Positions 1-63,983 are shown, counted from the first letter of the whole stretch. The stretch is 63,983 bases of DNA, filler included, from Basidiobolus ranarum (GCA_040143965.1; 3 parts of 3 records of this genome joined end to end with filler, not necessarily neighbours in it); one strand, 5' to 3'. The notes: generated by a model not told the origin, from the letters alone. Numbers and translations are program-made.

Positions 1-859
1 TATGTTCAATATACTCTTCAAGATTTCTGAACTGGATACTAAAGCTAAAGAAATGAAAACAATCGGTAAGTTGCTCGATCTTTTCGCGTAATATCTAACA
101 TTAGTAACACTATATAGAGTGTACTCGTGGTATTGTATTTGCTTGTGTGTCACAATTCAATATTGATAGTGAGAATCCATCACATTCAATAACAATGGCT
201 GAATGGTAGTCTATTCCTACAACATTAATATCAACATTGGTTCTCATGCTAATTCTTTTACCTGAAAACAGCAAGCACTGCTCAGCCAAGTTTCACTACC
301 AATTACCTGGGGAATGTTGTCCCGAGTGTGAAAATCCACCAGACAGATACTTTTACCAATTAACTCATCAACTATCGTTCATTGATGATACTGCAGAACT
401 ACATAGTCCATTGATAGATGAGTATGCCATTACAAAGTTGATTGGTTACCAGGTATAGTTTCTTCCCATACCATATGACCAAAGAGCATTACAGTAACTG
501 GGAATATGCACCTCAAGCCTGAGGAATTTGCCACCTTAAATTCCCATGAAAAGACTATGCTTAAGGTTGGTCTATTGTAGATGAAATAGAAGAAATCCCC
601 ACGTTACTAATCAATCAATTTCTTTCACTATATATATAGTATTCCATTCTATTCGAAAGATTTAAAATATTCTTCATGGTAAAGTATTCGTTACAGTAGG
701 AATATTACATCTCACTCCTATTAAAATTATGAGGAAATGTTGTAGATGTACAAGAATGAGGCCAAACAAACCATGGAGATTAGAATAGTTGATTGTGAAA
801 AGGCGAACTTGGAAGAGATGTTGAACCTTACTTACTTGGTATCAGAGATGTATTCATGA
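1..859 (+). CDS. MEIOB: MEIOB-like meiotic ssDNA-binding OB-fold protein, 3' part (5' end outside window); exons 1-65, 118-205, 272-452, 518-565, 640-678, 746-859
   Basis: GT-AG splicing keeps frame: ...CTRGIVFACVSQFNIDSENPSHSITMAECKHC...CPEC...LSFIDDTAELH...LIGYQPEEFATLNSHEKTMLKYSILFERFKIFFM...MEIRIVDCEKANLEE...*. This is a C-terminal OB fold with CxxC/CxxC zinc ribbon; the EEF..K..LK..L.ER.KI segment resembles MEIOB as I recall it rather than RPA1. Confidence 0.8.
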
Positions 860-1563
860 ATACATGAACTGTTTGATTTCTTAACACTTGCAATAATGAG
901 AATATAGCCTGTATAGTTTATAAATTCGATGATAAATTTCAGTTTCATCTAAACCATCGAATTTAGGACGAATATATTCTGGAATAATATATACCCGATT
1001 ATCAAAGAGATTCGATTGATTTTGGAATCTTTTGGGTGGACAGTACGATAGAGAAAGACTTGGAATTCCATAATTGGATTGTTTACTTTTTCGAAAAGAA
1101 TACCAATTGAGCAAAAACAAATAACATCTCATATTACATGAGGACAAATGAAGTTCATAAAAAAAAAACGAATGAATGAAAAATTGGATTCATCTGTAGG
1201 ATTTTAATACCAGGAAAAATGATGCTAATAAAATATGTTCAAATATATGAAACGAAGGGAGATGCTGAAAAGGGTTTTAGGTTTAACTATTAACATGTTA
1301 ATATCGAAACTAAATGAATTGATTCCAGAAATGGGGAAGGGGGTAAAAGTTTGAAAAAAACCAAGTGGACAAGCACATTCGCATATATATATATATAAAT
1401 AAAAAGAATGAAAAAGTCTACAAAAATCAACCGAAATTTACACGTTAATAGGGAACATGGAATGCATATGATATTGAAGATAATGCGATGAGTAAAGATG
1501 ATAGAATATGATATGAGAAGGATAGAAGGAAATGGAAACGTAGAAGGATATACACTCAATTCA

Positions 1564-4294
1564 TCAGTAATGAACCTGTGAAAATCGTTTCATTTTCTCA
1601 GTAATCTGTGGAGATACTTGAGAACGAGTTTCAGCTAAAGGTATGAATGCATCTTTAACGTTCCCTTTTCGCGATTGAATTTCATTTCTAATCAGAAATC
1701 CTCCTTCCTCAGTACGTTGATTTCTTCGTTTTATCGCTTCTACAAGACTCTCCTGGTTTACATAAGAGAAAGGAGTCGCTTCGGAACCACGTGGCATTGG
1801 TATAGTACTATTGTGGTTAGTGAAGCGGTTTTCGGGGGTTGGTTTAGTCGATGGAGGGAAACGTGAGCTCATAGGTGACTCTGGTACGGTAGTAGGTGAT
1901 TCGGTTAGTTTAAATGCATTAGCATCATCAAGCGAAGTCAATGTCTTAGGGCTGAATAAGACTTCGGGAGCAGATGCACCAACACTATGTCGACCTTTTT
2001 GTCGAAAAGAGAAAGAAGATCGTTTACTATTGTAATTGATATCGGATTCACTATAACGACTTCCAAGACTAAGATGTAAATGTTGTTTGATATTTCCCAG
2101 GGTATCGCGAATTCCATTGTTATTTTGTTTATCTACATACATATCTTCCTCAATGCTACCCGGGTTAGAGGAAGATGAGGAGGATAGTGCGGAATGTTGC
2201 GATGTGGTAGAACCTATGCGATCACTTGATTTTTCCGTGGTAAGTTTCTTAGGTTCTCGTCTAAGACTAAGTTCATCCACTTGACGTTCAGGTATCCATG
2301 TACGCGTTAATATATAATGTGTGATCACTTGTTGTATTGTGTTCAGATTCTCTTCGTTAGATTCTTTTTTTCTTCGTAATATGTACATCTTCTCCCAACT
2401 GTTCGATACAGACTCCGATGATGTGCCAAAGCTAAAGAGTTTAGACTTGGATTTAAGGTATCCAGGAAGTGGAGTAGTTGGGTATTTAGGACCAGCCAAA
2501 TAACAACGAAGGACTCTAAGTAACTCTTGAACTCTAGGATCTTCAACAAGGGAAATCTTGTGATCAGGATGTAAGTAACTTGGAAATGAAGATGTAGGAG
2601 TTGAAGCAGGAGATATGGGTGAGGTGACAGAACCGGATTTCTTCACTGCTGCCAGTAAATAAGTGATATCCATAATGAATACTCCAAGGAAAGGTACAGT
2701 TGGTTTAGTAACTGGTACAATGAGTCGATTTTCAATTCCTTGCTTTTTTAAGGTATTTCCATTGATCATGGTTTCTCGATATCTGCCATAATTATCCTTT
2801 TCACTCATTAAGTCTGACAACGTTTCCAGTCGAGTTAAAGTCTTTTTAGGGATACATGCCCAAGTACGTTTTAATCGCTGAATGGGTGGAGTTCCGGTGG
2901 CACTAAGCACTGCTTTAAGTGTTTGGAAGTTGTTTAGTTCGTAGAGTCTAGTAGCAATCTTGGCCCAATAGTTGAGGGTTTGGGCTCTATGAGATGCTTC
3001 TGGAGAAGACAGTATGGACACCTCAATGATACGAGTGAGGTAATTGAAGAAGTCAGTAGATGCCACGATACTTGGATGAGGTGTTCGTGGTGAGTGGGTC
3101 AATAACGCTTCCGCTGGGATCCTTTGGAATAATGCTGACTCTATCAGGGTGAGCTGGTAAGCTACAAGATACGGTGAGAAGGAAGTAATACTATTGGTAG
3201 TAGCAGCCAGTTGCATGAGACTATTCACTTGACCTAAAGTAGCTTGAGTGGTAGAAATGGTGGAGCATAACCTTTGAGCTGCTTCAGCATTATCATCACT
3301 GTATTCTTCCGCGCCCTTATTTGAAGTACCCATCTCAATCATCATATCGTTGGCATTCTGTAATTTTTCACTTAATGTACCAAATGAGGTGATTAGAGGT
3401 GACTTGGGTATATGAGGCGCATATTCGGAGGCCCCATTCTCTTCAAGCGGAGGTAGAACCAATACAGAAGGATCAACACAGCCTTCGGGTACGATGTTGA
3501 TGTACGATTGTTGAGGTATCGACATGTTGGTCTGGATGGACAGAGGAGACGTATCGAAAATCCTCAAGTTGGGTGAATCTGGGGGAGACATAGAGAGTTG
3601 AGGTGACACTGGTGACCGTCCAGCATCAGAATCATCGTATAGATCTATGAAGTGAGCACGCGGAACTGATGGAAATAAGCACAAGTTGAGTTTAAAATCT
3701 ATCTCAAGAGTAAAAACAAAACAAATACATACTTTTGGGAATATCTATATGAAGGGGGGAAGGTTTAGCTGACGTTGTTGTTGGAATTACCACTGGTCTT
3801 GGAGGTAGAGGCTTTCGCTTGGGAAGAAAGTCAGAATGGCTCACATCACTCGACGATTGTTTATTGTCTTGCGATTCTGATAGGTGCATAGAGACTCTGA
3901 GTGGTTTAGGCGGGATGGCAGGTTTTTGTGCAACATTCTTTTCCAATATCTCTTGCACCTCGTGTAGAGATTTTATACAAGTATCCAACAAAAGTCCGGA
4001 TACTGGGGGCTTTTTAATGATAGCTATAGAAACAGGCAGAATTAGAAGACTATTTCGAACTCAAGATAAAATCATAAACAAAAGAACCACGTTTACCATT
4101 ATCATGAAAGACAATATTCCGAAGATTTTTTAGGGCAGTGTCGAGAACTTCAAAATATGTATAATAGGCATCCTATAACAGTTCAAAGTTAGTTACTAAA
4201 GCCTTACTTGAATTCACTTGACTAATCAAACCTCAACAAATCCTTTGGATAAGCAAGAGGCAGCCTTTGAAACGAGTGGTTGGATTTCATCCAT
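1564..4294 (-). CDS. RasGEF (CDC25-domain) guanine nucleotide exchange factor, about 4 exons
   Basis: CDC25 motifs LVAYQLTLIESALFQRI, LYELNNFQTLKAVLSA, PIQRLKRTW, NYGRYRE, PTVPFLGVFIMDITY in the large last exon (1564-3665). Upstream exons begin MDEIQPLVSKA at ATG 4294 and include PxxP motifs KPAIPPKP and KPLPPRP. Confidence 0.88.
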
Positions 4295-5230
4295 ATATAC
4301 AAACGTATGTGAGAGAGTAGAGTTGAGGGGGTATGTTTGTATCAGTTAAAACACTATTTAGAGAGAATGTTCAAGAAAATAAACCGAGAATTGCAAGTAA
4401 AGAGATAAAATAGTTATCAAGAACTCGTACAAGTCGAGAAGGTAATAAATAAATGGTGTATAGGAAGAAGCAAGTTATTTCAAATCGAGAAGTGTTTTGC
4501 CCTTGAGGGTCATTTTATTACGATCTATGATAGCAACCACTAAAGTTGACTTTGATTTGATAGACAAGATCAAGAACTATCGAAACATGAATCACTACAC
4601 GGGAGTTTATCATGCGTTTCTTGGAAATTTGGGTGCACAATTAATGTTACTAAATCCAGTTATGCGCGTGATCAGAGTTGGTATCCCCTAAACCTTAGAA
4701 CGAATGGACCCATATATTTGCAGTATATGAAAACGTGTATTACGACGACGGTCCAAAGTGGAAATAGACTTCGAGAACGGAAAATCCAATTTTCACCGTT
4801 TCTCCATTGGTAAACACAATGGTTCTGTGGCTTGGATTCGCTCTACTTTCGTTCTAGTATGGATGTTACAGAATCATCTACACCGACTCCTATTCTGGAA
4901 ACCATTTTCTTAATTTAACAGCAACATGGTGACTATAGATTCTGGTGATCTCAGTAATCTCGTCACCCAAGAAATGACTCACCGAGTGCGATCATCCTAT
5001 GTTCGACAATGTGTTTGATTGTTTCGATCAAATGCAACCTTATTACTTTTACTTTAAGCAGAAATGCTCTTAATTAAGCTTGAAAATATCTCATCTATCT
5101 ATTTTTAGAACAACTCTTCGGTTATCGGTAAAGTTACGGTAGTTTTAACCAATTTAGACTAACCATATGATTTCCCACAAGAGCGATCGATAAATACTAT
5201 TTCCACAGTAGTACGAGAAGCGACTGTCGT

Positions 5231-7840
<2,610 letters not shown>

Positions 7841-8126
7841 CTCAGTGAATGAGTGAAGAAAAAGTGGTGAATAGGGAATTTGAACACTGGTGATTAAATT
7901 ATTGTAAATCAAGTAACGGTATTTTTCTTTATTTATTGTTTAATTTCCAGTCAAAGTTCTTATAGCATTTAGGATAGGTGCTTAATAATTCATTACTCAT
8001 TAAGGATCATTTTAAGAATGAAACAATTAAGATTATTCGGATATTTTGGTGTATGCTTAGTAAAGAAGAGTCAAGAGAAATAGAAATAGAAATTTTAGGT
8101 GACTTCCTTTGGTTATTAACTTACTA

Positions 8127-9614
8127 ATGAGGAAAAGTTTAAACCAAAGTTGTTTGAGAGAAATATTTGTATGGTTGAAGAAAGATGCCATAACTTTGTA
8201 TCAATGTTGCTTAGTACAAAATGACTGGCTTCAAGCTGGAGCACGAGAACTTTATTCCAATCCGTATCAATATTTTACTCCCTTATTCGAACAAACTCAA
8301 CAACTTCGAGCACTATTATTATTTCAAACATTTTTGGAGAGCACTCTCAAAACTAAAGAAAACCTGAGCTCAGAAAACACCAAGGAGCCTTTACTTGACT
8401 ATCTTTGTCTACTCAGAAGTGTGGACTTGACCTGGTTCAAGAGACTGCTATTAATATACTGTCCGGAAGAAAACCAAAGAGTTTTACACCAAGATGTGAT
8501 TAGAAGAGTATTTCAGGTCTACATGAAATATCCAATATCTGTCAGACACTTGGTTCATACGCAAACATTTCAACTTGAAGAACTCTTTCAAAATCCCTTA
8601 GCTCTGAGCTCATTAAGTAGGTTGGAGATTTGCTGGAGGTTTCTTGAGACACAAACAGCCAATGAGTTCCTTCAGCTAGTCTCACTCAATTGTCAACAAC
8701 TTACTAGTTTGAATATTAACTTCAACCGTTCGATATCGTTTGAATTACAAGGGGTGAAGGAAATTTTAAAGAAACAGACTCACGGTACTTTAAAGACTTT
8801 CAGGTTAAGAAAGATTCAATTACGACCCAAACATCTAGATGAAATAATGGATGGCTTATTAAGTGGACCGAAGGATACTTTACTGACACTTGGCTTGGAG
8901 CAATGCACTTTATTTCCGGGTAGTTCGCTGGAAAAAGTTGGTAAACTCCCCAACTTGCGTACTCTGGAGTTTGGCTTTTGTTATGGGTTATGTGATTCGC
9001 ATCTGACTCATTTGGCGGAGTCTTGCTCTAATCTAAGAAATCTCAACCTTTCCCATACATCGATAACCATCACCTCGGTTAGAGTGATCATCGAAAGACT
9101 GGGTAGTCGACTTAAGAGGCTAGATGTTTCATACCCATATAGAGTTGATCACTCTTTGGATTCATGTATTCCGTTACTTTCACAGAATGCCAAGAACCTG
9201 GTTCAATTCAAAATGAAAGGTATCAGATATGGGTATCCAGCTATTGAAGAGCTAATAGAATCCTGCGCCAATCTTCGCTCGTTGAGTCTGGGCACACCTT
9301 ACCGACAAGAAGCAAATCTGGCTGACCGTCTATTAACTCGAATTATTTGCAAATGTTCTCAATTGCGAGAATTGGATCTGGGCAACACCAAAATCACTAC
9401 CAATGGACTAAACGCGCTCTCAAAAACCAACCTAAAGCTGGGTGAGATTTTATGTGTTGGTTTAAACTCGATAACAGCCAATCAAATGTATCCTGAATTG
9501 AATATAGAAAGCAATCCTTTCTGGGAGGAGGAAGAGGAGGAAGAAGAGGATGAACACTCGGAGCAGGCTTTCTTGTTGCCCTCTAATTTCTTCACAAAAT
9601 CTGGCTCCTTCTAA
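8127..9614 (+). CDS. F-box-like / RNI-type leucine-rich repeat protein, intronless
   Basis: N-terminal LNQSCLREIFVWL..LYQCCLV..W F-box-like segment; LRR units (CSNLRNLNLS, CANLRSLSL, CSQLRELDL); acidic poly-Glu near the C-terminus. First ATG at 8127. Confidence 0.8.
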   Translation: MRKSLNQSCLREIFVWLKKDAITLYQCCLVQNDWLQAGARELYSNPYQYFTPLFEQTQQLRALLLFQTFLESTLKTKENLSSENTKEPLLDYLCLLRSVDLTWFKRLLLIYCPEENQRVLHQDVIRRVFQVYMKYPISVRHLVHTQTFQLEELFQNPLALSSLSRLEICWRFLETQTANEFLQLVSLNCQQLTSLNINFNRSISFELQGVKEILKKQTHGTLKTFRLRKIQLRPKHLDEIMDGLLSGPKDTLLTLGLEQCTLFPGSSLEKVGKLPNLRTLEFGFCYGLCDSHLTHLAESCSNLRNLNLSHTSITITSVRVIIERLGSRLKRLDVSYPYRVDHSLDSCIPLLSQNAKNLVQFKMKGIRYGYPAIEELIESCANLRSLSLGTPYRQEANLADRLLTRIICKCSQLRELDLGNTKITTNGLNALSKTNLKLGEILCVGLNSITANQMYPELNIESNPFWEEEEEEEEDEHSEQAFLLPSNFFTKSGSF

Positions 9615-9712
9615 CATACGAAAACCATTATATATACAAATCATATAGCTTTTAATAATTTAAAATCTTGTACACTATCTAATAAACTTGTGTTTAGCCA
9701 ATATCCCAGCAG

Positions 9713-11988
<2,276 letters not shown>

Positions 11989-12352
11989 GTTGTAGCTCAA
12001 TACCTAATTATCTTTTTTGGAAATATCTGTGGCCTTTCTATATCTTTGTTCTCTCTTTCTCGACACCCTTAACTAATAAAACGACAAAGGTGATTGCTTT
12101 ACCAATGACTTAAGGACAGATTCATAAAGAAGAGAAAACTAAAGTTGGACTATCAAGTTTACTTATGGAGAAGAACGAAGAGAGTATGCCCTCTCAGTGA
12201 AGCTAATAGGAAATAGAAAGCAAGGCGCCAAATACGGAAAGGGAATGCATAAACCTGCTCTGTGATCGATATAGCCAAATCACAAATCCTATTTAACATA
12301 TGAACATCTCTAGACAAAGAGAATATCCCAAAATATACGGGTATTATTAACT

Positions 12353-12808
12353 CTAATTATTCGTCGGTGGAGAAATGGAGTGAGTGTTGGGTGGTGGAGT
12401 TAGGTATCTTCCGTATTTACTCTTTTGAGTGGGTTTCTTGGGAATTTTTGGTAACGAAGCACCATCAGGAGTAATTCCATATTTCTGTCGAATATGATCA
12501 CCAGCTCTATAAGTGCTACTTCTCTTGACATTAGAATCGGCCTCAGACATGTCCACGACTCTGGCGGATTTCAAGTAGAACTTGCGTAGAGCCCAGCATA
12601 TGGTCAATATCAATAAGCCTAACAGAACTATGCTAAGTAAAATTATCCCAGCGATTATCAAAGCTTGATTTAGGTTCGTTCGGTCGTAAATTATTAACGA
12701 GGAGTTTGGATCGATATTGACTGAAATGTCTTCACCACCAGCATCTATGGGACTACCGTGCACCTGAATCCATGCACCAATCAATCCGAAAAAGCCCAGA
12801 AGTTTCAT
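12353..12808 (-). CDS. Small type I membrane protein of unknown function
   Basis: Signal-peptide-like MKLLGFFGLIGAWIQVHG, one strongly hydrophobic TM (ALIIAGIILLSIVLLGLLILTICWAL) followed by basic RK, then a basic/Pro-rich tail; intronless ORF. Confidence 0.7.
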   Translation of the reverse strand: MKLLGFFGLIGAWIQVHGSPIDAGGEDISVNIDPNSSLIIYDRTNLNQALIIAGIILLSIVLLGLLILTICWALRKFYLKSARVVDMSEADSNVKRSSTYRAGDHIRQKYGITPDGASLPKIPKKPTQKSKYGRYLTPPPNTHSISPPTNN

Positions 12809-13222
12809 GCTGTAGGAAAGCAAAAGTAATCAAATGATGATGAAGATGATATAGGCCTGCTACCAACAAAATCCACCTTTACCTCTGGTGTGAACAGTTA
12901 AAGAGAAGGGATCGACAGGCTTAAGATGTGACTACATTTCCTGAGCACCCCACATTTATAAGCGCTTGGTTGAATGAGCTTGGTTGAATGGATTCCTCTA
13001 TTTTCCGAGGCGATTTTCTCCATCCATTGTTATGGCCAGATAATATATTATCTATGCAACCATCCCCCCTCTCGCTTGTCCGCATTGTTTCCCAATGAAC
13101 CCCATGTAGATCCCCTAACAATACATTTGTATAATATCCCTTATGCTTTTTATTAGTTCAAGCCTGATTATTTAAAAGTACAGCTAGATAGGGTGTATAC
13201 ATTGATTAAGCACCAAGAGCCT

Positions 13223-14725
13223 TTACGTTGAAGCAATCCGACTGACATCCCTCCAGGTCTTGATCATGGTGGGTGAAAGATAATTCTCAAACCTCGCGAC
13301 CAACTCTGGAGAATAGGTAGATTTGAGAATGGTCATGAGTTGACGATGGAATTGTGTGGATGGGGTGTAGAGAGGCTCCGAAGAACATGGCAAAGTAGAT
13401 GTGCCCAGAAAGTCAGACTTCCAAAGCTCTAAGAGTTTGCCAAGGGTGCGTACTCGCTCTCTCTCCAACATGGTGGGCTTCACTTGGAACGTTGTGGGCA
13501 ACACTCCGCATATAAACTCCTCCATAGACTTCCCAAATGATCTCAATATCTCCAGATCGACGATATCAAGGAATTGAATGATAGGCAACGTACGATCTTG
13601 CCATAAAGCCACACTCACAAAAAACTCCACCATCTCAGTGTCGGGACTTTCTTCATTCAGTAATTCGTCGAATCTTTCGAGAAACCCGTGCTCAGTCTCA
13701 TTCAGAACCTTTTCCATTTTACGTTTTCGTAATCGGCTAGTCACCAATTCGTAAAGGAATTGCTCGGAATCTGGGATTTTCGTGAGTAGAATCTCCATCG
13801 AACTATCATTCCACCAAGCGTTGGGCGAAGCAAACATCTCCCGAATAGCTTGTTTGGTTATGTCGGAAAGATCTTTGTTCGTTATCGCCTCGGACCAATT
13901 CTCTTGGATGATCTTTAACACCGGTGCTAAACCATCATGACTGGCAAAATAGGTAAACACATTCAACAATGTATCCTCCGACAACTTTTTACACAGACCG
14001 ACTCGTTGAAGATTACTCAGAAGGTCATCTCGTTCCTGCGGGTGGTCGTATTCGTTCGTTAATAGCGCACAGGTGATGTGGGAATCTAAAGTGCTCAGGT
14101 AAACTTGATTTTTTATCATCATTTCAACCACAGGCGCTCTTGTAGATATCAGATGAATCATAAAGCCACCAATCGATTGACTCAAAGACACTCGACTGTA
14201 TACAGCCAGCGAGAATGTGTGCCACAAACTTTGGTAAGTAGGTAGCGTCCGATAGTGTGTCAAAAGGTCGACGGTTTTCTCAATACTAGGATCTTCAATT
14301 CTTTGAAACGGTTTTAAGAATTGATATGTCATCAAACAATCTCTATTCAGATCCTCTTCGGTATATTTTAACAAACCCTCCTCCAGAATCATTCCAACAT
14401 CATTCCAGGGTAAAGGTTTTCTATTGAGGGAGTCTTTACTGACTTGTGAGATGATCACTTCATGTACGTAAACTTGATAAAACCATACATCATCTTCAAC
14501 ACCTCGCTCAAGTAATCTCTTGTATATTTTGTAGGTTAAAAAAGGCAAGTGTCGCTTGGCAACTTGCCACAAACCATGGACTCCATACTCGTTAAAATAA
14601 CTTTCAACCCTGATCAAAGGATCTTGCGATATGCGATAAAATCGACGACACACTGTGGCATACCAAGGCGGATGAGCTAGGTAAGTGAACACTCGTTCCA
14701 GTATGTCAGTATGAAGAACTTCCAT
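13223..14725 (-). CDS. F-box-like hypothetical protein, intronless (about 500 aa)
   Basis: Long ORF; N-terminus LHTDILERVFTYL..YATVCRRFYRISQDP is F-box-like; remainder unrecognised. First ATG at 14725. Confidence 0.7.
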   Translation of the reverse strand: MEVLHTDILERVFTYLAHPPWYATVCRRFYRISQDPLIRVESYFNEYGVHGLWQVAKRHLPFLTYKIYKRLLERGVEDDVWFYQVYVHEVIISQVSKDSLNRKPLPWNDVGMILEEGLLKYTEEDLNRDCLMTYQFLKPFQRIEDPSIEKTVDLLTHYRTLPTYQSLWHTFSLAVYSRVSLSQSIGGFMIHLISTRAPVVEMMIKNQVYLSTLDSHITCALLTNEYDHPQERDDLLSNLQRVGLCKKLSEDTLLNVFTYFASHDGLAPVLKIIQENWSEAITNKDLSDITKQAIREMFASPNAWWNDSSMEILLTKIPDSEQFLYELVTSRLRKRKMEKVLNETEHGFLERFDELLNEESPDTEMVEFFVSVALWQDRTLPIIQFLDIVDLEILRSFGKSMEEFICGVLPTTFQVKPTMLERERVRTLGKLLELWKSDFLGTSTLPCSSEPLYTPSTQFHRQLMTILKSTYSPELVARFENYLSPTMIKTWRDVSRIAST

Positions 14726-15767
14726 GGCCAATAGTTTTGAATAAATTAAAGCCTAGATGTTTCTATTGTTCTTTAAAAACAATTGAAAATTCCTTTATAA
14801 TACAACATATATAAACTCCAACGGTTTACCTTTGCTCTCCAAGAAAAAACTAAGTCACAAGAAAGCAAAAACAATAAAGGGGGATGGATTTTCAACGGTT
14901 CAACACGATAGCTAACCCTCATCGATCATCGTTTCGCTATAAAGTTGGGTTTGTGCTTAATATTCCAGCTACACAAACTATTCCATTTTGAGTTGAAACC
15001 AGATAGCCAATCATATCGATAGTTTTGATTCAGATTTACTTATTTAGGATGCAGGGCGACCATGTGGATAAAATAGTTGTTTAATAGGATGCATAACTTT
15101 ATGTAACATTCAATCAAGTACAATCTTAAATACGTTAAGGCGCCTTCTCCAACTGGTGATGTAGTGGATGAAGGTAATAATAGATGGCAATAGTGGGTAG
15201 TGGTAATGGGTAGTAATATTAAGCAAAGAAGAATCTCACCATGTTTCTGTCTCTTATTAGCTACGAGGATGGATATGTTAGTTCGATTTATCTAGAGTTA
15301 TAGTTATGTTAACGTATGATATTGGAGGATATGAGCGATTAAGGCGGTCAAGCGCTTGTGCATTGATATATTGAGCGAGTTATTATAGAAAGAGCTGCGG
15401 GTCAAGTAATACCTCAATTTAGTATCTTTAATCGCGATTCTATTTAACTAAATTTATATATGGAAGCGCAGTAATCATTGTTTTGTAACACCATCAGCTA
15501 TATGTATATATATGAGAGCAACATAAAGGAGAGCAACACTGCCTATTAATCCGATTGATTGGTAAATGGTGTCTTATTATGAATTTGCTTTTGGCATGTA
15601 TAAGTTGAAATATGGTATACATTTGGGTATACATGATGAGGCTTCTAATGAGGGAACAGATATGACGAATTTCGTGACAAATTTCTTTCAATATTAACGC
15701 ATATTAATGAATAGAATTAAATAGGGAATTGATAGAATACTCTGGTATAACTAATTCCAAAGTTTGT

Positions 15768-16862
15768 CTAGAAGTAGGACATCACTCCCATAATAGCACT
15801 GAGGGCTAAGAGGGATCCGGTCACTTGAGAAGCTCCAGAGTTGGCACTCTGGGCAGTGGCAGCGGGGCCTGCAGAAGTTGAAGAGGCCTTGCTGGCACCA
15901 GTTGCTGAAGAGTTGGGGCTCTTGGTTGAAGAGGCAACAGCGCTGGTGCTAGAAGCAGAGGCGGAAGCGGAAACACTGGCAGTGGTGGTGGAGTTCTGAC
16001 CATTTTGGTACATGGGACCACCAATGCAGGAGTTGGCAAGGACAAAGTGGAATCCATTAGCAGCCAAAAGTTTCTCGATTTCAGGAACCTTCTTGACAGT
16101 TTCAACATGGATGTCATGTTGAAGAGAAACGAATCCAGGGTCATTGTGGGCGTTGAGAACGGTACCCTTAGTGATGGCATTTTGGAAAGAATCCAAGATC
16201 TTGGCTGGATCTTGCTTCTTAGCAACAATATCCCAATCCAAAGTGTCCATGTTCCATAAAAGGTTCTTATAACCCATAGCGGTGAAGACTGCCTTGACTC
16301 TGTCATCAGCTTCACCGTAGGGTGGGCGAATATATGCGGTTTTGGAACCGGTAACATTTAGGATGGCATCCTCAGTGGCACGAACTTCAGCAACGATTTG
16401 CTCGTTGGAAATAGTCATCAAATGAGGATGGGACCAGGTATGTTGAGCAATCAAATGGCCAGCATCATGGGCTCTTTTTACTACTTCAGGGAACTTGATA
16501 ACTTGAGAACCGATCATGAGGAAGGTAGCCTTTACATTGGCAGCATCCAAGATGTCCAGAAGCTCGGTAGTATGCTCAGATGGCCCGTCATCAAAAGTTA
16601 ATGCCCATTCACCCTTCTTGCAACCATAGATATCTTCAGGTCTAGCGCAGTTTCCGCAACTCTCCCAACATTTCTCGCATTCGTTGGGTCCACAAGTAGT
16701 ACTAGCGCAGATTCCAGCTCCGACTTGCTTTGTGGGGGTGTTGGGGACTTTGGATAGATCGTACTGTTTAGTCCATGTAGGGTTGATAGGGGCTAAAGGA
16801 TTTTGGGCAATGGCTTGAGATATACAAGCAGCAATGAGGAAAGAACCAGCTTGGAACTTCAT
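15768..16862 (-). CDS. Chitin/polysaccharide deacetylase (CE4, NodB domain), secreted, probably GPI-anchored
   Basis: Signal peptide; Cys-rich N-region; motifs TFDDGP, HTWSHPHL, RPPYG, DTLDW, LQHD; Ser/Thr/Ala linker and hydrophobic C-terminal GPI-type signal. Confidence 0.95.
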   Translation of the reverse strand: MKFQAGSFLIAACISQAIAQNPLAPINPTWTKQYDLSKVPNTPTKQVGAGICASTTCGPNECEKCWESCGNCARPEDIYGCKKGEWALTFDDGPSEHTTELLDILDAANVKATFLMIGSQVIKFPEVVKRAHDAGHLIAQHTWSHPHLMTISNEQIVAEVRATEDAILNVTGSKTAYIRPPYGEADDRVKAVFTAMGYKNLLWNMDTLDWDIVAKKQDPAKILDSFQNAITKGTVLNAHNDPGFVSLQHDIHVETVKKVPEIEKLLAANGFHFVLANSCIGGPMYQNGQNSTTTASVSASASASSTSAVASSTKSPNSSATGASKASSTSAGPAATAQSANSGASQVTGSLLALSAIMGVMSYF

Positions 16863-18156
16863 TTTTCAAGTTTCCTGTGTAGTGGGGGAGAGAAGAGGTT
16901 AAGTGAAGGTTCAACTACGGTAGATGGTTGGCATTTATAGGCTTCACTACCGCCAGGTTTCTTGGAATATACAATAGTTATTACTACTTTCAGTAAATAG
17001 TTAATGTTCGGAGAAAACAGAGGGCACACTTTAGCCGTAGCCGATATTACTGATTTGGCTCCGCCATCGAAATTGCTACGAATAGTATAAGCGCAGCCAT
17101 AAGAGAAAATCAATTCCAGTCATCCAACCCGCCATCCCACAGCCGTCCAAATTAGAGTTCCACGATAAAGCAATGAGAATGGATAAATTGGGGGGGGGGA
17201 ATTCCCATATTCAGTGGTCGTAGTTAATTTCGTAAACTTTGTGGATGGTAAGCTTACATCGATACGCTTACATTGATGATCTCTTGTATGATCTGTTACC
17301 ACTTATATCATTCATGTTCATAGAAAGTTGACGAGCTTGCAGCAGTGACACTCGGTAGTGAAGGGCCATTTGTGATTCATTTACTTTGTGTAAAATCATA
17401 CCGGAATTCGAATGAACCTCGTGCTAATTTTCCTTTATTCTGATCGGGTAAATAAACATCCCATGGTGTATATATGTGCAGATGTATATTATAGCAGGTG
17501 TATATATGTCGATATGTATATTGTAGCATGGAAGTATGTATGAAGATCAGGGTACATTCCATATTTGTAGATTGATGAAATCAGCGCTCCAACCTTGACT
17601 CCAAATGCCTGAGGTGTTATATTTAGAGTTTGGCGCCCACAAGACCTATTATGGCTATATTATATTTAGATCCAGACTCAACCGGGTATGCGGTCATTAA
17701 TAGGCAATATTAGATGTGACGAAATAACCATATCAATGTGCTCATGTTCTGAATTGTAGTTCAAGCGGTAATAGTAGTTCACTTTAGATCTCCACCTAAC
17801 TAGCCCTCACATCTCCTCTCCACTCTACTAACCCATATTTTCTTAACAAAAGCCCTAATTTCAACTGGCCAATAAAAGTTACCAAACAAATTAAGGAAAG
17901 TTGAAGATCTTTTATGTAAACCCAATGGTGGGGATATATAGCTTCGCTTAGGCTGCTATTTTAGAATTCGAGATTTAAAGGTACATTCATTAAACTGCTG
18001 CTAGTTCATCTTTGGATGATGATTAAATTCAAGCATAAAATAAATAAATTAAAATTTCTTAACATGTTCATTTTGTTATATAAAAGAGAAATAAGTGATA
18101 TATTGTTACGGCTTCTAAACAGCTTTTATCATTTACAAATAAACACTTAAAGAGAT

Positions 18157-18634
18157 TTACTCTGCTTCTGCTGGTCGTTCAACTCGAACCATGTCCCAGT
18201 CCTCTTCTTCCCCGTCTTGCTGTTGTAAACGCTAGAAAAAAATACTCCTAATCAGTAAACATTGTCAAGAGAAAAGATGTTTTTCTATTTATAGACTGAT
18301 TTCTTACCCAATATTCCTCTTGAAGTGAGAACTTGCGTCGATTTTTATCGAGATGTAACTTCTCTTCAGTACTCACCTAAATAATGATCATGTAAGTAAA
18401 TGAAAAAATAATGGAAAAAATTGGATAATATGAGTGTATCTTTCTAAAGGTACGTTAATTTACCGCATTAACTTTATGATCGTGAAAGTCATATCTAGTT
18501 TGGGTCATTTGTGACAATAGAAAAGAACCTCCAACTATGACAGTCAAGAAAGGTACACCAAAAGTAATAAACGGATATTTCCTCACTATGGAGGCAAGTG
18601 GGTACGAATTAGAGCGACGGTTTACAAATGGCAT
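18157..18634 (-). CDS. COX16: Cytochrome c oxidase assembly protein COX16 (104 aa; exons 18634-18464, 18376-18308, 18231-18157)
   Basis: Absent from the ORF track. Spliced product MPFVNRR..YPFITFGVPFLTVIVGGSFLLSQMTQTRYD..RRKFSLQEEYWRL..DWDMVRVERP matches COX16 motifs (FGxPF..GSF, RY, EEY.RL, DW...RV.R). Confidence 0.92.
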
Positions 18635-19589
18635 TGTCTTTTCGGAGTAAACTAATTGACGTTTGTTCGAGTAGTGTCAAAGTTTGTAAACTAAGAATAA
18701 ATCATTAGTTGATTTTGAGAACTCTTGATTTGTTTAGTTCTCTGATTAAAAGAACCAACTAAACCCTCAAATCAGCTTATACAATATGTCAAATTCAATG
18801 AACCATTGTAGTCTGGACTCATGATTTCGCCAAAAGATTTAGGATTCTTAATCTTCCAGAAAACGTATCAAGCCTTATGTAATCCTAAAGCTTAAAGCAC
18901 TTATCGAGGCAGATAGAGAACAGTTTTCATATTGTCTGACCTCCAACTTTTAAGTGATCTGGTTTTTCCTGTTTAACTGTAAGTATAGGTTGCTGTGGAT
19001 GTAATACAAAGTAAAGCACACTAGATAGAGCTTCAACCCAGCACTTCACAATAGTGGTTGTGCGGAATATTTACTATAGGAGGTAATCAAAGCTTATCCC
19101 AACCTTACGCAACCATATACTTAATATCGTTAGTATAACAGACTAACGGATCAAATTCTTAATGCCACCATTATAACATAGGTTTTGAACTCCAATATTG
19201 CCAGTATACCACCAAGTATGCCACTGATTTGCTACAAATAATGACACCCCATTGACTACTGGTTCTCTCACAGTGATGGATTTAGTACTAGCGCCAATCA
19301 ATATATCTAAGACTACATTTCATTTATATCAACCTTGCTCTTTATCCAGTGTCCAAACAATAAAATGAATCTAAAATATTCAAGGTAATTCCTCAAGCCA
19401 TCATGTATGATCAACATATACTCCATCATAATCAATATATACTGCATATCTATATCAACCAGTATAAATCATACATTTCACAGCTTTAAATTTTTCTCTT
19501 ATATGTTACAATTAGATTGACATGACCGAGATTTAATAGAGATAGCTGTCAGACCCTACATGACTGTTGGAATCTTAGTAAAGGGCATT

Positions 19590-19713
19590 GTGATTTCAGT
19601 GTAGAAAGAGTACATCTCAAACATAGAATGGCAAATCAATTTGAGCAGTGATTTCAGTGTAGAAAGAGTACATCTCAAACATAGAATGGCAAATCAATTT
19701 GAGTTGTGATTTC
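19590..19713. repeat. Tandem direct repeat, 58-bp unit, about 2.1 copies
   Basis: GTGATTTCAGTGTAGAAAGAGTACATCTCAAACATAGAATGGCAAATCAATTTGAG at 19590 and 19648; a third GTGATTTC start at 19706. Confidence 0.95.
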
Positions 19714-21366
19714 TAGAACCTTGCAAGATGTCTCTACTGCATACTATACGACCTGTAAAGAATAATTGCACCATAAAGGGGATCTTATCTTTCAGAAAAC
19801 ATATAAAACGTATAAAACATCTAAATCACCTAACCCTTAAAAGCCCATCAGTCTGACAGAATACCACTATAAAACCCAAGCTAATGACACTAGATGACGC
19901 AAGTATCGAACTGTCTGAGCTCCATCTTAGACGTATTATGGTGGCATGCTAAACTGTGGGAATCGCTGTGGCTAACCCAGTACAACCAAGAGCAGCGCTT
20001 GTTTGAAAAAGGTAACCTAAATAGGCTCGCCATCTGGTTTGTGAGCTTGACTGTGGCTGACTTGTCTTATGTAAATTCTGGTTGACCCCCTTCGTTTCAG
20101 TAGCTGTTGTCAGATGATATTCTTAGAACCAATGGGAGTGCACATTCTAAACCTCCGCTTCTGACCGGGATATTCTGATGGATCTAACCATATTGAATCC
20201 TCGCTATTTTATGAAGAGGCGAAATATACCTAACCCTCGAAAAACCTCCTTATCCTCCCATAATTTAACCCTCGAACATGACGAAATCTGTCGTTAGTTG
20301 TACCTAGCACAAGGGGAAAAGAAAGTATATCCTTTATTACCATTTTTAGCAAGGTGGAAATACTGTTGATCCAGTATAACTAAAGGCGGAAGGTATCACT
20401 GTGGGTTTCATTGACATCATACTTCGGTCAATTATTGATGCAAAGATATATATGCTAGTCTTCCGATGAATCTTTTGTACTCTCATTTCTACGCGCTAAT
20501 TAGCTCAGCATAGTGTGGAACATTATACATGCAAGCGATGAGCCTGGAATTGTACCCGTTAGAGGTTGGGTTAGAATTACCTGGACCTGGACCTGTACCA
20601 ATTCTACCATGCTACTTGGCCTCTAGGCAATGCTGGGTTTAACTTAGTAACACAAGCTTAGTGATTTCGAGTCAGTTCGAGAAATAGGTGTCAGTACACG
20701 ACAGGACAAGGGGTAGGTAAGGTTTAATGATTTGTTTGTGATTGAACGGACTGGGTGATACATTCTATCATTGGACGATACTACTTGACTAGGATAAAAT
20801 ATTCTCCGTTTCTCACTACCGATAAGAGTTGGGGCATCGTGAACAGGTTATAATAATAAATCGGCCAAGCAGTATTTCAAAAACTATTTCATCCATCTAG
20901 TGGATCGAATCCCACGGTTCTGTTAAAGTTTTTGAGTTACTTCACTCGTCACAGCTTCACATAACGCTCAATATCATTACCATACGAGGAATCTGAAACA
21001 GCCGAGGATAGGGTTAGGGTTAACTCCCATCAGCTGATTGAAGTGACTGGTAAGGTTCAGAAGATCCGCTAAGCATATGGCTAATATATTAAAATAGATT
21101 ACTATTGAGTATGTGTTTCTAACGATGGTAGGGTAGGTCCTATTAATTAGCATCTTGTTCACCAACCCTTGAGAGGTCTGGTAGGAGAAAACATATAAAG
21201 TATGGCAAGCTGCTCTACTAGATTTGGTTGTATCAATTTACTTTTCCGTACTTGCCAAACTGTCATTCCTGCGACCACCTTCCCAAATATCATTCACAGC
21301 ATCAAAGTCTTTCTTAATATATTCAACTTTCTCTGCATATTATTCACTTTATAACCTACCTTAATT

Positions 21367-22462
21367 ATGGCTATTCAAATCGAGATAAAACCCGTACAAG
21401 AAAGAATTTTTCTACCGTACAGTAGTGTTTCTGACCCTGAACAACCCACAGAGACCGCTGTTCACGGAAAAGTCCTCATTCACCTGAAGAAAGCTCTCAA
21501 AGTTTCCTCGATATCATTAAAATTCGAAGGCTTTATGGAAGAGAAAGGTAGGTTCGATTTTCATATGAAATTTTCAATTACTTTAACTAACTGTACCCAT
21601 TCCACTAGCCTTTGGTGTCAAATCTCTAAAACTACAAGGTCAGCGCTCACTAGTCAAAGAGAAGATAGTTTTCTTGGGCTCAACAGTTGGATTTCAAGTG
21701 CTCAGTGCTGGCTCACATGTGTTTGACTTTCACTTTAATATCAGCTCTCTATTGCCGGAAACCGTATACAGTCCATTTCTTGACATTCATTACAAGCTGA
21801 TTGCCACAGTGAAGAAACCAGGATTCTCTAGCAACGTAAAGCAGGTCAAAGAACTCTCTATCTACCGTATGTGTGATGATTTAGAGTCTGACTCTCATGC
21901 TGCCGTTACACTGACAAACTCGTGGCCCAAAGTAATGGACTACAGCGTAGCATTACCTAGTAAGGTATTGACATTGGGCGAGACCGTACCTGTCGAGTTT
22001 AATCTATGGCCACACCTCAAAGATATTAAATTCTTAGGATTGGAATTTTCTCTGGTAGAAGATATTACATATCCAGGTAGAAGCGTAGAAGGGGCGACCA
22101 GCACTAAACGCTGGATCGGGTTGAAATCAATCAGCAGTTCATACGATACTCTACTTGCGAATAAACTGGTTCGAATTCAGATCCCTACTGCAGATCGGCT
22201 ACGTTGTGATATTAATCATGAGTTAATACAAATCCGACATAAATTGGAGGTGAGAATATTGTTCGAGAGTCATCGAAAGCTCAATTCAATCACTTTGAGG
22301 TGTTTGGTAGTCATTCAACCTGAACCAGAATGTGAAGAAGACCTACCCTCTTATCCACAATCATTCAATAACCAACTGGTTGAAGTATCGAACACTGAAG
22401 CTGAACGTCCAATGTGGACAAACCTCCCACTTCCTGCATATGAAGCTATTGCGGTGCTTTAA
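21367..22462 (+). CDS. Alpha-arrestin (ART-like ubiquitin-ligase adaptor), 2 exons (intron 21548-21608)
   Basis: Arrestin-N (VHGKVLIHLKKALKVSSISLKFEG; LSAGSHVFDFHF..LPETV..IHYKLIATV), arrestin-C (IQIRHKLEV) and C-terminal LPSY and LPAY PY-type motifs. Confidence 0.88.
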
Positions 22463-23107
22463 GAAATCTGTGAATATTCCGAGAGAGAGTCCATTCCTTT
22501 CTCAATGTAAAAATGGAGCCTTCCCCATCCTTATTTTGTCACACTTAGTCATCAAACTGTACAATACCACTATACTCACGCATCAAAGCGTCTTGATTAT
22601 AATATCTCAAGATTGTTATCTGTAATAAACAAACTAAACCCACCTCTTCTGTTCATAATATGTTTGAGCGTGGTTGAGTGGTACGCGTATAACGAGAAGA
22701 TATTTAATACATTTTTTATCAATTTTGATAGTGATTGGATAGTTGCAGGAAATTGATTCATCATAGGTTTAATGTTAAAAAATAACCTTTCATCCTATCA
22801 CGTTAAGGTCATGCGCATATATAGTGACAGTGTCCACAGTCAGTATAGGAATGTACAATTTACACAGTTTGCTAATATAGTAATGTACATATTTATACAA
22901 TTTGCTAAGCATTCTCAACCATCAGTCGAGATGAGATAATTGAATCGAAGCGCAGCAGTATATGGTATAGTGTATATAAATATATGTGCTCAGCTATGGG
23001 GAAGGCTTAATAATAAATTCCCGAAACCCACTGAAGATCTAGGATTATCTATATATATCCTTGCCCACTCTTGCGCCATTGCCGAATACATATATTTTCG
23101 AATATAA

Positions 23108-23607
23108 AGCAGTCGGGTAGCGACCAAATACCAATGTTACGAAGAACGCAAGAAATTTTCCCCACCGTGGAAAGTGAATGATATTGTTCTCCACTTAAAA
23201 ACAATACCGTTGATGAGTGCAGTATTTGAATTTACTGATAGTGATATCCTACAACGTTTCGATGAGAATCCGGACGAATTATACGATACACAGAATGCAT
23301 TTGCTGAGAAGAATGTGCAAGAACTAAAGGAGTACTCCAGTAACAGCTTGTGACTGTCTCGGGTCTTATACTTGGAGTTCGGGCGTTGGCTGAAAGTTCA
23401 AGTAGTTTTTTGGAAGCAGTTGGAGCACTTGTCAATTTTGTGGCCCGATTCCACCTGACCGGAATTGACATTGACTTTGAGAGTTACAGTCAATGGACTG
23501 ATGAAGGTTACAACAACTATAAACTATTTATCTCTAAGCTTGGATCTGAGCTTCACCTGATGGGCAAGAAATTGACGACCTGCGGGCCAGTATGGATGTC
23601 AGAATAG
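23108..23607 (+). pseudogene. Disrupted glycoside hydrolase family 18 (chitinase-like) gene fragment
   Basis: Catalytic-type LTGIDIDFE (DxDxE) motif. The upstream frame ..NAFAEKNVQELKEYSS joins QLVTVSG.. only through a frameshift at about 23342; TAG at 23605-23607 lies just before the gap. Confidence 0.65.
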
Positions 23608-23609
23608 AC

Positions 23610-23709
23610 NNNNNNNNNNNNNNNNNNNNNNNNNNNNNNNNNNNNNNNNNNNNTTAATTAATTAANNNNNNNNNNNNNNNNNNNNNNNNNNNNNNNNNNN
23701 NNNNNNNNN
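23610..23709. other. Artificial contig spacer: 100 nt of N with TTAATTAATTAA six-frame stop linker
   Basis: 44 N + TTAATTAATTAA (23654-23665) + 44 N; identical structure at 47221. Confidence 0.98.
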
Positions 23710-23738
23710 CTTTCACTAATATCAACACATCAACCTAT

Positions 23739-26914
<3,176 letters not shown>

Positions 26915-28223
26915 TGCAGTAGTATGTGGGAGAATTTTTGCATTCATTTACATAGCTTAACTTTTGTTACATTAGGTAATGCACCAACTGATTTTGTTTT
27001 AGTTTCATTGTAATTGTACCTGTCTTTGATATCTGTTTACTTTTCACTTATTAACTCATCAAACCCACCCCACCCCCATTTACTCGGAATTCTCATGATA
27101 AGCATAGGCAATCGTCGTTTCAAGATTTCACACTAACTGGGATAAGATAAATAGTAATAAACTCCTTAATATTATATAATCATTATTCTTCTAGTGTTCG
27201 AGAAATATATATACAAATACTTGAAAGACTACAGAATTGTTTATAGAAAAAAACTGGTTTCATTAAATACATGCCTATATATATGTGTCTTATTTCAGCA
27301 GTATATGCATGCATTTATGGATGTTTCAGTTTTAGTATTTCTTGTGATTATCACTTGAATGCAGCAATCAAAGTAGTGTCATTGTATTTGATCTGAATTG
27401 ATACAACGAATCTCCAACCACTGAAAGACATGTGTAGTAATTTATGTGGGTAGATGGTTTATCTTGTTTAATGTATTCCAGGATATCCTTAGGGTTAGGT
27501 GAATATTAATTCGAAATTAGCCAGTCATTTGATTTGGATAATGTTTTACTATGTATTCCTATTCAGCCAAAGTTAACCAAATCCTGAATAACCATTGACA
27601 GATATCTATCCTATTTGATTTCCGAATATAGTAAGGACCAGGATTAGAATCGATGATCAGGTGAGATTTAATATGGATTGTTTTCGTCATTCTACTCAGA
27701 ATCTATGATTCCAATAGTTGAATAGCGAATCACTATCACCATCAAATACTGTTTATGTTGCCAGATTTCTTCATGTGAACGGGGGATTTTATTGTTGCTG
27801 GGTATGGCTAGTATTGATTCTAGTATATGCATACACACATCCATTCATATATATATACTTGCCAATCTTAGTATCATTATATGTTACATGTTCAGATATG
27901 GGTTCTATTAATATCCATCCGATGGTTCTCCCGTGATCCCACCCCATGCACGGGCAAGTTGTGTTAAAGCGATTCTTAAAGCAACCAAGTACTATTCATG
28001 ATATGTGATATAATAGGGGAAATGGGATGTTCTTGATTTGGAAGCTAGTTGCACCATGAAGAATTTCCATCAACTCTAGACGTTGTCCTAGAATGGGGTA
28101 GTAAGAAAATGTTGGCGATGAATTGGATGACAAAAGACTGGAATGAGTGACGCCCATAAATCAATACATGAATCCAAGGAATTCCCCTGACTAACACACT
28201 GGAAGGGTGATGCTAGTTGCCTC

Positions 28224-30973
28224 TCATGTCGCAACTGAGGATGTCGGTGCAGTCAGGTATGGGGTTTCAACCAGTGAAGTGACACTGACTAGAGAATGAG
28301 CGGAAATACTGCTCAATAGGTTGGTGATGTCGGTTCTGGATCCCTTGGACTTCTTGACCGTAGTAAATGAGCCTGTTAGTAGATCTGAAGAATCGCTGTC
28401 ATCTTCGCAAACAGAGTTACTGTTATTCACTTTCAAAGCGTCTTTAAATTGCTCTACTTGTGGGGATTTTCTCTGACTTGATAGCTTTACGTCCGATGTT
28501 TTGATGATGGGTATGGAAAGTTTGGACTGCTTGGCATTGGAGGTGAGCCTAGACTTGAGTGATACCATATAATTTAAATCAAGTAGATTGGGTGAGTTGG
28601 TCTTACAGAGCATATCTAAGCGTTCATTGATATCTGGGAAATGTTGCTGGAGCTTAGCTTCCCGCTTTAAGATCTCTCGGACTTTCTTTGCTGATACATA
28701 CTGGGTTTGAGAAGACTTGATATCCGAAGGATTCTCTTCTGCTATCCATGATCCACTCTTCTCTCTAGTTTGAATTGAATGCCTGGCATATTCGGACAAT
28801 TTGTCCATCTTCAACACATCCCCAGCATGAAGCAGATACTGTGATAGGAATTGATCTACTACGACCGGATCCTTTCCGGATCGATGAAGATGGAATAAGA
28901 TGGGTAATGCTCGAATCAACTCGTCAGTTAATTCACGATCGATCAATTTTCGGAAAATCAAGAAAATATTGTTGTAATCAGACATGGCGAGTTTCTCTCG
29001 TTCACCATAGGCGAGTAGTCTCTTGTGTAGAGCTGACCTAAAGTTTAGATTGGATACTTGATCCGCTTGACTAGTGGATATGTTACGTGCATGGGCGTGA
29101 GGGATATGGCGTTGACTAGGTGTCAGTACTTTGAAGAGAAATCGAGTGTATTCGTAACGCACTGTGGAGTTTTCATTGGTGAGAAAAGATAGTGTTGGTG
29201 TGATGATAGGCAGGGGTACTTCGTTCTTGGAGTCGTCGCTGCCCTCTACTAAAGCTCTCATGCATTTGAGTAAGTCGAGCTCGAAAGGAAGGGCTGATGT
29301 TGCTGTCTTGCTCTCAGCCGAATGTAATTTGTTAATAATGAATGCCAAAATATCGTTAATCTGCTCCAAATAGTACAAGTGGGTTCCTAAACTACCTGTT
29401 AATAAATTGGATGTTAGTCCTTGAATCATAGTCTTTACAAGAGCTATTAAAGTAATTACTGATTGCTGATATTAACCCACGTTTAAGTTCTACTTCTAAC
29501 GAAGAAAACTCTATTGTCATGGCAGTTGTTTCACTGTTTTGATAAATTGCTTGAAGTTGCCCAACCATGGAACTTACATATTCCAGAACTGAGATGCCAA
29601 CGCAAGCGGAAGAACCCAGTCCCTTTTCAATCACTTTTACCAACGTAACCTGCTTACGAGTGACTTTACCCACCGGGCAATCATTCAGTAATCTCAATAC
29701 TTCATTTACGATAATGTGTTGATACGACGGCTGGATAAACATGATAAAGGTTAGGCCTCCTCGACTTCCGTATTAATATTAATATTAATCTTAATTACCG
29801 CCACTGCCGACATCATAAATGAAGCTAAATCAACAGAATATCGGGAGTTTTCGTACAGTTGATGCTTTTCTATATAACTAAGGTGGAGATTATGATTAAA
29901 TATATTTACTCAATAGTCATAAGTATATCCATGGTCTTACCTAAATACCGAATCCACTACCAGGAATATATTCAATGGCGCACTACTCTCTAATAACTGT
30001 TGCAGGCACTTCAAGGCAATTAAGTTGATCTGGCTTGACTCGAGATACTTCTCACTTGAATCAGAGGTCTTGAACGACTCCCAGTTTACATCTTCTCCAG
30101 GGCTGAGAAAAAGAGCCATTTAGTTGGACGCTTGCGAATATATTTGGACACCAATTAAACTTACTTGGGTTGTTGAGCACCGGGATGCGAAACGTTACTT
30201 AGAATCCCATGGGCCAGTTTAGTGTAGTAAGCTTTAGAATGGGTTATTTTCATAAGCGGGGAAATTAGCATAGAGTAGATCCCATATAATCCTAATAATC
30301 GGTGGCTACATTTTGGTTAACCTAGGCCTCAACATGCAACATCGGAGCTCAAGGAGCACTTACTTTGAATTTAATTTAGTCTTTTCATCATCAAGATAGC
30401 AGGCCATTTCACAGAATTTAGTAACTAAACAATCCATATGAATGGTCAAGTCCTCGTCCACCCCGACTGTCGTCGCATCAAAATGGAGACAAAAATCATG
30501 GAACTGTAGTTTCAAAGAAAAGCATTCTCAGGTAAATAACAGGAAAGACAGTGAATATATGAATTGGGTGTACCATAGCTCCAGCGTACCAACTAACTTC
30601 GTCTTCAAGGACACACTTTTCGGTGACCTTGATGGTACTCTTAGCAAACAGGTTCAAGTCCTTTTCGCATTCCCTCGTTAACTGTTGAAATATTTTAAGT
30701 GCGATTGTAACATCACTATCGAAGTAAACTTGTTAATACGATATGGTGCACTAGAGTGGCTAACGTGCAAACTTACCTCCATCTTCTCTTGGATAAATCC
30801 CTCAGTAGACACTTTTCGAGGTAAGCAGAGACTTTGAGAAGTTTCACGGGTCTTGAAGACGCATAGTAAGACAGGTAAGCGAGTTCACTCTGTTTAGGCC
30901 CTTCCTCGTGGCCAGTTGGGTAACAATTATTGACTAGTTTAATATGATTTTTGCTGGGGATGCAAGAACACAT
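28224..30973 (-). CDS. EFR3: EFR3 plasma-membrane PI4-kinase (Stt4/PI4KA) targeting scaffold, multi-exon
   Basis: N-terminus MCSCIPSKNHIKLVNNCYP..PKQSELAYLSYYASSRPVKLLKVSAYLEK, typical of EFR3, with Cys-rich palmitoylation-type start; helical body with LGTHLYYLEQINDI; low-complexity C-tail. Confidence 0.9.
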
Positions 30974-32140
30974 TGAAGTGCGTTGTCTTGAGAGAAACAA
31001 AGACTGAGGTAACTGGACTACTCTATACGCTTGGCACGCTAGCTAACGAGGAAAGAGGCTCTATGGAAATGGTTTATGAGAGGTAATTATTCAAGAAAGC
31101 CTGATATGGTAACTGGCTTCACTCCAGTAGCTAGTAGAGATATAACTGGAAATAAGCAAGAATGGGCAGAGGAGTCCCAATAAGTAATAACTAATAAATA
31201 TAGCTCTGAGATAACTGGGCGAGCGAACAATGATGGATTCCGAGAAACACGATTTGTAGAGATTGGTAGTGATTTGGTAGAATATACAACCCCCTCGTCA
31301 TAATACGGGGAAATCGAAATATAACAATCGAGGTTTATTTTTAACTTGTGTGACAAACCCGACCACCTCCACCAATCAACCTGAAACCAATCTCAAATGA
31401 CGATCAAGTAAAATGAATTGATATTAGGCAATGCAGCAGCCACTATTGGTTTCCACCCTCCAGCGTCATATTATCTATGTATTTCAATGCGATTGTTGGC
31501 AAAACCTAAACATCACCGCCTGAAACGAATCAAGGCAATAATTAGGACTAGAGATGTCGCCAATTGACACGAAGATTCCCTTTAGGGGAACAATGTAGTG
31601 CTATTGAGTCCATCACCATCCTGCCTCCGACTGCGGATGCGGATGCTGCGACAGACATGATAAGTACTCCCAATTCTAGATGTTTGTATAGCCCCCTCCG
31701 CTCACGGCCAAGCCCAAGCCCTAAAATCACTAATTACGTCCTTATTCTGTAATGAGATCGCTTGCACCTTATACACAAGCTACGCTGATAGGCTGCTTCT
31801 CGACAGCTGTGGGGTAGCAACCATGGGGAGGCATATGTGACATCTCTAGTAATAGAACTGCATTGGTGAAGACTGCCCCCAGTCTAACCTGAGCAGGACC
31901 CCACATGCGTATTTTGGCTAGTGTTAGAATGGCGTGATTTAGATTGGAAGCACTCTGATGCTTTTGCTGCAACAGCCCAAGTGGCTAAGTGGGCTTTATT
32001 TCTTTTGTTTCAATTAGCGATTTCATGTTAACAAAATATGAATATCGAATGGTTATTCTGAACTGGGCGTATGCTAACTACTATGTTTGTATTAGTCGAG
32101 GTATTAGATGTTTCTACAACGTCATTGTTTGCCCACTGGC

Positions 32141-33550
32141 CTACTGCTTAGCGGGGTGTGATCCCCTGATTCGTCTCGCAATTAAGCGAGCAATGTTTTT
32201 GGCAGATATAGTCTCAGTCTCCATGGTGGATATGAATGGCTCCATTGTGTTTAGATAGTACAGTCCTGATGACAGTTCCACTGGGAATTTCTGTTGAACA
32301 TCTCTGGTAGACATCCTTGGATATGCATTCCATACAACCTTAACGTTGGTCTCTCTCTTTTCACTGAAGATGCGTGATATCGTGGATTGATCGAGCTTTC
32401 CTGTCGAGTGCAAATGGTACATATAAATCCCCTTCTTGGGCTGGTAATTTGCTATCTTATACAGACTGTTGAATGGCGTCTTCTTCCCCTCGTTAATTGT
32501 AGTGTATATATTGCTAGGCAAAGAAGCCTCTGTAACATTGAAATAAGAGGGATTTAATTGACCAGTCACGTGTGTCACTTGAACCTGCGAGTATTCCACA
32601 GATGGGTACCGGATCCTGGGCAAGAAGAACAACTTTGCTGATTGAAAAGGAGTGGCTACAACTAGACTATCGAAGGTATCGATCCTACCGTTCGCAGATA
32701 GAACAACATATTTTCCGTGCAAATTAAAGATCGCCTTAACTCGATGATTGAGAAGGACCTTGGCTTTCGAACGAGTGGCTAGCTCTTTGACAAGAGCGGA
32801 GTTCCCAGAGGTAACGGAGTGAGTATCACATACTCCTGTAGTGGGTATGGCGGCAATACAGGCCGCAAGAGCATGTATCTCAGTAATGCCGCGGGCATAG
32901 TTGGCCCGGGTAGAAAAGTCAAGATATTCCCTGACGAAAGTTTTATTCAAACCTTGACTTACGAAATACTCGTAACCAGATACTTTCAGTAAATTATCAA
33001 GTTGCAGAGACTTGAATAGACCATCCACTGAGGTCCAAATGCGATTTGAATCGTAAATCTTCAAGAATTTTACCAGCATTCTTTCAATGATGCCTTGAAG
33101 TTTCACAAAATTCTCTGGTCCATATCTAGTAAATGGGGATTCCTTCCAAATAAATCCCTTTCCGTTCCACAGATTGGTGACGGAGTCGCTAAAGTACTCT
33201 CCATGGTCCTCTTGAATTGGCAGAGAAAATCTCTTGGTCAAATTCATCATGTTATAGTTACAACTTACAAATAAAGAAGCACCCATGTTCAGAGGAATAC
33301 CAGGAAGACCCGGTCTGGTGAATGTTGGGCTAAAGACTCTACCGCCTACACGATCTTCGGCCTCGAACATGGTGATATCCACTTTAACATCTTGCTGTTG
33401 GAATAGTTCATTCAAGAAATAGGCAGTAGAAGCACCACCGATGCCAGCACCAATGATACCTACTTTCTTGGTCACTTTAGGATGTTTCGCAGAAACCCAT
33501 GACCCAGTGAAGATACAACCGAGTAAAAAATAAGAAATGTCAAAGCGCAT
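32141..33550 (-). CDS. Prenylcysteine oxidase/lyase-like FAD-dependent oxidoreductase, intronless
   Basis: Signal peptide; VGIIGAGIGGASTAYFL dinucleotide-binding motif; RVGGR, MGASLF, TRANY, WNAYP, LYYLNTMEPFISTMETETISAKNIARL. Confidence 0.9.
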   Translation of the reverse strand: MRFDISYFLLGCIFTGSWVSAKHPKVTKKVGIIGAGIGGASTAYFLNELFQQQDVKVDITMFEAEDRVGGRVFSPTFTRPGLPGIPLNMGASLFVSCNYNMMNLTKRFSLPIQEDHGEYFSDSVTNLWNGKGFIWKESPFTRYGPENFVKLQGIIERMLVKFLKIYDSNRIWTSVDGLFKSLQLDNLLKVSGYEYFVSQGLNKTFVREYLDFSTRANYARGITEIHALAACIAAIPTTGVCDTHSVTSGNSALVKELATRSKAKVLLNHRVKAIFNLHGKYVVLSANGRIDTFDSLVVATPFQSAKLFFLPRIRYPSVEYSQVQVTHVTGQLNPSYFNVTEASLPSNIYTTINEGKKTPFNSLYKIANYQPKKGIYMYHLHSTGKLDQSTISRIFSEKRETNVKVVWNAYPRMSTRDVQQKFPVELSSGLYYLNTMEPFISTMETETISAKNIARLIARRIRGSHPAKQ

Positions 33551-36500
33551 TATCTTCAAAAAGAGAACGTAAGGGGGTTAGTGTTCATTCGACCTGCAGA
33601 CATGTTCCTATTTATATTCAGCCAGATATGGATTTGCCTTTGAAACACTCGTGTGTAGAGTGGAATGATGTCGAGTCCAAGAATGCTAATGAGGTTGAGG
33701 AACCACTATCGAGTATTCACTGGGTAACATGGCACCATGTATCATACTCGATCCCGACAAGCTAAAATCAGCATATTTGAATGCATCCTAGCATCAAGAG
33801 CTGAGAGAGGTGTGGCAGAAGCTGGCATGGATCACTGGGATTTACAAAGAGATATGTACATGAGATTAAGGGTATTAGTATTTCCACAATCCTCACTTTC
33901 TCTTAACCAATTCAAGGAATCCATTCCTCGAGAGCTGAATGGATGGGCCTTCCTCATGCATCGCAATTTATGTGCCAGTTCGGAGTTGGCCAAAATCAAA
34001 GATTGGAATCATCCACGGAGTGCTAGATCTTTGTTGTATTGCTAATTACTGAAGATTCTGAGATTTTCTCTATGCGAAGTAATTGACTCTATCCACATAA
34101 CAAGATAGCCTTTCTCTAGATTCATTTGGCACCATTAAGTAACGAACATTTTCTTAGTAGAGCTAGTCTTGCTTTTGATTGGATGAACCAATTCCTTTAT
34201 TCTTGAATCTGGTGATTTATTTATTATCGGAAAATACCGAATTGTTGATGCTAGTATATCTGCGTTTGGGGTAGTGTGGATTGATCTCCTCATAATATAC
34301 TACAGGCATCCATTACTTGATGAGTGTTTCAATTCAAGCTGTATATTTCAACTATTGTGACATCTCTAGCTACGTGTGACAGATATTTCACAAGTTAGCG
34401 TTGAGAAATGGTCCAGACCTGTAATTGGTAATGCAATTCAAGTGGGCTCCAATCAGGCCTCTCTCCGGAACCGTCTAGTAATTATCAGAGCCAGTCCCAA
34501 CCGGAGATTCGTTAAATCTAATCTACCTGGTCGTAAAGTGGCTTAGCATCATGGTTGTCTTTCCTTACCAATTTGCTCAGCAGAAAGTGTGACAAGTAGT
34601 ATTTGTCAGTTCTATGTACACTTGTTGAAGCCAATCAGCATGCAACATTGCCGAGGAAGAGTAAAGTGGAAGAATATCTTCAACGCTCTACAGCACTGGT
34701 CCTACTTCTTACTCGACAAATACTGGATTCTCGGGGCCATATTAGAAATGCGCGGTAAACACTTGATCTGAAATATTCTACTCATTAGGCAGGTAGGATA
34801 GTTTTACATTCATTATCACCATGAACAAATACTGTTCCTAACCTATTCTCGTATATTAGTTGGTCCAAGGTGGTACCATTGAATCCGATTAGATACTAGA
34901 TAGCTGACATCCGAGCACAGAGGAACCCTCCCAAGTATCTCATCGTTGTAGGCACTGAATGGTGTGTCTAGATGCTCTTGGCTGCAACAAGTAGAAGAGT
35001 TCGCTTTCTTTGCGAAGCTGAGCGTTTATTTCCATAGAATAGTGTTCTTTCCTACACAGGACACTCATATGATCCGAGCGTCAGTTCAATCCCACTCCTA
35101 TTACTCCAACAAATGTCTCCCTGCGTATTTGGCAGCTAATAGTGTCAGTCACTCGAAACATAATCTACTTTCATTACTGAACACTTTCAGATCTCAATAC
35201 CGCCCTGAAAACATGTACCTATGATGAGATTGCGTCTGTTTGTCAGGGGGTAGAGCTTAAAGTCACCCTGCTACGACCTACTCTTCAATCACTCCTATTG
35301 AGTTCAAGAATACGGTATTTCTTTACCCACGTGCTTATCATTGTTAGCGTTCGACACCCTTAGGGCAAGTTCCTGCCTTGTTTGATACAGAAACCTGATT
35401 ATTATGCGAATTGAATTCGGTTTCATGTTAAATTTGCATGGAAGGTCTGTTCAATACTGGGAGTAGAGTGCTAAGAAGATCGGTTTTTGATGGGGTCGTG
35501 AAAAACTCAGTTGGAAGGCCATTGGTGGCTGGTGGATATAGGTGCGTTCTGCCTGATTGCTGTAATTCAATCTATGCAAATATGCCAAACAAATTTGATT
35601 TGAACTGGTGTGATGTAATATCTCTGCAATTTAAGACCATTCATGCTAGGTCCATTATGCATTGGGATCGTGTTACAAAATGTGACTGTCACCGTTTGTC
35701 TTAGTTCACGTCAACTCTTTGATTATTCATATCGGTGTTTAACTATCTCTAAACTACACCTGGTTGTCGCATCAACAGTCACCTAACTTGTAGCCAACTC
35801 TACTGCTGGAGGAAGGGCCTGCAATATGGAGAGGAATCCTCCTTTCTGTGCCTGTGAGCGTGGCTAATCCACCCAAAATCTTACAGCCCAGCGGCTGCAG
35901 AAAATCCCGAGTCGGAAATAAAGAAGGATTGGACTGTCTTGAACGCATCTTACCAGCGCCCACCCCCATAATCCCAGTATCTAGGTATAGTCCATCCTAA
36001 TATTCCCTGGGCGGGCTCATCTTGGCTCCACTGAATGCCAATAGTTAATATCCCCCCATTTTGTTTGGAAAGAATCGCCATCTAGGTGATCCAGAGTGAG
36101 CTGCGAAGGTTCATCCATCTAAGACACTGCCTGTGCTTTTTTCATAATAGTGGTTCATATATTGTGTCATTGTAACCATCACCAGGAACACTTCACACCT
36201 AACCTTACATACTGGGGACTCCACCCACAGCACTGGACGGCAACTTCACTCGGGTTCAGCCATAGTTTCTGTTGATGTGTCTCTTGGAGCTGCTCCATAC
36301 GCAAATATACCAACACTCATCATCCTTGTAGACTCGTCCAATGAGCCGGCCCTTCCACTAAGCCAATACTGGACTAGGATTCGATATATCAATCACCTTC
36401 GTGCATGCAACGCCCACTACATGCTATGCTACTAATCCCGATCCTCAGTCAATTACTTCATAATCGTGATTAAGTAAGCACCTCAGAACAATGGGAATCC

Positions 36501-37270
36501 CTCCATTGAACATTCCAAACATGCCTACATGCTAGGCGGATTTCACCAGATACGTGTATTTGCTTCTCTGCCATCTTACTTGTCGGGATATTGATCGTCC
36601 CTCGTTCTGATACTTTAGTGAAGGCCATTTCGAATCATGCAGTAGCAGTTATGGATGAAACAGAACTAGGTTTCATCTCATTTGTGATCATTTCGAATTT
36701 GGGGTCTTTATGAAAGTTGGTAAATCATCTGAAAAGAGGATTCCATCGAATCACCTTTACAATAAGCGGGTGAAAAAGTACAATCGGTCATCGGGATGTG
36801 GGCTAACAATGAATTAGGGGATTCCTACAATACCCATAATAATCTCACAAAAATATATAGCGTTCAATGTGACTTGAGTTATCTTGTGGTTATTCCTCTA
36901 TCTAGATTACTCCTTGCCTTCTGCCTGAAGAGACTAGGAAACAAAAGGAGTGAACCAAAGTGAAAAGAATATCGTTTCTCCATATATTTTTCTATACTAT
37001 TCTACCTCTCACAAAAGAAATTCCTTTTCAAACCAGTATACGCGAGTGGTGTTTGGAACAATAGAGGCCAATCGCCCATACTTTACTTGCTACTCTACAT
37101 TTCATCTGTATTCAGTGTCTATTACATCCTACTTGCTTCTTCTTCTAAACACCCCTTCAAGTCCACTTATTATTTCAAGTGTATTTGCATTTCCTTCTTG
37201 ATTTTGTCCTTAATCTATAAGTGAGTGTAAGCTTCCACCTATACGTACATTGTGAAGCTTTTCCTTGAAA

Positions 37271-38723
<1,453 letters not shown>

Positions 38724-39877
38724 ATTTGATTTAAATAATTCTGAGCATCCAATCCATTTAATTCATTGTTTATCTTTTACAATAATTCGCTTCTCCACCT
38801 CACCTATTGTTGTATTTGAACATGTCATGGAAAATCGAAACCTTCGACGATCTATCATCTTTTTACACCAATCTATCAAACACAACCTCACTAGGCTTTA
38901 CATCCTCGTTGAAGCGCTATTTGCATCACCTCTCTTGTTCCCTTCTTTCCTCTTCACACCGCTATTATATTCAATCGAGTCTATGTTCAATTGTAATAAA
39001 TAATCACCTTCGCTTCTTGATGAAGTACTTAGACCTCAAACAACTGACAGGATTGAATGTCTGCTCTTTTAAAATTCCAGAGAACTTGACTCTTTGTTCG
39101 GAGTGGCGTGTATTTGATATGAGGCGGACTTGGAACTGAGCTCGTAAAGATGCCAGCAACAACGGGCTGATCGTAGAAGTCGTTCAAACCAACCGTGTGA
39201 GAGAGAAATCAATAAATGGATGGATGAAAGTCATCTGAATTACTCGTATATTTGGAAGGAATCAAGAGCTAGTCTCATCCACATAAAACCCTTGGTATAT
39301 CTGGGCTGTTTGAAAGAAGTATTAGGTTGTGGATATAAGGTGGGATTCCATTCTACAGCTGGACTATCTCCTGGTCAGTGTGGTAACTTTCACTCACATG
39401 TCTTTAGTTCATTTAATGCTTACCACTCCTCAAATTCAACTATCTCGGATTCACCCAATTTTATTAATATGTTTCGTCCCATATGTGATCAAAGGGCAAT
39501 GAGGTGAACGAGGGGACGGCGGTCACAACTATATAGTGGAGGGTATGGATATGCCGTGGATTATTAACAAAACCGGATCTTATTAATGTGTGTAAGTATC
39601 TCCATTACCTCAAATAAAAGGATGGAGAAGAAAACTAATAAACTATACGATATATTTCACCATCCATACTCTATTGAAAAATTATGAATCAATTTACGGA
39701 TATAATGTTGGTTGAGGTCGAGGTGGAGGTGGAGATGGATATCTCATAAAAGATGGTCATCTTCGTAGAATAAATTGTCTCTTTGAACAGTTGGAGATGG
39801 TGTTAACTTGTACATATGGTTCGGGAACCGTATCAGGAGTGAGAATCGTAGAAACAAAACATATCAACTAATGGAAA

Positions 39878-42800
39878 TCAACGGGGACTTTGTGGTCTAT
39901 AGAGTACACTTCCTCCACTTTCACTTCCCTCCTCACTGGGTGTATGACTATTTGGGTTCAGCAAACTTACACTGGATAAATGGGCAAGTTGACTCGGTGT
40001 CTGGTAACCCAATTTCTCAACAGACTCCGACGCGGATGGATTCAATGGACTATTCACCGTCAGATTGTTTAATGTCTTTTGTGTCTTTCTACGTTTTGTT
40101 CTCTCAAACTCTGACCACTTCTTCATCACAATTCTGGATCCATCAAATTCCCCTTCGGCATTTCCGTGCTCATCATCAGCCCCTTCTCCCGCAACCTGTC
40201 TCGTCTCTCCCCAGCTGAAGTCATCAAAATGCCAGAACGAATAGACAGGTAAAATGAAATTCCATACGAAGAGGGCCATGAGATAGATTAGCATCCAACC
40301 TACATACACCAACTTTCTGGTGGTCATTAAGATCAAAACCGCAGGAAGTCCCAAAATAATCGCCAACAAGATGAGTGGAATAACTGGTACCGGCTTGGTA
40401 AGAAAAGAGATTACTATCAGGTAGACAGTAAAGCAAATGGCCGCTGGCAATACAACGGTTCCAACAAGCTCCATGAATACAACAAATTGCATGGAGAAAC
40501 AAAAGGTACCACAAAGATCTCGGATGAGCACTAACTCCATAAGGTTATGCACTGTCGAGTTAATCCATCGTCTACGTTGTGATAAGAGAACTCTAAATGC
40601 TTCCGGTACCACCGTCTTGCAGACAGCTTGAGGTACAAAAATCATCTTTCGTTTGGGGAACGTACGAAGCATCATTGTGCTCAGGAATCGATCCTCACCC
40701 AATAAAAGAAGATTCTTCTTGTGTAAGGTGTCTACCACATTCTCAGAGTAATGCTCGACAATGTCCGGACTGGCAAGGACAGGCACCCAGAAGCCGTTCG
40801 GCCCTTTGGGTGCTTTAATCCTATACATACAGAAACAACCGGGTAAGCAAGTAACACCACCGAAAATCGACTCAAACGCCTTGTTCAAATGATGAGAGAT
40901 ATAGTATTCAAATACTTGAATCATCGTCACCCAACTATTACGTTTGTTGGCAATCTTGGTCTCTCCACAAAGACCCATGATCTGTGGGTCACGAACCATA
41001 CAAGAAACCATTCGAGTCACTGAATCCGGATACACCTTGGTATCCGCATCTACCATCAGAACAATTTCAAAATGATCGGGACTAACACCAGTAACTCCCC
41101 AGATCGCGTTAAATAACTCGTACTGCATCTCAGTCATTCGATCGTCAAACATTACATGTTGCAGGAAGGACATGAGAATAATTTGACTGTCACGCTTGCC
41201 ACGATTTCCAGGTTTTGGCGCATCGGCTTCGTCTGGTGTACCACACTTGGCAATAACGACCATGGGGACTTTGGTTTGCTTCTCCATGGGGACGGTGGAT
41301 TCACTGAACCTGTAATAACCCGCATAGATTTTGGCCATGTAGTGTCGTTTCGAACCATCGGCTATAGCAACATAGGAATACGGTTGGACATGCTCGGGTG
41401 GGATAACAAAGTCTTTCATCATGGAGACACATACATCTGGAGTTGAATGCTTATTTCCCGCTCCAACTATCAAACCATCAGCAATCACCATGATTAATTT
41501 GTGCGAGGATGGATAATCCGTTAGTGCCAAAGAATCAAGCGTGGTACGTATCCCGATTTCGTCCTCTGAGTAAGCGGTGACCAGCATGATTGTGTAGGCG
41601 AGTGAAAAGTTGAAAGGTTGGAAAGTGGCGGGGGGTGGGGTTGGTGGTATGTGTACATTGCTGAGGATCGTCGAGGAACTTCTGGAATCCCGCCTAGAGC
41701 GGTTCGGTGTAGTGGCTAAGGAATTAACCGAATCGTTTCTACCATTACCATTTCGGAATTTTGTATCATGTGGAATGGAAGCGTAACTTCTTTTCGTAGC
41801 GAATTCGTGGTTGGGAGTAGAGAATCGACTGGTGCTTGGAAGTAAAGTATTACTATTCCCGGCCATGGTGTTACCGTATTTGACTGAAGATGGAATGGCT
41901 AAGTTGTTGGGACTTTCACTCCACTTCTCAATGGCCTCGACTCGCTTCATACGTTCCTCGTAAGTCTCTTGGCGGAAAGTACCCAAACGCCAGCTAATAA
42001 CCCAGCCAAAGAAAACTGCCAGAAAGAATTTACTCAATACTACACCTAGGATAACCACCAGGGAGACATAAAGAATTATATTTGAAATGATACATCCCAT
42101 GGATGTGGTATCCAATGCTCCAACTTTTAAAATCCCCGCTGCACAGTCAGCTTCGTTATGGTAGTAGTTTCGCAGGAAAAATGTTACATCAGTACCACGG
42201 TAGAGTGAGTTGGGGGACTTGAGTAGGTTGAAGACGGGAGGCAGTTGGTAATCAGGAACTAGTGAGTTCAGTATATTCAGATCCAACACGTGCCTTCAAT
42301 AATAAAAACCTTGGTTAAAATCCCATCTAACATATTTATAATGAACTATGAATTACCCATTGTAAACAACCAGATTCCGGTCAGCTCTTTGGATATCCTT
42401 CCATTCATAATAAACATCACCTAGAACTGGTAAACTACGCAAAAGATTCGGTTCTCTGTTTAAATGACACCCAGAGCGTCCAGTATTTTCGGTTGGACTG
42501 GGGTAATTCGTATCATTTCGAACCACACAGGGAAAAAAGGTAAGAGTATTCGAATTCCCCCATATCTTATTGCAGCCATCATTTGTACTCTGGAATAGAA
42601 AGGAAATGTCCATTGATCCGGCCAGCGCTGTGATACTTCCCCCTTGAGGAATTCCAGGACTTGCCGGATGAGAAAACCCGGAAATTTTGTAAGCTCTTCC
42701 ATTGATCACCGTATAATCGGCACCGATGGTTCCTTGTCGAACTCGAGGGGCAATATTCCACCCACACAAAACTTGCTGGAGCCCGAATGTAAGGAAACCT

Positions 42801-43966
42801 ACAATCAAACACATTAGGAACACGATGGTACACAGGGCCATCTTCTCTCGCCAGGCTTGACGTACTTGAGGCGTTTTCATCCCTAGGGATAGAAGAGTCA
42901 ATTACAATCACTCAGTTGAACCATTTCCTATCATTCCTAATCTTACTAATACTTACCACAACATGAAAGAATAGGACTCGGTGCATAGAATGTGATGACT
43001 CGAGAGAATATGACCCAACAGCTGGGACATCTTTTCCTTGCCGGAGATGCAGGCTGCTTTTTGCCCTTTCCATTGCTGATGGTGGAATTGTGGCGGTTAA
43101 CCAGTTCCTCACGAGCTCCTCTAGCCAGGCCTCGAGCTTGCGCTGCCTCCTGATTTTGGCGTCCGCTATGTCTGTCTGGCCTACGTTCAGGACGGATCAG
43201 TGATTTTTGTCGACGAGGTGGCTCAGCACGACCCTGTTCCTCCATATTCACTTGGTTTGAAACAACCACTCTTGGGTTTTTGGTACGTGTTGGAGAACGG
43301 GAATAATTACTATTACGAGAGCGAGAACCTGCAGAGGACTCAATGGTTGGCGAATAAGGTTCATCTGAGACAAAATCGATTCATTGGTTAACTCAACTCG
43401 TGAATGAAACAAATATATGGGATATTTTGGTAAATAGGAATAAATGAAATTTTCCAAATATATCCACCAATGATTTCTTCAGAAATTCAATTTAGAGGGA
43501 AGGTTGAGACATACCGGTAGGTGGGGGGTGATTTTGTAGCATTTGTAATTCTAATTTCTCAGGACCACGACTCTCTGGGCCATAAGATTTGGAAACTGTG
43601 CGTGGTGCTTGTAGACGACTGTAAGTACTTAGTGGTCTGTCATCCTCCGCCAAGGTCTCCGAAAGCTTTGGAATGGTGGGAGAAGAAGATCCTGCGACAA
43701 TGGTTAGTGATCAAGTATGGGCATGAAAAACTTGCAATGAGCTTAATACCTCTACTGTTGAGTGCATCTTGGATGTAGCTAGAATGTAGCTGAGGAGTGG
43801 CGTCGAATCCTTGCTCCCAGTCCTCAGTCTTTTGATCAAAGCCTTCGGCATCATCTGGAAACGTAGCGGTTCTCTCCTTCGAAGCCGAGGGGGTTGATAC
43901 TATTTTGTTGGATGTGGTACCTCTCCCAGGCATTTCTGGGTCATTGTTCTTTTTTGACGATGACAT
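39878..43966 (-). CDS. Chitin synthase class IV (Chs3-like, GT2), about 5 exons
   Basis: [21 protein letters not shown], cytochrome-b5-like region, [57 protein letters not shown]. First exons splice in frame from ATG 43966. Confidence 0.96.
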
Positions 43967-46913
43967 GGAGCTGACTGACTACTGTCAATAATATGTGGCA
44001 AGGTATAAGAGAGATTAATTGTAAGAGAAAGGTTGGCTTTGTTAAAGGTGGGGCTGACTCAGACGTCTAGATATGTGGAAGGGGTTTTCGGTTCACGGAT
44101 ATCCTTGAGAAGGGTATAAATCTCAACTCTCTAATGTTCCGAATAAGGATAGTCAAAAGTCTACCAGTAAAGTAGGGGATTTTAGTAAAGCTACTGAGAG
44201 AAGGTAAAGGATGGATGTGGTGGAAGGCAGGTATCCCGAGCAAGGTTAAATATTAGTAAAGCAGCAGTTTGCTTGATATATACCACCAAACCGTTTATAA
44301 TAAGAGTAAGATAGAGGAAGCTGAAATGAGGAAAGCCTTGGCCAAGTTATACTAAGTTGAAAGAGAAAAGTAAGGCACCAAACCAGATGGACCTATTTAA
44401 AACATCAGCCAACGCGGGGTCAGTTGGTGCAGCAGTAGCATGAACTATGTTCCCATTGAAATTCCCGTACATTTTGATGAGATTTCACATTAATTCTCGA
44501 TCTTTACCGGATCCGTCTCCAAAGAAAGGCGCCATTTTATCACGAAATATATTAAAGTGAATCCAATGTTAAACCAGTTATACACACAAAATAGATGATT
44601 GTGTTGACCTTTTCAAGAGTGGAAGAGTCTAGCAATTGGTTTAAAGTTACACAGTGAAATGAGGTTGGGAAATGGTTGACCTCATTTGATGTCAGCTGAA
44701 ATTCCCATGCATCATCATAATTGGCCACACATGCAGCGAACTGGACTTAAATTCAAATAAGGATTCGTCTGTTCAGTTCACTAACCACCGATTCGGTGTA
44801 TTTTTAATCTACAGAAGCAATTTCCAGGGGTAAAAGTGGTGAATCAATCCACAACATTTGCAAACAAACTATTCCTGATTTTGTGAGCACTCATGTCAAA
44901 CTATGCTTGAGCTACTGTTCATTGTAGTGCCTAAACCCAGCCCCACTCCATGCAATTCATTGCGCAACACCGTAGATAAGGTGAGCGACGAATATAGTGC
45001 TGGCCGACTGACTGTCGAGGTGCGGGAATGTATCAGCGGGAGTTTTGGGCTCATCGGCATCTGTCATTGTTGAGGAAAATCAGCGGCGGAGAGCGGCGAC
45101 GCCTTGTGAGTGCTATCCACCCAAGAAGCCGCTGCGTAAGCCAAGTACATTGGCCATTGACGTATACTGATCCGAAAGTTCCCTAGATTGTGAGTCTCGT
45201 TTCATAAAGAGCTAGGCTTGAGTAAAGAATGGGCGGTGTTTTCCGCCAATGGCTAAGGAAGCTGATGCTTAGCAGATGATCCCAAGTCGGTTTAACATAA
45301 TAGTATGATTCGCACTTGTAGCACCTGCTTCTAAGGACGTCTATTGGCGAACATGGCTCAGAAGAAGTAATTCCCGTTTGCGGGGGGATTAAAGTAGTGG
45401 TGGGAGAACAAGGAACCAGTGAGAACGTATTAAGATCAATATCATGACAAAACACCATATCGGATCTAATTAGTGACTATTGGCGAAATCCGGTTTTCAT
45501 GTCAAGTGAATCTACCCGATGTGCAAGCTTTAAGGGGTCCAGTAAATTGTCAGCGTGAATTATTTCCAAATATGGAGGATTCTTGATCACAAACTCTTAC
45601 GTGATTCCGACTCCAAGAACAGGCTGAGGTCTATTAGGATTGGTAATGTTTGCTAATTCTAGCGATGCAAATCCACCCTACAGATTCCAATGTGAGGCTG
45701 AACACGGAACTCGCACATACTACACTTATTCAGCGCGTATCATTCAGTAGAAAGTTCGTTACGATGCATGCAAGAGTATGGTGCTTCTATGCAGTACGCT
45801 ACCAAAGTGAATATTCTTCCTTCTCCTTTGTTTGAGCAGATCAGCGGAATCAGTAATCATGTGATAAACAACTAATAACAGCTAGTGGGTCGCGAATTCC
45901 GTTGATGCATTCAAGTCAGATATGACTGATTGCGACACTTTTCCTGGGATGACTGAATTGTAGCAAGGGTTCAACGAGCGACAATATATTTGGAGGTGTC
46001 TTCATTGGAGTGATGGGGCAGCAAATGGGAGCCGGATTCCTGTAAGAACCTCTACAATTTTGAGACCGATGCCGCATGTGGCTAATTTTTAATTTGTTCA
46101 AAAGACGGTTTCGATATCCAGAGTATCCCTCTGTCCTTTGGCGGCTTACTCTGGCATGAGCTTGGATCATATTGAAGGTACGAGAAACCTTGTATAAATG
46201 GCACAAGCGTACTTATTAAGTTTAGACATCGTCATCGAATATTGATATTGAAATGGGTGGGAGATAATTTTACCGATAACGGAAGATGCATTGCAACTTT
46301 CCCTGCACTCATAACCTCTTATTGTTGGGAAAATTCATACGAGTAAGTGACTAACAGAGTGAAAGGCTTGCAGTACTATCTCCACACTTCAACTTGTTAA
46401 TATGGGAATATGCTGCTCATTTTGCAACTCGTTCTTGTACAATTTCAGCGATTATCAAGTTCGTTGTCTAAATCATTAGCATCTGGACCGATGGAGCGGA
46501 GCAAGTATATAGAAGTTTGCAGGGAGGCGTATCAGTGGATTGCCTCAAACCTTTGGAATGCTTCCAAGTATAAATTGGTTCTGTCACAGTTTGAAGGGTA
46601 AACCTCCATAGGCCAGGCCTTCACATCCTATGTGAAAGGTCGTTTCTCCCATAGCCTTCAGTATACATGAAAGTGGAATATGAAATTCATATTTAGTGTT
46701 TAATTTCTTGACATGTTGGGCAATTAATGAAAATATAAATTTTGTATGCAAGTGAAGCCACGTAGCTTACCAAATCTCTATAGTCAAGTCCTGCTATTTG
46801 TTTGAATTTGGCCATAGAACTGAATATTTCTGTAGAAAGCATCCAGATATGTATATACCATACTTGGAATATCTACTACACCTCTGAACTCCTTCAATTT
46901 CTTAGGTATGTTT

Positions 46914-47220
46914 CTAGTTGGATACATGATTATATTCAACTAGTTTAATACTGGACTCCACTCTTTGAAATCTGGAGGGTTGTTCAATAGTGGGCAAAGT
47001 AGCCTTTTTGGAAGTTGATGGTCTTGATGGTGTTTTGGTTGAACTTTGCTCAACTATTGATTTACTATGTACCTGGGGGATTACAATCTTTTCACTTGCA
47101 CTATTACTGGAAAGGAACACATCTGGTAAATTGATTAATGCCTGATCATTACTTGAGTTAGTTTCTGGCATGTTAATGCCTTCCAAAGTGGATAGTAGAT
47201 TGCTAGACTGCTCATCAATT
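46914..47220 (-). CDS. 3' end of an unidentified gene truncated by the assembly spacer
   Basis: Frame is open from the gap edge (IDEQSSNLLSTLEGINMPE..LINLPDV..) to TAG at 46914; Ser/Thr/Pro-rich tail with no recognisable domain. Confidence 0.6.
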
Positions 47221-47320
47221 NNNNNNNNNNNNNNNNNNNNNNNNNNNNNNNNNNNNNNNNNNNNTTAATTAATTAANNNNNNNNNNNNNNNNNNNNNNNN
47301 NNNNNNNNNNNNNNNNNNNN
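47221..47320. other. Artificial contig spacer with TTAATTAATTAA linker
   Basis: 44 N + TTAATTAATTAA (47265-47276) + 44 N. Confidence 0.98.
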
Positions 47321-47531
47321 GTATTTTCAAACAATAAAAATATTATCCCAACAACATAGATTAAATAATTTTTGGACTCTCATTGGGTCTGGGTGGTTGC
47401 GGGGTGCGGCGGGGCGGGGAGATGGGGATGGAAGTGTCGATTCAAACCAAGAGTTTAACCATGAACTTGGCGAAATAAAAAAAGTCGACTATGTACAATA
47501 TTTGGAGAAACAACGCATATAAAGAATCCCT

Positions 47532-50500
47532 TCAATTCCAAAATGTTGTCTCTACAATGGGATAATGTGTAGGCTCCGATATACGAATCTTCTTTGCGTT
47601 GAACCACTTCAATGGAATGGGTGTATCGTTTAAATTTCCATCCGAATCGAAACCACTGGAGTCTTCTAAAAATTCCCAAGGCTTAAGAATAGGATTGGGT
47701 TTCAGCTGATTCTCGTAGATATTGTAGATTTGGAAGGGGAATATTCGTTTTAATCTACTACCGAATACTGCAGGTAACACCAGCTCGGTCCACATCGTCT
47801 AGAGAAAGCAACAAACATGAATATCATATTTCAATGGCGTGGTTAAGGTTAACTTACTCGAAGGTTTTGAAGAATGGAATTCTTGAATTCTTTCGGGATT
47901 TCTGATGCGATGGGAAATGATTAGAATACAAGTGTGTAACAACAACCTCTGCAACTCGTGGAACATACCATCAATACAAACAGACACCAAATCCAGCACG
48001 AACTCAAACGTTTGAGGGCATGTTCCATTTCCATGGATGACACAGTTCTACAATAAGATCAGCAAACGATGATAGCAACCCAAGCTAATTGGTCAACACT
48101 TACCGACAACAACTGTACTAATGTAGTAATCCATTGTCCTACATCACACTGCGTTGGATTCTTCCATAGAACCGACAACACATTGGTAAAGAGACGTAAC
48201 CTTATTAATAAACTGACATTCAGGTTAGTAAACTACTACTTGGAAAGGAGCATTCACTGTATATATTCACCTGATACGAATGTCTCCGATTAGTACGCGC
48301 CGACCAGATGGGACTTCCTTGATTTCTTCGGTTCTCACGCTGCTGATGGCTGCATGCTATATCAATGATGCAAAATGAAACATTAATGGGGGGAGAAGCA
48401 AAGTCTGACGAAGAAGGATTAACGTTACCAGAACATTGGAACTCAAGTGAAGTGCATGTTCAGCTTCCAAGAAGGGGATATTGCATGACTGCATCACTTG
48501 GAATGTCTAAAAGAAATGATATTTAACAACGATCCATATATGTTAAGCACAGTGGAAGAGCTTTACCTTTAGATGTGGCAGGAATTTGGTGACTTGGTCT
48601 AAAAGAGCTTTTATAAACTCTATCTTGATGTCATTGGAGTCCTCGTTCATAGAGGTGAGTAGAACGCCCAGTATTTCGTTGAATCCATTAACGATTTTGA
48701 CTTTAACCGCAAAGCTGACTTCCATTTCATTGAACATCAGAATATTCTCGGGGAAGGGCTTTCCTTCCTTTCCTATCAGGATTTTCTTGGCCCTTTTGAG
48801 CAGCTATAAAGTCATCAGGGGATCGAGTTAATCCTGGTACTTGTTTCTCATTCAACATTATGAAATCAACCATTACCTCAGCAGCAACATCATTCCTAAC
48901 TCCGATAAATAGATACTTGACAATCGCTGGGTCAATACCTTTAAGTGAGGGCACTTCTTCGAATAAAAAGCTCGCCATCTCACTTAAAGACTCCTCTTTC
49001 CGGGTATTTTCATTAGGAATCCGTCCTGTATCAAACTCTACCTCATTTTCTTCCATCACCTTATCGAATAACAGCCATAACTCCACTTTACAGCGATCCA
49101 TCGTGTAGGCGTTCAATTTGGCAAATAGATCCCGACAGTGAGCGAGTAATGCGGAGGTAGATAAGCTAGACTGAGCAGTTTGATCTGAAAACAAAAAACT
49201 CGTAAATACCACTGTCAAGAAGAAATGGATAGTTACGCAGTGGATAGATACGAACCAGGTATTTCATTAAACAGGATCAAGTAAGTGTCCAACAGCTTGG
49301 AAGCCACTGCTTGTTTCTCTGCTCGTTTGCTCTTCTTTTCCCCAGATTCGGATCTCTTCATATACAACTTGTAGATGTCCGAGATATCGGCCAAACAGAT
49401 TCTACGGAACCAATCCACTGTGGCTAAATCTTTTCTTAGATTCTGTAAATCTGGACTCAGTTCATGATTTAAAGGTAACCCTGACTCAATTACACAAAGT
49501 TGGTGGATCAAGTGGAAAAGCAGTTTTAACGAGCGAGTTGTTTGAAATTCTCTGCTTAAACTGCCTTGGATCCCATTCATTTCCTGTAATAATAACATGA
49601 CAGAATGAACAACAGAAATCGAATCAACCCAATGAAAACATGCACTGACCTGTGTACTGATTACTAGCACCTCTTGCCCATTGGTTTCAGGTTGTGTGAG
49701 TATCAAGCTGAGAAATGCAAGTATGTTCTTACACATTACGACCATTCCGGAGTCTAATTGCCTATGCTTAGCCTATGAAAGAGAAGGGGTAGGTCATTTT
49801 AAGTGTCGAATGAGGTGGGGGGGAACCCTGTTGCTTACCTTGACGAAATTCTGAATGATCTTTTCCAGGACAATGGTACTGATCTCTTCAATCAGGGCAG
49901 AAACTGAACAACTTCCCTTAGCTAGCAAAACAGTCAGAAATAGAGTAAACCATTCGGTTTTAGGACTTTCCAATATATGAATGTTTTTCTTGTTGGCATT
50001 GAATTGGTTGGGGATTCGAAGCCACTCGACAATGGCATTGTTCGATTCTCTAGTATTCAATTCTTGAAATAATTCCGAAAATCGAGTCAATTTCTTTCTA
50101 AACTCTAAGAATTCACTTGTCGTGCTTTGAAGTTCCGTCAAACACATGACCACATTGTCAAAAAGCTTAATCATCCAGCCGTCAATGGTATGATATTTAT
50201 GCCATAGAGTACTAGCGACAGTCGTGGCTGATAAAGAGCTATCATTGGCAAATGAGTACAATTCTTCGATACGTGGTGGAAATACTGGAGCTGGATAAGC
50301 TGAGTTGATGGTGAGGCAAGCTTCGTCATACTCTATCAAATCCTGGTTCAACTGTAAACACATATTAGATTGCGTGGTTTCAATCAGCAGTTGGGTGGAT
50401 AATAAACAAATACCTGGTTTACAATTTTCATGTCAAACTCGATGATTTCGTATGCCAAAGATTGAACATAGACCAGCAAGATTTTGTTGACCGTGCGTTT

Positions 50501-53500
50501 GGATTTTAATTCATTATGCTATGTAGAAGAGTAGAAGGTTACTGAGAGAGAATATAAAGGAATCTCTTTTGTCAACATACCTTTTCCAACAACACTTTTA
50601 CAATTTCATCTCTCCTACCCATGGAGATCCAATACGCTTGGTATTGCTTTACAAGCTCAATTACAACCGTGATGACTGAGTCTTCAATGGTATGTTCAAG
50701 GGTCCAAAGAGCAAGCTAAATTTACGATGAGAAATCAACTCTTCAGGTTCAGGAGAAAACACTATGTCTTAACTCACCTCAACAATGCCATAGTAGTCTT
50801 GTACAATTCCTATGATTCTTGCGATAGTTGAGAATTGTCTGGGATTGAGCAGAGATGTACCGGGAGATGTTATAACTCTCCAATTGTCCAAGCCAATCCT
50901 AGTTACCTCTTGTGTTACTAGTAGTTCAAAAGAAATTCCCGCAACAATAAAAGACTTACTCGACATCCTTAACTACGTATTGCTTTACCATTTCCAGTAA
51001 CCATTGCTGACTAATATGGATTTGTGCAAATCTGTTGGAGCTTTTTAACAGTTCCACTAGCCCACTGTCAATCGGTAACTGAAGATGGAATTCCTTGGTA
51101 TAATCATCCACAATAGGTGAGGTAAGTTTCTGAACACAATTCAGAATCTTGGGATCAACCGCCTCAACATCGTCCTCACAAGAAGCTGACAGGTAAGGTA
51201 GTTTGGTACGGATTTTGCTCTTTATGACTTCTAGATGTGCGGTTTCATGGTCTTCCTACAAATATGCAACATCGATGTTAATTTGTGACCAAAACATGCT
51301 TCTTACAATAAGCTGGTAATTTACTCTTCCGTCCACTCCATAAAGCGCAATCCTGCGTTGGTTTAGCAATGCGATAGACATATTCGCAAGTGGGAATATT
51401 TGCAGGTACTTTAAATGTCGTAAAGTTTTCTAGTCAATGCAATGATATTCATCAGTCAGTAATAGCTCTCTAAAAATGTTGCTCTGTACTAAGCTACCTC
51501 CTCCGTACGCCTAGAGACCAACAAATCTCCGCGTGAAATCAGCCTTTGTAAATATCTTGAATACGAGAAAAGTCCAGATTTGGTGAATTCCCCAAACAGC
51601 CAAGCAATAGTGTCATATTCTTTGCAAAATAAGTTAACCAAACAGCCACATGACATTTTCTTAGTCCATCAAATGAATTACCTTCACCGTCATTAGCAGA
51701 TGTGCATGCATATGTATCTAAGAATCTAAGCAAAATTTCTTGAAGTAAATCCAGGTAACTTGCCTGATCAAGATCCAAGACTTGCTGGTCATATGTCTCT
51801 TTCAGTCTTAACAATAAAGTCAATATAATATATATTTTGTGATTTCCCGGTCGTAGGTTGGTGATAACCCAATTGCACAAAGTGCAGACTTTCTTCTCGA
51901 ACTCGTTGGAGGCAGCTTGTATGTTCCAATCTTTGAAGAATCTATCAGCCAGTGCATCAAAGTCGGAATTCAAGTCCACTTTAAACAATGACTAAAACAA
52001 AATAGAAATGCGCTCAGTAAATGATCGAATCGTTTGGTAACATCCACATTCTCTTTCATACCAGGAATCTTAAATCAGCATCTGTTTGAAATGCTGAATT
52101 CTGCTCCGCAATAGCCTCCGTCTCTCCAGTCTGTGAAAACACTGCGTTTCTTCGGTCGACGATCTCAAACAGCTCTTTCATTCGAATGGTCATGGCTAGC
52201 TCGAAATGGAAGTTCTCTCTCATTCCAAGAATGGGAACAACCATCGGATCGGTCACTAGCACATCACATAAAGTTTGTCGATGCTGCTGCCAAAATACAG
52301 GGTGTACAAATGCATCACTAGATGACATGAACAATGCCTATCATATCAAAGAGTGTAAATTTCCCTGTAAATGCGGCATTTGCCTACTGAAACACATGGC
52401 ATTACCTGAATAAAGCGAACGAGTTCTCTTGCGAGATATCCGTGTCTCCAGACTTTCATGGTTACAGCGTGCTTCCGTAACTAATGCCGAAGACAAATGC
52501 TCGTTTAATACAAACTCTATTAGAATTGACACTGACCCAGACACTTACTTGATCAATCTTCCCCAACAAATGATCTATCAGTAGTCTCAATAATGTACGT
52601 GAACGCTCATACTCAGATATAAGTTGAGTAACCAAAGGTAGCAGTACAGCACTTTGCTCGAAATTGGCATTTCCAAATTGATCGAGGGCCCACTTGAGGA
52701 AATGTCTCTGGTCCAATATCCCCTCGGCATATTGCCATTTGGCGAGTTTAATTCTTGAAAAGTGATCAGTAATTGCGGGGGAAGCATCTAAAATAGTCTC
52801 AAGTCAACTTACGAATACAGCCATTTATTAGTCCATCGACTCTTTGTGTCTTCTGAGACCCAGGGCTTATTGATTGATGATGAGCCTGAAGTGGCTCGGT
52901 TTTGATTCGACAGTTCAAAGAGTTGCCGAGACATATATTGCGTAAATATGTTGGTCCATTCTACGGCGTATTGCTGAATGGTCAACGGTGCCTTGCTTCG
53001 TTGAAATTGCTACCGGATTAAGAGCATAAGTAACTCGGCTATAGAATGATAATTTTATACATCAACTAACTAGTTCGCTTAACCCGATCGCTTTAATGAC
53101 CCAGCCTGCTCTCAACAATGGTGTCTGGTTTATGACTAGAGTTTCAATCAGCTTGTCTCCTTTCAGACTAGACTTGAATTTAGTTTAACGATCTCAAGGG
53201 ATGCAGGTTGAGCTAGCTAACTTACCCATGCGGTATGCTTTTCAGTAGTTTCCGTAATGGTACGGCACCGCCAACGAGATCCTGAACCCATTGATCCTTT
53301 AGTTGCTCACTTAAAGAAACTCTCGTAGGAGGTCGAAAGGTCGAGGGGCTATGGAGAAATTTAGATAAATAACACGAGAAGATTGTCAATACTCATCAGA
53401 CGCAAATACCCAGTTATGATCCGTTCTTTTTGCTTCCGACCAAGAACGTCCGTGATGAAGGCACGTAGTTCATCTCGAACACGCGAGTCTTGTAAACGAT

Positions 53501-54281
53501 CATAAATCATGTCGTGTGCTGAAAAAGATTCATTCTAAATTGGCATATATCCAGTTCACATTAGGACGAGAATCTTGTCGTTAGAATATCAGTGAGAAGT
53601 AAATACCTGAATTGCCATCCGATCTTGGAAGCCTCCTCTGACGTTGGCATCTGTGAGTTGATCTTCTTCTTGGTCTGGTCGTTGTGGAAAGAAGTCGGGG
53701 TATCCTATTATCGGAAGTTAGTTTACACAATCTCGGATGAGCATTTCTCAAACATCGCAACAAACCTAAATCGCTCGTTTTATGTAACGGAGCTTTTTTC
53801 GGTGGTGGCAATAAGGTGTATTTTTTAAGGGTAGTAACATTGTTTTTTTGTGAGGAAGAATGGGATTGACTTGGACTCGGTGAAGTATGAGCAGGAGAAA
53901 TAGCTGGATATCCTCCACTTTGTCCGTAATTAGAATTATGATTTCCCAAGTGTTGATGATAGCTTGAGGGTTTTCCTGAACCATAAGGTGGTGGATTTTG
54001 TTTGCTTGACATATTGGGAGTAGTCTGTGCTCCATTTGGTAAAGAAGGAAAAGAGGATCCAGGATTTCCATTATTAGGACGATACAGACGTGAGTTGTTG
54101 TGGTGGCCTAATGATGGGAACACGCGTCAAAAGATTTAGCTCGATTAGTAAAAAAAATAGACATACATGTAACAAGATTCCAAGGATTACGAAGATATAA
54201 AAATACACGAATCTCCTTCATATTCCTTTAAGCCAAAATAGTAAAAAACAAAGCACTCTTACCTGGGTATTTCCCCGCCAT
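47532..54281 (-). CDS. MED12: Mediator kinase-module subunit MED12/SRB8, many exons
   Basis: LKKYTLLPP..LGYPDFFPQRPDQEEDQLT..VRGGF; Med12 domain FRPPTRVSL..DQWVQDL..VPLRKLLKSIPHG..PLLRAGWVIK; LDQRHFLKWAL; C-terminal KPWEFLE..NDTPIPLKWF. The start exon MAGKYP at 54281 is a best guess. Confidence 0.9.
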
Positions 54282-55414
54282 GACTTCCTTTCGCTTTTTT
54301 TGTATTGGCAGATTCTATACTAATAGCATTCAATGAAGTTTTAGATTCAAAGTGTGTTGTGCCACTGCTTTATTCTACTAATAGTGAGATCTACCACAAC
54401 ACTCGTCGAATAAAACTAAGTCAACTCCACTAAAATCCGAAAGCTCACTCTGACCCAGTTCCGTGTGTTCTGGAGATGGTAGTGTGCCCCAAAGTAGGAT
54501 GAGTTGAATATTTGAAAGTTCACGTTTACGCTTAGATTACGCTATTTTTGTATAGATCACGATAATATTCTGGGTGACATCATACGATGCAATCCTCCTA
54601 CAAACATCCACTTTCAATCCTACGATGGTTTTTTATTGATGAGGGCCAATAATAAAGGAGTCATATTGATCAATTATGAATTACGGTTAATATTAAATAT
54701 CGAAACTTCGCAGTTGGCGAGGAAATTTTTCGTGGTGAGATCAAGTACTATCAGCTTCTTAATCCTTTGTTAGGTCACGAGTTTATCCAAGTTTGCTTGT
54801 GTTCGAATATTGACATGCACCCCTGGGAAGATACGTACAATCTAGGGTAGTATTAGTTGATTGATATTGCTATCATTACGCAAGACAATATTGTATACCC
54901 ATTGATGTACATATAAAGGCCTGCTTTACGAAGAAACTCCGACCAGTTAGGAGAACATTCCCTTTCCACTGCTCTAAATACAATTGATGGTTTATCACCT
55001 ATACTACACATTTCCCAGGTGGAGACTTTCGAAATAGCATTACTGTTCGTTAGCTTTCATCTCCACAACGATGTAGTAAGTGCAGTAAAAAAAAGTCAAG
55101 ATAGTAGATAGAATGAGATAATATAGTCTGTTAGCTTCACCTGATCGAATGTTAAACATACATGGCCCATTCACTGGATCACAACTTAAGCATTGGCTAA
55201 GATAAAATTTGAAGTTCTATTCATGATTAGCTAACAGACGGATCGATTCTCATTTAGAAGTTCTAGACACTTGGATTCACCGTATCTTCATATCTCTCAA
55301 ATCACATATGAGATTGGATTAGAATAGCCGCGGATCAACCAGCATTTATCTGGCAGGCCAAGGAATGTACGACAAGTGCCGCTGCCCAAGTACAGAAGTG
55401 AATCATTCTTGTTG

Positions 55415-55505
55415 ACCTCTCAGTTGCTATTTACGGCTGCTATTTACGGAATCTCTCTGGTAGGCCTCTTAGTTGCTATTTGCGGAATCTCTCTTGTTAT
55501 TTGCG
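55415..55505. repeat. Degenerate short repeat array (TGYTATTTRCG x4; two copies extended by GAATCTCTCT)
   Basis: Copies start at about 55425, 55438, 55474 and 55495. Confidence 0.8.
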
Positions 55506-56372
55506 ATCGGGTAATTCGGGCTTCCAGTTACTACTTATGCCTTTGACCTTCTAGTTTCTGCTTATGATCAGGAATCGAGAATCGGGAATCTGAGTATAGG
55601 TTGTATGTACCCTAGGATGTTACCTAGATACTTACCTAACTGAGTCCTAACCCTCTTGACTGTGAACAAATCAGATTTGCACTAAATGCAAAACAAATCA
55701 AATACATGCAAATCATCTCCAAGACGATCTATAAATTGTACGAGTGTATTAAGTAATTGTCTTAGCTGGGTCAGGGTTTTATTATAAGCATTAGGTTAAG
55801 CATTTGGTTGCGAAGAGTGAAAAGCTGCCTCCAACATCGAATCTGGTTTGTTTCGCACGGCCAATCCTGTATTAGGAGCACAATCCATGCATTCAATTAT
55901 CAATTTGTGCTCTCTGAACAGGAATCGGTGCAGCCAAGCTCATCGTATATGGACATTAAAGCTCAGTATCACCTTCTTGGCTAAACCTTATAGCATTCAT
56001 GTATATGCATGCAAAGATAGCACTCGAACATTAAAGCTGTTGTAGAAGATGCCTTTACATGGTCTAACATGGCCACTGAGTTGGGAAATCTTCACATTGC
56101 CTTTACCCATGACATGCATGTTGACGTGACAGGCAATTACTGACCAGATGTGTCATATAGCTCCGAATGGAGTTTAATTAATCTTTTTCTGCGACCAGAA
56201 CAGCTCAACTAATCCGTATGGCAACAAGGGAGATCGAAATGCCTTATCCCAAATACATAGGGAGTTCCCGGCATTTTGCGCAGTTAGTTCGGCCTAATAA
56301 GTATGGCAGAGGCTGAGGCTGATGGTGATGCGGATGGGCTATGGTAATTGACAGCTCAGGAGTCATTGGATG

Positions 56373-56461
56373 CATTCCTTCATTGCAATATCACATACAT
56401 TCCTTCATTGCAATATCACATACATTCCAAAGATTTCCGCTCCCATCTTGCTCCCATCTTG
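56373..56461. repeat. Two adjacent tandem duplications (25 bp x2.2 and 11 bp x2)
   Basis: CATTCCTTCATTGCAATATCACATA repeated over 56373-56428; GCTCCCATCTT repeated over 56439-56461. Confidence 0.9.
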
Positions 56462-57637
56462 GGACTAAAGCACGTCAAGTGGCAGTCAAGGCTGCATAGC
56501 CAATGGATGATTTGTAAGAGGGAAGTGCGGCCATTCAACGTTTCATTACGTCTTATTGTACCTCCCATTTCCAAAATTGGAGTCTGTTTTATTGGGCGGA
56601 GCAGGGGAGCGGAGCAGAGATTCATTCCAAATATCCTAATCCCAATGGCTGTGGTTTGGAACTTTGAGCATATGCGTCAAATTACAGATGGATCAGCTGG
56701 TTTGATGTTTCCAGTGATTGTGGAATCGGAACTCTGGCAATGCTAGCACAAGGCCTCAGCTAACAACCATCAAACTTGGCGGGCTGGCTTCGGCTGGTGC
56801 TAGTGAATTCTCAGCTGCCTGACCCTTGATCATACAACATTGTTCGTTACACAGATGTGAAACCCCAACAAACTACCAACTACAAGTCCTTGTAAAAACG
56901 GCAGTCTCAAGTTAGTAGAGATAAACGCATTGATTGTAAAATGGATTTAGCCACACTCCCCAGCCAATCACGGGCCATTGTTCGGCTATGGCATTCATAG
57001 ATTGCCAAAGTTGCATTTCATTCGCAACGACGGGGACCCATGGGGATTGGCTAACACATGTTGATCCCTTTTAGATTAGCATATTGATTTAATTGTTTTC
57101 CGAAGGAGTCGCTGGTTTGACAGTGACTATTATTTTGTGAAGCGACATTCAAGTGAGTAGGCACGGATGACCTCATCCTATGGTAAAAGTGTCATTACTA
57201 TTTGACATTAAAATCTACTTTATTCTACTTGCCTCGAAGCTCTTTTAATTAACTCTTGCTTAGCTTATTCATTTTGGCCTCGTTTTTTAAATCCTCGCAG
57301 TCTCTTCTTTTTCCAAGGTTTCCTTTGCACTCTGTCTCTTTCCCAATACTACTTGCTAGTTGCATCTTTTCAGCAGTGTACGGGCCTTCAAAGGCAAACC
57401 ATCAGCTGATATTATTGGCGTTTATAAGGTTACTCTTAAAAGCATATATAGCATAACGGAAGACCTTGTTTAGAGAATCCTCGATACATAACCTCTCAAC
57501 ATATTTTGCCTGTTAGCGTATCTAACAAAGACAATAACCTAGAACTTTATTACCTGACCCCCTAGTATCTATATAGCCCATACAGAGCCAAAAACCTCGA
57601 CTCATAACCTAGATATTTTCTTGTGAGAAGGTACAAC

Positions 57638-60074
57638 ATGGCTCAAAGTACCAGAGGGCACAGTCAAGTAGCAGCTACTGAATGCTCCCCTCAAAACGAA
57701 AACTCTGCTCTGACTGAGTCAATGACAAAACTTACTATATCAACACAACTTTCGAGAACTTCATCTCCTAACGTTTCAGTGTATACTGAAAACAAGTATG
57801 AAGGCAATCATTTCGGCGAACAATTAGAATTCCCTGGTAAGTTACATTTTTTTAGAGCCACGAGTTATATCTTGGGCTCCTTAAGATGTTCCTATATGGT
57901 ATTAACCGTAATTCCAGGAACACCAACCACAGATTCAGACCCTGGTTTAGCCTCACCCAAGTCTCTAGTTTCTGCTAGTAGTAATAGTACTGCTCATAGT
58001 ATAAAACGTGCTTCCCCGCAAGGTTGCATATTTGTTGCAAGGTTGGTTCCATTCATCACATTGACCTTTTCAAAGTATATTCAATTCATAAATTTTATTT
58101 CAATTAGTCTTGCTGCATCCAAAACTGACGAGGAACTACATGAAAGTGTTACAAAACATTTCAGCAAATATGGAAAATTGCTGAATGTGAAGGTCCTTAA
58201 AGATTGGAAGCAAAGGCCATACTCCTTTGTTCAGTTTGAGGTGGATACATTCTTATTTGAGTAGCTTCCTGTAGCTGTGGTCTAATCCATTTCATTCCAT
58301 TTCCAAACAGAATGTTCACGATGCGAAGCGAGCACTGACCGAGGCTCATCATACAATTTTAGACGGCCGGCATATCCGCGTGGAACAAGCTAGAGTAAAT
58401 AGAACACTATTCATAGCAAAAATCAGTCGATCTCTGAATGAAGAGGTATGCATCCAATCAAGGTTTCATGTTGGGCCACTTTCATTAATGATCTTTCTAG
58501 GAATTGAGAAATATTCTTGAGGAGTATGGCCCCTTGGAGGATTTGACGATCTTGCAGAATTATCAAACTGGCCGCAGTAAGGGCTGTGGCTTTGTCAAGT
58601 TCTGTTATCGAGATGATGCAATTAGGGCTTATTCGGTAATTTTCATCAGTAATTAATATCGTTGAATGCCCAAGAGTTCCCTTACTGCGCTCCAATAAGC
58701 CAATCCCCTTCCACACCAAGTTTATTAATGATTCAATACATGTAGGAATTACGGGTTAATTCCAAATGGGTAGTCGAATGGGCACCAAATTTGGAACGAG
58801 GGTCTGGTCAGGTTGATCGTACTAGTGTATTTATTGGACAGTTGAATCAGAAACTAGTCACGCAAAGTTTACTGGAAGAGAAGTTTGGCAAATATGGGAA
58901 AATAGAACTCCTGAATTTGGTCAACCGCAATGCTAATATGCCAGGTACTGCATCTCAATTATGCATTTGTTAAAGAATAACTGACTCAACTGATATCGTC
59001 GATACCAGCTTTCGCATTCATCAAATATTCCAATGAAGATGCTGCTGGGAAAGCCATCGAGAATGAGGTATAGTGCCCTCGTTGGTCTCACATCAAGTGG
59101 GTACGGCTCTAATTGAATGTTACATATTGTAGAATGGGTCTCGTTGGCTAGAAACCACCATCCGTGTCCAGTACCGTGAATCCAACGAAGGGCGTGTACA
59201 TAAGCAGCTGAGACCCAATAATTATTTCACCAAATTATATCCTGGCTCTTCTATTCGCGGTGCCGTGCCTTTTAGCCCTCCCCACTATGAACATCGCCCA
59301 AGTGTCGCAACGGTACATTGTTTAAGTAGTCCATTGCTCTTCATTCTTAGTATTAACCCAATTTTTGTGGCAGAGTACCGAGGCGACAGGGTATCCTTAT
59401 TACATATATCTAGGAAATGGTAAGATATTCGTTTTGCATTCTCAAACTCAACCTTATTCACAAAACCTATAATGATAGATTATTCACAAAATACACCACT
59501 TTACCAAGTAGTTGATGGTAACGCCTATCCTCAAATGCACATGTATGAGTCAGGGCAATCACCGCCGGGAACTAATCCTCCAATATTTCCAAATGTTTCT
59601 TCGAATGGCGAACAAGTGCCTAACCCATACATGTTTGGTGATCCTAATCAGCCAAATTATCCGTCTTATGCTTCATTTAGCAATCCTAACAATCAGCCTA
59701 GTACCCGAAGTCCACCACCTACAGCACCTGCGGCCTCTGGTGGATCTATGCAACAATCAATGACTTCTAATATTCCACCGTCTTCGTGGGTCCCATATCC
59801 TGGTACGTACTACGCTTTTCCAATGAGTGCAGTACCCACTCCTGGCCCTTACCCTGTTGCGTATATGCCGATTCCAATATCTGACCCGCAGTATCAGCAG
59901 CACTATCTTCCTAAAGGGCATATTGCAGGTCAGGCTCCCCAAGCCCAGAATGGCGGTTCGCAACAGGCAGGGTCTTCAGAGTATTCACACGGTACACATC
60001 AGATGTATCACCCATACAATGGTGACTTCAATGGCGGAGGTGACCGAAAGGAAAGACTTAAACATGCTGAATAA
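57638..60074 (+). CDS. RIM4: RIM4-like meiotic triple-RRM RNA-binding protein with low-complexity C-terminus, multi-exon
   Basis: RRM1 GCIFVASLAASKTDEELHESVTKHFSKYGKLLNVKVLKDWKQRPYSFVQF..DAKRAL..LDGRHIRVEQARVNRTLF; RRM2 GFVKFCYRDDAIRAY..WVVEWA; RRM3 SVFIGQL..AFAFIKY..AIENENG..IRVQYRE, all Rim4-family hallmarks as recalled; P/Q/N/Y/S-rich tail. Confidence 0.85.
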
Positions 60075-60628
60075 GTTTAATCTATTTGTGATATTTGCTA
60101 TATTTGCAGCTTTTCTAATATGATATTTCACTTGCCTTTTATGTGTTATTAGTGTACCCCTGATAAATCTCCCCTCTATAGCCCCTTTACTAAATGTTCA
60201 TTTCTACTATATGATTTCTTTTAATACTGTCGTGAAAATACTAAGTATAACCCTGTAATAGTTCGTATTATTTTCTTCTTCACTTCTACAACTCGAAATG
60301 TATCTTTACATACAAATTATCTGAACTCCCTATCTGATTTATACGTTTCTATGGCAAAACATGCTATAAAGGTTGTATTTCTTTCGTCGCTGTATCACAT
60401 AACCTGCTTGCACACACCAGAGCAAATTTGATGTATCTGTTCTATAACCAAACACGTGAACTCATTATCTTTTTATTTTGTCTCGTAATTGCGGGGAGTG
60501 ATGTACAAATATGCCTATTTCGCCATATAACAAAAATATAAGCAAACTTGAATGTGCATACAGACAGTTCTCAGTTATATAAATCCTGCCTATTGTCAAA
60601 TGAACGGTTTCTCCGTGATCGTAACGTA

Positions 60629-62603
60629 ATGCATTCTCCAACACCTATTCAAGAGAGGTTGCGAGTAATTCTGGTAAATTACATAACTCTTCTTTAACTT
60701 TATTAAATATCAAGATAATCACAAGTTAACGATAGATGAAATTTCATTATTAACAAGTTTCTATCATTTCAGGCATTGATTGTATTAAAAAGTAAACCGG
60801 AAAATTTGAATATTTATGGTAAAAATCAAGGATATTATCCATAATTTTAAAATTTCATCATTAATTGGGATGATTTTATTATTATTAGAATATCTTACTT
60901 TAGCTGGTTGGTCCAGTAGCGTTAGTTTAAGTAAGGAAAGTATTCACTCGGAGTTGTCAGAGACTCAAGTAAAAGGAAAACGTAAACTTGAAGAAGACTC
61001 CTTAAATTTTTGGAAAAGAAGATGCTACCAATTGAGCGCTACTGTATTAGATCTTAAACAAAATCTATGCTTAAAAGATTTAGGTAATGTGTAACTAAAG
61101 TAGCATCGCTTAACATTTACAATTTAGTAAAGAACACTTCCTTTATGGTAACAGAGATAGCAAGTACTATAACAAAAAAACAAAGGAAAGGGAAATCGAC
61201 TGATCCGAATTTGGAGGCTCTAGAAAGAAGTAAAGCCTTCATAAAGACTGCCCAAGTTTGGAAACGCCACTTTGATGTTTTTAAGAGGTATGCATGGTTA
61301 TAAGCAAGTAGTAGTTCACAATTCAAATTATTGGTTTAATGTGTAGAGCTCAAGATTCAATCAAAGAGCCCGATGATATTTCCAATTTAAATGGTTCATT
61401 CGAAACCAGTATGGCTAGACTGCAGCAGATACATAAATTTATGATCAAGATGGAATCTTCATCTCGTAAGTAATAAGTTGACTTCATATTAACTAAAAAT
61501 AAAGGCTAATCAAACCATATAGAGGATATATTACCCGAAATTAAGCTAAATGCAGAAGAAACGATCTTCGAAAGTTTACGAAGAATGATAAATTATTTAA
61601 CAGACTGCCAATTGGTATTCTTTCGAAAACTCAGCGCCAAAAAATGCTCAGAAAAAAGGTTCACTATGAAGGTTTGCGAAGAGTCATTCGAGAAATTTTG
61701 TGGCTTATTTGAGAGAACTTTAAGTAATATTCAGATCCTGTGACAATACGAACCATTAATGCTCTACTTACTCATTTATAAATAGCTTTAGTGGATTCTC
61801 CGGTATTCAGTCAAGAAAAATCAGAACAATTGATAGAATATTATAGCCGTGCGTTAATTCAAATATTAAAATGGCTACCAAAGTTAGGGGAAATATATTT
61901 TACATATTTATTCGAAAAAGACAACGATAACTGGTAAGAATTTGCACAAATGTTTGAAAGTAGCATGATAAGCTATAAAAGTCATAGTAAGAACACTGTA
62001 GATATACGAGAAAAGCTCAGTGAGGCGATCATTTATTTATGCCGTAGTGGGCATTCCACGATAAGCAATGCTATTTCATTGGCAGCGATAGTTGAATGCA
62101 AGAGGTTAATTACTGCAAAATCAACACCCGATCAAAGGTCATCAATCCAATGCTCGGCTCCTGTAGCAAGTAATGATGTAGTTGGCAGCGGCTTACAGTC
62201 TGCAATGAAATACGATAATGCATACTATTTGATGTGGATATTTGATGAAACCACTATACCCTTAGTGAGCCTGGGAGATAATATCTCTCAACATAGAAAG
62301 TCAACTCAAGATAGATTCTTCCGAGGTATTTAAGCAATCTTTTGAATAACCACGTCTTCCACAGTGAAAGACAACAGTGTACTGAATGATTTGGATTTAG
62401 ATGAGAGTAGTAACTTATTTGTTGATATTTTGAATGAAACTATGACTACGGCTGCTGATGACTTCTATGGCGAAGGTTTCTGCATATACACATGGGAAAT
62501 TAGCCTACGACTGATGAATTCTGATACTTGGTTACATAACAGAGAATCCAAGATAGCAAATATGAATCAAAAGCCAAACGACAACTCTCCTTCATTTTTC
62601 TAA
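60629..62603 (+). CDS. MEI4: MEI4/Rec24/PRD2-family meiotic double-strand-break protein; 9 exons (about 60629-60673, 60773-60818, 60889-61083, 61128-61287, 61347-61465, 61523-61723, 61786-61933, 61988-62325, 62365-62603)
   Basis: All eight GT-AG introns preserve frame. Product contains RVILALIVLKSKPENLNIYEYL, FWKRRCYQLSATVLDLKQNL, KYDNAYYLMWIFDE and ILNETMTTAADDFYGEGFCIYTWEISLRL, matching in order the N- and C-terminal MEI4 signature motifs as I recall them from vertebrate MEI4. Confidence 0.8.
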
Positions 62604-62932
62604 AATATTGAATCTCTATGCACAGTTTGGTAATACAAAAAGGATAGATACCATATTCTACTTGGAAGGTTAGGGAAACACCACTTTTTGCTGGCCCGGT
62701 ATGACACAGTAAATCGATTGCCATTGCTAAAAGCTATCAGGCCAAAAATTAAAGACAATTCTTTATATGTTCAGCCAGTTAGATAGGATTCTGACCCTCC
62801 TCCTCCCTCTAAAAAATCACGTATCCATGTAACTTGTTTTGGAATGAAACTCTTTAGTATATTCCGTTTAATAGTCATGCATAATGATGAAAATAATATA
62901 AAAATACCGAGTTGAAGCAAGTGCAAAATCAT

Positions 62933-63028
62933 TGCTCCAGGCGGGGATCGAACCCGCGGCCTTCGCGTGACTCAAGTATAGAGAGTTACTCTATAAGCAC
63001 GACGCATTAACCACTTTGCTACTGGAGC
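62933..63028 (-). tRNA. tRNA-Ile (TAT) with 23-nt intron (62969-62991)
   Basis: GCTCCAG TAGCAAAGTGGTTAATGCG TCGTG CT TAT A [intron] A CGCGA AGGC CGCGG GTTCGATCCCCGC CTGGAGC A: acceptor stem pairs, intron at canonical 37/38, 73 nt mature, T4 run downstream. Confidence 0.96.
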
Positions 63029-63547
63029 TTCTTGGTGGGAACAAGTCATGGATTGAAATCATACCCATCCAGATCGGCGGAATCCAAATATTCAACTAAA
63101 TAACTTGTAGACATTTCAAGGATCGAAGTATACTGGCCATAATAAGCTATGTTGATCTAATATGCACACTAAAAAGTAAATCATTCAAGAATTCGATTTT
63201 TCTTTTTAAAGTAGCAACTTTAAGAGGAGAAAAATAGTAGAAGTAAGGGAAGGATTCGTCTCATGTGCATAGGCTATTGAGCATACTATACTTATGAAGA
63301 GGAGGGAAGGAGTTAGAGAAGATTGTTTGGTTTGAAGTTTTGCTCAATTGAGGGTAAAAGCACCATGTGTATAAATAATGACAATTCTTTAGCAAAGGAA
63401 AAAGGATGTGCACTACGCTAAAAACATGCTCTGGTGACTAAGATAGGCTTTTGACGTTGTCAAATAACGTGTCTATTCTATATCTCCCTAGAGAAGGTGA
63501 CTTATTAGATATTGTATATTCCAGCGACAACCTGAGGTAAATCAAAA

Positions 63548-63618
63548 TGCATACTCGGGGAATCGAACCCCGGTCTACCGCGTGGCAGGCGGTAATTATA
63601 CCACTAAACCAAGTATGC
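63548..63618 (-). tRNA. tRNA-Gly (GCC)
   Basis: GCATACT TGGTTTAGTGGTATAATT ACCGC CT GCC AC GCGGT AGAC CGGGG TTCGATT CCCCG AGTATGC A: full cloverleaf, 71 nt, TTTT immediately downstream. Confidence 0.97.
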
Positions 63619-63983
63619 AATTACGAAAGTTTCCCGCCTACATAATTTGTTGAGTCAATCAAGAAATAACCGACCAATTTTTCTTACCCCTTAATTCAAG
63701 AATGTGTGAATTTAGTTAGTTGCTCTACGTATGTATGATATATATAACCACCGTATTTATCAGTTTTGAAGCACTGGGAATAATGATACCATCCAAATCA
63801 ATTCTCAATGTCAAGCTGACATTTAAATTCTGGGATTGATAGGGAAACTTCATATATTAGGGTTAGCTTGATGGTTTGGTTGCCAGCGCTGAAAGGGAGT
63901 ATAGTGCGGTGAGTCCGTGGTTCAAACCTCCTACGGACGTTTGAGAAACGCAAAAAACACGGCAATAAAACTGCGGGGTTATG

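Follow-up and report, generated by a model that had tools for sequence, protein, structure and literature searches.

A probable MEI4 orthologue in Basidiobolus ranarum, with a predicted N-terminus that is absent from the public gene models

Introduction

MEI4 is known to assist the breakage of DNA in meiosis. It is represented by Mei4 in yeast, Rec24 in fission yeast and PRD2 in plants, and is a protein that one expects to find in a sexual fungus. It diverges fast, and its orthologues are often missed or mis-modelled; the Mei4 motifs were reportedly defined by Kumar et al. in 2010.

In Kumar and de Massy 2010 (PMC3966222), MEI4 is described as carrying six helical SSMs, placed at the N- and C-terminus, with 8% identity between the mouse and yeast proteins, and SSM1 is given as required for REC114 binding. 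Liu et al. 2023 (PMC10393192) describe conserved hydrophobic residues at every one to two positions of Mei4 helix 1, a pattern that exists because two REC114 chains embrace this helix, and an SSM2 that opens with a nearly invariant Trp. Daccache et al. 2023 (PMC10393190) add an all-helical, HEAT-like body, which lies behind flexible N-terminal helices. S. pombe Rec24, A. thaliana PRD2, Z. mays MPS1 and C. elegans DSB-3 are all accepted orthologues despite very low identity, and divergent members of this kind have been recognised by short motifs and by AlphaFold models in which they form a 2:1 trimer with their REC114 orthologue (PMC10393190; PMC10393192).

Here we describe a locus at positions 60629-62603 (+) of a 63,983-nt stretch of DNA, filler included (hereafter the window, meaning the whole stretch that was analysed). 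A first-pass annotation of the window had suggested that this locus encodes MEI4 in an early-diverging fungus; the DNA is indeed from such a fungus, Basidiobolus ranarum, of the phylum Basidiobolomycota. We propose that the gene is probably a new member of the MEI4 family, and that its public annotation should probably be corrected at the 5′ end.

Results and Discussion

Comparison with described MEI4 proteins

The predicted Basidiobolus protein resembles mouse and human MEI4 and S. cerevisiae Mei4 in having a very hydrophobic, short helix at its extreme N-terminus followed by a Trp-initiated helix (that is, SSM1-like and SSM2-like elements), in an all-helical remainder (here from a low-confidence AF2 model), in a size of the same order, and in the confinement of conserved motifs to the N- and C-terminal parts. 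It differs from them in that about 48 residues, rich in Ser, Glu and Lys, lie between its KSKP sequence and W72, and in that the last of the four motifs proposed by the first-pass annotation can be fitted only with a gap. At about 484 aa it is also longer than the mouse and yeast proteins, which we take to be of about 390-410 aa. Compared with the MEI4 family as defined by PF13971, the contiguous pieces of the Basidiobolus protein give no HMM-level match.

With Rec24, PRD2, MPS1 and DSB-3 it would share the manner of its recognition, via short motifs and a 2:1 trimer; the assignment of those four is supported by genetics or biochemistry, whereas the Basidiobolus protein is a candidate identified from sequence.

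A nine-exon gene at 60629-62603

Nine exons, joined at GT..AG sites, produce a single open frame on the plus strand, of 488 aa in our first model and of 484 aa when the acceptors of the public isoforms (see below) are used. The frame starts at ATG 60629, the earliest in-frame ATG downstream of a stop, and closes with the TAA at 62601-62603. In a six-frame ORF list the locus appears only as fragments of 51-131 aa, scattered over the three plus frames, and the first-pass description of a nine-exon gene that is visible in the ORF track only as fragments was confirmed at these coordinates. Each of the eight introns of the 484-aa model runs from GTA to AG, with sizes of 44-99 nt.

Exon 1 (60629-60673, +; 45 nt, residues 1-15) begins the hydrophobic N-terminal, SSM1-like helix and ends at the donor GTAAAT. 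Exon 2 (60773-60818, +; 46 nt, residues 16-30) is entered through the acceptor TTCAG, holds the core of motif 1 (ALIVLKSKP...) and is left through the donor GTAAAA; a division of the first motif between exons of 45 and 46 nt, as had been claimed, was thus upheld. In exon 3 (60889-61083, +; 195 nt, residues 31-95) motif 1 is completed (EY), and a linker and motif 2 follow. Exon 4 (61128-61287, +) has two in-frame acceptor options, at 61128 or 61155. It is followed by exon 5 (61347-61465, +), exon 6 (61523-61723, +), exon 7 (61786-61933, +) and exon 8 (61988-62325, +), the last of which carries motif 3 (YDNAYYLMW) at 62211-62237. Exon 9 (62401-62603, +), which contains a weak motif 4 region at 62430-62495, also has two in-frame acceptors, 62365 or 62401; the former, which would leave an intron 8 of 39 nt, was dropped because both public isoforms use 62401.

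Codon usage was scored as log-odds after training on 15 long ORFs from other parts of the window, which is a weak test for exons 1 and 2, given how short they are. The in-frame score was above zero for nine of nine exons (0.02-0.28 per codon), and the off-frame score was below zero in 17 of 18 cases. The introns are AT-richer than the exons, with GC fractions of 0.19-0.36 versus 0.24-0.42. The sequence that we take as intron 2 is itself open in one frame, with a codon score of 0.02; as translation could start at ATG 60816 and read through this intron, an open frame alone does not force the inclusion of exons 1 and 2.

On these features of the sequence we conclude that the locus is a real nine-exon gene, in which the junctions of exons 1 to 4 are predicted.

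The N-terminus and the four motifs

Motif 1 occupies residues 11-32, across exons 1 and 2, with the codon for its final E being made by the splice between exons 2 and 3. On direct reading, residues 11-20 are nearly all L, V, I or A, and are followed by KSKP; the SSM1 feature, an N-terminal helix with large hydrophobic residues spaced one to two positions apart, is therefore seen at residues 11-20, the motif string itself being that of the first-pass annotation. The exon 3 linker is rich in Ser, Glu and Lys, and contains the sequence KGKRK. W72 then opens a 19-residue amphipathic stretch that extends to L90 (61011-61067 in the window); this is motif 2, and the SSM2 feature of a helix opening with a near-invariant Trp is found in it. 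Between KSKP and W72 lie 48 residues, a spacing that would imply an insertion of about 25 residues relative to vertebrate MEI4, as we presume the latter to be.

The first-pass annotation had claimed that four motifs of vertebrate MEI4 align with the protein in order. We scored each motif string, without gaps and with BLOSUM62, against the spliced protein, the reference strings being those of the first-pass annotation, set down after the sequence had been seen; as controls we used 20,000 composition-preserving shuffles and all six-frame ORFs that are 40 aa or longer in positions 1-60400 of the window. The best positions in the 488-aa model, residues 15, 72, 371 and 434, fall in the N-to-C order that had been stated. 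Motif 1 (residue 15) scored 34 out of 45, a value that 0 of 20,000 shuffles and 0 of 37,432 background positions attained; motif 2 (residue 72) scored 35 out of 52, which 4 of 20,000 shuffles attained, as did 0 of 31,825 positions in the background. Motifs 3 and 4 concern the C-terminal signature motifs (SSM3-6). For motif 3 (residue 371) the counts were 0/20,000 and 0/38,055. Motif 4 (residue 434), by comparison, was equalled in 1954 of 20,000 shuffles and 12 of 31,825 background positions. Motifs 1-3 are thus far above chance with respect to these reference strings and the ungapped motif 4 is not; the claim stands for the order and for the first three motifs, and falls for the fourth, which fits only if a gap is allowed.

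The mouse MEI4 sequence, in the form that we assume for it, agrees with all four strings. A literature search for the strings themselves did not find them.

Searches for homologues, and whether the likeness to MEI4 is coincidental

Exon 3 gave a lead to the family that does not depend on those reference motifs. When exon 3 alone (64 aa) was compared by ESM Atlas with Pfam-named clusters only, the top matches were to PF13971 (Mei4): the first-ranked cluster scored 0.83, with 174 of 256 features shared and PF13971 on 72% of its 96 members, and the second scored 0.76, with PF13971 on 10% of its 70 members. The top family-bearing matches agreed 10 out of 10 on one family or clan. Among the nearest clusters with known taxa most were from Streptophyta (plants), so that the vertebrate-like character claimed by the first-pass annotation draws no support from them. 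By the thresholds of this method a score under 0.9 counts as a lead only, 0.8 is attained by one third of shuffled proteins, and the recognition value of exon 3 was 2037, under the mark of 2300. We nevertheless give the match weight at 0.83, because the family returned was the one that had been proposed beforehand; in our judgement, rather than by computation, a random sequence would return a family named in advance very rarely.

Searches with longer or other pieces of the protein returned nothing of the kind. PF13971 was not found at E<=10 in any of seven exon peptides, nor in the public isoforms P0001 and P0003 (all of these being contiguous pieces, either single exons or isoforms that begin at residue 102 or later), and the sole Pfam row obtained was an irrelevant one for YhfH (E=0.35). 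A phmmer search with P0001 against 1.84 billion representatives recovered only P0001 itself and P0002; the latter, a 1766-aa repeat protein, was rejected as a homologue, its 15 short matching stretches being spurious. ESM Atlas gave no usable match with P0001. A PDB sequence search returned 0 matches for P0001 and 0 for the exon-2 ORF, and for exon 3 returned four weak, irrelevant ones (including ubiquitin E2 Q1 and prefoldin; E 0.42-5.4). A metagenome scan with P0003 for a related Basidiobolus locus produced 28 pattern matches, of which 0 were confirmed. A single-sequence AF2 model of residues 149-484 was all-alpha, with 12 helices, at low confidence (mean pLDDT 42.8, pTM 0.36).

These results bear on the better-surviving of the alternatives, that the locus encodes a lineage-specific, orphan helical protein whose function lies apart from meiotic breaks, and whose likeness to MEI4 is a coincidence that comes down to a handful of short helices, amphipathic or hydrophobic. 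Such a protein would account for the failure to find a counterpart of the C-terminal 338 aa in 1.84 billion representatives, or a Pfam family in any piece searched; motif 4 is not significant, the reference motifs are putative, and the Atlas score of 0.83 is within the range reached by one third of shuffled proteins. Against this, ESM Atlas returned, from among all named clusters, the very family that had been named beforehand, with ten of the ten best family-bearing matches in agreement, and three motifs lie in order at the correct ends of the protein, each of them reached by no more than 4 of 20,000 shuffles. Moreover the MEI4 family is detectable only via short motifs, with the low mouse-yeast identity given in PMC3966222, so that failed whole-sequence searches are to be expected even for a true member. 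Taking both sides together, we consider an orphan protein unlikely.

We therefore favour the reading that this locus is the Basidiobolus ranarum MEI4 orthologue, an all-helical protein of about 484 aa, and judge it probable on the present sequence evidence. The proposal of MEI4 identity in the first-pass annotation gains from the lead of exon 3 to PF13971 and from motifs 1-3, and loses the contribution of motif 4, which is at chance level.

The public annotation and the extent of the mRNA

The locus had been described as cryptic and unannotated, which holds for one part of it. In public data for Basidiobolus ranarum it already carries an annotation, as the hypothetical protein K7432_007074, whose two isoforms P0001 (338 aa) and P0003 (383 aa) cover exons 4-9; what is unannotated is exons 1-3, with motifs 1 and 2. 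P0003 falls in the 90% cluster of P0001, under the same locus tag. It equals residues 102-484 of our model, and its start, ATG 61145, is an internal, in-frame Met of exon 4. P0001 equals residues 149-484 plus two preceding residues, read from ATG 61341 in intron 4, so that its start Met lies 6 nt upstream of the exon 5 acceptor. All junctions between exons 4 and 9 are borne out by the isoforms: the exon 4/5 junction of P0003 is that of the spliced model, the junctions of exon 5 are the same in P0001 and P0003, those of exons 6 and 7 are confirmed by the public models, and the peptide of exon 8 is 100% identical to P0001.

What the public models lack is residues 1-101, which take in the whole of exons 1-3 plus the opening six codons of exon 4. 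A word-index search with exon 3 gave zero candidates among public proteins of 51-165 aa, and among those of 113-2000 aa it gave 27 word-sharing candidates with none at E<=10; exons 1-3 were not found in any public protein that was recovered.

It could thus be argued that the public annotation is correct, that the mRNA begins after exons 1-3 and encodes a protein of 338-383 aa, and that the Mei4-like exons upstream are a chance frame or a decaying remnant. Both public isoforms do start downstream (at ATG 61145 and ATG 61341), exon 3 occurs in no public protein that was found, and, with exons 1 and 2 being so small (45 and 46 nt), chance could have produced an open frame flanked by GT/AG sites. 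Yet exons 1-3 are open and phase-compatible, are separated by GTA..AG introns and score for codon usage much as exons 4-9 do; exon 3 is the very piece that draws Mei4 clusters, and motif 1, which spans exons 1 and 2, was matched by 0 of 20,000 shuffles. The Met of P0003 is internal to a longer frame and that of P0001 falls within intron 4, just short of exon 5; on balance we regard an mRNA that lacks exons 1-3 as very unlikely. An internal Met and an ATG within an intron are, we infer, starts of the sort that an ORF caller would choose on transcripts that were partly spliced, intron-retaining or incomplete at the 5′ end. A gene on the opposite strand was rejected because the longest minus-strand ORFs across the locus are of no more than 77 aa.

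Retaining the nine-exon gene with exons 1-3 as the preferred model, one could ask whether its 5′ end is a point of control. An upstream ORF of 25 codons (60552-60629, +) ends in a TAA whose last base is also the first of the main ATG (TAATG), and could dampen translation, provided that the 5′ UTR extends that far. Together, the start sites of the public isoforms and this TAATG upstream ORF would fit a scheme in which full-length MEI4 is made only after the removal of introns 1-4, with gating at the level of splicing or translation confining the REC114-binding N-terminus to meiosis. We consider such a scheme unlikely.

A proposed role for the Basidiobolus protein

By analogy with the described systems, we propose that the N-terminal helix of the Basidiobolus protein would insert into a ring of C-terminal helices contributed by two REC114 molecules, to give a 2:1 trimer of the kind described in PMC10393192 and PMC10393190. 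The C-terminal helical domain would, by homology, be HEAT-like, as is the four-repeat domain of the MEI4 family. The complex may then, with Mer2/IHO1, bind DNA and condense on the axes of meiotic chromosomes, where it would license SPO11 for the formation of meiotic double-strand breaks, in this fungus presumably in the zygospore.

The Basidiobolus gene leaves the understanding of the REC114-MEI4-Mer2 complex itself unchanged; its interest lies in the family and in its detection. Because the public model omits residues 1-101, which are the predicted REC114-binding part, automated surveys would score Basidiobolus as being without MEI4. Once corrected, the model would bring a sequence from the Basidiobolomycota into a sparse family, would aid profile searches in other early-diverging fungi and could be a stepping stone to their MEI4 proteins, and would support the REC114-MEI4-Mer2 module as ancestral in fungi; the bridge between animal and ascomycete families suggested by the first-pass annotation is a conjecture. 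Our literature search found no work linking Basidiobolus with Mei4 (or with MEI4 and REC114), nor any in which Rec114, Mei4 and Mer2 appear together with Rhizopus, Batrachochytrium or Rhizophagus.

Surroundings of the locus

On the same strand, the upstream neighbour includes an ORF at 57608-58261 (+) that matches RRM_1 weakly (E=0.0016; 18.7 bits, against a Pfam cutoff of 20.7 bits); its last ORF, at 59424-60071 (+), is rich in Pro, Gln and Asn, and this gene region extends to 60074. The 176 N bases that the window holds are all outside the MEI4-like locus.

Downstream, at 63860-63940 (+), a T-arm-like GGTTCAAACC motif was noticed on reading, in a region for which neither Rfam nor ARAGORN made a tRNA call. 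A tRNA-Gly(GCC) lies at 63547-63619 (-), about 0.9 kb downstream of the MEI4-like gene. A tRNA-Ile(UAU) with a 23-nt intron, at 62933-63028 (-), was missed by the default tRNA scan and is detected by Rfam (58.8 bits) and by ARAGORN in its intron mode.
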